The translations under genes were made by a program, and so were the position numbers. The notes beneath the pieces were generated by a model, which did no database searches, had not been told where the DNA came from, and saw only the letters and a list, made by a program, of their open reading frames with translations. A DNA stretch of 64,000 bases, taken from assembly GCA_964106915.2 (NCBI GenBank), contig OZ066919.1. One strand, written 5' to 3'. Position 1 is the stretch's first letter, and every line of letters starts with the position of its first letter. The stretch is from Podarcis gaigeae. Taxonomy: Eukaryota. Of the stretch, positions 1 to 64,000 are shown in pieces.

Positions 1-1669
1 ATAAATTTCAATGAGATTTAAGAGCAGCTAATTTTGCCTGAATTTGGGTCATTGATTACATCTTAAAGAAACCATTTTTGTGGGTTTTTAAACAAATACA
101 AGAACCATTAAACATTTATCCAGCAGTACATCTAATGGTGTTTGTTCTAGCCATTGACTTTAGACATAAACTTACATATTCAATGTTCAAACATATTACT
201 TTAACATAACCTCTCCACTGAGACTATTGAGCGGTTGGTGTAACAAGGATTTTATCTTATTACTTCAAAGAAAGTAGCCTCATCAGGCCTCTCTTCACCA
301 GTTCAGACTAATGAAACCTGTCCACATACATTTCTGGGCACACAAAAATCAATATCTGCACACAGATGCACCCAAATTGCTGTTTCAAAAGTTTCCTAGT
401 CTCCAGTAAATTGCTAAAGCCATCCTGTTGGCATTTTATACTTGGAGCAAAGGTCCCTGAACCAAACATTGGCAGATAAATAATGAATAAACAATCCAAA
501 CAATCCAGGTCTCAGAGTCAAAATTTATAAACCATGGAGCAATATGAAAGCACTCTTAGGAGTTTAGAAACTCGCAGTAAATGAAGTTCAACAAGCTGGC
601 GCAAGAACAGTCCTGCAATTAAAATTTCTGTAAGATGCAGTTTGTGGTTGGTTGGTGTTCCACCTGCCTTTTAGAAATCCATTGGCCAGTCTGAGTGCCA
701 ATCATGTCCCTGTATTGTATTCCTCCTTCCGCTCCCCCAGCTCCCACCTCACACTCCCTCACCCCCTGGGTGCAGGGCAGGAACTGGAATAATCCAATCC
801 ATAATTTGGACCCAATCTATATTTTTTTCCTAAAGCAAAACAGGATTTCAGAAGCATAGCAAAAAGCCCCAAATCAGGTTTTGGTCGGGAAAAGAAATCA
901 TGACACTTCCAAAGCAAAATTGAGGGTTTCCACTGATTTTGATGTGCCCAGAGTTTTACAATATCTCTGCCAGGCTGTCGCATTACTCCTTCCAGCTTAT
1001 TAAAAAGCAGAATATGTTTCTGTAAGAAAGCTTCTATCCATTTTTATTGCCAAATTACTCAAGGCCAGGCAGCTCACATAAAACTTATCATATCCAAGGT
1101 AAATTCCATGTGCACATCACTCCCTCAGGCATTTCACAAAAAGGTCAAGGTGGTTTAATTAGCAAGACCATCAAATGGATACTTAAATATTCTGAGCTCT
1201 CCCAGTCAAAGCCTTTAATGTTTAATAAGAACAACACGTGCCACTTTTTGGGGTGAAATTGTTTTTTTTTTAATCATTCAAAAATTATTAAATTCCTTGG
1301 TGCTTCCATTTCCATCTTGCCCTTTTATACAAATGGGGCGATGACTTAAAAAAATAAAGTGCCTTCGATTGATTTTTCATGTAACTGGGTGTAAAACGCT
1401 TTTAAAGTGGCTCATAAAATAATTTGGACCGAAAGGAAAAAGTAAAGGTCAGAACTTCACAATAAAAGAGTCTGCTCTTTCGTTGCCTTTGTCCTTGTAC
1501 AGGTAGAGCACCTTGAAACGTAACCTGCTAACGACTGCAAACACCCTTTGAGCGCTGCCTTGCTGAACAGGCAAGGACATCGCGGCACATTTTAAAGTAC
1601 AAGCTGCATCCAATTTAGGGCGGATAACACTGCCTGGGCCTCAGTGGGGTTTGAAAATGTAAGAGATTA

Positions 1670-1930
<261 letters not shown>

Positions 1931-2550
1931 TCAACAAGGTGGCATGAGGCGGAATACCGTATACCAAACCAACACTAGTTCCACTTCAAGTACCAGTCAC
2001 TTCCACAGCTTCCTCAATGGCACTGTTGGCAGATCCCTTGGGTTCAAGTCATCCTTTGTGTTGCCTTCACTTCCCATGGTCTCTGAAAATGATTGCCTTT
2101 GAAGTTTTCAAAGGAGGCACTGGAAGCCCCAGCTGCTCTGGAATTCATGCAGCGCCTTCATCAAGATGCCTGCACTTACTCAGTGGTGAGGAAAAGAGCC
2201 TGAACAGATGAGCCTTGATTCAACAAACCACAAGGGAAGGAAGATCTTTTGACACCACCCATTCCAGCTGAAGCTGCTTGTATCCCATAGAAATATGTTC
2301 CTTGAGGTTGTGGGACCACTCAGCGTGGGTGGACATGAGATGCGGAGCAACCATGTGGAGGTGGAAACTGGGAAGCATTAGGGACTCTGGTGCATCCAAG
2401 CGATGGTTGTGTGCACCGCCCTTTGTGTCAACTAACTCACATGTTCTCTTGCAAAAACTAGGCTCAGCCTCTGACAAACCCCAAGACGACTAACACCTGG
2501 AAAAGCATGCCCAGCAGTTCCAACCTTTACCTCCCAAAAAGAGAACCTAC

Positions 2551-2715
2551 CTGAAGATGGGGAATTGGGAGAGGTGTTTGGCAAGCGAAAAACGTAATAA
2601 ATATATGAGGTGAGGAGGTTGTTTCTGCCATGCTGGTCTTGGTTTCCTTCAAGGTTTTTGTGGAGTCTGTTTACAATAGAGGCCATGGCTTCAAAAGACG
2701 CTTGACCCAGATTTA
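2551..2715 (-). CDS. DOCK7: DOCK7 exon 21 (165 bp)
   Basis: [55 protein letters not shown]; tag/gtaggt. Confidence 0.95.
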
Positions 2716-3684
2716 CTAAAAATAAATAAATAAATAAAGCAGTTCAACATTTATCAATATAGGTAACCTCACTATCACAACAGCTTTTTTTTTTTAAGCT
2801 AAGCCCACATTCATTTCTCATGAAAAACATTTCCAGAGGAGCTTAAGTATTTTGAAATTTAACCCTTAGTGGGGAGAGTAAGCACTTGAATTATTAAGTC
2901 TTTCTAAGATGCTGAATAGTTTATACTGTATAGCATAAATTATAAGTTCCATCAAGGAATTGGGTAAGAAATGGTTCAGGCAGCATGCCAATCAGAAAGA
3001 CTGGAATCCAAATTGGTGCACTGTGGTCACAAAAAGGTTTTAGATGCAGCAGAGGTGTTTGCTAACGGAATAGAAAGAGAGATATTTTTTGCCATTTCTT
3101 CCTTCCCCCTACACTTCCCCCCATTCCACCTTCCACCCTGTTCTGGAAGATCTCTCAACTGCCTGAAGCTGAATTTTTTTAAGGTGCTAGGAGTGGCAAA
3201 AGGAAAGAAATCGCTTCTCCTCCTCATCCATTAATGGACACCCCCACTGATCAAAGGACACCAACTGGAAATCACTAACTGTCGCAGTCAAAATGTTTAG
3301 CTCCCTTCCATTTCAATCCTCTACCACAGCTAACAAGCATACATATGTGATACATATGAAAAGGTATTGAGATGGATGGGGAAATGTTACATGTATCATA
3401 ACTGGCCAAATATAATACACTGTTGTCCCTGGGATGACTTCATAGTAATTTCAATTATCCGCACTACAGTACAAAGGAAAAGGCACTGAACGTCAAGCCA
3501 GCTCTGGCGTACTCTATTGAGAGTAACACAGAAACACACACATGGTGAACTCCAAACATCTCCTAATTCCATTCATCGAGACTTCCAATCAATGATGGCC
3601 CCCAAATGTTACAGGTGAACAATGAAAGCATCCTTGAACATGTCCATGAAGAACAAAAGGGCTACATGTGATTATGGCAGTTTA

Positions 3685-4029
<345 letters not shown>

Positions 4030-4170
4030 CTAAGTCATGTTACTTCAAAAGCGAATTATATCCTTTGTCTAAACAAAAAATACATTTCTCTGTAAGTGAG
4101 AGAGATAGGAGAAATTATATCTAGATTGGATTCAAGCCTTTCTCAGGTAGGGACTGCTATGAATACATAC

Positions 4171-4257
4171 CTGTGTATGAATAGATGACACAGCAACTAT
4201 TTCTACATTAAAAACTCCCTTATGGTTATCTACCCACTTCATTCCAGGCAGCGGCAC
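4171..4257 (-). CDS. DOCK7: DOCK7 exon 19 (87 bp)
   Basis: [29 protein letters not shown]; cag/gtatgt. Confidence 0.96.
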
Positions 4258-4454
4258 CTGAGGGTGGGGAGGAAGCAAATAATAAAAGCATTCAGGAGTC
4301 TGATTACAAAGCAGAAAAATCAATTACAGATAGGTCTAGCAAAAGCAGGCACTCCATTCAATATTAGACATGGAAGATATGAACATCTTTTAAAGCTTGC
4401 TGTCTAAGTAAGGAGTCAGAATATTTCAGATGCCTACTGCTTAAATTGTCATTA

Positions 4455-4577
<123 letters not shown>

Positions 4578-5359
4578 TTAACGGGGGGAAGAAGGCAAAA
4601 TATCTCATTTGTACACAGGGTATGTCCAATTCATCCAACGTAATAATAATAAAACTTATCTGAAGGTACAGGCTAAGAACAACACACTATCAGAATCACA
4701 AGGATTTGCGTTCAAGAGTGTATGGACTTTGTGTTGAGTGGTATATGCTCCAATTCTTACTTCAAAACAGGGTTGCAGGCCACAACCCCAGAGGCCTCCA
4801 GGTTCTCCCCAGGCCACGCCCCCTTTCCCCAGGCAGTGCCCCTCACTGGCCCTGCCCTGCATCCTTCTTAAGTGCCTTTGCCTTGCTCGTATTAGTCTCT
4901 GAACGGTGATAATGCCTGTATGGTGCTCTGATTTTTGCTGGGCTGGAATGGAGTCTACTGGACAAAGGCAAGAAACATCTGTTGCTGCAGAAACATTTGG
5001 CCCTGGCCCCACCTGCCCCATGCATGCACCCCCCAGAAGGCTGGCCATGAGGTAACGTGGCCCTTGGTTTGAAACAGGTTCCCTACCGCTGCTCTAAAAG
5101 GAAGAGGCAGAGGGAAATATAAGACTAAAAAATGGAAAGCATGAAAGGAACGCTTCAAACTAAAGTGGGAACACAAAGGTTCATTTTTATAGAACAAAAC
5201 TCAGAATAAACCCAAATTGTATTATTTGTGGTCCACAAGAATATATCTTTCTGTCCACTGCCAGCTTGTCTCTGTTCTTGTTCCCACAGTGGGTGGTCAC
5301 TTTCAACCTTGTCACATGATGCTGAGATCTCAGTGACATCAAAGAGTCAGAAATTACTA

Positions 5360-5671
<312 letters not shown>

Positions 5672-5981
5672 TCATCTGTAAGTATAAAGCTTTTGAAGCC
5701 TCCTTTGAAGCCTAGAATACACCCATGCTTAACTGCCTGCTGCTCTTCTGCATTTAAATAGAATCTTCTGATGTGAGAAGCATAAAGAAAAAAAGAAGAA
5801 TTTATAATTCCCGCTTAGTTCCCTAATTCCAGAAAACCAAATTCTATAAGACCTTCAGGTGAATTTAGCATTTCTAAGATAAGAGGCAAATTTGCATGAT
5901 CAAATCTTGGTTTAATGATACAGGGATGCTATTCTTTAAATATTTAATGGCCTGTTTGTTCTCTCTTAGCAAGTTACAGAC

Positions 5982-6032
5982 AAGCCTGTAGCAAGCCTGA
6001 GAAGCCTGTAGCAAGCCTTAGAAAGCCTGAGA
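5982..6032. repeat. Short AAGCCT-based tandem repeat
   Basis: aagcctgtagc aagcctgag aagcctgtagc aagccttaga aagcctgag. Confidence 0.85.
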
Positions 6033-7486
6033 AACGGTAAACCACTACGGTACTTTACAGTAAGATAAATGTACTCATGACTCAGCGAAGATCAGAAGTG
6101 CTTTGAGCACCTTCAAAACATATCACAGCACTCTGGAAAATTCCTTGCCCTGCTCCCCAACAGCATCAGCTACGAGCTCAAGGAAGAGAGCTGACCTTGT
6201 ATGTGATGAACACCACTTTGGAGACAGTGTAAATGTTCAGAAATGCAGTGCAAAATAGATGAACCCAAACTCTTATTGGAGCCGAGCCAGTCTCACATTG
6301 TGCAGATGAGCACCTTTGAAGCCCTCCCCTGCTCCCAGTGGGGAGGGACAGGGTCCTGGGATCCTCCAATTTTTGCTGGCTGATCAAGCCCTGCCTACCT
6401 AAACCAGCCAAAATTTATTGACCCTTTTTCTAAGTGCTTTGCTAGAATACTTGGCATGCCACGAGGATCAAGCTGCATGTGATTTAAAAGTCAAAAGAAT
6501 GACAAATCCCTGAAAAAGCCAAATAACATATAAATGAGATTTGGACACTTTAAACCTTAATAGGATTTGGGCACTTTGGCCTCAGTCCTAAACCACTTTT
6601 ACCCTTCATTGGGCTCCATCCAATATATTCCACTATTAATAGCTTGAAGAGGAAGACAAAAATTCCGGACATAATTACAAGAAAAAAATATTCCTCACAA
6701 ACTAAATAAACTTTAAACCCAAATAAACTGAGTATTGGGTCAAGTTCCATTTATGAATGGAATGTCTACCAATTGCAGGATTTAATTTTTAGATGTACTG
6801 AGTATCTGATTCAATAAATAAACAAACAAGCAAGCTCAGTGCCTTTTGAAAGACAGACCATATTGCAAGGTTATCTGTTGCCAGGACTTTTTGAATTTGT
6901 CATTCCAAAGCATAAATTTCAATGTCAGATTCTTCATCCAAAATATATTGTGCATGATAGTACAATACTCATATTATAAAAGTTTATATATATACACCAT
7001 CATAAGGGCTAGATTTTCTGTATTTAGACATAGCGTATGTTTACAAACAACACAGCGAAAGCATTAGTGCCATGGTGGTGGTTGGTTTCATGAAACGGAG
7101 AGCACCTGAGAAAAAAATCCTACATAAAGGCTGATGCAGTGTTCATGTACTTGACATGCCATGCTCCCCATAGGATTCTTAAAGAAGTCTAAATGCCATG
7201 CTTTGCATCAGCTGCCAATCAAAGGATCAATACACATAGTGACAAAACCATTATCAAAAAATGGCATCTCCATATGGTACGGGTTGACTATATGTATGTA
7301 TCCCACATTACATTGTCCACGGACCAAGAGGACTGCAGAATCATCAAGGCCTTCATCACTGTTTTGCTTTATACTTAAAAGCACCATACACCTAGCTATT
7401 GGTACACTGTTGTAACCACTACTGTCTTGCTTCCAATTTTAATTGCATTATGCACATAGTGCCACATGACGTCTTTTGCATTTTAC

Positions 7487-7557
7487 CTGTTATGATACAC
7501 AACAGCTGTATATGCTTCTTTTGAAAATTCAGCACAGCTGGATTTTCCAAATATTAC
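7487..7557 (-). CDS. DOCK7: DOCK7 exon 16 (71 bp)
   Basis: [24 protein letters not shown]; cag/gtaaaa. Confidence 0.95.
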
Positions 7558-8489
7558 CTGCAAAAGGAAATAAAACAAGACAATTTAACATTGCTTTTGA
7601 GTTCTAGAAGTTAGGCTAAGAGCCTAGAGCCTTTACCAACATCATTGAAATGTCGGTGAATTTTGCCAAGGCAAAATGAACACCAGAACCTCTCCTGGTA
7701 AGACTACATTTTATATAATTGTGATGCACGTCAATTTACACAATGATTACAAACAGAAATTGGGCAGGAGGTGATTTGGCTGGAATGATGGTTGCTACAA
7801 TTTCATAAGAGAGGGGATCCATTTCTCTGCTGCACATTAAGCAATGTTGGTTGTATGAGCATCGTAGAAAAGAAATGGCAAGAACTACATAAGCACAAGC
7901 CCAAATGCACCATGAAGTTTGAAAGCTTAGATTAGGCTTGCGTAGGGCCTCATGATTGTGGCTCTCCATAAAGGAGTTTTCTCAGCAATGGCCACTCAAT
8001 TGTGAGACTGTCTAGTTGAGGGTCCTTTACAATGTATAAAAGACCTTTGAAGACAGCTCTTTCCTCACCAGCTGTTAGTGGGTAACACTGTCTTGAGGAT
8101 TTTGTGTTGTGGGTCCTTGGATTTTAATGCTGCTTTTCTCATTTGAAATGCATGGAGCATATGTTTCTCCAATTCTTATATTTTATTTGTATATTCTAAT
8201 GTGTGTAAAACAATCTTAGATGCTGTGGAAGCCACTTTGTAGAGAAGACTTCTAAAAAAGTGGGGTATAAATTTATTCAAATAGTAAATAAATTAGAGGA
8301 AACAACATGTCATAAAATAACATGTCATAAATATTTAAATTTAATATAAACTATGCTATATTTCTGTTGGGCTTGCAGAAAGGATAGGAAGCAACACTGA
8401 GTCCAAAGCAGACTACTCAGGCTAGATCCACAGAACACCACATGTACCACACATCCAACACATGAAAAACAATTGAGGCACCAAAGTCA

Positions 8490-8690
<201 letters not shown>

Positions 8691-9016
8691 TCATACAATA
8701 ATGAAGATATACCAAAGTGTCTTGGGCATCAGTTATAAACTATTGGAGCAATGTAGCAGTGTGTTGTGGGAGGCCAACGATGCACATTATTGCATCTTTT
8801 CTGCCTGCTTTCTTATACTTCTGAAACATAAAAAATGCAAAGAGAAATCATGTAAGAGAAGTAGCCTGCAAACAGGAAAGGAAAACGAGAGTCAGAATGC
8901 ATTATTTCTCAATATATCTTTGCCCATTTTGACATGACGCATCTACGTTTTACCATTTGGCTTCACTGGGTCACTTGCTACAGATCCTCCACCAATGGTT
9001 TGGCATATACTATATT

Positions 9017-9147
9017 CAAGGCATAGGCAAACTTTGCCCTCCAGATGTTTTGGGACTTCCATCATCCCTAGCTAACAGGACCAGTGGTCAGGGATGTTGG
9101 GAGTTGTAGTCCCAAAACATCTGGAGGGCCGAGTTTGCCTACACTTG
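9017..9147. mobile_element. Fold-back hAT-type MITE
   Basis: Inverted arms ggcaaact..ccctccagatgttttgggact / agtcccaaaacatctggaggg..agtttgcc. Confidence 0.75.
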
Positions 9148-10707
9148 CCATATTCCATATTCCACTGAGCCACAACTTCCCTGACTCACCACGACACTCC
9201 ATTCTCAATGGGTTGCTTCCAATGGCTCATATTCTCCAAACAGACAGAATCTCCCTCTGTCAGAGGAAGGAACCTTCTGTTGTCAGTAGCAGACATACCT
9301 TCAAATCAAACCCAATAGATTTTGCTACACAGAATGGTGGACTACAGAGTCACATTATCTTTCTGCATTCCATACACTGCAGCAAGCTGAAGTGAGCAGA
9401 TAGGGCATTCTTTCTGTTTCAAAGGAAGACCTTCATGCTGAATTAAGCGCCGGAATTTCATCCCCATTGGTCATCTGGCTTAATCAATGTTCTCTTTATT
9501 ATTTCTGCAGGCGGCTGCTGAAATACTTCTTTTTCCTCCTTTTTTGTGGCTCTCCTAAATTACCTCATTCTGGCATGAATACATTTGCTCCTCAACGTGC
9601 TTTTTCAAATAAAAATGGATATGAAAATTTACTTTAAAATGTTCTTTTCTCATAAAACTTTCATTAAGTGTTATTAGTAGCTTAAGAGAGGGATTTAAAT
9701 GTATTTGCGAAGCCAAGCTGTGTGATCCCTATATTAAGAACAGTGTTCTTCTGGGGACTCATATTGGTACTGGCCATTAAAAAAAAAAAAAGGACTTATG
9801 CCCTTTGCACTCTTCTTTGGTGATATTTTCTCTTAAGTACAGGTGAGGAACCTTTCTATCCAAAGCGAAACTGTTTTGGTTAGAAGGTTAAAAGTTTCTC
9901 CTTCTGTTCAACATGCATCTATTTGCTTTAAAAAGCTCAGCAAACAGAATCCCGGCCCGGGGTTGACAGTGTTGCAAGAGGAAAAGAAATGAAGAGTTAA
10001 AACCCCACAACTTGCATCCAATAGGACAAATGCCATCATACTTTCTCGTGACGATCCTGGAAGTGATCTTCTTTCTCCCTTCCAGGCTATGTCTCTGTCC
10101 TTGTCTTTGCAGTGAATTATCTCTTTAAAACCCTACACTCTTCATATAGCATTCTGCCAGTGCATGGTATATTTTGTAATAGGTCTGACCTTCTTATAGT
10201 GTACTCCTACACATGAACTTTTCAGAGTCTTATAAATCCCTTACAGCTTTATATCCACTTTGGGGTATGGAGGAAATCATTTTTGTTTGAATAACATGGT
10301 GGCCCCCTTCTTAATTTGCATATACTCTCCCTTTTCAGCCTTTATTATGATCCACACGGATGCCAACCACCAAGAAGGAATGATGGGCCAAGCAAGGAAA
10401 GATCAGAAGTCCCAGGCTCCCCCAGCAGCCAAGGCAAAAGAAGGCTATGCATCCTTGAAGGAGATCAAAGTGGAGGTACAGTACTCCTATAGCTGAGGCC
10501 AAAACATACAAGTTGTCTCAGCAAGGTCCTTGAGCAACAGGTCAAATTTTATAGGAGGGCTAGGTACTCACTGACTAGAAGCCTCACCACTTAAGTACTG
10601 CCTCCAGCTGATCTCTCCTCACAGCTGATAAAAAAAAAGTCCCCATCATAAATGGCTAGTCAGGTAGGTTTGTCTGTTTCGATGTCCAAAAAGCCTAACG
10701 AGGACAC

Positions 10708-10781
10708 AGGTTACACTCATTTAAGTTTAATGATCAACTACCTCAACTTGACTTTTCAGGTCTGAGCAGCACATATTTATA
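10708..10781 (+). promoter_or_regulatory. Putative ANGPTL3 proximal promoter (DR4-like AGGTTA half-site, HNF1-like site, TATA-like box)
   Basis: AGGTTAcactCATTTA 10708-10723; TTTAATGATCAAC 10726-10738 (2 mismatches to GTTAATNATTAAC); TATTTATA 10774-10781, about 95 bp upstream of the ATG. Confidence 0.55.
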
Positions 10782-10874
10782 GGCAAACTAAGTTGCAAGG
10801 ACTATCACATAGAAAGGCTAACAGCAGCTTGGAAAAGATTTTCTTCTCCAAAGGCTATCATAAGCAGAAAGAAA

Positions 10875-11363
10875 ATGAAAATAATACTAGTATTACTCTT
10901 CATAATTTCTCTAGTTGCTGCAACAAGACTAGATGGAGATGAGTTTTCCTTTGTACCAGAATCTCCTGAGCCAAGGTTTGCTATGCTACATGATGTGCAA
11001 TTACTAGCCAACGGGCTGCTCCAGCTTGGGCGTGGCCTTAAAGACTTTGCCATCAAGACCAAAGGCCAGATGGATGATATCTTTCAGAAACTTCACCTTT
11101 TTGACCAATCTTTTAATGAGATCTCGAAACAAGCCAATGAGATAAAAGAAGACGAGGAACAGCTAAAAAACACTACTTCTATGTTGCAAGTCAATAACGA
11201 AGAGATAAGGAACATCTCTGTGGAGCTGAATTCCAAGATAGAAATACTTTCACAGGAGAAGATTCAACTTCAGGATAAAGTAGGGAAGCTGGAAGAAAAA
11301 ATAAGCAAATTGTTTCAGACCCAGATTGAAAATCAGGAGCCTGACGAAATTGCATCACTTAAA
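10875..11363 (+). CDS. ANGPTL3: ANGPTL3 exon 1 CDS (signal peptide, SE1 motif, coiled coil)
   Basis: MKIILVLLFIISLVAA signal peptide, then RFAMLHDVQLLANGLLQLGRGLKDF; ends IASLK|gtaagt. Confidence 0.96.
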
Positions 11364-11702
11364 GTAAGTAGCAGGTATGGAATAGATTTAATATTGCCAA
11401 AGTTACCTGAAATGGTTTCCAGGCTACTGATGGAATCCAAAGCTCCAAAGTAAATTATGACCTTGTTGCACTAATATCAGTGATGTAAAATATACTTTAT
11501 CTAGCAGCTGTTTCATACAGTTTCACTTTGTTTCCAGTGATAAGTAAAATTAAGATGCTAAAACGTTTTAAAAAATTAAGATGCTAAATTAGATCACTCT
11601 TTGGGGAAGGAATAGCCAAAACATCCTTTGCAAATCAGGTCAATTTGTGTTCAGGTACAAATTGTACAGTACAGTATAGGAAAATGTTCTGATGCCTTAG
11701 AG

Positions 11703-11814
11703 CAGTACTCTCCAGATGTTGCTAGACATCACCTTGACTACTGGCTATGCTTGCTGGGGCTGATGGCAGTTAGGAGACCAACAATATCTGCAGGCACCAT
11801 GTTGGATACCCCTG
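11703..11814. mobile_element. Degenerate fold-back hAT-type MITE
   Basis: ctccagatgtt...caacaatatctg...cccctg; same family as 19756; boundaries approximate. Confidence 0.55.
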
Positions 11815-12901
11815 CTATGATGATAATCATTTTCTTATTTATACCCCACCCATCTGGCTGGGCTTTACAGTGCAAACATTTTCCAGTGCAAACTGCCCTT
11901 GTTTATGCACAGGAATGTTTTCCACTTCAAACATTTCCAGGAAAGCCACATCACTGCATTTTGAGGAATGAAATGAACGTGGTTATCAAGAAAGTAACAA
12001 CTGGTTCTTTACTGTAAATTTGTTCCTAATTTAATCCACGGAATATCTAGAGAACAAAAAAATGGCTCACGTATGCTCTGTGCTTTACCAAAAAGCAACC
12101 ACAAGAAGATGAATTATTTTAACAAAAGCCAGGGATGGTCAGTGTTCTAAACATGTAAGCCATATGCTTTTGCACCTAGAATTTTTTTTCTGGACAGTCC
12201 ATAAAGGAGGATAATCAGAGTACCCTGGGTGGCTGGAACCGCTTCCCTTTCATAACGTAAGACTATGACATAGGAAAGGCTCATTTATTTTAAAATATTT
12301 GTACTTTTCACAGCTTGTCCTTACAAAATTTAAAACAGACTGCTGTTTTAAAAATAATAATTCCACAATCAACACAACGAGTAACTTAGCTGCAATTGAT
12401 AATGTATCAACCAAGTGCCAAAAGCAACATCAGCAAAGCGGCAAAAGATCATGAAATAATCTAAGCAAAAAGCCTAGAAAAATGAAATGGTGTTCAGCTG
12501 CTGCCCAAACAATAAAAGCACAAGCACAAAGCATACATTTTTGGGGCAGGATGTCTCCAAGATATGGCAAAACTACTAAGAGCAGATGGAGCAGGGCCTC
12601 TCTGATGACAGTTCACTGAGTAACTTTGTACAAGATGGTCAGGTTTGTATGAGTTGTTGCTGAAGTAGAAGGAAGTGGCTTATGAATTCAGCCAGCCAGC
12701 CAGGGGAAAGGAAATAGAAGACAATCAGGACTCAAAGGGTAGGAATGAATTAAGAGTTTCTCCATGATGGCCAGCAGTGGTGTACACACCAGTACAAGAA
12801 GGGTGCATCAGGTGTATTTGTACTGGGATTCTCAAAGACTGAATTCCTTAAACTTCCCTTTGGATATCAAAGGTCCTTTCCAGCTAAATGACTGCTTTTT
12901 T

Positions 12902-12999
12902 AGGGGGTGAGATGGGGTGGGATGCCAAAACAGATAATAAAAGCAAGTCCAGGGGGTGAGATGGGGTGGGATGCCAAAAAAGATAATAAAAGCAAGTCC
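12902..12999. repeat. 49-bp tandem duplication
   Basis: agggggtgagatggggtgggatgccaaaa(c/a)agataataaaagcaagtcc x2, one mismatch. Confidence 0.95.
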
Positions 13000-13468
13000 C
13001 AGTCACCAGACAGCAGCTTTGCTTCAGTTCCAAGAAACCAGCTCTTAATCCATTGCTTTTTTAGGGCAGAGTACAGGATCCATAGATTATGAAGCAAAAC
13101 AGGATTGTTGCATGATTTGACTATACAAAACCATCCCTCCAAATAAGATTGAGGATATACCTTCTACTTCTGTTTAGCATGGTAAGACAACAGCCTTTGG
13201 TGAAATTGGCTTGCACTGAAAGGTGCCCTTCTCCTAGCAGAAAGCCTCCTGCAAGTTGTAGTCCACCAAAATCTGGAAGGCCACAAATTCCCTATCCCTG
13301 GCCTGGATCCTCTGTTCTCTGCATATTTCTCATGCTGTAAACACTGACTCCACATTGAAATACATCAGCCAGAGCTTGATCAAGAGTTCATGGACCTGCA
13401 CTATTAAATTTTCTCCTTCTATTTCATGGTCCTTTGAAACCAAGCCACTGTTTATGTTCTCCATGCAG

Positions 13469-13579
13469 AACTTCGTCGAGCAGCAGGACAACCACCTCAG
13501 ATCCCTTCTCAAAAGAGTTCAAGCGCAGCATGTTCAAATTGGCAAACAACAAGAACAAATAGAAGACCTGGAAGAGAAG
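13469..13579 (+). CDS. ANGPTL3: ANGPTL3 exon 2 (111 bp)
   Basis: NFVEQQDNHLRSLLKRVQAQHVQIGKQQEQIEDLEEK; cag/gtaaca. Confidence 0.94.
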
Positions 13580-14190
13580 GTAACATTGCTGCTTTACCAA
13601 TGTCCTCCTCCAAATGTTTTCGGGGACATTAGGTGATTTTTGAGACAGCTGGGAACTGAGAAAGAGGTAAAGAGTGCAGAAATTGGGAGAAATAAAGAAC
13701 TAATGGAAAAAGTACAAACTACTGAATAAATAGCAAAGTGGACAGGGAATAACGCATCTTACACGATGATTTAATAATTTCAATACATTTCCATCATGCT
13801 CTAAGATAATTTGTGGACACTATGTGTCTTCGCTGTGTATTCCCAATGTAGCTCCAGGATTGGAATGGAAAAATAACATTTCCTTGTTGTATTTCAACTT
13901 GAAAAATTTCAAAAACACCTTCTTCAGCTAACGATCTTTACCACTCTTGTGGTAAAAGAAATTGGGCACGCCCCACACATGACTGTAGAAAGGTACTGGG
14001 GAGGGGGAATGCTTCATTCTCAGGAATTCTCTTGTAAAGATAAGAGGTCTCTACCATCAGTAAACCACTTCTCCCCATTTTGTTATCTCAATATACCTGA
14101 GCTCCAAAATATCAGTAGATGAATGATGAACTTTATTAACAAAAAACAGACTACTACTACTACTACTAATAATAATTCTCTGCCCCCCAG

Positions 14191-14302
14191 CTAAGCAGCC
14201 CTGGTTTTCAAGACAACACACAGACTTTATTCCCCTCGAGAGAAGAAAATGAAACAAGGCAAACTAAACTTAATACAACAGCTAAAGTTCAAGATTACAA
14301 AG
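14191..14302 (+). CDS. ANGPTL3: ANGPTL3 exon 3 (112 bp, linker)
   Basis: LSSPGFQDNTQTLFPSREENETRQTKLNTTAKVQDYK(G); open frame, cag/gtaact, phase 0 to 1 joins exons 2 and 4; sequence poorly conserved, so the call rests on structure. Confidence 0.85.
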
Positions 14303-14954
14303 GTAACTGCCCCTGTGGAAGAAGGAAACAAGTAATCCTTGTGTACACTGTCATCTGTGAACACTGTTCTAGTATACATTTTTCTATGGGTATACATCTT
14401 TGAATGCCACACTGTTAAATTCTCTTTATTACTGTTGTTGGAAAATCAAGTGTGGCCTTCCACAACATGTTGCAGTGTATCCTCCCTCCGAAAAAGGAAA
14501 GCTCCTATGCAAGCTTCCAGTCATCCATTTCCTACAAGTAGGACATTCTACTCTTTCTCCTCCCCACTCAATTATTTTTTCAACTGTCGCTGTTCATTCT
14601 GTTGTTAACGAACATGCTCATTTGGCTGCTTTGATGGCATTTGTCCATTTAGGTTTGTTTTATTTTTAAAAGCTTATTTCTGCAAGCCACAAGTTTTCCC
14701 CCAGCATGCCAATACTTCCTTCTTGTTTCTCAGCAGCCATTTTGTTTACCATTTTGTCAGCACTCACCAACTGGATGTGATAATGTGACATATTAAAAAT
14801 AATAACAATCAAAGGAATGATTCACAGCATTCTTTAATACAATATCATCACCCAAGTCCCTGCCACAATACTGAGTGCATTTCAGTGTGCCTTAAACTCA
14901 CCCCGAACAACTTTAGTCATGCATTTGTAACTTTTAAAATCTTGTTGTTCTTAG

Positions 14955-15068
14955 GAAATGCTACTGATTGCATGTGGATATACAGCAGAGGTGAAAGATC
15001 TAGTGGCATTTATTCTATTAAGCCCAGAGGATCTGAGGCTTTTAATGTCTACTGTGAAATCAAAGCAG
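14955..15068 (+). CDS. ANGPTL3: ANGPTL3 exon 4 (114 bp, start of fibrinogen-like domain)
   Basis: GNATDCMWIYSRGERSSGIYSIKPRGSEAFNVYCEIKA; tag/gtaagt. Confidence 0.95.
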
Positions 15069-15617
15069 GTAAGTCCAGCTACACCAGGGACCATCTAATT
15101 CTCCTGCTAAAAATCATTATGGACTTCATTTTCTGCCCTGAATGATGTTAAGTGTTCCATTAGTGAAACATAGGAAGTTACCTTATATTGAGTCAGACTA
15201 TTGGCCCATCTAGCTCAGTATCAGTTTAACTATAGTTGGTCAATAGTTAACTAGGATTACCAAATAAAAAAATGGTGCAGTCAGTAGGATCAATTATTTA
15301 TGTTCCAACTGGGTCAGATGAGGATGCCACAACTAAACAATCATCACAACTAAACCTCTTCCAGCAGTGGACAAATGGCATGGACAACTTTCACACCCAT
15401 GCATGAAAATTCCCATGGGAGTAAATTCAATGAATACTTTAAAAATATTGTGTTTGCGCGCATGTGCACACCTTTTTTTCTATATTTAACTGCATTAAAA
15501 AGCATTCATGGGGGACACAATATGAACTGGGCCTATGTTTGCTGCAGTCCAAAACTGGGGGGGGGGGGCAATAAAGCAGGTAGTATTTATAGTTTATTTA
15601 TCTTTTTTCATACACAG

Positions 15618-15713
15618 AAAGTGCATGGACAGTTATTCAAAACAGATCTGATGGATCACTAGATTTCAACCAAACCTGGGAGAACTATATGAATGGATTC
15701 GGCAACCTGGATG
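15618..15713 (+). CDS. ANGPTL3: ANGPTL3 exon 5 (96 bp)
   Basis: ESAWTVIQNRSDGSLDFNQTWENYMNGFGNLD, a fibrinogen C-terminal domain motif; cag/gtaaat. Confidence 0.95.
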
Positions 15714-18661
15714 GTAAATACATTCTCTTACATTTCCCTAAATAAGTATTTTTATGTGCTAAAATAGTAGTTGACTGTTTATGCAAACATCAACACATTA
15801 AAGTAAGTGAAAAATACCTATTGGGAGAATAAGGGATGATTCACATTTGCTATTTTGGGCGTGTTTTAAACAGGTTAGCTTTCTTCACCCCCATTGTTTT
15901 GGTATGAATTGGTGCACAGTGAAGGAGAAGGAGGTACTTTTTAGGTGTCTAAAATACTGTATTAAAGTACTAAAGATCTGTAAACACAGCAATGCAGACA
16001 AAAAGATATTTCTATATCTCAATGTTTTTTGCGGAAAATATTGGACCAAATGAGGCCAGAAAATACTCAAGAACCCTTACAGCATATTAGAATTAAACTT
16101 CATATTATACAGTAAAAAAGTTGCCATGTAGTGACTGATACAACAGGCAGTTTTCATGCATATCACACAATGAATAGCACTGGGTCAACATAAAGCTCAA
16201 TGGGTTTCCGCTGAAACAAAATCCTGGTTTCTAAACTTAACCAGCCAATCATCCCATCAGAGGACCAGGCAGAAAGAAACCACCCTTATTTGCACTGGTT
16301 AATCATCCACTTGGGACACCAAGGTGCAGGCTAACAGACACATCATCCAGCACACTTTGCTAAAGGTATGTTCCAAGCTGCTTCTACAGAGGTGCTAAAG
16401 GAGGGCAAGAATTGAAGTGGCAACCCTGTTTGGCCACCAGGACAGAGAGCAACATATATTAGCAATTATCCTGAAATCACATAGTGAAGTCCTGAAATAT
16501 TTTGGACCATAAGTAGTTTAATTGGCTTCATTATCATTACTTGCAAAACCATAATTTCAAGACTGCAAAGTCAATTTTATACACCTGGAGCCTAATCTGG
16601 TGCACTAGTGGAAGCCAGTGAAAGAACTCATGGTGCAATGGGCCTCCTCCTCCTCAATCTCCTGGGGGGGGACAGGAGAAGTCCCAGAACAGTGTGCAAG
16701 CAGAGGAGAGGGGAGATTCTGCCTGGAATGCAGATACGTTTGCGCTTACAGAACAGTTGTAATAGCATGGTCTTCAATTCCACCCCTAGCATCTAGAGAT
16801 GTCTCAAAACATCTATTCTTCTATTACTTACATGAAGTTGAATAATACAGAGTCAAATCACTGGCCCATCCAGCAATGGCTCTCCAAGGTCTCAGGCAAA
16901 GATCCATTTCCTACTATTGCCATCCAAGATCCTTGTAACTAAAAACTCCTGAGGATTGAACTCAGGATGTTAGAGATGTGAAGGAAATGCTGTTATCAGT
17001 AAATTATGGGGTTTTCTAGCTGTTATTTGCTATGTTGAGCAGACATGTCTAACATCAAAGACTCTCTTCTTAAACCAGAGTGCTATTGGATTCCGACCAA
17101 ATGCTACTGGATTCCAACTCCCATCAGTCCCACACATCATCCAGCAACATCTGGAGGATCAGGGGTTTCCCATCCCTGCCCTAAAATTCATTACATAGAA
17201 AATATTTCCACAAAATGTGGCCCACCATGAGTTTGATGGTTTGCAGTTCACTTGAACTCATGGACAGTTTGTTCCAAAGAGAGGTAGGGGAAATCCAAAT
17301 AAATTTAGCATGTGCGACACTGCAAAAATGTCTGAACGATCACAAGGTCTTCTTAAGGAAAAACTGCACATGTAGATTAGCTCAAAAAGTTGTTAAGTGC
17401 CATCTCCCCATTTCCTCCCAGCTGGGACCTGTGTTATATAATTTGCATTGAAGACACAAACAATCTCTGTGCAATTTCATTTCCTCCTAATAGCTACAAA
17501 TTGTTTTGGCATTCCCATAGCTTGTTATGGGAATTTTCAGTCCTTCTTATATTAATTGGAAACTATGGTAGCTCCATTTATGACATGAGATTGGATTGTC
17601 TATGGTGTATGAAAGTCCCCACAACAATATTGTTCTCAATATGATATTTTGCATTATTTTTTTTTACAATAATGGTCTTCATTAAAAAATACTGCCCCGT
17701 ACATAAAGTTCAAGCACCTGGTTCACATGACACAGGAAGCCAAGCTGTGGTTCAAGAGTGAATCTTCCTTTTAAAAAAAAGTGTTCATAAGGTGAAGTTT
17801 TCAAAACTTTTGAAATCAGAGCTTTAAGAAACGCTGACTTGGGGAGAAAGTTGATAATACTTTCCCACAGCAGCAAAATCAAAGTTGAAACTGAAATTTC
17901 ATCATTACATCATTACATTGTATAAAGTTTGCCTGGTGGTGAAATCTGAAACATAAATAGCTGGGATCTAGAGGCAGACCTGACAACATGTTTGTTTTAA
18001 AAAGGTACATTTTATCTTTTCCGCTATTTCTTGCTCAAATGTCCTCTCATTTACCTTTGCCAACTTGGAATGACTCCATTGGCCCAACTTTAGTGAAAAA
18101 ATGCCTTAATGTAGTTATTCCGGAAAAAAGGTAGAAGAAAATACAACTATTTTTAAAAAGTAGAATCCAATGTGCACTTACTTCTAAGAAAACATGCTTA
18201 GTTTTGCACTCCATGTAATTCACTTAGAATGTTCAATTTAAATGTGCTGTGGTAAATGACACTACCTAAATGCCTATTAAGAGTGCATTCCTTTCTCATG
18301 GCTGACACTCCATTTCCACTGCAATTAAATTTTATATATGCCACTCGCCTCACTTATCAGAGAGATTCATTCCCACACTTTTGTTAAGTATGCCTTGCAT
18401 TATCCCTGGCCGACTCTGGCAAGCTGCAAAGTTCCATTCCGTTCATATTTAGTTTTAGTTTCCTGTTTTAATTGATCATTAGTGCATAATCTAAAAGTTG
18501 TAAACAAAAAAGAGATATCTCCAAGAGAGATTATCGGAAAAGTTCAAGGGTTCCCAAGACTCAGGTTGTCTGCTTAATTAACTGAATTAGTAACTCTAAC
18601 TTGCTTATGTCTTGCCATCAGCCTACCCTAATAGTTCGGTCTGTGCAACTTGTATTTTCAG

Positions 18662-18934
18662 GAGAATTTTGGCTGGGCCTACAAAAGATCTATTCCATTG
18701 TAAACCAAGGAGACCACATCCTGCGTATTGAGCTGGAAGACTCAAGAGCTAACCAACGTTATATTGAATACACATTCACAATGGGAGGTTCAGAAACAGA
18801 CTACACTGCTCTTCTCTCCAGGATTACTGGGAATATCCCTAATGTTCTGCCTGAACAGAAAGAAGTGAAGTTCTCTACAAAAGATCACAACAGCAACACT
18901 GAAAGAAAAGTCAACTGTCCAGAAAACAATTCAG
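18662..18934 (+). CDS. ANGPTL3: ANGPTL3 exon 6 (273 bp)
   Basis: GEFWLGLQKIYSIVNQGDHILRIELED...KFSTKDHNSNTERKVNCPENNS; cag/gtagtc. Confidence 0.95.
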
Positions 18935-19018
18935 GTAGTCTTTTTTGTACAAGCTGCTGCTTTAGTTTTTCTCATAAACGGGGGGGGGGGGGAGAGAAAT
19001 ACATTGTGGAAGATATAG

Positions 19019-19425
19019 TGTGATGGGATAATGAGCTGCTTGTGCGTAAAGCTTGATCCCTCCAGGTTTTGGCTGGTCAGCCAACCTGAGTCTCTAACGG
19101 AGCCCCCAAAGCATGACTCCGTCAGTCGCTGGTAGAATCCGACAGTGGGCGTCTACGGAACTTACTCCAACATAAAAGCTGTTTGACGGACATGCACCTC
19201 CTGGACTCTCTGCGTGACAGCTTCCGGCGAGGGGTGGGGGTTCCTAAAGGGGGTCTTGTTACCTCCTCACTGTTCTCACTGGAAGTATCCCAGAGCCTCC
19301 CCTCCGACTCCCTTTCCCTTTGAGCTCCTGCTCTCCCCCTACTGGTTCCCTCTTCTGCTGCAGAGTCTCTCCTATTCTCCTGGAGCCTTTCTACCACCTG
19401 TTCTTCCGATGGCAGTTCCCTGACA
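19019..19425 (-). mobile_element. Solo LTR, 407 bp (probably Ty3/Gypsy-type), with internal open frame
   Basis: TG...CA termini, perfect 5-bp TSD TATAG (19014-19018, 19426-19430); begins TGTCAGGGAACTGCCATC, identical to the 26197 element; strand assigned from the ORF. Confidence 0.85.
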
Positions 19426-19755
19426 TATAGCTGAAACTTTGTCTACAAAACTTATATATTCCCTGTTCTGAAAAATGAAGCATTAGGAACCAGAACCAAA
19501 TTCTGAAGAACAACTGGGTATGTTGGGTGAGGGACTGCACATCTGATTGATCAATCATGTTTAGAAACAAACTTATCTGCACTCAGAAAGCTAGCATGTC
19601 ATAGACACTATAACTTTTTTGCTCCAATATGGTATTTTATAAATGTCTATTTAATATGGAGGAGTATCCAGTTGTGTAATTTTCCACATGCATTCTGTAC
19701 TATCTTGGAAGGCTACATCTCATCAATCTCTGAACATGTGAATCACCCTCTAGAG

Positions 19756-19885
19756 CAAGGATGGATAAGCTGTGGCCCTCCAGATGTTGGTGTAACTCCC
19801 ATCCTCTCTAATGGCCATGCTGGCTTGGGATGCTGGGTGTTGGAGACCAACAACATCTGCAGTGGCACAGGTTGCCCCATCCTTG
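19756..19885. mobile_element. Fold-back hAT-type MITE
   Basis: CAAGGATGG/CCATCCTTG TIRs with perfect 8-bp TSD CTCTAGAG. Confidence 0.85.
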
Positions 19886-20404
19886 CTCTAGAGTTTCTCT
19901 CCCATATATTTCTAGTCCCTAACTGAACATCAGGCAGAATTTTAGGAAACAGAAATAGAACTAAAAAGTGAAGTGATCTGGCAAAGATCTAAAAAGAGAG
20001 CGCGTAGCACACAGGAATAACAAACTAGTGACATGATTTCCTGTAGAGCACCTCTAAGTAAATCCCCAAGAAGTGCTGGTATTCTATGCACTTTTTCCAT
20101 AAACCGGGCAAAAATGTTATTCTGAAATACCCTTTTCTGCCCCCTCCAATGTGGAAAATTCAAATTTGCAGCATGAATCAGTAAGTTATTTTAATTCATT
20201 TGCAGTTCAATCCTATTTATTTTACTTCCTCTAATAAATGTAGATAACTATGAAACTGTATAAAGTTCACTTCTGAGTGTCAGTTTTACAGAGAATATAA
20301 GTGTTTGAGATAGATAGGAGTGCTGTGGGGGTTTTTAAATCTGACACTGGGTAATTAAGTTAAAATAGAATGACTTCTTTTTTAAAAAAGGGAGGTGGGG
20401 GCAG

Positions 20405-20538
20405 GGGCCATTGTATGCAGAAGATACCAGGTTCAATCCCTGGCATCTCCAGGTAGAGCTGAGAATATCTCCTACTGAAACACTGGAGAGGCAATGCCAA
20501 TGTAGACAACTCAGCATAGGGCAGCTTCCTATGTTCCT
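20405..20538 (+). mobile_element. tRNA-derived SINE (cttcctatgttcct-tailed family)
   Basis: ccaggttcaatccctggcatctccagg (B box)...ggcagcttcctatgttcct. Confidence 0.7.
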
Positions 20539-20862
20539 AGAGAGAGGGGTGGTGGACATTGAGGATTTGTGACCCAATCTGGAGGATGGTACGACAAGCT
20601 TCATAGAGGTACAGTTCTTCCAAGTTCCCTTCCTCCCGATAAGCAACTCCTAATACCAGGCAGCTAGCTACTGTTGATGCTACCAAGGATTTTGAGAAGT
20701 GACATCAAACACGGCATGAGAAGAAATGTGAGAAATCCTCCTCCACACATGGAAGCCCCTTCTGGTGCCTAAAGGGGGTCTATGAACCACACCCTTAGTC
20801 CATATGATTGTACTACAGTGTTGTTGCTATAAATTAAATGGTGCTTATAATTTCATCTTCAG

Positions 20863-21047
20863 GTGGCTGGTGGCATACGGCATGTGAAGAAACAAACTTG
20901 AATGGAAAATATATCAAATCAAATTCAAGAGGAAAACTGGAAAGGAAAAAGAGAGTGCTCTATTGGAAGCCTCAGAAAGGAAGGCCCTATTTTATCAAAT
21001 CAACCAAACTGATGATACATTCTACAGATTTTGAAAATTTTGACTGA
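20863..21047 (+). CDS. ANGPTL3: ANGPTL3 exon 7 CDS (to stop)
   Basis: GGWWHTACEETNLNGKYIKS...YWKPQKGRPYFIKSTKLMIHSTDFENFD*; the seven exons sum to 1380 nt = 459 aa + stop. Confidence 0.95.
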
Positions 21048-21070
21048 GCATCACCATTTGGAGGCTACCT

Positions 21071-21076
21071 AATAAA
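21071..21076 (+). terminator. Candidate ANGPTL3 polyadenylation signal AATAAA
   Basis: First AATAAA, about 24 nt after the stop; further AATAAA near 21765 and 21948 are alternatives. Confidence 0.45.
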
Positions 21077-23234
21077 GCACATTATACCTTTGTCAGAGCC
21101 AAGTGAAGGCACTTTTCAGTACTCAGGCGAAAGAATTCCATTGTACCTTAATGCTATATTTTGTTTCTGTGGCCACCATATACAAAAACACAGTATGGTC
21201 AAACGATGGGCTGAGTAATGGAAACGGACAAATGCAGCCAGTTTTTTAGGATTGTTGCTGGTTCTAGAAACCCACGGCTAGCAAGCTTTCCTTAGCTTTC
21301 CTAAGGATAGCTATATCTGAAGACGTTTACCATACCAATGGGAAGGAAGAAGGGAAGGGAAAAGCTTGCCCCAGGTAGGGCTTGAGCTTCTCTACCTTTG
21401 CTCCTTTCTCTCAGCAGCAGAACTTGTACTACAAGGGAGTCAGGAGAAGCCAACATTGCAGGGAAGAAGCATGGCAAGGAGAAATCTTGGGGCAGAAAGG
21501 AAATATGATGCACAGGACAGCAGCTCACCAGCCCACCTGGTTTTCGTAGCCTGGCCCAGCCTGTATCACCATAGAAGAGAATTCAGCCACTTCATTTTGA
21601 TGGCAGAAAAGAAGCTACTGCTTTCAGGAAACATTTAGGGGATCATAACCTACTACCATGGATCTCAATGTCACCATAGGCATGGGGGAAGGCTTTGCAC
21701 TTTAGAGGAAAATGTCACTGTTCTCTGTTCAAATCAACAGCTTTCATGGATCTCTATGGAATGAAATAAACAGGGTGCAATGCAGTTCACAGCTTAGGGG
21801 GAGCAAGGCCTGTGTCTTTGAATGAAGGCTGAAGTCGTTTGTATGAGCGAGAACAGACATGCTTTTTACTACACAACACCTGTGACCTACTATAGCTGAT
21901 ACACACCTCTACCTATATAAGAGATTCCACTGAACTGGATGGCACAAAATAAATCTGCTCCATTCTGTGGAGTGTAAAATTTGATTCCTGCCTAGTAGCT
22001 GCTTCTACCCTAGTGACATAGAAAAGTGCACCCCCTTAGCTTCTTCTCTATAGAATAATGTCTGCCATTCACCCCTCCAGAATTTAGGACACCACTGTGG
22101 TGACTGTAGCCTCCCACAATTCCTTGCACTAGCCTCTGCTGAGAGAAGGGAAAGGAAATGACACCACTTGCACATCAAGCTAAGCCATGTGGACAAGAAT
22201 AAATGAGCTCAAGCGAAGTATTAGGGTTGTGTTCTCCCCTTTCCTCCTACCATGTAGTTGGGAGGACTTCTGTCAAGTTTGGTTTCTCTTTTACATGTTA
22301 CACTTAATGCATGGCATGTAGCTGTGTCTGTTTCTTCTTCTTCTTTTGAAATCTAGTATTTAACCCTTTGAATTTCATTGCTGAAGACACAGTAAAGTAT
22401 CTCTCACAGCTGCTGTGGAGTACCTTAAATGAAGTGTCATATTGCAAATTCATATTAGATCTGCTGCAGGCCTCAAAGCTTTGAAAATCTTTACGCTGAT
22501 CCTCTGCTTGGCTCAAAGACATTTGCTGAATAAACAAATCTGATATCATTTACATTAGCAAACTCATGACCCATTTCTAATAATAAGGAATTTTTCACTT
22601 TTTAGTAATATAATGTAAATAAGGATCCAGATCCATCACTTTTAGAAATAGATTTCCCTCTTCAGTGGCCCGCCACCTCTCCAAGAAAAAGCAAAGTATC
22701 TTTCATCCCAGTTATATAACAAGGCCCTCTGTAAAGATTACATGACTATTATACATATATTATTTGGTAGCACTGTGTCCTTGGGAAGACTTTTACCTGC
22801 CTTGATTTATTGCACACTCCCTGATGGTTGGCTGACCACAATTATTATCCCTCTGCCCTAATCCCTAAAAATATACTTAGTTGAAAAGAGACATGGAATT
22901 GCCTTCCAAATTCTCTTCCTGATTTGGCATTGAAGTTAATTAAATTTCTCCTTGAGAAACAAGAAATTTGGCCTGTTCCCAGAAGAACAGTCAGGTTTTA
23001 GAGAAAGCTGTTTCTGCGATAAAAGAATTTTCAGTTATTCATACGTGATGGCTAAATACAGTTTTCAGAAATATAACTCTTTCCAGCCTTCATCTATTAA
23101 AAAAAATTAAGACTCTCCACATAAAACCAAATTTGGGAGAAATCACTTTTCAGCTCAGTTAAGCTGTTGAGGGTTGTTGCTTGCTTGTTTTTTGGCCTAG
23201 AGTATTGTGCTGCAGTAAAACAGATTTGGAGAAC

Positions 23235-23448
23235 CTCTTCGATTCCAACTTCCAGTATTGTTAGACTCCCAATTTCCATTGGGCCAGTCAGCATGACCAA
23301 CAGTCAGGAATAATGTTATGTATTTATATTGGTTCTTATATTGTAAACCACCCTGTGATCTTTGGATGAAGGGTGGTATAGAATTATTTATTTTTATTAT
23401 TAATGGAAGCTGAAATTCAACCACATCTAGAGGGCTTCCCCATCCCTG
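23235..23448. mobile_element. Fold-back hAT-type MITE interrupted by a LINE 3' tail
   Basis: MITE halves separated by gtaaaccaccctgtgatc..gaagggtggtataga and an AT-rich tail, flanked by TAATG repeats; boundaries approximate. Confidence 0.5.
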
Positions 23449-25033
23449 CTGTAAATTATGCAGCAAAGCTTTTGGAAGCACGTCAGCTCTGGAGTGGCTT
23501 AATAACCTTGGTTACAAAAGGACATCATCCCAATGTAATGAGACAATTTAGATTGTGTAACTTCACAGTGCCTAACAAACTGAAGTTCAGTCTTGATTTT
23601 TATAGCATCAATAACCAAAATGGATGATGGCATGCCATGAAACCATGTGCTTTACCCTGCTCTTATGATATACCTCCATCCAGGTATTCTTGCAAATGGC
23701 ATCAGACCAGACAAGACCATGGAGACATCTCCTATGTGCAAGTGACTAAATGTACAAGTGGTTAAATGTGAATCAGGCCTCAGTTTTCTTATTACAAGCA
23801 GTTCCCCAAATGAAAAAAGTTGCTTCAGACTACCCTAGCACTAGATTAGCTAAAGAGAAGACAGAAGGACTTCCAAGATAGGAGTCAGATAATTGCGGAG
23901 TGTATCGATTCTGAAAGTTCGGTGGGGAGCAACTGTGAAAGGAAAGAAGCGCTATCCAAGATGGAATCAGATACTTGTCTAGAGAGCTAATATATTGGGA
24001 AGGAAATGTCCATATTACACAGCATTATAGATACTACTTGAAGGAAAGAGTTTGATGTCCATATTTTCATATAAACTATCAAGTGGAATGCAGTAGTCTT
24101 ATGCCAAACAATCCAACATTTATTCCACCACTGCAAGGGCGGACACCTGAAAGGGACTCTCAGGATCTATTTATGGACTCTTCTATAATGCAATCCTATG
24201 CACATATATATGGCTGCTAAGGTATGTATTCAATGCAGCATTAAGTAACCTCCAATGAGTGTAAGTAATTCCACTTGTGTAATGGGACTGTCCTCCCCTT
24301 TCTTTCCCCCCCTGCATGGCCCCTCAAACTGTTTTGGGGCTTTCTCCAACCTTCTGGGGCAGATTTAGGGAGAGTGGTGGCGGCACACATGGGGGGAGAA
24401 GGAGAGACAAGTGTAAATCCTTATGCTGATGAGACAATTACTTAGCTGTGCACTAGGTACAAACCTGTGTCCTTATAGATTCAACAGGGCTTATTTCCAG
24501 ATAAAAGCATAAGATTGTAGCCACCATCAGATAAATTAGGAATCTGGATGAATTGCTAAAATATAAAATACTAAACAGCAATTATGAGAACATGACAGAT
24601 AAAATTTAGAATTAAACAAAGCAAAGATGAATACAACACTAGGAGAACATTCCTAGCAATAGGAATTGAAAGACTTAGGGCATCTACATTTATTTCATTT
24701 TTTACCAGATTGTATGAACAACAGGATAACAACCAACTAGTATATCTCATGTAATCCTCTGAATATGCACTAAACTAAGAAATGGTGACTCTAATCAGCT
24801 TCCAGAAATATGAAAACAAAATCCAGAGGATACAGGCTATTGTGGATTTACTAAATGAGAAATTAAAAAGCTTCCCCTGAAGACTCTTTGTTCTCTGAGC
24901 AATTACCTGGTTACTGAAAGTGTGATTATCCTGAACAGACTCATCAATCTCTGTGTGATCTGCCTCAATCACTACATCTGGATGAGAGTACCATGCAGTG
25001 TGTGAACTAATTAAAATCTAAATTCCACTCTTA

Positions 25034-25210
<177 letters not shown>

Positions 25211-26196
25211 TTAGCAGTATAACCAATCTGGTAAGCAACCATTTGCCCGGCTGCCAATGATGAGTAACAATCATCACCAGGTGGTGAATCAGGAAAACTT
25301 TACAAAATATGGTCGTTTTTTCCTTTTAGCCACCAAGTTCTAATGTTGCTTTGCATAGGTAGGCAGGCATCATGATAAAGTGACAGTGTTGGGATAATAT
25401 AGTGTTATCGTTTGTGTGTGTGTAGTCTTAACATAACAATGTTGCTGCTTAATCACTTTAAAAATATGCAACTTCTAGTTACAAAGTAGAGCTACTGCTT
25501 TGGAAAACAAGAAAATAATGTTAACACTCTTCTTTCTTTTTATTTATTTTAAAAGCGTGCCTTTAAATATTTTCTTGTTCTGCATTAAAAAAGTAAGTTT
25601 CGCTCTTTCTGAAAGACCACTTGCTCGTGTATGTTTTAACAGGAAAACAGGTAGCTGCCTTATGACGAGTCTGATCACCGGTCCATTAGCAGCCTGTCTG
25701 ATCACTGGTCTATCTAGCAGCCTGCCACAGCCAGGTGCTAAGTCAGGAAGATGAGCAGAAATAACTTTCCAAGATCAACACCCAGCCTTGTGTCAAAAGG
25801 TTAGTAAGATCTGATCAGTTTGGGGACTTTACTTGTAATACCTATTTGAGTTTAATAGTCAAAAGGCAAGAAAGTAAATATTCACACAATTCTTTTCCAA
25901 AAGAAGGAATTTGGCATGATAGCAAACAATATACTGGAAGGTTAGGATTGTCAATCCCCAGAAGGGGTTTTACTTGCTTAAGGCACTGTTGGAAAAATAA
26001 CTGCTGCTATCAAGAATGACTCATAAGGCCTCTCAGACTTTGTTCCTCCTGGGGGCCGAAATCTGAGTCGTTCAGATAAAAAAACAAACAAAAAAACAAG
26101 GGAGCCAGCCACATAAACAACAGTTTCAGAGGAATAGTGGGGGAAAACGAGATTAATTTGTAATATTACTTTTCTAGTTCAGCACTGATTAGCTAT

Positions 26197-26666
26197 TGTC
26201 AGGGAACTGCCATCAGTTCAGGAGGGAGAGAGCAAAAGCCAAATGGATTATAGAGAGCCTCCAGGGATCGGCCTCCAGGGATCGTGGGAAGTAGCTCCTC
26301 TTCAACGGAGGAGAGTAAACATGCCTCCAGTGGAGAGGAGGTGCAGGAGTCGGAAGTGGCAAGGCAGTCCCAGGACTCCTTGCCTGGGAGAAGCAGGGAG
26401 GAAAGGAGTCCTCCGCTGCCCACACCCTCTTTGCGCAGAAAGCATTCGCGCAGAGAGGGGAGGTGCAGACTGGGCGTCAAGAAGCTGCTTTGCTGGGGAA
26501 TGTTTAGGAACCGCGCACTTACGGATTCTGCCAGCAATTGAGTTAGCCACGGGAGAGTGGCACTCCGAACAGATAAAGTTTATTTTGGCAGCAAAGCCAT
26601 GGATTCACAGCCAAGTAGGGAGATATTTGCCTGCTTGCTCTTGAGCAACCCCTTGGAAACATAACA
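26197..26666 (+). mobile_element. Solo LTR, 470 bp (probably Ty3/Gypsy-type), with internal frame
   Basis: TG...CA termini, perfect 5-bp TSD GCTAT (26192-26196, 26667-26671); shares its first 18 nt with the 19019-19425 element. Confidence 0.85.
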
Positions 26667-26834
26667 GCTATGGAAAAATAAGGAATTAGCTCTCTGTCCA
26701 ATGTTTGAATCTCATGGAAGCTACTCATGTGTTATAAAATGGTTTACTGGACCCACATACAGTACTGTTACTGAAAAACAAAATACTTAAACAGATACAG
26801 AAACAAAATTGAAGCCGTAGTTTAGTGGCTACTA

Positions 26835-26972
<138 letters not shown>

Positions 26973-27647
26973 CTATTGTTAATTAAAAATAAAAGCATGC
27001 AGTAACTTTCAACTGTGTTCTTAGGTAGAAAAAACCTTTCCTTTTGCATTATTTATTGCCTTTCATTATATTGCAATGTTTCAAAGAACTGTCTTTATAA
27101 TCAAATAACCACTAAAGTGTTATGTTTGTGATGAATTGTTTAAATAGCTCTTCTCTGTTTTAAATTATAACATATTCATAGCTAGATGAGATTCTCTTTT
27201 TAATTGCAATCAGGAGTAATTACAGTAAGCCTCCAATATATAAAAAAGGCCATAATGATTTCAGGATGGAGGGAACCACTAATGCTCATTTTATTCTCAT
27301 TTTATAAGTTAAGCAAGGCATATAGCTCTGACTTCTCTGTTCAACTGATCAGAGCAACTTCCTTTGACTTAGTAGTTATACTCCTATATGACCAGGAAGA
27401 ATATCAGAACCAGAGCCTACAAATGCACTGCAGAGTCTCTAGCAGCAAAACTAAACTGCAGTATTTCTTCCTTTACATTGCAATCGTCAGACCACATTAC
27501 AGAAAGATTTCACTGGGTGTTCACTGAGACTGCACTGGAGTAAGTGGCCTTAAAAGCTGCAGTATGATATCCATCTTGATTGAAGGTAAGAACATCAACA
27601 GTTTTGCTACAGGCATTTCGTACCCCCTTTGCACGTGAATCATAGGG

Positions 27648-27803
27648 GAAGGGCCACAGCTCTCTGCTTTGCATGCAGTAGGTCCCAGTTTCAAGCCCCA
27701 ATATCTCCAGGTAAGCCTGGTAATGCCCTTTGGAGAGCAGCTGCCAGTGTAGACCATATGGAGGTAGATGGACCACTAGTATGAAGGCAGCTTCCTATGT
27801 GTT
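27648..27803 (+). mobile_element. tRNA-derived SINE (same family as 20405)
   Basis: gggccacagctc..tgcatgcag..ggtcccag...ggcagcttcctatg. Confidence 0.7.
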
Positions 27804-29732
27804 CTACATATAGAAAGGATTTATGCTACTAAAGTCCACCTCAAGGTTGTGCAGCTTCCCCTGGCCCCATCCTATGTTAATTGTTGATGTCTGTAGGCAA
27901 CAGCTTTCATGGGTAGACCTCTATGCAAGCTGTGGCCATGCGCAACTGGGCTTCCCTTGCAGACATCCACACCTAACACATTAATGTTATGGTAGGGCCA
28001 AGGACCAAGACGAACTCATGCCTGGGCCGTGGAGCCCTTTCTATGCATGAAATCTGTTTTCTAGAGACCAGTGCATCCAATCTGCATCCAATCTGTTTTA
28101 TAGAGACCGGCGCAAAGTGGCAAACTTAAGTGATAATAATGAAGGGCTGTGGTTCCTAGGTTGCTGGGCAGAAATATCTACTCTACCCTTCTCATCAGAA
28201 ATGCGCTTGTGTCACACTGCCCTGAACCACTGCAGCTTATGCTAGTCAAGTTGCTAATTAGTTTGCTATTTGCTGGTAACGGGAAAATTGCCCACAGTGT
28301 GAACAATTTCATTCCCTGCAACCTATTTGGCAGTGCACATTATTAAATCGGATTTCCAGTATAATGCACTGTTTAGGGATGGTGGGAATTAGAATATAAT
28401 GCTGAGAATATAGAATTTAGGTCAAATGTAGTTACTTCAGCAGCTAGCGAGAGTGCTAGTTAAGTAAAAGAAGAAAAATCAAAACCTTGGTTGATATATA
28501 CTTTAGTTAACAGTTGCCAACATAACCTTGGTTTTAAAATACAGTATTCTCAGTTAATATAGAAACAGTCTTGAAAACTGCACCTGAACTTTCAACTAGA
28601 AACACACACAAATATTCTAGATTTATCTTTCTTAATCCTAGCATGCTGCTTATGGGAATCCTGACCTGACCCAGAATCTCCAAGTCCTTGTTTTATAAAT
28701 CTCTTAATCTGCCTCCTTGCAAAACCCAAGGTGTAGTGGGAGTATTAATCTGGGTTTTTTCAGATCAGTAGACCAAGGTGCTGACCACTTTTGCTGGTAT
28801 TGTGGTGTTGACATAAAGAAGCACCAATTTTGCATAATCTATGCAGAGCCTACCTAAAATGTCCTGAATTTTTGAGAAGTGAGCTGGCATATCATCTTCC
28901 GATACCCTTTACTTGTTGCCCATAACATGTGGTTCGAATTTACCTGTAAATGTAATTTACCTGTAACATGTGGTTTGAATTTATCTGTAACACTGGTTGC
29001 ACCAGTGTTAGAAACTGAGTTATGAAAGCTAGGAGCTAAAGGGCACCTTAAACCTAGGTTCTGGGTGCAACAACAGAATGTCTAGGTGCTTTTTTTATAA
29101 CAAAAATACAAAGCTGAAAATGAATGAACTGCAGCTAAAATATTATGTTCATTTTTCACATGGTCTAGTCCTTCCCCTGCTCACTCCCCTAATATTCTTA
29201 AGAGGGTTTCTTCTTCAGTCTTCAGAGAGTAGTTAGAAGTGGGGAGGCAGAAAAAATGTCCTTCTTTCCTTCCACTCTGCAGTTTAAATCTGAAATCTTA
29301 GGCACAGTACTGCACCCAGAGATCAGAAACTGCTCGCACTAATGAAATTCCCTGTTGCAAAACGCACCTAGAACAATGGGAGTTTCAAACACTGCTTTGC
29401 ACCAACCCAAGAACCCGACTAAATGATTCACTGGTCATAAACTTCTTATTTATTTTGGATTTTTAGCTTGCCCATTCTGAAAGCTCAGTGTTACTAAACG
29501 TGTTGCTTTAAAATAGCTGAATTGTAATACAATGTGAGATGCAATAAAATTGCAATTTAAAAGCATACTGCATCTAGCACAGAGCATTACAACTTCTACA
29601 ACCAAGAAAAAAAAACCACAACCATCAGCAATTTTCAAGTGGTTCACAAAGGGAAAAGTTTGGGAACCACTGGTCTAGGGCTAAAAACTCCCGTGCCAAT
29701 TCCTAAAGTGTGAAGACAGTGATGTAATGTTA

Positions 29733-29960
<228 letters not shown>

Positions 29961-30532
29961 TTAGGAGCCAGCATGTGAAGAGAATGGCAGTTGCTTGAAA
30001 TCATGAGAAAAGAAAGACGGAATGGGTGGTTAATGCTAAGACAATCGCACTCCTGAGGCATTAGGAAACAATGAAGCACAGCTGAATACCTCTGCTCCTC
30101 TCACATCAACCATACCCCAGTGCCTTGTGCCTATTATGAAAGTCTTTATCATGTGGAGAATTATGTTTTTCTCCTACTGCAAAAAATGATGAAGTTGGCA
30201 GTTTTGGGAGGGTGGAGGGGATGAGGAAGATGCTGAACAGTGGTTTCAGATGAGCTGAGCGGCTCACAACGATTAATCCACTCCTTTGGAAAATGCTCAT
30301 CAGCCTGAAACACTCTCTCAGACTTAGTTCTAGAGAGCATAACAGATGGTTTACAAGGAAAATCCTTGAAAGATAAACCTATTTGTTATTACAGGCTTGT
30401 CCTTTTTCCTTTCACCCCATTACCGAGGCTTGGGCAAGGGAAAAAATAGGCAAAGCAAGCTGATAAACACATATTGTGCACCAGGCCCAAATACAAACCC
30501 TGAGGCGTTAAAAAAACCACAAAACCAAAGTA

Positions 30533-30792
30533 CTGTATTTTTCGCTCTATAAGACGCAACAGACCACAAGACGCACCTAGTTTTTGGAGGAGGAAAACAA
30601 GAAAAATAAACATTCTGAATCTCAGAAGCCAGAACAGCAAGAGGGATGGCTGCGCAGTGAAAGTAGCGATCCTTCTTGCTGTTCTGGCTTCTGGGATAGC
30701 TGTGCAGCCTGCATTTTCTCCATAAGACGCACACACATTTCCCCTTACTTTTTAGGAGGGAAAAAGTGAGTCTTATAGAGCAAAAAATACGG
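30533..30792. mobile_element. Tc1/mariner-superfamily (Tc2/pogo-like) MITE
   Basis: TIR C(C/T)GTATTTTT(C/T)GCTCTATAAGAC at both ends, TA TSD, internal repeated AAGACGCAC motifs. Confidence 0.85.
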
Positions 30793-31359
30793 TAACTATT
30801 TTGTTGGATCAGAGTAGTGATCCATCGAAAATGTGGCATCCTTTCTCCAAGGCCTGAGTGAAATTCAAGGTGCCACAAAGATGGGGCAAAATAGGGGAGG
30901 CGAATGGCAATCCAGGAAAAGCTTTTACTGAAGCAGCAGCTTTAAACAAAACTTTAAAAGAGATAGCAAGAAAGCATGATGGATAAATAAGAGAAGGCTG
31001 TAGAAGATACATAGAGCAGCATGGCAGAAGAATGGGACAAGGAAGGAGAGGCGCTGAAAGCAGCAGAGAACATTAGCCCCTGACATTCAATTAGAGAAGA
31101 CTAAAAAGTTAGGAATGGCACACATACTACCATCTTCTATAGAACTGTACCACCCCCTGGAACGGGCCACTTTTATTTCAAAGGAAAAGCTGCTAGAAAG
31201 CCCCAGCCCAAAACAGAAAGATGTTCTGGATAAAGGCCCTGCAGCTGGTTTTTCTTCAAAATAGAAGTAGCCATTTTAAGCACGCTGTTTCCAAAGCATA
31301 AATGACATGATAGTTTGTGTTAACATTAAGAATCACTTTGTAATTATCCAGATACCTAC

Positions 31360-31525
31360 CTCCTGCAGCAATTTCCACTTCTGTAGAGTCCCTCTCCAAA
31401 CTTCCAGCACTGCTGACTATGTTCATTAAATGAATGGCCGTCCATGCAAAAGGCATGCGATATCTGCCAAGCCTTTGGCAAAATTGTTCTGATTGACTTT
31501 TCAGTTTTTCTAGCTTTTCCTTGTT
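31360..31525 (-). CDS. DOCK7: DOCK7 exon 11 (166 bp)
   Basis: [55 protein letters not shown]; cag/gtaggt. Confidence 0.95.
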
Positions 31526-31751
31526 CTGCAGAGGTAAAATCCCAAAACTTACAGACTTGAAACATTTCTGAATTTTTTCATACTGCCTCTGCTATAAATA
31601 AATGCTGGGTTTTCAATAGAAGGAAGTACTGTTTCAATAATGTATGATTTTTTAAAAATATGAGAAACTTGCAAATGTTTTAAGGGCTACAGAACTATTT
31701 AAAAAAAGACACCACCTGCATTTAGGTCCAAACCTATTGAAAACTGCTTAC

Positions 31752-31832
31752 CTTTGCCGCATCTGCTTCTTTTAAAATCATATATGGCTCTGCACACTCT
31801 CCAATATCTCCCTGTTGTAGTACCTTTTCCAG
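31752..31832 (-). CDS. DOCK7: DOCK7 exon 10 (81 bp)
   Basis: [27 protein letters not shown]; cag/gtaagc. Confidence 0.96.
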
Positions 31833-32941
31833 CTGTGGGGATGGGAAGTGGGATGGGATTGAAGAAGGAAAGAAAGAGGCAAGCATGATGTTGGAGATAC
31901 GTACACCACACATATACACAATGAACTGACTAGCCAGCACAGTTTAAGCTATCCACCCAGACACCCACCCAATCAGGTAGACTGCCCTTCCTCTTTTGAA
32001 CTAGCGATATAAACTGCAACTATAAAAGGTAAAGAGAGGCTTCAGCTATGTATGTGCAAGCAATTTCAATTGCATAGTCAATGCCCCTGCAAAAGTCACA
32101 GAGGAGCCTCTACCTAAAGTTTTGGCTTTGGGGCTTTGATTGGTTGAGAGCCAAACCAAGGCATTGTTGTTGGATGTGCCATGCTCTGGAACATCTAATT
32201 ACCAGTGAGACCAGACAAGGGAAGAAGAAGAAGAAAAATGCAGTGTGGAGTCTTCCTGTTCGGGTTTCCTGCCACTCCATTCCATTCTCCCCACCGAGCA
32301 GTTGGCCAGCACTCCGCATCCACTGAGCATGCTCAATTCTCATTGGTCCAAACCCCCCCCCCCGTTTTTGTACTTCTGCAAACCTTGATATTTCCCCAAA
32401 GCCTGCTGATACCTCCACCTATATCTTCTGTGTGGATGCTGCCACTGTGGCTACATATAGCTCTAACTAATTTACTATTAAATATATGTGGAAATTTAAA
32501 AAGGAGACACAGGTAAGCAAGACTTTCTGAAAGTATTATTACTTTCTTCAAGGAGAATTTTGGAAAAAAACATGTAGGGGAGCTGTACATTCTCCATAAA
32601 TGTTTTATTTAGCTGTCTCTCTCTTAGAGAAAGAATCAAGCCTTGAAGCAAGGCAGAGAGTTTATGATGGACAGTTTTACCCAGATTGTTTCTTATCTTT
32701 TGGCATTTATATTTCTAAAGATCCTTTTGCACAGCTCAATTCAAATGTCACCGAGAGAGGTTAATAACATGGCATTCATTTAGAGAGGTTTTCTTATCGC
32801 ATTGCTGGTGGGGAAACCCAGGCTCTGCTATAAACAAGAAAAGTTCACTCCCTCATAGATATCCTATGTGGATGAAGCAAGCAAACAAGCTGGAGGGGGG
32901 GGGACGACAACATTTAGGAAACACGATTGTTCCCAGCAACT

Positions 32942-32987
32942 AACCATTCACCCTAATCTGATACAACCATTCACCCTAATCTGATAC
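32942..32987. repeat. 23-bp perfect tandem duplication
   Basis: aaccattcaccctaatctgatac x2. Confidence 0.95.
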
Positions 32988-33349
32988 AATGATATGGCCA
33001 CGGAAACAGGTTTTTGCATGTGCTCCTCTTGCTGGATCTGGAAATACTTATGCAAAAGGTTGCTGCATGAGCAATTTATAATACTGGATGTCTTCACCTA
33101 GCACACAGGCAAGTTTCTATGACTCCAAAAAGCATCAAAACAGATGGTCAGCACCATCAGTTTGGACAATACTGATAATCTGTGAGGAGGTGGAAGGTGC
33201 TAAATTCAGCCCAAGTTCTACATCTTCTCAGTTGGGATGGGTGGGGGTTAAGGTTGGCTTGGAACCAAAGTCCCTTCTCCCACTCTTTCAAAAGCACAAA
33301 TGGCACTGCCAAGGCTGACAGTTCCAAACATTTGCTGGGCAGCTAAGTA

Positions 33350-33566
33350 CAGTGGTGCCTCGGGTTACAAATGCTTCGGGTTACAAACTCTGCTAACCCA
33401 GAAGTAGTACCTCAGGTTGAGAACTTTGCCCCAGGATGAGAACAGAAATTGCAGGCCGGCGGCAGTGGGAAGCCCCATTAGTGAAAGCACGCCTCAGGTT
33501 AAGAACGGTTTCAGGTTAAGAACGGATCTCCGGAACGAATTAAGTTCATAACCTAAGGTACCACTG
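33350..33566 (+). mobile_element. Tigger/pogo-like MITE, family A
   Basis: TA-CAGTGGT(G/A)CCT...AGGTACCACTG-TA; same family as 63556. Confidence 0.85.
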
Positions 33567-34680
33567 TATGCAGATCAGCTAACCTCAACCTGGTATCCTT
33601 CAGATGTTCTGGACTGCAATTCCCATTATCCCTAGGAACCAGGGAAATGGGTTGAGGAAGGTTGCATAGGATGTCATAGCTAGTGTGGTTAGGTTTTGGA
33701 AGCAGGAAATTTTCTATAAAATAATTCTTCTCACACTGTCCAAATCTCATTTGGGCCCAGATTACATTGCAAACAGCCATTTCACAAACTAACTGGCAGG
33801 GGAATGATCTAAAAAGGAGCACAATATATGACGGCACCTGGCCTGTGACATATGACAAGCTATTTTTCTGGCTTATTTATCTTGCTCATGTCCTTTTCCT
33901 TCTCACAGACCAAAAACTTAGCACCATTTTCAACAAATGACTGCTAGCTAGGCTCATCTCATTGAGTTTACAAGCATTAATGTGCAAGTGCAAGCTCTTT
34001 GAGGTAGATTGCATGGTGTTAATCTTTTTCTCTTTTCTTGTAAAAATCAACTACTGTGAATATATGCAGATTCTGGCTTCAGAAGGTATGCAATGAGACG
34101 TGTGCAAAATTTGAGAACAGAATCTCCTCTTAAAGCTGCTGTCAATGAGGCTTCCCTCTTGCTTCGGCAATTTGGGAAAACGCAACGTGAATCTCAATCT
34201 TAACATATTTCCCATGGCATTAGGAAGCTTTTTTCTTCTTCAAAAATTATATTGCATAGTGAACATCTTAAGTGCCTCCCCCAGGCTAAGGCATTGTTCT
34301 ATATTGCCCTATCTGCTTTCAGAGTTCAGTAATGTTACAAGTCTAGGGCAAGAAAGGTCAAAGCAAGAATTGTCTTTGAACAGACTCTATATCTTAGTAT
34401 CAAAAACCAAACTTCTGGAGATTGAACTCTTCAATTTGAGAATGACTAAATTCAGCCAGCAAAAGGAAATGGCAACACTAAGCAGGGTCATTCTGTAATT
34501 TGATTTTCACACGATTTGTAGTTTTCCTTTCAGTTTTCCCTATTGAGGAAGGATAAAATAAACACAGTACTAGCAAAATGCAACCAGGTGATATTTTTTC
34601 TTATTTTATTGTTATATGGGCACAGAAACTTTAGCTTACTTGTGCCAGGGGATAATACACTTTTCCGAGATAAAGATTCA

Positions 34681-34854
<174 letters not shown>

Positions 34855-35571
34855 CTAAAAGAAAATAATAGCTTATTACACTGAAATATATCCAAAGGCT
34901 TCACCAAATTAAAAAATGGAAAAAAAAAAATGTTAACGGACATATGTTAATTTCACTTTCATGCCAACTGTGGTTAGCTTTAACAGCAAACAAAAAAACC
35001 TGTTAGCTAGCTGAATTGTTCATTTCTTAACAGGCAATATAGCTATTTGTCCCAATATGATTTGGGCTTATTTAAAAATAAACCACCACCACCAAAAAAA
35101 CAACAACTCTGCAGCCCTCCAATGATACCGTAGAGAAGTATAACCTTTCAAACAAATAAGCAAAGCAATGGCTTTGAAACCAATATACTCAAAACAGCAT
35201 GCACAGCCAGGGATCCACTTCTCCACTCATCACCCTCTCCTTGGTACATGCTTCATTGCCCTCCACCAAGAATGACAAGAGAGCCCCAGCCTTCCTCCCT
35301 AACTTGGACCTGGATACAGAGTGGAAAGCATTCCAGTATAGCTTTGCTAATTTGTGATAGCTCAATGCATAGGGAACATCACCATCCCCCTCTAGAGGCA
35401 ACCTAGAGAGGAAGATAGGGATAAAGTTTGGTAACGGGCAGCTGAAGTGTTTTGATAGCAGAGGTTTTAGTTATCATGGGGCTTGCCAATTTCCCCTCTC
35501 CTTCAGATGATAATTTCCAACTGATCAGAGACCTGATAATCTGAAAATATACTTTAGGGGATTTGGATTTT

Positions 35572-35602
35572 CTAGATAGATAGATAAGAAAGACAGACAG
35601 AC

Positions 35603-35655
<53 letters not shown>
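35572..35655. repeat. (GATA)n/(GACA)n compound microsatellite
   Basis: About 13 pure GATA units at 35603-35654. Confidence 0.95.
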
Positions 35656-36582
35656 TCAGTCTTTTTTGGCAAGGATGAATGGTCCTGCTCCAACACCCTT
35701 CTCACCTCAGGCCCAAAATAACAGATACTAGTACCCAACAGCTGTCAGGCATGTCAATGAAGCCCTGTCATAAGGAAATATAATTTGGATTGAAGTGGGA
35801 ACTTTCCATCCATAAATCTAGCTTCTTAAAATGATATTGTGTAGTTCCTCTGCACGTGACTGAGGCAGGAGTGAAGAATTGTGGGAGGCAGCCTCAGATT
35901 TTCCCTCCTGCCTTGACAGAGCAGTTCACTCCCCCCCCCCCCCACGTCTCACTGTTTCTCTTATATTCAGTTAAGTTTTCTTTCGTTATTTCTCTTTGTA
36001 CTCTTCCTTCTTTGTATTGTGTTGTCTTCATTTGCTTTCACTCTCTTCATGTTTTCTTTTCCTCCACTGAGGCATTGTAAAAAACAAAAACACAAGTCCT
36101 CCCTCTCCGCTGGCTGCTTCTCATTATTTCTTCACTTCTTTGCTGTTTTACATTGCTTCCTAAACTTTATTTGGTTTTATTTCATTTATTTTTCTATTGC
36201 AATAAAAAAAAAATATAGAAGTAGAACGAACTCAGGGGCCCATCAAGTTTCACTCTCCCTGCTGGAACCAGATGTTTTTAGTTATGTTCACTGCGTTTTG
36301 CCTATTTGGGCTGATGTACACCACCCTGAGCTCTTTTCAAAGAAGGGCATTCTAGAAATATTCTAAATACTGTAAATAAATAAACAAAATAATCAGGCAA
36401 CCTGTAAAATAGTTTATTGTATCCAGCAACCTCCACCATTCTTTACAGGGTTTGCTTTTTATAGTACTTTCAGTTCCTTCTGTTCTACTTTCTATTTCTC
36501 AATGTAATTTTGAATAGCAGGGATGAAAAACGCAGTATTCCAGTGAAGACTTCAAGTGCTCTTAAGCAGAGAGCTGCTGTTA

Positions 36583-36750
<168 letters not shown>

Positions 36751-36854
36751 TTAGATTTTTTTTCAGTTTTATACACAACCAAACAGCAACAAGGTTATTT
36801 CCCAACTGAAACTGCACTACTGCAGCTGTGTAGCTCCCTAGAAATAACTTGAGG

Positions 36855-37025
36855 ATGCCATAGCTCAGGGGTAAAATACGTACATGTTCTGCATACCAAA
36901 AGGACACAGGTTCAATCCCTGCTGTCTCCAAGGTATGACTCAGAAAGATTTCTGTCTGAAGCCCTGGAGAGTCACTATCTGTCACTTTTCAGCAATACTG
37001 CACTAGACAAACCAATTGTCAGATG
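36855..37025 (+). mobile_element. tRNA-derived SINE (same family as 20405)
   Basis: gccatagctcag...caggttcaatccct...tgaagccctggagag; boundaries approximate. Confidence 0.65.
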
Positions 37026-38949
37026 ATGATGATTTTTTGAATTTGTATACCACCCTTCCATCTGAAGATCACAGGGCAGTTCACAACTTCTGGGAAACAC
37101 ATACTGCTGACTCTGCTTAACAGTTGTGTCATCTAGAGGCAGTCCTGCAAAACCCAAACCCACAACAAGTTCCCCTGATCTGATCCTGCATGGGGCCTAA
37201 TCAGCAGCACCAGCTGACGTGCCTCATCCGAAATATGCTGGTGTTTAAAACAGGTTGTCAGCCAGTTTGATTGCACAGCAGCAGCTTATGCACTTTTGTA
37301 TATTGCTATTCATAAACCTTTTAAAATCTGCTGTGTATTACGAGATCTCAGGTCATAATCTTAAACAGACTTCTAATGAAATCAGTGGGAGAAGTTGTTT
37401 AGCACTTAGGCGTGAATGGGAATGGACAGCAAACTGGGTCAAAGCCCTACCCTAAGCCCATTATTTGCAACTGTTGAGCTAAACTCAACAGTCCTTCTGC
37501 ATAAAGTGTTTAGGAGCAGGGTGTTAATCACATATAGCTTTATCTTGTTTAAATGCAGTTCTCCAAAGCTGCCAATACCAGAATTAATTAATTTACTCCA
37601 CGGAGATCAATGAGATTATGTCTTTTGTATCAATCAGCTGTTCACCATGGCTTCTATCTTTCTATCACTGGCAGCAGAGAACAAAGAACTGTAAGTCTTA
37701 AAACTGTCCCTCTCTTGCCACTAATGGTACCTATTGCCAGTTAAATAATAGACTGTCTTCAAAACACTTCTGCTCAAAAGCAAGTCCCATTCATTTCAAT
37801 AATTACTCACCACAATTTTTTGAACAGGTGGCAGAACACCCTTGCATTTATGACAACTTTTAGACATTGTGATATACTCTGACCTTGTCTGGGATATTTT
37901 TCTGTAACACCTGGAAGAATCTGCTGGTGTATATGACTCTTCACTGTCTTGTTACTGCTAGTTTGTTGATCAATACCTGTAATGTTCTTTGTTCTTTTAC
38001 AAATGCTATTATTATAGCTAATTATTGTATTTTTATATTACTTCATTTATAATGGACTTTGTTGAATGATGCAGGACTAAAACCTCAGAAGCAAATAAAA
38101 CATGAGAATTCAGTTTTGAGTATGTGGGCTTAAAGTTCCTAAAACTATAAAAACTATATACATATTTGTCCTTCCAGGCACTAAACACAATTCTCATTCT
38201 TTTTTAAAAAAAGAGCCCAAGATAAACATGAACTCTGTACAATAAAGACAAGCATCATTTCCTCAGATCTAATAAGAAGAGATTTCTGTAAAAGGAAAAT
38301 CTTAATTAACTGCTGTAATTTGTTTTTTATATAGCCATTCACTGTACAAGAGTTCTCCTGGGAACTGCATTCTGGTACAACACCCTGTAAAAGGCTATGC
38401 CATGGAATCATCCGGATTAGTGTCAGGACTTAAAAGCAGCTCTCCTCTAGGAGGCAATTCCAACATATATCTCAGTTACGAGAGGCACTCTAGTCTAACT
38501 GGAGCTCCCTAACAAGAAGGGTTGACCTAAGTGAGGACACACAAGATGAATACAGCCATGTGGAAAATCAGTTTTGTGCTTTATTTCTCTAAGGGAATAC
38601 CAGTAAAATTTTACCTCGTGTTATTAGAGAAGAGTTATAGGCAATGAACCAGCTGCAGGTAACCCTACATTCAGGAGCTCCACTTCATTAAACTTGTTTA
38701 ACAGGTTTCTCTTCTCCCCAGTGAAAGCTTTGCTAACTGCCTCAAGTCTCAAGTCTTAAAGAGGCAGCCATGGATTTAAAGACTCAACTTTGTCTTACTG
38801 AATCAGTTGTCTGACTGCTGGTGTAAAATCTCATCTCAAAAAAAAAAAAGGCTACATCAATCATGTTGTTTTTAGTCAACTGTCCTTTGTTTGTGCGATA
38901 AAAGCCAGATGTAAACAGGATGAGGGAAGGAATTGTGTCTCTGCTATGA

Positions 38950-39260
38950 AGTGAGACATTACGTCTTTATTATACCAGTTGCATTGGCTGCCTGTGTGTT
39001 TCTGGATCAATTGAAAGTGCTAGTGTTGACTTTTAAAGCCCTAAACAGTTTAGGGACAGGTTACATGAAAGACGACCTGAACTCATACGAACTTACCCAG
39101 GCCTTAAATGTCACCCTCAAAGGTGCTGCCTGCGGTCTACCATCAAGTTCAATTTGTGGGCCTCCCATCAAAATTGGTGAGCACTAGCAATACGACCTAT
39201 CAGGTGGTGATGATCCCATTAAAATTTCTCCCAGGGAAAATACATCTGGCCCAATCTTTA
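38950..39260 (+). mobile_element. L2-clade LINE ORF2 3' fragment, decayed
   Basis: Encodes LHWLPV, then with a frameshift KVLVLTFKALNSLGTGYMKD, typical of the L2 ORF2 C-terminus. Confidence 0.65.
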
Positions 39261-39357
39261 TTTATTTATGTTAATGGACCTCAGAATCCCACATCCCTTC
39301 ATTAAATTAGCACTTCACTTTCTTGATCTCAATACCACTTTAATGTATGGGTTTGTT

Positions 39358-39507
39358 GCCTTGTAGCTCAGTTGGTAGACCATGAGACTCTTAAAGCTCA
39401 AGGCTGTGGGTCTGACCCCCACATTGGGCAAAAGTTCCCTGTTTTGCAGGGGATTGGACTAAATTACCCTCATGGCCCCTTCCAACTCTACAATTCTATG
39501 ATTCTAT
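39358..39507 (+). mobile_element. tRNA-Lys-derived SINE with CR1-type 3' tail
   Basis: tagctcagttggtaga.catgagactcttaa (tRNA-Lys CTT-like head); ends ccttccaactctacaattctatgattctat. Confidence 0.8.
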
Positions 39508-39773
39508 AGTACATACCATTTTACAAAAGCATGACTAGGTTTGAATATTGTGGCAAGCTTATTTTATCATTATTTCCAGTTTTTAATGTACGATGGGAAT
39601 ATTTAATTGACTTACTGCCCTCTTTGCACATTAAGGTGCTCAAGGTAGAATTTGAAAAATTAATTGTGTCTTGGTAGTTCTATCAGTCCCAATTATCATA
39701 CAAGGTGCATTGATTTGACAGGTCAAATGAAAGCATGCATAATTTTTTAAAAATTAACAACCTTCTTACTTAC

Positions 39774-39859
39774 TTTAAAGACAAACACTTCACAAGAAGC
39801 CTCTGACCAAAGTGTTCCTTGGGGATTTCAGGGATGCCCAGTCTTTCTATTGGTTCTTC
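39774..39859 (-). CDS. DOCK7: DOCK7 exon 7 (86 bp)
   Basis: [29 protein letters not shown]; cag/gtaagt. Confidence 0.95.
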
Positions 39860-40496
39860 CTGCAATCGGGCACAAATCCAGCAAGTAATGCATGCACTCC
39901 TTCCACAAACAAAGTGCATTGTTAAATGGCTAAAGAAGGCAAAGTAGATTTCCTCCCCTCCTATTCAATACAATTCAATACAATACAATTTAATCTTCAA
40001 GCTTAACAGAGTGTGGCTTTTGCTGCAACTATAAATAACACTGAAGGGGTTTAATTTAGGAGAGCTACTGAATAACGGATTGGACTTCTGTAAGAAAATT
40101 CCTTGGAAAGAGATGATCCAAAAGTCCAGATTTGTGCTTTAATCACATGCTGCTTTGGCAGCAGTCACATGGAAACAAAAGCAAATACTGTACAATCTTA
40201 GGGTCAATCCCTTTAAAATATTTGGCTCCTCCACTCCCCTGTACACTTTCTACAAAAGCTGGCAAACACCGCTGTCAAAAGTCTAGGACTGGTATTCAAC
40301 ATTAGTCATAAATAAAGTAGACTCATCAAATTCATCCCACTTAAGACGGCTGTGGCCCTACAGGCCTACAAACCCAACAAGCTATGGCAGAACATCATGC
40401 TACTATAATACACCAGCACTCACTCTCTGGCTACAGAGGTGGACCTGGCACTTATGTGTGCTTTGTGCTAGTATTAACAGGTCTCAGTTAAGCTCA

Positions 40497-40715
<219 letters not shown>

Positions 40716-40829
40716 CTAAGATTGAAGAAATTAAATGAAGCATGTAAAATGAAATATGGAAAATGTCACATGTATTTTTAACACAGTGATTTTTATTTTT
40801 TTTAAGATGCAGGCTTCATAAGCACCTAC

Positions 40830-40959
40830 TTGTTCATCCTGGTAATTGTTGCCATCCGGAGCTTCATCAGACTCAAATATCTGTTTGGGTAGGCCTTTTT
40901 GCCTCTCCTTCTGTTTGTCTAATGTGTTGGGGTTAAATCCTGTTCCCAGTTTGTGATAT
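40830..40959 (-). CDS. DOCK7: DOCK7 exon 5 (130 bp)
   Basis: [43 protein letters not shown]; tag/gtaggt. Confidence 0.95.
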
Positions 40960-41449
40960 CTATTGAAAAACAGATTGTATTAAGCAATGTCTCTCCCTCT
41001 ACAAAACCAAGCAGAAATGGTGAGCAACATCTGAAAGCTTAATGCCCTCCCCAGAAAATATTTTTTGCTATTCTTGACAGCATCATGCTGTCTATCAAGT
41101 TCTGTAACAGGAATTTTCGAAAACAGCATTTTCTCTTCTTTGACTGCAGGTGTTGATTCCAGTAAGACTTGCAGCCTTAAAAATCAACTCATACTTGTTA
41201 CTTTTCCTGGCTGCAATAAGAAATGACTCCTGCTGTGACCATATAATCCTATAAGCATAAGCACCCGTCAATCAGCAATGGAATACTTGAAGTGTACTAT
41301 GATGTAGCTAAATGCAAACAATTTGTTCTAGTAGACTGTATCCTTCACCTCATTAAATCACTAAATATTTCTATAAGCAATCCAAGTATGACAGCATTTA
41401 TTTGTCTATTTGCTTGTTTTAGCATGGCTGCTTTCAGGGTCTCCTTGAC

Positions 41450-41612
41450 CAGTGGTTCCCAATTATCCAACTACTGCGGACCCCCCGTTTTTCAAAAGCC
41501 AAGCCATGGACCCTCTACTTTTGAAATTTGTGATACCTCTATGGTAGTTTTTGTTACATGAATGATGCCATGGACCCTCTGGGTTCCATGGACCACCAAT
41601 TGAGAACCACTG
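41450..41612. mobile_element. hAT-Charlie-like MITE
   Basis: CAGTGGTTCCCAA/TTGAGAACCACTG TIRs; TSD TCCTTGAC/TCTTTGAC. Confidence 0.8.
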
Positions 41613-41882
41613 TCTTTGACTATTATGAAGGCTACTGTATCAATTTGATGTTTAGTCCATTTACCATATTCTATTGTTGCAACTCAGTGGCTTTTAATCA
41701 GAATACAGGAAGAGCCCTGGTGGGTGAGACCAAAGGCCCACATAATTATTTTTCTAATGAGATTGACTCACTTTCTCCACACCATAAAAAATGTCTAATC
41801 TGTCTACGCAGGCATTGTGCATGACCTGGCTCTCAGTAACAGTGGTACATATCATCTGACAAAGGTTGTTGATACTTTAGAG

Positions 41883-42127
41883 CAGGCGAGGGTAATCTCT
41901 GGCCCTCCAGTTGTTGCTGAACTACAACTCCCATAATCCATGGCTGTGCTTGCTAGGGATGATGGGAGTTGTAGCCCAGCAACATCTGGAACACCAAAGG
42001 TTTCCATGCCTACTATGTATGTTGCTGAATTACAACTCCCATCTCTCCTGACTATTGGCCATGCTTGATGGGGCTTAATGGAGTTGAAGTCCAATAACAT
42101 CTGGAGGAACACAAATTCTCAAATCCT
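41883..42127. mobile_element. Two adjacent fold-back hAT-type MITE units
   Basis: Two copies of tgttgctgaa(c/t)tacaactcccat...aacatctgga. Confidence 0.65.
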
Positions 42128-43758
42128 GCTCTACTATATAAATCAGAAAGCTCCAAAGGTAAATGTCTAGGAGCCACCATTATTATAGCAGACAATAGTG
42201 TCTGTCAGCAGTGCTGGCTATATTGGGATAAACCTATATGTGTTCTGACAATCAAGGCAGTTGCAATATTGTGATCATTCTAGCCTATTATTCTCAGAGT
42301 TGCCCATCCCCAAAGTGTTACCATTTTCCCGGAAGCCAAATTAAAATTATTCTTTCTGTATGTGATCTTGATGGGTATGTGACAACTCTCCGCCCTTCCT
42401 CCTCTATTTCACCTGCACATCTGAAGAGCGTATCACTGGGACTACTAATGACAACTCTTGGGGAATATGTACATTTATTCTGGCCTCCTGAGAAGCTGAC
42501 AGCACTCTCCTGTCTCACTGCAGTCTCCATTCTGACTGCAAAGAAGGGTGGGTGACAAAAGGCTTATGGGTGGAACCAGACATGACACGGAGCACAAGGG
42601 GTTGCCAAATGGAATAGATTGCCCATAATAGGGCTGTCTGGCTAGGATTGCCTGATATGCCTGAGAAGGCCCAATAACATTAACATATTTAACATTGCTA
42701 CTGGATAATTTTACTTTTAAAACATTCCATATTTTATCAGCGTCGCTCTATGCCAGCCTTAACCTTCCTGGTGCCCTTCAGATGTACTGGAGTACAGATT
42801 CCCCTCAGCCCCAGCCAGAATGGAGGGCAAAATTTCTCTAGGCAGTGTACAAATATTCTGCTCTACTATAAAGGCAGAACCAGATGAGAAACAGCGGCGG
42901 CCAAAACTGGCAAACACCATCTTGTCTACCTCCTTCTGAACCTGACCTGTTAGCCTGGTTTGTTAACTGACGTTCAGCCAAAATTACTCCAGTTCAGATA
43001 TAAAGGGAATTGTGGCTTAACACAAAGCCAGGAATGAAGTGTCAAAGTTGTCACACAGAGGGGAGGACTCATAAACCACAGTTCATAAAGTTGTGAATAA
43101 TAATCTGAACCTGCACACAGAGAAAATGACACTCCTGCACCATCGAAAGAGGGTTATTTCCTACCGCCTTCCATATCTTGTTACCAACCTTTTCCACTAT
43201 TATTATTTTCTTCTTTTTATTCCTCATCTTGGCATTTTCTTTTCTACCTAATTATATAAATCGTTTGAGTAGTTAATAGTGGCTTTACCAAGTGATTACA
43301 AAAGCGCTGGGAGGACAGTGAGCTTGGCGTATACTCTAGTCTCACGCAAAAAGGCTCTATTCTGACATAATTTATGAGTCATCCCACTGACTGCTGAACT
43401 GCTCCATTGCAAACAAACTCTCGACTGCATATGGCAAGCCCTTTCATCTAACTTGCTTCCTATAAGGATCCACAGCAAAAAGGTGGGGGGAAAGAATATG
43501 AATTGGTGACCCATACTTTCTCCATTATTCCCTCCAACACATTCAGAAAAGTTGTCTCCCCCTTTTCAGGAAGTTATCCTTAAGGGCACCTGCCTAAAAG
43601 TGATAACTGTAAAATAGCGGTACGATCTTATATCGGCTCTGAATAGTTACTGATAGCTACAGTAACCGCATTCTGAAAATCAGTCCCCCCACCCCCCGCC
43701 CAACACACACAGTTGAAGGGCATCTCTTCAAATATATAACTTTAAATATACAACTTAC

Positions 43759-43827
43759 TTTCTGTTCACAATGGCCCAGTCTTCTGTGTAACTTCTTACG
43801 CAATCCCTCACGTGAGGGTCCATTTCA
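43759..43827 (-). CDS. DOCK7: DOCK7 exon 4 (69 bp)
   Basis: [23 protein letters not shown]; tag/gtaagt. Confidence 0.95.
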
Positions 43828-43926
43828 CTATAGAGAGGGAACATAGCTCTAAATGGTCTCTTCAAATCACAAACATCTTATTTCATTTTAGACTGACAGG
43901 CTGAACTACCATTTAATACCCCAGTA

Positions 43927-44168
43927 TAGTGGAACCTTGGTTCCTGAACGGCTTAGTTGCCGAACAAATTGGCTCCCAAACACCGCAAACCTGGAAGTAA
44001 GCGTTCCAGTTTGTGAACATTTTTCGGAAGCTGAACATCCAGCGCAGCTTCCGCTTGAGTTCAGGAAGATTCTGCAGCCAATCAGAAGCCACACCTTGGT
44101 TTTTGAATGGTTTCAGGAGTCGAACAGACTCCTGGAATGGATTAAGTTTGGGAACCAAGATACCACTG
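43927..44168 (+). mobile_element. Tigger/pogo-like MITE, family B
   Basis: TIRs (C)AGTGGAACCTTGGTT/AACCAAGATACCACTG, TA TSD; homologous to 51333. Confidence 0.8.
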
Positions 44169-44612
44169 TAATAAATACAGCTTGCATTCTGTAAACATCT
44201 ACTACTTTTCCAGTCATCACACGTGCATACAGGTTGCCCCACTTTACTTCATTCAATGTTTATTAACATGCTTCCTCCACCTTTACGCCATAAGTTACAT
44301 GCGACACAGGGCCTCTGCTTTTTAGACTCACAGTCAATTCACTGTCTTTCCCTTTGTTTCTCAGCTAAACCAAGAATTTCAAGGGGTACAGTTCCCTTCT
44401 CCAAGGCCCCACTCTGATTCTGCCACCACTGCCATCTCTCTGTACCTGTATAACTTGTGCTTTCTTTGCTCTCAAAGCTATCCTGGCTCCAGTGTATAGT
44501 TTTGAGTGGTGAAGGAAGAGAAGAATATGGGGATTAATGGCTTCAGCCAGGCCATCTCCCATACCTGCTCAGCTGCAAGTATGGGCCAAGGTCTCTGTTG
44601 CCTAGCCCTTAC

Positions 44613-44788
44613 CTCTCTTCGGGTACTGCTGACACAAGCGTTCTGCATTCTCGAGGACTGTAGATAACTTCAATATCGTCAGAAGGAAATTCAAGCAAGT
44701 CTCTCAAAGGGCCGCAATCCACTGCAAGTGGATGTGTAAGGAGGTATTCTTCCAAATCCACTGGATCCACAGGCTCAGTAAGAGGCAC
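44613..44788 (-). CDS. DOCK7: DOCK7 exon 3 (176 bp)
   Basis: [58 protein letters not shown]; AG/GT boundaries. Confidence 0.95.
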
Positions 44789-45439
44789 CTATGAAGATAA
44801 AGAAAAAGTTATACTAAAGTGTCAACATTTGGCTATTTTAAAATACATATATCTGTACTTAATTCCCCCGCTCTGCATATTTTGTTTTCCTCTGCAGCTG
44901 AAAAATATCAATATCTAAGCCTGCCCAGAAATACACAGTACTGCCAATTTCATTAGATGTTAAGGTTTCCAGGCCAAAATCACAAGTACAGACACATCCA
45001 GATGGTAACTGCTTTGTTCCCTCACTGGGAAAAACATTTATCTCCTGTAGTAATAGCCCTCAGTCACCACTCCCACAGAAAACAGCCAGCCATGTAGACC
45101 ATCAAGTCCTTGCTAGGCTCAACAGTCATCCACATAAAAGCACATGGACTAGATGATGGGATATCAACAACAGCAAATCAAAATCTCAGAGCCTGTTCTG
45201 AAGAGGCATCCTGCAAGCATCATGAAGGTGTGGCTCTTGTCAGTGCCTTAATGGAAGAATCCTATGTAAACTGCATTAATTTCAATCATGGAAGAAAGGC
45301 AGGATATAAATGTAGTAAAGCAAAAACAAACAGTTCTGCACATATATCCTGCAGAAATTAATCATGCTATTTAGCTCCTGTGTGGCAAAGGCTCAAGTTT
45401 TGCGCCCTTCAAGATGGTATGTAAGTTGCTTTCCTGTGT

Positions 45440-45830
45440 TTTCTTGTGTCTCAAAAGACAATGGAGTGTACCTCTGGGGGTGAAGTCAAACTGCTGCGTT
45501 AGCAGCACTGAAGTGCCTTCCCAGGGCACTAGCCTGGGAGGTGTGTATGGAGGTCCTGAGCTGCCCAGAAAACAAGACACACACACACCATTTGGCCTTG
45601 CTGATGTGGCCCAAAGACAAGCAGAGAAATACGTTTAGCACCAGCTTGGCTGCAGAAGTTGCTGGAAGGAGGTGTACAAGGCACTCCCCTCTGGATTTTC
45701 ATAGTAGGGTTTACTCCTCAGCCTTTTCTGCTTTGGGAGGTATCTCACAAGGCAGCAGAGTTTTAGGATCAGAGTCTTCCTTCTCCTAGATGGGCTACCT
45801 TCACAGGTTGATGAGCCCCACCTTCCCGCT
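45440..45830 (+). mobile_element. Interspersed repeat, possibly RTE-clade related
   Basis: GC-richer block ending ccttctcctagatgggctaccttc..aggttgatgagcccc; recognition only. Confidence 0.35.
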
Positions 45831-46015
45831 TTCTTGTGAATTTAAGAGATTTTTTAAGTAGTCTACCAGCAGGAGCAGTGCAATGTCAGAGCAGAGGATT
45901 CAGCAAACAGTGGATCAACCTCACCAAATAAAGGGTTTCCAGTGTCATTTACTCTTCTTATAGAGGCTAATGTGTCTAGTTCCAGGAGTTCTGTCCTCTC
46001 CTCCCAAATGTGGTG

Positions 46016-46170
46016 TGATGTAGCACAGTGGCTAAGAGGAGTGAGATATGAGCTGGGGAGTAGTTGGTTCAGGTCTCAGATCAGCCATGAATTTGCTAGG
46101 TGACCTTTCACAGACCATTATCCTCTCAGCCACAGTCCCACCCCTGTCTGCAATCTGGGGGTAATAATAC
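46016..46170 (+). mobile_element. Old CORE/MIR-like SINE fragment
   Basis: gtagcacagtggctaagag...ggtgacctt...cctctcagc...ctgcaatctgggggtaataatac. Confidence 0.55.
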
Positions 46171-46839
46171 ACATATACAGAACTCTTTGAATATTCTCAA
46201 GTCTTATTATTATGCCTGGCTCATGATGGATAACGGACCCTGTGAAAGCCAGCACCTAATTTTATTGAAGCTCGCGCCCATCATCATCATAACTTAATGG
46301 CTCATTCTGGGGACGGAGGAAACGCAAGCTACAATTATGCAAGGAATCTGGAGATCCTGGTCCAACACTTGGTGTGCACTATAATATCATCTTCTGCCTG
46401 GTGAAAGGAAACAGATGGTCCAAGCTTCACAGGGGACATGCCAATTGGAACATAATATTCACAAGACAGCTACAGGGAGATTACTCTGTGGCCCAGGAAT
46501 TGGGTCTAGGTATCTGAAGGAATGCCTACTTCCACACCAATCTCCCTGAAAATCATTATCGGAAACCCTCATCCAGGTGATATGACTGGGATGGGAACTT
46601 GCATCACCTCCTCAATGGAATAGTCTTCCTAGGGAGATTTGACTGCCACATACTCATAAATCTAAACAGTGATGGTTGGTTTTTGGTTTTTACTATTGCT
46701 TGTTTTAGTCACTGCCTTAACCTTTTTAGCTTTGTTGTTGCTTTAATCCTTCACTTTTGTGAAGTGTGTGAGGCTCCCTGAGAATATTTCTACTGAAGGG
46801 TTTCACAGAAGTAAATTAAACAAATTCTGTTCACAGGAA

Positions 46840-46990
46840 AGGCTGTGGTTCAGTGGCAGAGCACATGCTTTTTGAATGCACAAGGTCCCAGGTTCAATCC
46901 CTATCTGGGAAAGACCTCAGCTTGAAATGCTAGAGTGCAGCTGCCAGTCAGAGTAGACATTACTAAGTTTGATGGCATCTTCTTATGTTG
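46840..46990 (+). mobile_element. tRNA-derived SINE (same family as 20405)
   Basis: ggctgtggttcagtggcagagcacatgc...ggtcccaggttcaatccct...gctgccagtcagagtagaca. Confidence 0.7.
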
Positions 46991-49900
46991 CACATGCCCA
47001 GGTTTTTCTGAGCAAAACTCTACATTCTCTTCCAAAACAAACTCTATGGAACTTAAAAAGTACAGTATTACAGAAGTAGGTCAAAAATAATTGCCTTCTT
47101 ATTCTGAGTCTTTCATTTTCTTGAAACAAAACAATGCTACACTCAGTCCAATTCTAGCAAATGAGTGCTACAAATGCACTGGTTTTATACTTTTATTTCT
47201 GGGGCTGTGTCGCTTTCCATTATACTACAAGCCTAAGCAAAAATCCTCAAGGTGACTCAGGAGAGAGACATTTCCACCCTTAGGCATCACCAAGTCATGA
47301 AAACCTGAGTACTGCCTTAGCTGCTATGTCAGCGTTTAGCGAAGCCTCCAAGGCAACACCTCCATTACTTTCAAAATCAATTCCAAATGCAAAGCAAAGT
47401 CTTTGATCTGACCTTCCGTCTCATACAGGGCTGCAAAGTTAAGACTGAATTAGTAAACTAGCTTTCTGCAAAAGAAAGGGGAAAAGGTGCTCAAGCAAAA
47501 TGGTTCAGATTGATAAACTGGTTACTGAGTGGCTGAAGACTTCAAAATAAACCCTATAAAGCCTAATACACACATAAACAAACAGTATAAACAATATAGA
47601 CCTCCCAGTCACGGTCAAGCAGTGAATATGGGAAACAGCAATACTCTTTATATGAAGCTGGAATTCTGAAGAGAATCACCTTAAGCTAAGAAGGGATGGC
47701 TGACCAAACAATGCATAAAGTTTGGTTACTCCTTAGAAAGTCAGGATTTGGTCCTAGGTAAAGGGGGTTTGATATCCCAATCTGCAACTGTGTTTGAATG
47801 TCATGCTAAACCATATTGCTCTGGCACGGCTGCAAGGAGCAGCTTGGAAGCTTCCTTTTTTTTTTTTTTGCTCCAAACAGACAATTCAAGTTGGCTTGTT
47901 TCACACAAACCATACCACACAAACCAGTAGGCACAGTTTGTCAATGGGAATGGGATGGCAGGGAGCACAAACTCAACGCCTGCCTAGCTCCATTCACATT
48001 CTGTCAAGCTATAGTTCAGCATGATGTCAAAACATGGCCTCTGCATTTGCTTACATGAATCAAGATTTTGTGTGACCATATTCTCAAATAAGCAGAGCAC
48101 TGGTCTCTAAGAGGTTTTAGACAGACAAACACTTTATAGGTGCAGCTTCAGTGCAACACTTTAAAGAGAGAGGAATAGAGGCAATAGTTGCACTCCCATA
48201 AGGAGAGAGGCCAGAAGGTCAGGAGTTCTGCAAATACAATATCTCCGGTTCAATGATGCCAAAGATTAAAATGCTAAAAATACTTTTAGGTACCAATTCT
48301 AGAGTAAGCTGCTGATGTGTTCAAAGTGAAACACATTTGCCCTGCCTCTCAGAAACACTGAATGGATATATTCATTCTGAACTGGTGATACGGTGACATA
48401 CATTTCCTGTGGAATAGATTCTGTTGCCTTTGCCCAAATTCACCATGTGATTTCAACATCTGAAATGGTCCCCCTCTCTTTTCCCATGCAAAACCTTTGT
48501 TCCCAACAGGAACACCCTCCCTCTCTCTCCACAACATGTGATCACCATAATCAGTAGCATCCCAGGCCTGTAAATTGCTAGGTTCTGCTGTTGAAGGAAG
48601 CTGGAGGGAAAGCACAAATTTGGTGTGCCACTGTGGTGCTGCAAAGCAAAACAGTGCCCTACAACCCTACGAAGACCTAAGTGTTAAACTGTATGTGAAA
48701 GAAACACAGAGATAATCAGCTACACAGACAGGGAAGAAAATAAATGGGACAAACTTTTAAACTGAGTACAAACTGATGTGGGCAGGGAATGTGCTGTATT
48801 TGGTTGTTGTTTTTCAAATCCTCATCTTCACTAAAAGAGGAAAAGATATTTCTAATTATAGACTGGCTGCCCCTCCCAGCACACTGTCATCCTTCACAAA
48901 ATAAAGTATAAATTATCATCATGCATCACGATGATCATTGGGCAACTGTATTTATTATTTCTCCATCAATCTGAATCAATTCCTGCCAAGAAAACTACCA
49001 TATATAGGGTGCCTTATTTTACAACAAAATATGGTAGGTGAAGAATGATAGGCAGAGAGCAGTAGAGGCTTGCTCAGCTTCTTACCCAACCTCCCAAAAC
49101 TGCCATTCCTGCAGCGTACTGGGAAGACAAGGGTAAGGGGTGAGGAGGCAGCAAGGCTGGTGGAGTGCAAACGCACCAGCAGAGCCAATCCAGAGCTCCT
49201 GCTAGTGTATTTGCATCATGCCAAGCTCTCCCTATCATGCTCCTGATATGCCAGACCAATGGCAGTGACAGGAGGTCATGTAAGCAATGCAGCCCCTCCC
49301 ACCACTGCTGGCTGAGAGATTCTCCAAGGGCACTCAATACTTTATACACTACAATGCACATGTTCTCATGACATTGTACAGACTTCCCTGATCTGATCTG
49401 GTACCCTCCAGATGTTTTCTACTACAACTTCCATTACCCCACCCTCACCAGCCAGTATGGCATTGGCCACTGGTGGAAATTGTAGGTCAAAACATCTGGA
49501 GAGGACACAGTATATAAAATAGTTCAGCACAGGCCACTGGGTGATACATGACTAAATATGGGCCAGCCACATTCCAAGGCAAATGCACACATTAAATTTT
49601 TGATTTGCTTATAGGGAAAGAGAGTATGACTTAAAAAGGCTAGAACAGTCTGTAGAAAGTAAGTACTGGGAGCCAATGTAGACATGATTAGAGCAATAAT
49701 GTTAGAACAATAAGAGTTAAAACAACAATGTTTCTATTTTAGGTGCAGGGTGTTCACAAACGTCCTTATTCAAGTAATGTCTTTCCTTTTATGAAATGGA
49801 AGTAAAACTGCCAACCCATTCCAGGAACTTCATAATGAGAACTGATGTCAACAACGGCTACAGGAGCTCATCAGCATCCAGAATCAGGTAAGGCATTCAC

Positions 49901-51332
49901 ATTTTTGTCCCTACACCTCTTCAGTTGACTATTATAGCATGAAGATGTAAACAAACATAAATGTCAAACCCAGTAGCCAACATTAGCCTCGCCATCTGTG
50001 CAGTCAGAAATACTGCCTAACACCTGAGTAAACAGGCAAAACATAAATTCTTGGTTATGAAGAGGAACTAGTTTGTGTCAGCTTATTGGCAGATGAAAGA
50101 CAAACGCATTATTTTAAACTCTGGCTTTTTATGGTGGAGAGGCGGAGAAATCAAGCTTTGGAAGGTCAACCTATCTCCTTTCTGGCTATAAGGGATTTGT
50201 TGGCACCGCCCTCCTGATGAACAGGTTGCCAGCTCCTATTAAGAAAACAATGTTATGACCTTTCCTCAACAAGCCATATCAGGACATGGGATATTGTGCC
50301 AGTCAAGCTTTCAAGTGCTTTTTCAAAGGAACATTGGCGAAGGTATCATTATTTTCACTGTAAAAATTGAAACCCATATAAAAGCAGAGAAACACGACTA
50401 ACGTGTAACAGGCAACAATGCTCCCAGGCAAGCTACCGTATATAAGAAGAAGAAGAAAGTGAAATTGATTCTTTTGAGTTAGATTCTTCTTGTTTCAGTT
50501 CCAGGGCCTATTCATACCAACATTTCCTGCTACAGTACAAGAAAATCTGGCACACGCTCACCTATGTCATTTTACAATCAACAGTGCATCCACTGTCATA
50601 CATCAGAAAATCCAGCTCTTAGGATGCCACCGAAAATATGCATTTATGAAGGTATGCCAAAAGTTGGCTTTTGAACATCGCAGCAGATGCATACAACCCT
50701 ACCAGCCTCACCAAGAGACAGAATACCTCTATTTTAAAATATTTTCTTTTGTAGCTACTACACACCCAAAGGTCACATGAACATGACCTCAGATAATGAG
50801 TTTTGGTCAACAATTTCTTCCTCTTAAGTATTTTTTCTTCTGTTTTGATCTTTGACATTAGTCATTCTCTTGTTATGCGATTCCAACCACACCCTATTTT
50901 TGTTAACATTCTGTCAATGGATCATGGAGAATAGTTATAGCATCAATAAGGTCTAACCACTTCTGGTGTTTATTATTATCAGTGAGCACAGCAAATATAA
51001 TTTATCCCTTTATGATTCTTGCTATGGAAAATAGTTTGTTATTTCTGCAAGTAACATTTTATTTTATACATGTTGCTCTTTATAGGGATATTTCAAACAA
51101 TTGTTATTTGTTTGGTGCATTAACTTCCTGGAATACTATTAAGTATGCTTTGTGTTTCTGGCTAAACATCTAACTCAACAAAACTTTCAGAAACTACAGG
51201 AGACAAGGTGCCACCCTGCCAGCATTCAATTTGGAAAACCGGTAAGGCACAACTTTAATCACTCTGTAAGAATACATATACCATAAAGCCTTCTGCAGCT
51301 CTATCCGTTTGAATCTCGGTACACACTCTGTA

Positions 51333-51557
51333 CAGTGGTATCTTGGTTGTCAAACGACTTGGCTCCTGAACGCCGCAAACCCGGAAGTAAGTGTTCCGGT
51401 TTGCGAATTTTTTGGGAAGCTGAACATCCGACACAGCTTCCAATTGAGTGCAGGAAGCTCCTGCAGCCAATAGGAAGCTGCGCCTTGGTTTTTGAACAGT
51501 TCCAGGAGTCGAACGGACTCCCGGAACAGATTAAATTTGACAACCAAGGTACCACTG
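51333..51557 (+). mobile_element. Tigger/pogo-like MITE, family B
   Basis: CAGTGGTATCTTGGTTGTCAAA/TTTGACAACCAAGGTACCACTG TIRs. Confidence 0.85.
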
Positions 51558-53473
51558 TGCTGCACAGAGCAGGGCAAAAATGCATTTAAATTGTAACACA
51601 ATTTAGCCTAGACATGAGAACAAGCTGCCTTGAAAGCTTAGTTCTCCTTTCTTGAAAAGCCTGTTTTAAATGTCAAAGTATTTCTATATAGCATCCCTAG
51701 GGAGAAACTGGAGTAGTTGGAACTCCATCAAGTTGTCCTCGTTGTACTGTTGCATTTATGAATGCAACAGTAAAATCAACTAGTCAAGGTACAGTCACCA
51801 CAAGGTAAACAAGCTGTGCAAGAATTACAAAATAGAGAAGCAATGGCCATTAAGTTTGGAAATTTGCTAAGCTCCTAAGGCTGAAATCCTACACTTGCTT
51901 ACCTGAAGGCAAGTCTTAACACACTAAATAGGACTTATTTCAGAGGAGACATGCATAGGGTTGAAAAGGGACACCTATCAGGTATAACTGTGCAGTAGCC
52001 TAGCACCGGAGGTCATGTTGACAGCTAAGATAATGCTGAACTTTAACTGACAACTGATTCCAACTTATTTTCCCTACACATGTATTAGGCAATGGCCACT
52101 AGCGGATGGTGTGGTGTGGCAGAGCTGTGGAGCCACCCCACCAACACCAGTCACTAAAGCTTATGTGGATGTGGACAGGGGAGCAACGACATCAAGGCTG
52201 TGCAGGCACACCAGATTGGCTGTGTGTGTTTTTCTACAGCTGTATTAAAATAACTGGGAAAGAGCTCCATCTGCAGCACCAGAACAAAGAGCCACTCATC
52301 ATGACTACCTTTGGCATATTCCAGTAATTGCAATAAACATTCTGCCTTCTTCAGCGGTTCACACCTCTTATGAGGGAACTGCCATCCTAAAGATATACAT
52401 ATATTATATCTATATAAATGTGCACCCAGCCCTTAACTAAAGTAAGATACCAGCTTGATAGATTGAGTTTATATAAACTATTATCCTTCACCCGGCTCTG
52501 TTGGGAAGCGTGCACAGGTAGAGTTAAGGTTGTCAGTGCTTGCATTATAAAACCCTGTCTCAAATGTTTATAACTGGACTGTTACAAGGACGCTCAAGCG
52601 TTTTGTCTTTAAGGCTCTGTTATTCTTCACTGTTATGTCCCCTTACTAGCTCGAAAATAAAACTCTGCTTCCTATCGACTTTGTCCTTCCCTGGATGTCA
52701 AACACAGTATTTTGCAGTATTTTAGTGCTTCCTTCAGCCAGCCAACACTTGTTTCCATTTGCTCTCCTACCTGCATCTCTGCCGTATCATCTGCTACAAC
52801 ATGAGCAATGTGTTAGCTAAGCATGTCTATCTGTTATTCCATCCATACAACACTGTTGTATTTCCTAGTGCCGTTTCATTTTTAAAGTGTCTTGGGATTT
52901 GATGCACAAGCTATTTTGTCAAGGCGGAACCAAATGTGCTGCAAGTGAATCAAAAGAACAGGTCTAAGAGCCTTTTGTTCTATGAGCATCTCAAATGCTC
53001 CAACCTACATTCTATTTTCAGTGGCTTTTATTCTGTGTGATCATTACTAACGCATTGTAGCAAAAAGGGGCATTCACAAAATAAGGAATCTGTGCCAAAA
53101 AAATTCGAGGGGATAAATTTTTCATTCTAAACCAAGCTTTTTTAAAAAAAGTAAAATATTTATTTAAAAAAAACAATTTGTCTTTACTTTTTTTAATTTA
53201 TACCTTATGCACAACTGAGATTTAAATCAAACTGAGTGTTTTCTTATAGTATGTTTTAACTGCCCTGCAGCTTTCCAAGTTTCCAAATTACTATTACAAA
53301 AGTCCTTTGTAACACCTATGTACCTTTGTAACACATAGGTGACACCTATGGTGAGTTATCTTTGATGGAATTTGCACATATCACAAAATCTCCAATATCT
53401 AATAATAGATTCTTACTGAAAATGCAAGTATCGTCAAACAGTATGTATGAACATAAGGAACTACCCTATATGG

Positions 53474-53711
53474 CAGGGGTCAGCAACCTTTTTCAGCCGT
53501 GGGCCGATCCACTGTCCCTCAGACCATGTGGTGGGCCGGACTATATTGGGGGGGGGGGTGAACGAATTCCTATGCCCCACAAATAACCCAGAGGTGCATT
53601 TTAAATAAAAGCACACATTCTACTCATGTAAAAACACGCTGATTCCTGGACCGTCCGCGGGCCAGATTGAGAAGGCGATCTGGCCCACCAGCCTTAGGTT
53701 GCCTACCCCTG
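53474..53711. mobile_element. hAT-type MITE nested in a SINE
   Basis: CAGGGGTCAGCAACCT/AGGTTGCCTACCCCTG TIRs; TSD CTATATGG/CTATACGG. Confidence 0.85.
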
Positions 53712-54430
53712 CTATACGGAGTTGGGTCATGCAACTATCTATTCTATTCTAATCCTATGCTGATTGGCAACAGCTCTCTAAAGGTGCCAGGAAAAAGTAT
53801 TTTTGAAATGTATTTTGAAATGCCAAGGATTAAACAGCTAAGTGTGTTTTACCCATACAAGGGACCTGTGCTGACAAAGAAAAAGAACAAAATCTGGGAG
53901 TGGAAATCTTTCTATTTACCAGTGGCTTTCAAACCCCTGAAATCATGTTTCGTTCTCTATTAAAGAACAATAGCAAACATGCCAGTCAAAGAGAAATAAC
54001 AACAATGGGTGCTTGACCTACTTGGCTCAATCAGCAAGACAGCATTTGTACTACCAAGCAAAGGGAGGGAGGGGGGAAATCTAAGGCATTAGATGAAGAA
54101 GATCAAAGTGTGCTCTACTATATTCAAAGACAGATAAAGTTCTTAAGCAGGGAAGACAGACAGTAAATTTAACCCTACAGCTGCTGGCTACTGATACATT
54201 TGCAGGAAGGCAAATCAAATTTCAGGTGTTTACTTAAGTGGCCATGTAGCCAAGGCTTGAAAGAGACTTGTGTCTATATTATCTGCATAACATTGATAAA
54301 TGTAAGATATTCAGCTGCTTCCAAATGGGAAAGGTGTAGCCTTTGAAGCTCTCCCTGGTAAACTCATAGGAGTTACTGTGAAGAAAGGAAACTGGTAACT
54401 TATAAGAACCACACCACAGTGGGGCTGTGG

Positions 54431-54682
54431 GAAGAAGAAGAAGAGTTTGGATTTGATATCCCGCTTTATCACTACCCGAAGGAGTCTCAAAGCAACTAAC
54501 AATCTCCTTTTCCTTCCTCCCCCACAACAAACACTCTGTGAGGTGAGCGGGGCTGAGAGACTTCAGAGAAGTGTGACTGGCCCAAGGTTACCCAGCAGCT
54601 GCATGTGGAGGAGCAGAGACGCAAACCCGGTTCACCAGATTACGAGTCTACCGCTCCTAACCACTACACCACACTGGCTCTC
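54431..54682 (-). mobile_element. tRNA-derived SINE (Squam3-like)
   Basis: Minus strand begins gagagccagtgtggtgtagtggtt (Pol III A box) and ends in a (CTT)n tail; family name from recognition only. Confidence 0.75.
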
Positions 54683-57600
54683 AGATTAACACACAGGAAA
54701 AACTGTTAATAACTGCTTTTAATATACAGGAGAATGTTCCTGGGTGTGGTGGGATTTCCTGATGCTTTGGTAAATGATGCTAAGAACACCTTTTACTGCA
54801 GGCTTTTTCTAAGAAAACAAAATGACAGCGGGGAATATGGTAAATTTAAGTAGATGAACATCCATTTTCCCTGCCAGAATTCCTCTAGAATTCTCGCTTT
54901 TTAACTGGATTTGTTTTTCTTAAAGGCATAGATTCTCATGTGCTAAATTCCATTTTCCCCAGAGAAATAAGGGCATCTGAGTTTTTCTACTGAGACTCTG
55001 ACCTTGGCTGCACTAAAACAGTAGGGTTGAGAAACAGGACAAGTGTAATTTGTAACTTTATTTAGTAATTGCTTCATTAAAAAATTACTTTAGGCAACAT
55101 ACAGATCAAAATACAGGCACCAATCATTTTAGGCATGTCCAATTGATGTGTGACTGCTAACACACAGGTCCTTTTGGACATGAAAGAGAGGTTAATGAAG
55201 GTGCTTAGACATGCTCCACCAACATGCATGAGGGCAGGAACAGAACCCATGCATGAAATGGTCACCACCTGTTCAGTAAATTCAGCATTATAATCTTAAA
55301 CAACCCAAGCAATGCAACATAAGAAAAAACAAAACACATAAATGAGCCAAAGACCATCACAAAACTAAAAACCGCACAGCCACTATTAATCACAAAGGCA
55401 ATAATGCTAGTAACTTTTCCCTTGGGGACTGTTGAAACTCCGCCTCCAGGTCTCCATAAGTATTTCTGGAAGTATGACAGATCAGGCTTCTCCAACCTGA
55501 TGCCCTCCACATTGTTAAAAAACTGCAATTCCATCTCCCCTGGCCGCTTGCCATGATGGATGGGGTTCAGCTGAATTAAAGTACAGGTTGGGAAGGTCAA
55601 CATACAGTGTTGAACTTCAGTGGAGATGAAGCCCAGGGTTGCATTCCTGCATATCCATGACACACACTAGTTGACTCTGAGTCAGTCACTATCTCACATG
55701 ATTGAGCCCTTTGGAAGGCAGCATGGAAGAAAAATGTAACCAGTCATCACTGTCTCTGGACTGCACATTTAGCAGGAGTTTGCCAACCAAACAAGCCATG
55801 GAAGTATGGAATGAGGTCTAGAAGACTCCAGTTCAGTGTGTTATCAAAGCACTTTAATTTTTATTCTGAGCAGCCAACTTATAATTTCGTGCCTTTAGGT
55901 TTAACAGCACTAGTTTCTTGGCAATTTAAAATGGTTGAAGAACTCAGCTGATGAGAAAAGGCTGTCACAATTCCAAAATTCTGAGGCTTTTTTCTTCTTC
56001 TGAAAATAAAATGTCAAGCAAGGCACAGAGGGAGACAGCCGCGGAGGGAAAAACCTGTTCTAGGAGCTGGAAGGAAACTTAGTATGAAGAAGAAAAGAAA
56101 ATATGCCTCCTATTTTTCTCTAGTAGCTCAGGAATGATGAGGATGCTTGCCTAAAGGTGAAATTACCCGACCTGCTTTTATGCAATGCACACACACATTG
56201 AATATATAACTAACCAGCAAAGATTAAATATGCAGATTGGCTGCATCCTATCTTTCAGTAGTATTCTGAATGGCAATTTTACAGAGATGGCCACCAAGAG
56301 TGTGTTCATAAGAAGCCTATTTGCTTTTAGTGATGCATTTAAACTGGAACTATCTTATACAGATGTGTCTAAGCTGAGTGCAAAAAATATTTTACATCAG
56401 TGCTGAAAGATCTAGTCCTGATAAGGGCCTTTGTTATTTAATTAATTCATGACCAATCAGCAAGGCTTGGATCTCCACAGGTTGTGCTTGATGCAGAAAT
56501 GCCTAGGGATGCGATTGCTATCTTTCTTGCAGACTTAACTGGGTCTCAAAGTCTCTTTCATCCAGTCAACTGATTTTTTCTCTATCAGTATAGGCTGGCA
56601 GAGGTGTATGGAAAGGAGAGAGCGGATACTTTTTCTAGACAGTGCCACAAGATGGCAGAATGAATTCTCACCAGCCCTCTTGATAAATCTTGCTCTAATT
56701 CTAGTGCCCCATTGGGCAATGGCAAACGTTCAAAGAAATGTCTCAGAAATGAAAGGAAAGAGTAAGAGTCGTTGACCTTTTCATATTTAAATGAAACAAG
56801 ATTTAACAAATGCACTACCTTTTATTTAATTTCAACATGACTTTTACATTACCTGTCAGGTGATTTGCAGTCTAGCGTATCACTGCATAGTCAGATAATT
56901 CATTAGAGTTACTGCCCTGTCATAGATTGCACGAACTGAGCGTGAATACACAACACAATTGCCAATAATTAAAGGTACTCAGCGTGGGGAGGCAACGGGC
57001 TGCAATGCATAACCCTTATGCTGCATTGCTGCCACCACGTTCACTGGGAATTCTTGTAAGTGGGAGTATTCAAGATGTGAACTACAACCTATAACAGCTT
57101 GGGATGAGTTTAACAACACTGTTTTCCATTCTCCTAAATCCCCCTTGGCTCTACCTTAATATTTATTGCTAAATATCTCAACAAGAAATGTCAGGGGTAC
57201 ATTAGCTATCTCCTTCTGTTAATTTTCTAAGGACGTGAGGCAGCAAACCAGCAGTCCTGCCATTCTGGAAACTAGCAACACTCTCTTGAATATGCAGCTA
57301 TTTTTAATTTTTAAAATACATCTCCAACTCTTCCTCACAGCCAATCCTGTTTAATCTAAAGTTAGTTCAGAGCATCTTGAAGAATCAGCTGCTTGTTTTT
57401 AATCTTTTTAGATTAATAATATCCAATAAACATGTACCTATTGTGAAATTTGTGTAGGGATAATTACACAATCAAAAGTTGTTTCCAATATCTTAAATAA
57501 TCAGTAATCTTTCATGGCTTTAGTAGAGACTGATGGGGATTGATAAGGGATTCAGTGTTGTCGCTCACATACTTCCCAGCTTTCCCCTTCTTTCTCTGCA

Positions 57601-57942
57601 GCTCCCAGTGCATCCTCAAGATTTGCTATAGAGGGCCAGGAAACCCTCTAGAACAGATTTCGGTGCACACTGGGAAAGCTTATGAAAGAGAAGTCTCATT
57701 GTGCAAGCCGAACTCCGCTCATGTGAAGCTGGATACATCCCTAAGTTTGTATCCACAAAAATATAGCAAAAACACTTAACAATGGAAGGGAAGCATCCAG
57801 AATTAACAGAGAGGAAGTCCAACAGGATTTTACCTGCTACTTCTTCCCACTGCAGTCCCTGCAGCTCTCCAAAATTCCGCTGCAGCAGAATTTTGGCTGC
57901 AGCAGCAGGAGGAGGGGAATGCCAGAATACAGGGGAGATGCC

Positions 57943-58075
57943 TTAGAATCTTAGACTTTGCAGAGTTGGAAGGGACCACGAGGGTCAAGTCCAATGCAGA
58001 AATATTTTGCCCAGCCTGGGCCTCGAGCCAATGACCCGGAGATTAAAGACTCGTGCTTTACTGACTGAGCTACCC
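57943..58075 (-). mobile_element. tRNA-Lys-derived SINE with CR1-type 3' tail
   Basis: Reverse-complement homologue of 39358-39507. Confidence 0.75.
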
Positions 58076-58649
58076 CAGATGTCTTGAATATGCAGAAGGA
58101 ACTCTTGAATGCAACCCTTTATATGTATCTCTTTAGAGCTTTACCTGGCCAGTTTTGTATTCTGGACGGTATCCAAGTCTGCAGCCGAGCAAATCCCACA
58201 CCCTACTGCAAGTAGCTGCATTTGGGCAAAAAGCCATATTGCTCACCCTAGTTATGTTGCTGTTCCCAGGGACGCTACATACACGAAATCTGGCACAAGA
58301 ACTCACACATCCCAGTCTCCTTTGTGTAATTAATAATACATCCAGGCACATTCGTTTCCTAGACATGCCCACCACCTTTGAAGACCAAATTTAGAAACCG
58401 GGTACAGATATGCTCCTTTATGGCACTCAGAAAAGGGCCAAACCTCCTTGCCAATTCCAAGTATTGCAAAAGGGTATGCCCTCGGGTTTTCTTGGACATG
58501 CACTTCACACTTGAAGACAGATTTGGGTATCCACATAGTCAGCAACCATAGCTAAGAGTGCAATCTAGAAACCAGCAAGCATGCTTGCTCTTACGTATAG
58601 GAAAGCCAGATTAAAGCAGTTTGTGTTCTGCACCAGTTCAGCTTTCTTA

Positions 58650-58799
<150 letters not shown>

Positions 58800-60059
58800 T
58801 CAAATATGATAGGACACTGCTTTTAGTGACAGCATTTTAAAAAATGCCAATATTTACAGAGCATCAGGGCTCCATCCATGATACATTGCTGTGTAGCCTG
58901 TGCATGTATTAGATTGTATGTATGCAAGTCAAATTCCATTATTTATTTATTTTGTTAATTTATTCTTTAAAAGTTTTAGATTATCAACTGAACTACGTGA
59001 ACCTGTATCAACCCCCCAAAACTCAGTTTATACCAAGAAGTTAATATGGAAGAAATTAGAGAGGGAAAACAGATGGGGAACAGAAATGTTCTGCTATATT
59101 TATTTAAATTTATCAGGGTCTTGCTTCATATTAAATGACAGTGCAGCCAGTTTTTCTTTGGTTTAGTTTCTGTTTGTTTTAAAACAATCAGAGTAGCAAC
59201 TGGAGAGCCCAGCCCATTCTTGTCCTATTGACCTTCCCACTTCTGAAGTTTCCAAGGAGTAGCAAGCAATATCCTAACTCCCTTTTCCTGATGGTAGGGC
59301 TTTGGAAAGAGTTGGAACCACTGTCACATCTGTTCATGGTGGTTAGAAGGCAGGATGAGCCCTGATCCCCAATGCTATTAACAATGGTAGCAAGACTGGC
59401 TTAACTCTACCGCGTCTCTCAAAATGTCCTGTTTTCAGGGCTTTCCATTGGCTCCCACACTCACATTTAGTGGACAACAGAAGGCCAGCTAAGAGAGCTG
59501 GGATGAGGGACACCTCTGCCTAATCCAAACCTCCTCCCAAACGGATGTGACGGAGGTGGAGTGGATTGTTCTTTACAAATTTTCACTTTACCTCATGATT
59601 CAGAAAGTAATTTACTTCTGAATGCTAAAGTATTACCTTTCATTAATAACAAGAAGGCAAGGATTACCCTCTTGTTCATGAAATAAATATATGCACTGCA
59701 AACTTGCCCTTCTTCTATAGTTTGACCCAAAGCCCTCACTCAGAAAATGTCTGACTACGCAAAGCCGTATGCAGAAACAAGACCAGGCATAAGACCTACG
59801 AAGGATTAGTCACCAAGTGACACGGGTCCATAAATTATTGCACTGCCTCTCCAAACCATTGCTGCTTTAAATCTTAATAATCAGCATACAGACTGCCAGA
59901 GTTTGATAGCCTCTTCAGAGTCCATCAGATGTTTGAGAGGAGGCTTTAAAAGCCTTTAAAGCATGAAATTGACAACACCTTCATCACGGGGATCATCAAA
60001 GAACCCAGCAATGTAAAAGAAATGCTAGGCCAGCAATGGAGGTAATTGTTTACCAGAGA

Positions 60060-60290
60060 GAGAATAGACATGAGTGAGTACAGGAGATAAACTGTTAAGA
60101 GTAAGAAGTGTGTTCATAACACAAGAACTCATGGTTATCCATTGAAATTGGCAGGAGATGCAGGACTGACAAACAGGAGCAATATTGCATTAAAAGCATA
60201 TTTAAATGTGTAAAATTCATTGTTACAGGATGTCCCTAAAGCTCTTAAACTCAGATGGGTTTAAAATAGGATTTGACAAATCCCTGACTG
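60060..60290 (+). mobile_element. CR1-type LINE 3' fragment
   Basis: agaactcatggttatccattgaaattg...aggactgacaaa...gggtttaaaataggatttgacaaat resembles a CR1 3' end. Confidence 0.55.
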
Positions 60291-60889
60291 TGCAGATGGT
60301 GGCTGACTGGAGTTAGAGTTCAACATCTGGAGGGCCATAGGTCCCCCACCACTGGTTACTGTGTGGATAATGACTGCATGTTTGAGAAGCACTCTGAACA
60401 CTTGAAAGAGCTATACAGGAGTTCAGGGTTGTTATTATTATGGACCTATCAGTGGCTATTTCCCCACAGTAACCAAGGAGAACTTCCAAGTTTCAAAGAT
60501 GGGGTACAGACACAAGAGCAGGGAAGACTGTTGTCTTCACACCCTATATGCGAGCTTCCTGGAGACATCTGATCTGTGGGAAAACAGGATGATGACTAAG
60601 ATGGGACACAAGGGATCTTCTTGTGTTCTTTATTGCTGTGTCCTCATAGGGAGGGCAGATGTTTCCTTCGCCCTCTGAATAGAACTGTCTGCAACAGCAT
60701 CGTATTTAGTAACTATAAGGAGTAGATTTTGGTTCATCCAACTCTCACTATCATATGTTAGATCTTGTTCACAGGCAGACCTCCTTTTCTTTAATAAATC
60801 CTGGCTGTAAATCGTGTAAACTGAAATTCCATGTATTTCAGCAGTGAAGAAAGGTGGTGGCAAATTCTTCTGTATTATTCCTTTAGGTA

Positions 60890-61020
60890 AGATGGAGAAA
60901 CTGCAGCCTCCAGGTGTTGAACTACAATGCCCAACAGCCCCAGCCAGCATCACCAATGGTCAGAGGTAATGGAAGTTGTGGTCCAACAACATCTGGAGGG
61001 CTGTTGGTTCCCCAGTCCTG
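60890..61020. mobile_element. Fold-back hAT-type MITE
   Basis: cctccaggtgttg..actacaa...gttgtggtccaacaacatctggaggg; more degenerate copies near 17100, 33590, 42770, 49400, 55490 and 60320. Confidence 0.65.
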
Positions 61021-61851
61021 CTCATATACTAAACTAGGCTTCAGACCCACCAACGAAAAGAGAGCTCACTAGCTATGAGACCTCCTCTCATTTTTGCAGT
61101 TCAAGGAAGTCAGCAAAATAAGTGGCTTCTTCTCTCATTTTGTGTTACGTCATGCCCCTCACAGCAGCTGTTTCATGTTGGGCTACAACCACCCCGCATC
61201 CCAGCAGCAGCTATTTTGTGACTGGTACCCTTAGCACTCTCTCAAAATTCAAAATGTGCCCACTGCCCCAAAAAGGTGGGCAACCCCTGAATGAGTTAAC
61301 TTTACAGCCATAAGAAGATATGATTTGCCTTAAAATCACTTTGAGTCTATTAATGGAACATGTGTAACCTTTTCTTGTGGGATACATATATTCATTTCTA
61401 GGAATTCACTGGCAGCAGGGAAAAAAATAAAGCCTCTGGAATTTGTCTACAAATTGTTACCAGGATGCAACCACAATCCTCCACCAAGAGAAAACGTAGC
61501 TTCTAATATTATCAAAGGATGGAACTGTTTATGTTACCAAAGGATATGGAATTAGTTTTCAAAGACTGTCACAAAGGAGAAAAATAATTAACCAAATATT
61601 CTACCACATTTGTGATTCAATGAGATCATTATATGCAGAGAGGGTTTTTTTCTGAAAGAAAGGCTCATTGACAGTACATGAAAAGTCCAGACCAAAAAAG
61701 ACCAAATGTAAATTTTGGAAACTGCTTTTGAAAGTCTGCACCTGCAGACTTTCAGTGTTTTTAAAAATGAAAGGTGTTTTTTAAAAAAGACACCCCTATT
61801 GTCCTTATATGCACAATTCAAGTATGTGCACTATGTTTGGAATTATGATTA

Positions 61852-62322
61852 CAGTGGTACCTTGGGTCTCAAACGCCTTGGTACTCAAACAACTTGGAAC
61901 CCAAACACTGCAAACCCAGAAGTATGCATTCCTGTTCGTGAACATTTTTCAGAAGCCGAATGTGCTCAGTTGTGAATGTTATGCTGAGGTCTGTTTGTTT
62001 TTGCTATTTATTTTGTGCTTTTGAGGGGGACTTTTTTCATTGCGGGTTGTTTTGTTTTGTGACTGTGTGGAACCCAGTTCAGCTACTGATTGATTGTGTG
62101 ACTGTAGTACATTATTGTTTTCATTTTATGGATCAGTCATCTCATTAGATAGTAAATTTCATGTTAAATTGCTGTTTTAGGGGTTGTTTTTAAAAGTCTG
62201 GAACGGACTTTTAAATCCATTTTGCATTACTTTCTATGGGAAAGCGCAGCTTGGTTTTGGAACACTTCAGTTTTGGAATGGACTTCCGGAAAGGATTAAG
62301 TTTGGGAACCAAGGTACCACTG
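61852..62322 (+). mobile_element. Tigger/pogo-like non-autonomous element, family B, long variant
   Basis: CAGTGGTACCTTGG/CCAAGGTACCACTG TIRs, TA TSD, termini shared with 43927 and 51333, T-rich core. Confidence 0.85.
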
Positions 62323-63555
62323 TATATCGTTTTTCAGAGACAGCCAACAGTGCCCTCCACATATTACAGACTACATTCCTTATCATTCCTATTCTATAGC
62401 ACCGAGCTATAAGCTGTTTCTTGTGAAAAGCTCTGACAATGTTGGCCCAATCTGCACCAGCAATATTTTTGCCAAAATACCTTCCACCATTCCTCAGTTT
62501 TGCTCAAAGTCACCCCAAAAAGCCAACAGTGGAGTCTGTAACCTCTGAGCAACTGAGTCAAAGACACCCGTAAGACCTTTGGATTTCTGACCTAGTGTTT
62601 TCCAAATTACATTTTCCATATATCCGCAGGCACAGATGTGGCTTTCACAAGTATGACCAAATTTTAAAAAAGTTATGTGAAAAGTAGCTCTTAAGAAGTA
62701 AAAAAGAAATGTAATAAAGCACTCTTTTTGGTAACATCAGCTGAGCAAGCGGCCAAAAATAAAAGCAATTCAGGCTTTGCACCGAGCCAACATATAACCA
62801 GTTGCAGACTGCAGTGAAACCTTACCACCACTAAAGATCATTGTGAATTTTGCTACTTTCCATAAGAACCAAGAAAGACAACGTGACAGAAAGGCTTTGC
62901 ATTTTGAACTGTTGTTCAAACCCATTAAAACTGGATTCTGGTAAGAATCTAATTTTACTACCGAGAATATCTAAGTATTTTGTGGAATGGTTTAATTGTA
63001 CAACATGAGCAGCTGTTCACAGCGTGAAGAAAACCAGAGGCTATAAATGGCTTGCATGGGGCCTAAGACTTAAAATTTCAACTTCTGAGATATCAATATT
63101 TCAAGAACAATGAAAACTTTTCATGGCTTCTAAATGATTGTTTTTAAAACAAAAACAAAAAAACTTGAATAAACAGTTTTCACCAGGAGTCTCAAAGATG
63201 TTTTAAGGCACCATATTTAAGAGGGGGATTCAGTGTTGGGACAGAAATCCGTACGCTGTAGGAATCAAGCTTTTAGCTCAGCACCCTCCTATTAGGGCCT
63301 ACTGAAAACCTTTCTTTTTCAGCAAGCCTTCTATAAAGTTCTTATCCCAGTCTGCATCTGAATTGGATTTGAAATTGCTTTATACAGTATATGTCTTTAC
63401 TACGTATTGATATATTTTAATTATTAAACACTTCAGGGTGTTTTCATGGGAAGCAATTCATAAATAAAAAAAAATGCATGAAAATAAATTCCAAAATTGG
63501 TTATAAAGCCTTCTCCCTGCGGATGCATACCACTACTTATGGATATACCTGAATA

Positions 63556-63781
63556 CAGTGGTACCTCGGGTTAAGTACTTAATTCGTTCCGGAGGTCCAT
63601 ACTTAACCTGAAACTGTTCTTAACCTGAAGCACCACTTTAGCTAATGGGGCCTCCTGCTGCTGCCGCGCTGCAGGAGCACAATTTCTGTTCTCATCCTGA
63701 AGCAAAGTTCTTAACCTGAAGCACTATTTCTGGGTTAGTGGAGTCTGTAACCTGAAGCGTATGTAACCTGAGGTACCACTG
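63556..63781 (-). mobile_element. Tigger/pogo-like MITE, family A (opposite orientation to 33350)
   Basis: TA-CAGTGGTACCTC...GAGGTACCACTG-TA. Confidence 0.85.
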
Positions 63782-64000
63782 TATATTTCTCTTATTGCTG
63801 CTGTTGCAAAGAAAATAAGGAATACACAGGGATCAAATACAGACAGTTCATCACTTCTGGTCTCTTCCAGCATTTTCCATTTCCCTATAAACAAAGTTAA
63901 GGACGAGAAAGGTTGACACTCTTCTTCTCCCCCCCCCCCCTTTTCCTTTGGAGTGGTCCTCTGCCATGAATAGATTCAGTCACTGCTGCCAGAGCTTGCC

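Follow-up and report, generated by a model that had tools for sequence, protein, structure and literature searches.

The 64,000-nt stretch of Podarcis gaigeae DNA analyzed here (the window) contains two solo LTRs of a lizard chromovirus, and the open frame that they carry is very probably the start-less remnant of an integrase tail, derived from an element in which the Pol frame is read into the 3′ LTR. As judged from related proteins, a single Pol frame encoding protease, RT, RNase H, integrase, SH3 domain and chromodomain continues through an acidic linker of 80-100 aa, crosses a purine-rich junction, and stops after running 100-115 codons into the U3 of the 3′ LTR. During reverse transcription both ends of an element receive a copy of U3, and recombination between the LTRs generates solo LTRs; thus each solo LTR keeps a stub of the integrase tail that lacks a start. 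We ascribe no function of its own to this stub in the window. Reading of Pol into the 3′ LTR is already known from plant chromoviruses and the relevant lizard proteins are present in UniProt, and in its core the answer is an ordinary one.

The two copies, designated LTR A and LTR B (Table 1), each exhibit TG...CA ends and their own 5-bp target-site duplication, demonstrating that they are two independent solo LTRs rather than the two ends of one element. Four runs bear on the site of LTR A. Two of these (X9 and X18, from organism E but from two studies) contain the empty site, with a contig joining the flanks through one copy of the duplication, one (X1, organism A) contains the filled site, with a contig passing from the flank into the LTR, and one (X4) is uninformative, with no bridging of the site. 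The insertion at 19014-19430 is present in organism A and missing from organism E, whose genome still has the LTR family, and it is therefore usable as a lineage marker. Contig depth over the LTR is thousands-fold above that of the flank, a value that gives no copy number but reveals the family to be highly repeated. Comparison of the whole window yielded no Pol match outside LTR A and LTR B, no junction with the element interior occurs among the loose contig ends listed, and a viral-contig scan for full-length relatives returned no matches.

Table 1. Positions of the LTRs and of features associated with them in the window
Feature	Position	Strand	Basis or remark
Solo LTR A, from a Ty3/Gypsy retrotransposon with chromodomain	19019..19425	-	407 bp; TG...CA ends; empty site elsewhere
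Target-site duplication, 5′ side of LTR A (TATAG on +)	19426..19430	.	single copy at empty site
Target-site duplication, 3′ side of LTR A (TATAG on +)	19014..19018	.	flank sequence
LTR-coded last 100 Pol/integrase codons and stop (P0001), startless in the solo LTR	19122..19424	-	77% identity to P0002
Conserved C-terminal motif (codons 58-100), made up of a Pro/basic stretch, a short hydrophobic helix (LLCW) and an acidic Ser/Asp end	19125..19253	-	
Solo LTR B, divergent subfamily	26197..26666	+	470 bp; 5-bp target-site duplication
Target-site duplication of LTR B (GCTAT)	26192-26196 and 26667-26671		5-bp flanking duplication
LTR B frame with the conserved C-terminal motif (P0006)	26254..26541	+	similarity to relatives
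14-nt tandem duplication where coding similarity of LTR B switches frame	26257..26284	+	P0032 matches LTR B in two frames
AT-rich patch of LTR B, putatively promoter-like or a non-canonical poly(A) signal	26572..26586	+	sense GATAAA; minus-strand AATAAA at 26579-26584

The frame that opens at base 2 of LTR A (19424-19125) extends for 100 codons to a TGA at 19124-19122 and contains a single ATG, at codon 78, in agreement with the original prediction of a frame of this length with no ATG before its last quarter. The in-frame host codons just upstream of LTR A provide no ATG before the first stop. Openness by itself is weak evidence for coding, as dinucleotide shuffles of LTR A retain 100 open codons in that same frame in 121 of 5000 cases and a 100-codon stretch in any frame in 1260 of 5000, and the matter is decided by homology.

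A search of longer proteins with the translated LTR A frame (P0001) returned four matches among 333 candidates, corresponding to three Gypsy proteins from Podarcis muralis (1275-1344 aa) and a contig-called fragment of 474 aa (P0005). Over its entire length (100/100 aa, ungapped), P0001 aligns with residues 1181-1280 of P0002, a 1280-aa Podarcis muralis Pol, and its identities to UniRef100_A0A670HKZ8, A0A670IL45 and A0A670K6E2 are 77, 72 and 56%, respectively. P0001 thus represents the last 100 aa of gene models of the same family that are designated 'Gypsy retrotransposon integrase-like protein 1'. These models comprise a whole Pol, with database names that are silent on the LTR-coded C-terminus, whereas the window holds only solo LTRs. 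In the relatives P0002-P0004, Pfam identifies protease, RT, RNase H, integrase, SH3 and chromodomain in that order, and a chromodomain (PF00385) C-terminal to the integrase is found in all four cluster representatives, with a match to HP1 as well.

The four clusters comprise 27 proteins, of which 24 are UniRef gene models of one species and three are Logan contig-called. Twenty of the 27 reach the LTR junction, in every case as ...G(G/E)EVD|VREL and with the order chromodomain, acidic linker, GEVD|VRELP. A complete tail is present in 15, exactly 100 aa long past the junction in 10 of them, as in the window; five others are cut within the tail and seven end before the junction. The residue preceding VREL is Asp in all 20 proteins that reach this point, which fits an Asp codon composed of GA plus a T supplied by LTR base 1, and completion of the codon by this first T would account for a frame that is open from base 2 of the LTR. 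The 12 residues before the junction are rich in Gly and Glu, and their back-translation (22-32 purines among 36 bases) fits a polypurine tract at this location. These observations bear out the proposals, made from the letters of the window, that the frame starts upstream and enters the LTR from the interior of the element, and they are compatible with its crossing a putative polypurine tract, which is deduced from protein residues. It is improbable that the junction is a splice artefact of gene prediction, since P0005 (474 aa on a contig of 1528 nt) and P0019 (1344 aa on 4419 nt) nearly fill their contigs, which would leave little room for introns.

The original prediction had left undecided whether the frame is a tail of Pol/integrase or an accessory 3′ ORF. 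A separate ORF with its own start or with a spliced message would resemble nef, MMTV sag and similar retroviral accessory genes that overlap the LTR. In its support one could cite the ATG at codon 78 of LTR A, and a separate product could also arise if the protease released the tail from integrase. However, 20 proteins carry integrase, chromodomain and this frame as one uninterrupted reading frame, and the codon-78 ATG is probably a change private to copy A, given that related tails and LTR B carry Val or Leu at this position. We therefore consider an independent accessory gene very improbable and, on the strength of the alignments, assign the LTR A frame to the sense strand as the C-terminal tail of Pol/integrase.

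A further alternative holds that the ORF runs against the direction of the element, or that it has stayed open by chance in an LTR that is GC-rich. Such a possibility had been raised by the lack of a sense AATAAA after the stop and by the AATAAA that the 26197 copy carries on its opposite strand, both of which we find as described: neither LTR A nor LTR B contains a sense AATAAA. TGT also begins both LTR strands. Nevertheless, the alignment with P0002 refutes this alternative, as RT and integrase of the relatives are encoded on this strand and in this frame, and we assign it almost no probability. Continuity of the frame with Pol in the relatives likewise fixes the polarity of the LTRs, with LTR A on the minus strand and LTR B on the plus strand; the antisense AATAAA of LTR B is not a polarity marker.

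Few other sequences resemble the tail. A protein search with the tail region matched only three Podarcis clusters, and a library-wide profile search produced five matches, one of which, the locust repeat protein P0031, was dropped as spurious. P0001, P0006 and P0007 belong to no Pfam family, P0001 has no PDB match, and an atlas search with both tail pieces gave no usable match. None of these comparisons points to a function of the tail.

The two LTRs share a nucleotide start of 15-18 nt (T-GTC-AGG-GAA-CTG-CCA-TC), located at 19425 on the minus strand and at 26197 on the plus strand. A 14-nt match to this start, lacking the TGT end, also occurs at 52373-52386 and is probably due to chance. The common start had been predicted to lie in the same frame as the conserved C-terminal motif in both copies. 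This is the case for LTR A, but LTR B is frameshifted, with VRELPS residing in the 26198 frame and the motif in the 26254 frame. P0032, a Podarcis gene model in which the LTR is read as protein, matches LTR B in both frames, one after the other. Residues 233-317 of this SEC7-domain gene model correspond to a B-type LTR read in the frame of the integrase tail at its end, which is an annotation artefact or a case of exonization. It illustrates how annotation can be misled by an abundant family in which every solo LTR carries a coding-looking stub. No Pol could be recovered for the B-type LTR, as the search returned the same four proteins as for LTR A, and read-through in the B subfamily may be supposed from the common start, motif and stop. 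We also considered whether a single TATA-like element underlies the AT-rich patch of LTR B and a T-rich patch found in LTR A, both ~90 nt from the LTR end, but the alignment does not bring the two into register, which leaves the idea weak.

The only long nucleotide similarity between LTR A and LTR B is an ungapped block of 108 nt spanning the last 35 codons. Differences within this block are distributed over codon positions 1, 2 and 3 as 14, 5 and 16 (chi-square on positions, p=0.053), and pN/pS is 0.52 in the Pol frame (Fisher p=0.025), with values of 0.72-2.16 for the five alternative frames. Of the family variants listed (40 of 108, chosen by the tool), 27 are located inside the frame; synonymous changes at the third position account for 9 of 11 variants in codons 50-100, and in codons 1-49 the synonymous share is only 3 of 16. 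Four LTR frames that are 29-42% identical to P0006 exhibit 12 invariant columns, 11 of which reside in the last ~40 aa and are centered on LLCW. A comparison of 10 distinct A-type tails reveals no gradient of invariance along the tail, with 4-7 invariant columns in every 10. A modest signal suggests selection at the protein level on the last ~45 codons, and we take the LTR part to be a variable spacer with a selected motif behind it. The motif appears to consist of a basic, NLS-like stretch, a short amphipathic helix and an acidic end. In a predicted model of P0005, a helix at residues 454-462 lies in a tail that is otherwise modelled as coil, with low confidence (mean pLDDT 43). The LLCW helix seems to us faintly reminiscent of the Groucho/TLE-binding eh1 motif, with the leading aromatic mostly missing.

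It is also conceivable that read-through is real but that the LTR part is passive. Pol would simply have lost its stop, the first 300 nt of U3 would be conserved as DNA because they include the integrase attachment end and an enhancer, and the disordered tail would be tolerated. The common first 18 nt are explicable as an LTR end, the excess of synonymous changes is small in the first 49 codons, and composition often leaves long frames, as evident from the shuffles in any frame. Against this stand the sparing of second codon positions and a pN/pS that is lowest in exactly the Pol frame, the invariance of LLCW among frames that otherwise differ so widely, and a stop located at the same end of the motif in all 15 complete tails and in both window copies. 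Taken together, we regard a passive tail as unlikely, although it deserves more weight than the accessory or antisense alternatives, and we retain the interpretation in which the distal portion of the tail is maintained as protein.

In complete relatives, which lie outside the window, 179-200 aa separate the end of the chromodomain from the stop. The portion between the chromodomain and the LTR junction is a linker of 79-98 aa, ~30% acidic, that contains two serial motifs, each composed of a hydrophobic helix, an S/T-acidic linker and (F/L/M)xGF, counting an LEGF/MEGF variant. The strict helix-acidic-FxGF pattern occurs in 20 of 20 relatives versus 103-190 of 20000 shuffles, where the 20 FxGF-bearing proteins are close kin and amount to few independent observations. 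According to the available portions of one report, TND-interacting motifs (TIMs) consist of a hydrophobic helix, an acidic S/T linker of 8-16 aa with CK2 sites, and an FxGF that is needed for LEDGF/HRP2 binding (PMC9987994). The same portions describe the TIM/IBM of JPO2, IWS1 and KMT2A, which bind the LEDGF/HRP2 TND, and the hydrophobic helix, acidic Ser/Thr linker and FxGF of these proteins are also found in the linker of the relatives (PMC9987994). Unlike those of the host proteins JPO2, IWS1 and KMT2A, the TIM-like motifs described here reside in a retrotransposon integrase, outside both the window and the LTR, and their binding is putative. The linker fits the sequence definition of TIMs, and TND binding in particular might be what the tail does, although we would rate this as doubtful. 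For the TIM-bearing protein P0029, the best 60 of 67 PDB matches include matches to the chromodomain but no LEDGF-complex chain. Lentiviral integrases bind the same host domain of LEDGF/HRP2 by means of a folded surface.

The chromodomain of the relatives departs from the HP1-like pattern. All 22 chromodomain rows (P0002-P0030) have Glu in place of the third aromatic of the cage, 11 of the 22 have Tyr at the first position, and the W is kept; the chromodomain thus lacks the set of three aromatics (Y24, W45 and Y48) that defines group I. A degenerate cage pattern of this type is assigned to group II, which is called plant-only in the accessible parts of the sources (PMC3605345, PMC3350952). The chromodomains of P0002-P0030 are therefore group-II-like and belong to an animal element.

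These features suggest a scheme in which short motifs of the tail, namely the TIM-like motifs of the linker and the basic stretch and LLCW helix of the LTR part, would replace or supplement a chromodomain whose methyl-lysine cage is incomplete. The disordered tail of ~190 aa might accordingly act as a host-tethering and nuclear-import module of the integrase, a proposal that we find quite plausible while holding it tentatively. In its boldest form, which we judge to be rather unlikely, the lineage would have exchanged methyl-lysine reading for linear-motif mimicry, with TIMs docking onto the LEDGF/HRP2 TND, which lentiviruses use as their tether, and with an LTR-coded motif that arose independently of the plant CR, thereby directing insertions by the thousands to chromatin that is transcribed. 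Should the tail serve for tethering, it would be the animal counterpart of the CR motif encoded in plant LTRs, and the TIM-like motifs would then offer a direct and cheap test of insertion-site choice by a vertebrate Gypsy element.

As comparators we used 80 distant chromovirus loci from a metagenome scan, which were matched in the integrase and chromodomain only and of which 78 have a closed frame. The frame ends a median of 6 aa after the matched chromodomain region, with at least 60 aa in only 3 of 78, and it is the tail of ~190 aa following the chromodomain that makes the lizard family unusual relative to these elements. The acidic FxGF motif was found in 0 of 80 comparators, and a candidate polypurine tract, defined by a crude pattern, in 36 of 78. 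At three comparator loci (L073, L078 and L080) the tails that follow the chromodomain measure 320, 69 and 106 aa, respectively; that of L078 resembles a PHD finger in its Cys/His pattern.

In other respects the lizard element resembles the vertebrate and fungal chromoviruses (Sushi, Tcn1-like), with which it shares the order PR-RT-RH-IN-SH3-chromodomain, the TG...CA LTR and the 5-bp duplication. Some fish Sushi-type Pol frames likewise end inside the LTR, which would lower the novelty of the arrangement described here. Sushi LTRs contain a clear AATAAA according to the part of the report that is available (PMC3601003), in contrast to the situation noted above for LTR A and LTR B. Among plant elements, the excerpts at hand describe coding in the 3′ LTR for all elements of the centromeric CRM group A, in which the LTR encodes the CR targeting motif (PMC3059260), and several beet chromoviruses (Beta Bingo/Beetle) are also stated to code into the 3′ LTR (PMC3605345, in part). 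The lizard element shares with CRM group A the layout of a Pol running into the 3′ LTR, but in the latter, as far as these excerpts go, the CR motif replaces the chromodomain, whereas the former has an animal host and keeps a chromodomain upstream, with ~190 aa after it. The lizard element works like CRM group A, and because its chromodomain is retained it is not a member of that group. No report of LTR read-through in a reptile, and none of TIM motifs in a retrotransposon integrase, appeared in the literature searched, which was consulted in part and includes few subscription papers or Repbase reports, such that these two negatives weigh little.

LTR A is antisense to an ANGPTL3-like gene and resides ~85 nt into the intron that follows the exon at 18662-18934, a position that represents one site only as data on the genomic placement of the family. 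Exons of this fibrinogen-domain gene occur at 18662-18934 (+) and at about 14960-15075 (+), and its best PDB match is angiopoietin-related protein 3 (E 3.9e-29). We take the gene to be nested in DOCK7. The window also contains two MITE-like dispersed repeat families with long inverted arms, one at 9001-9164, 19751-19889, 41891-42133, 49401-49506 and 60931-61025, and the other at 33348-33573, 43925-44169, 51315-51558, 61850-62325 and 63549-63783.
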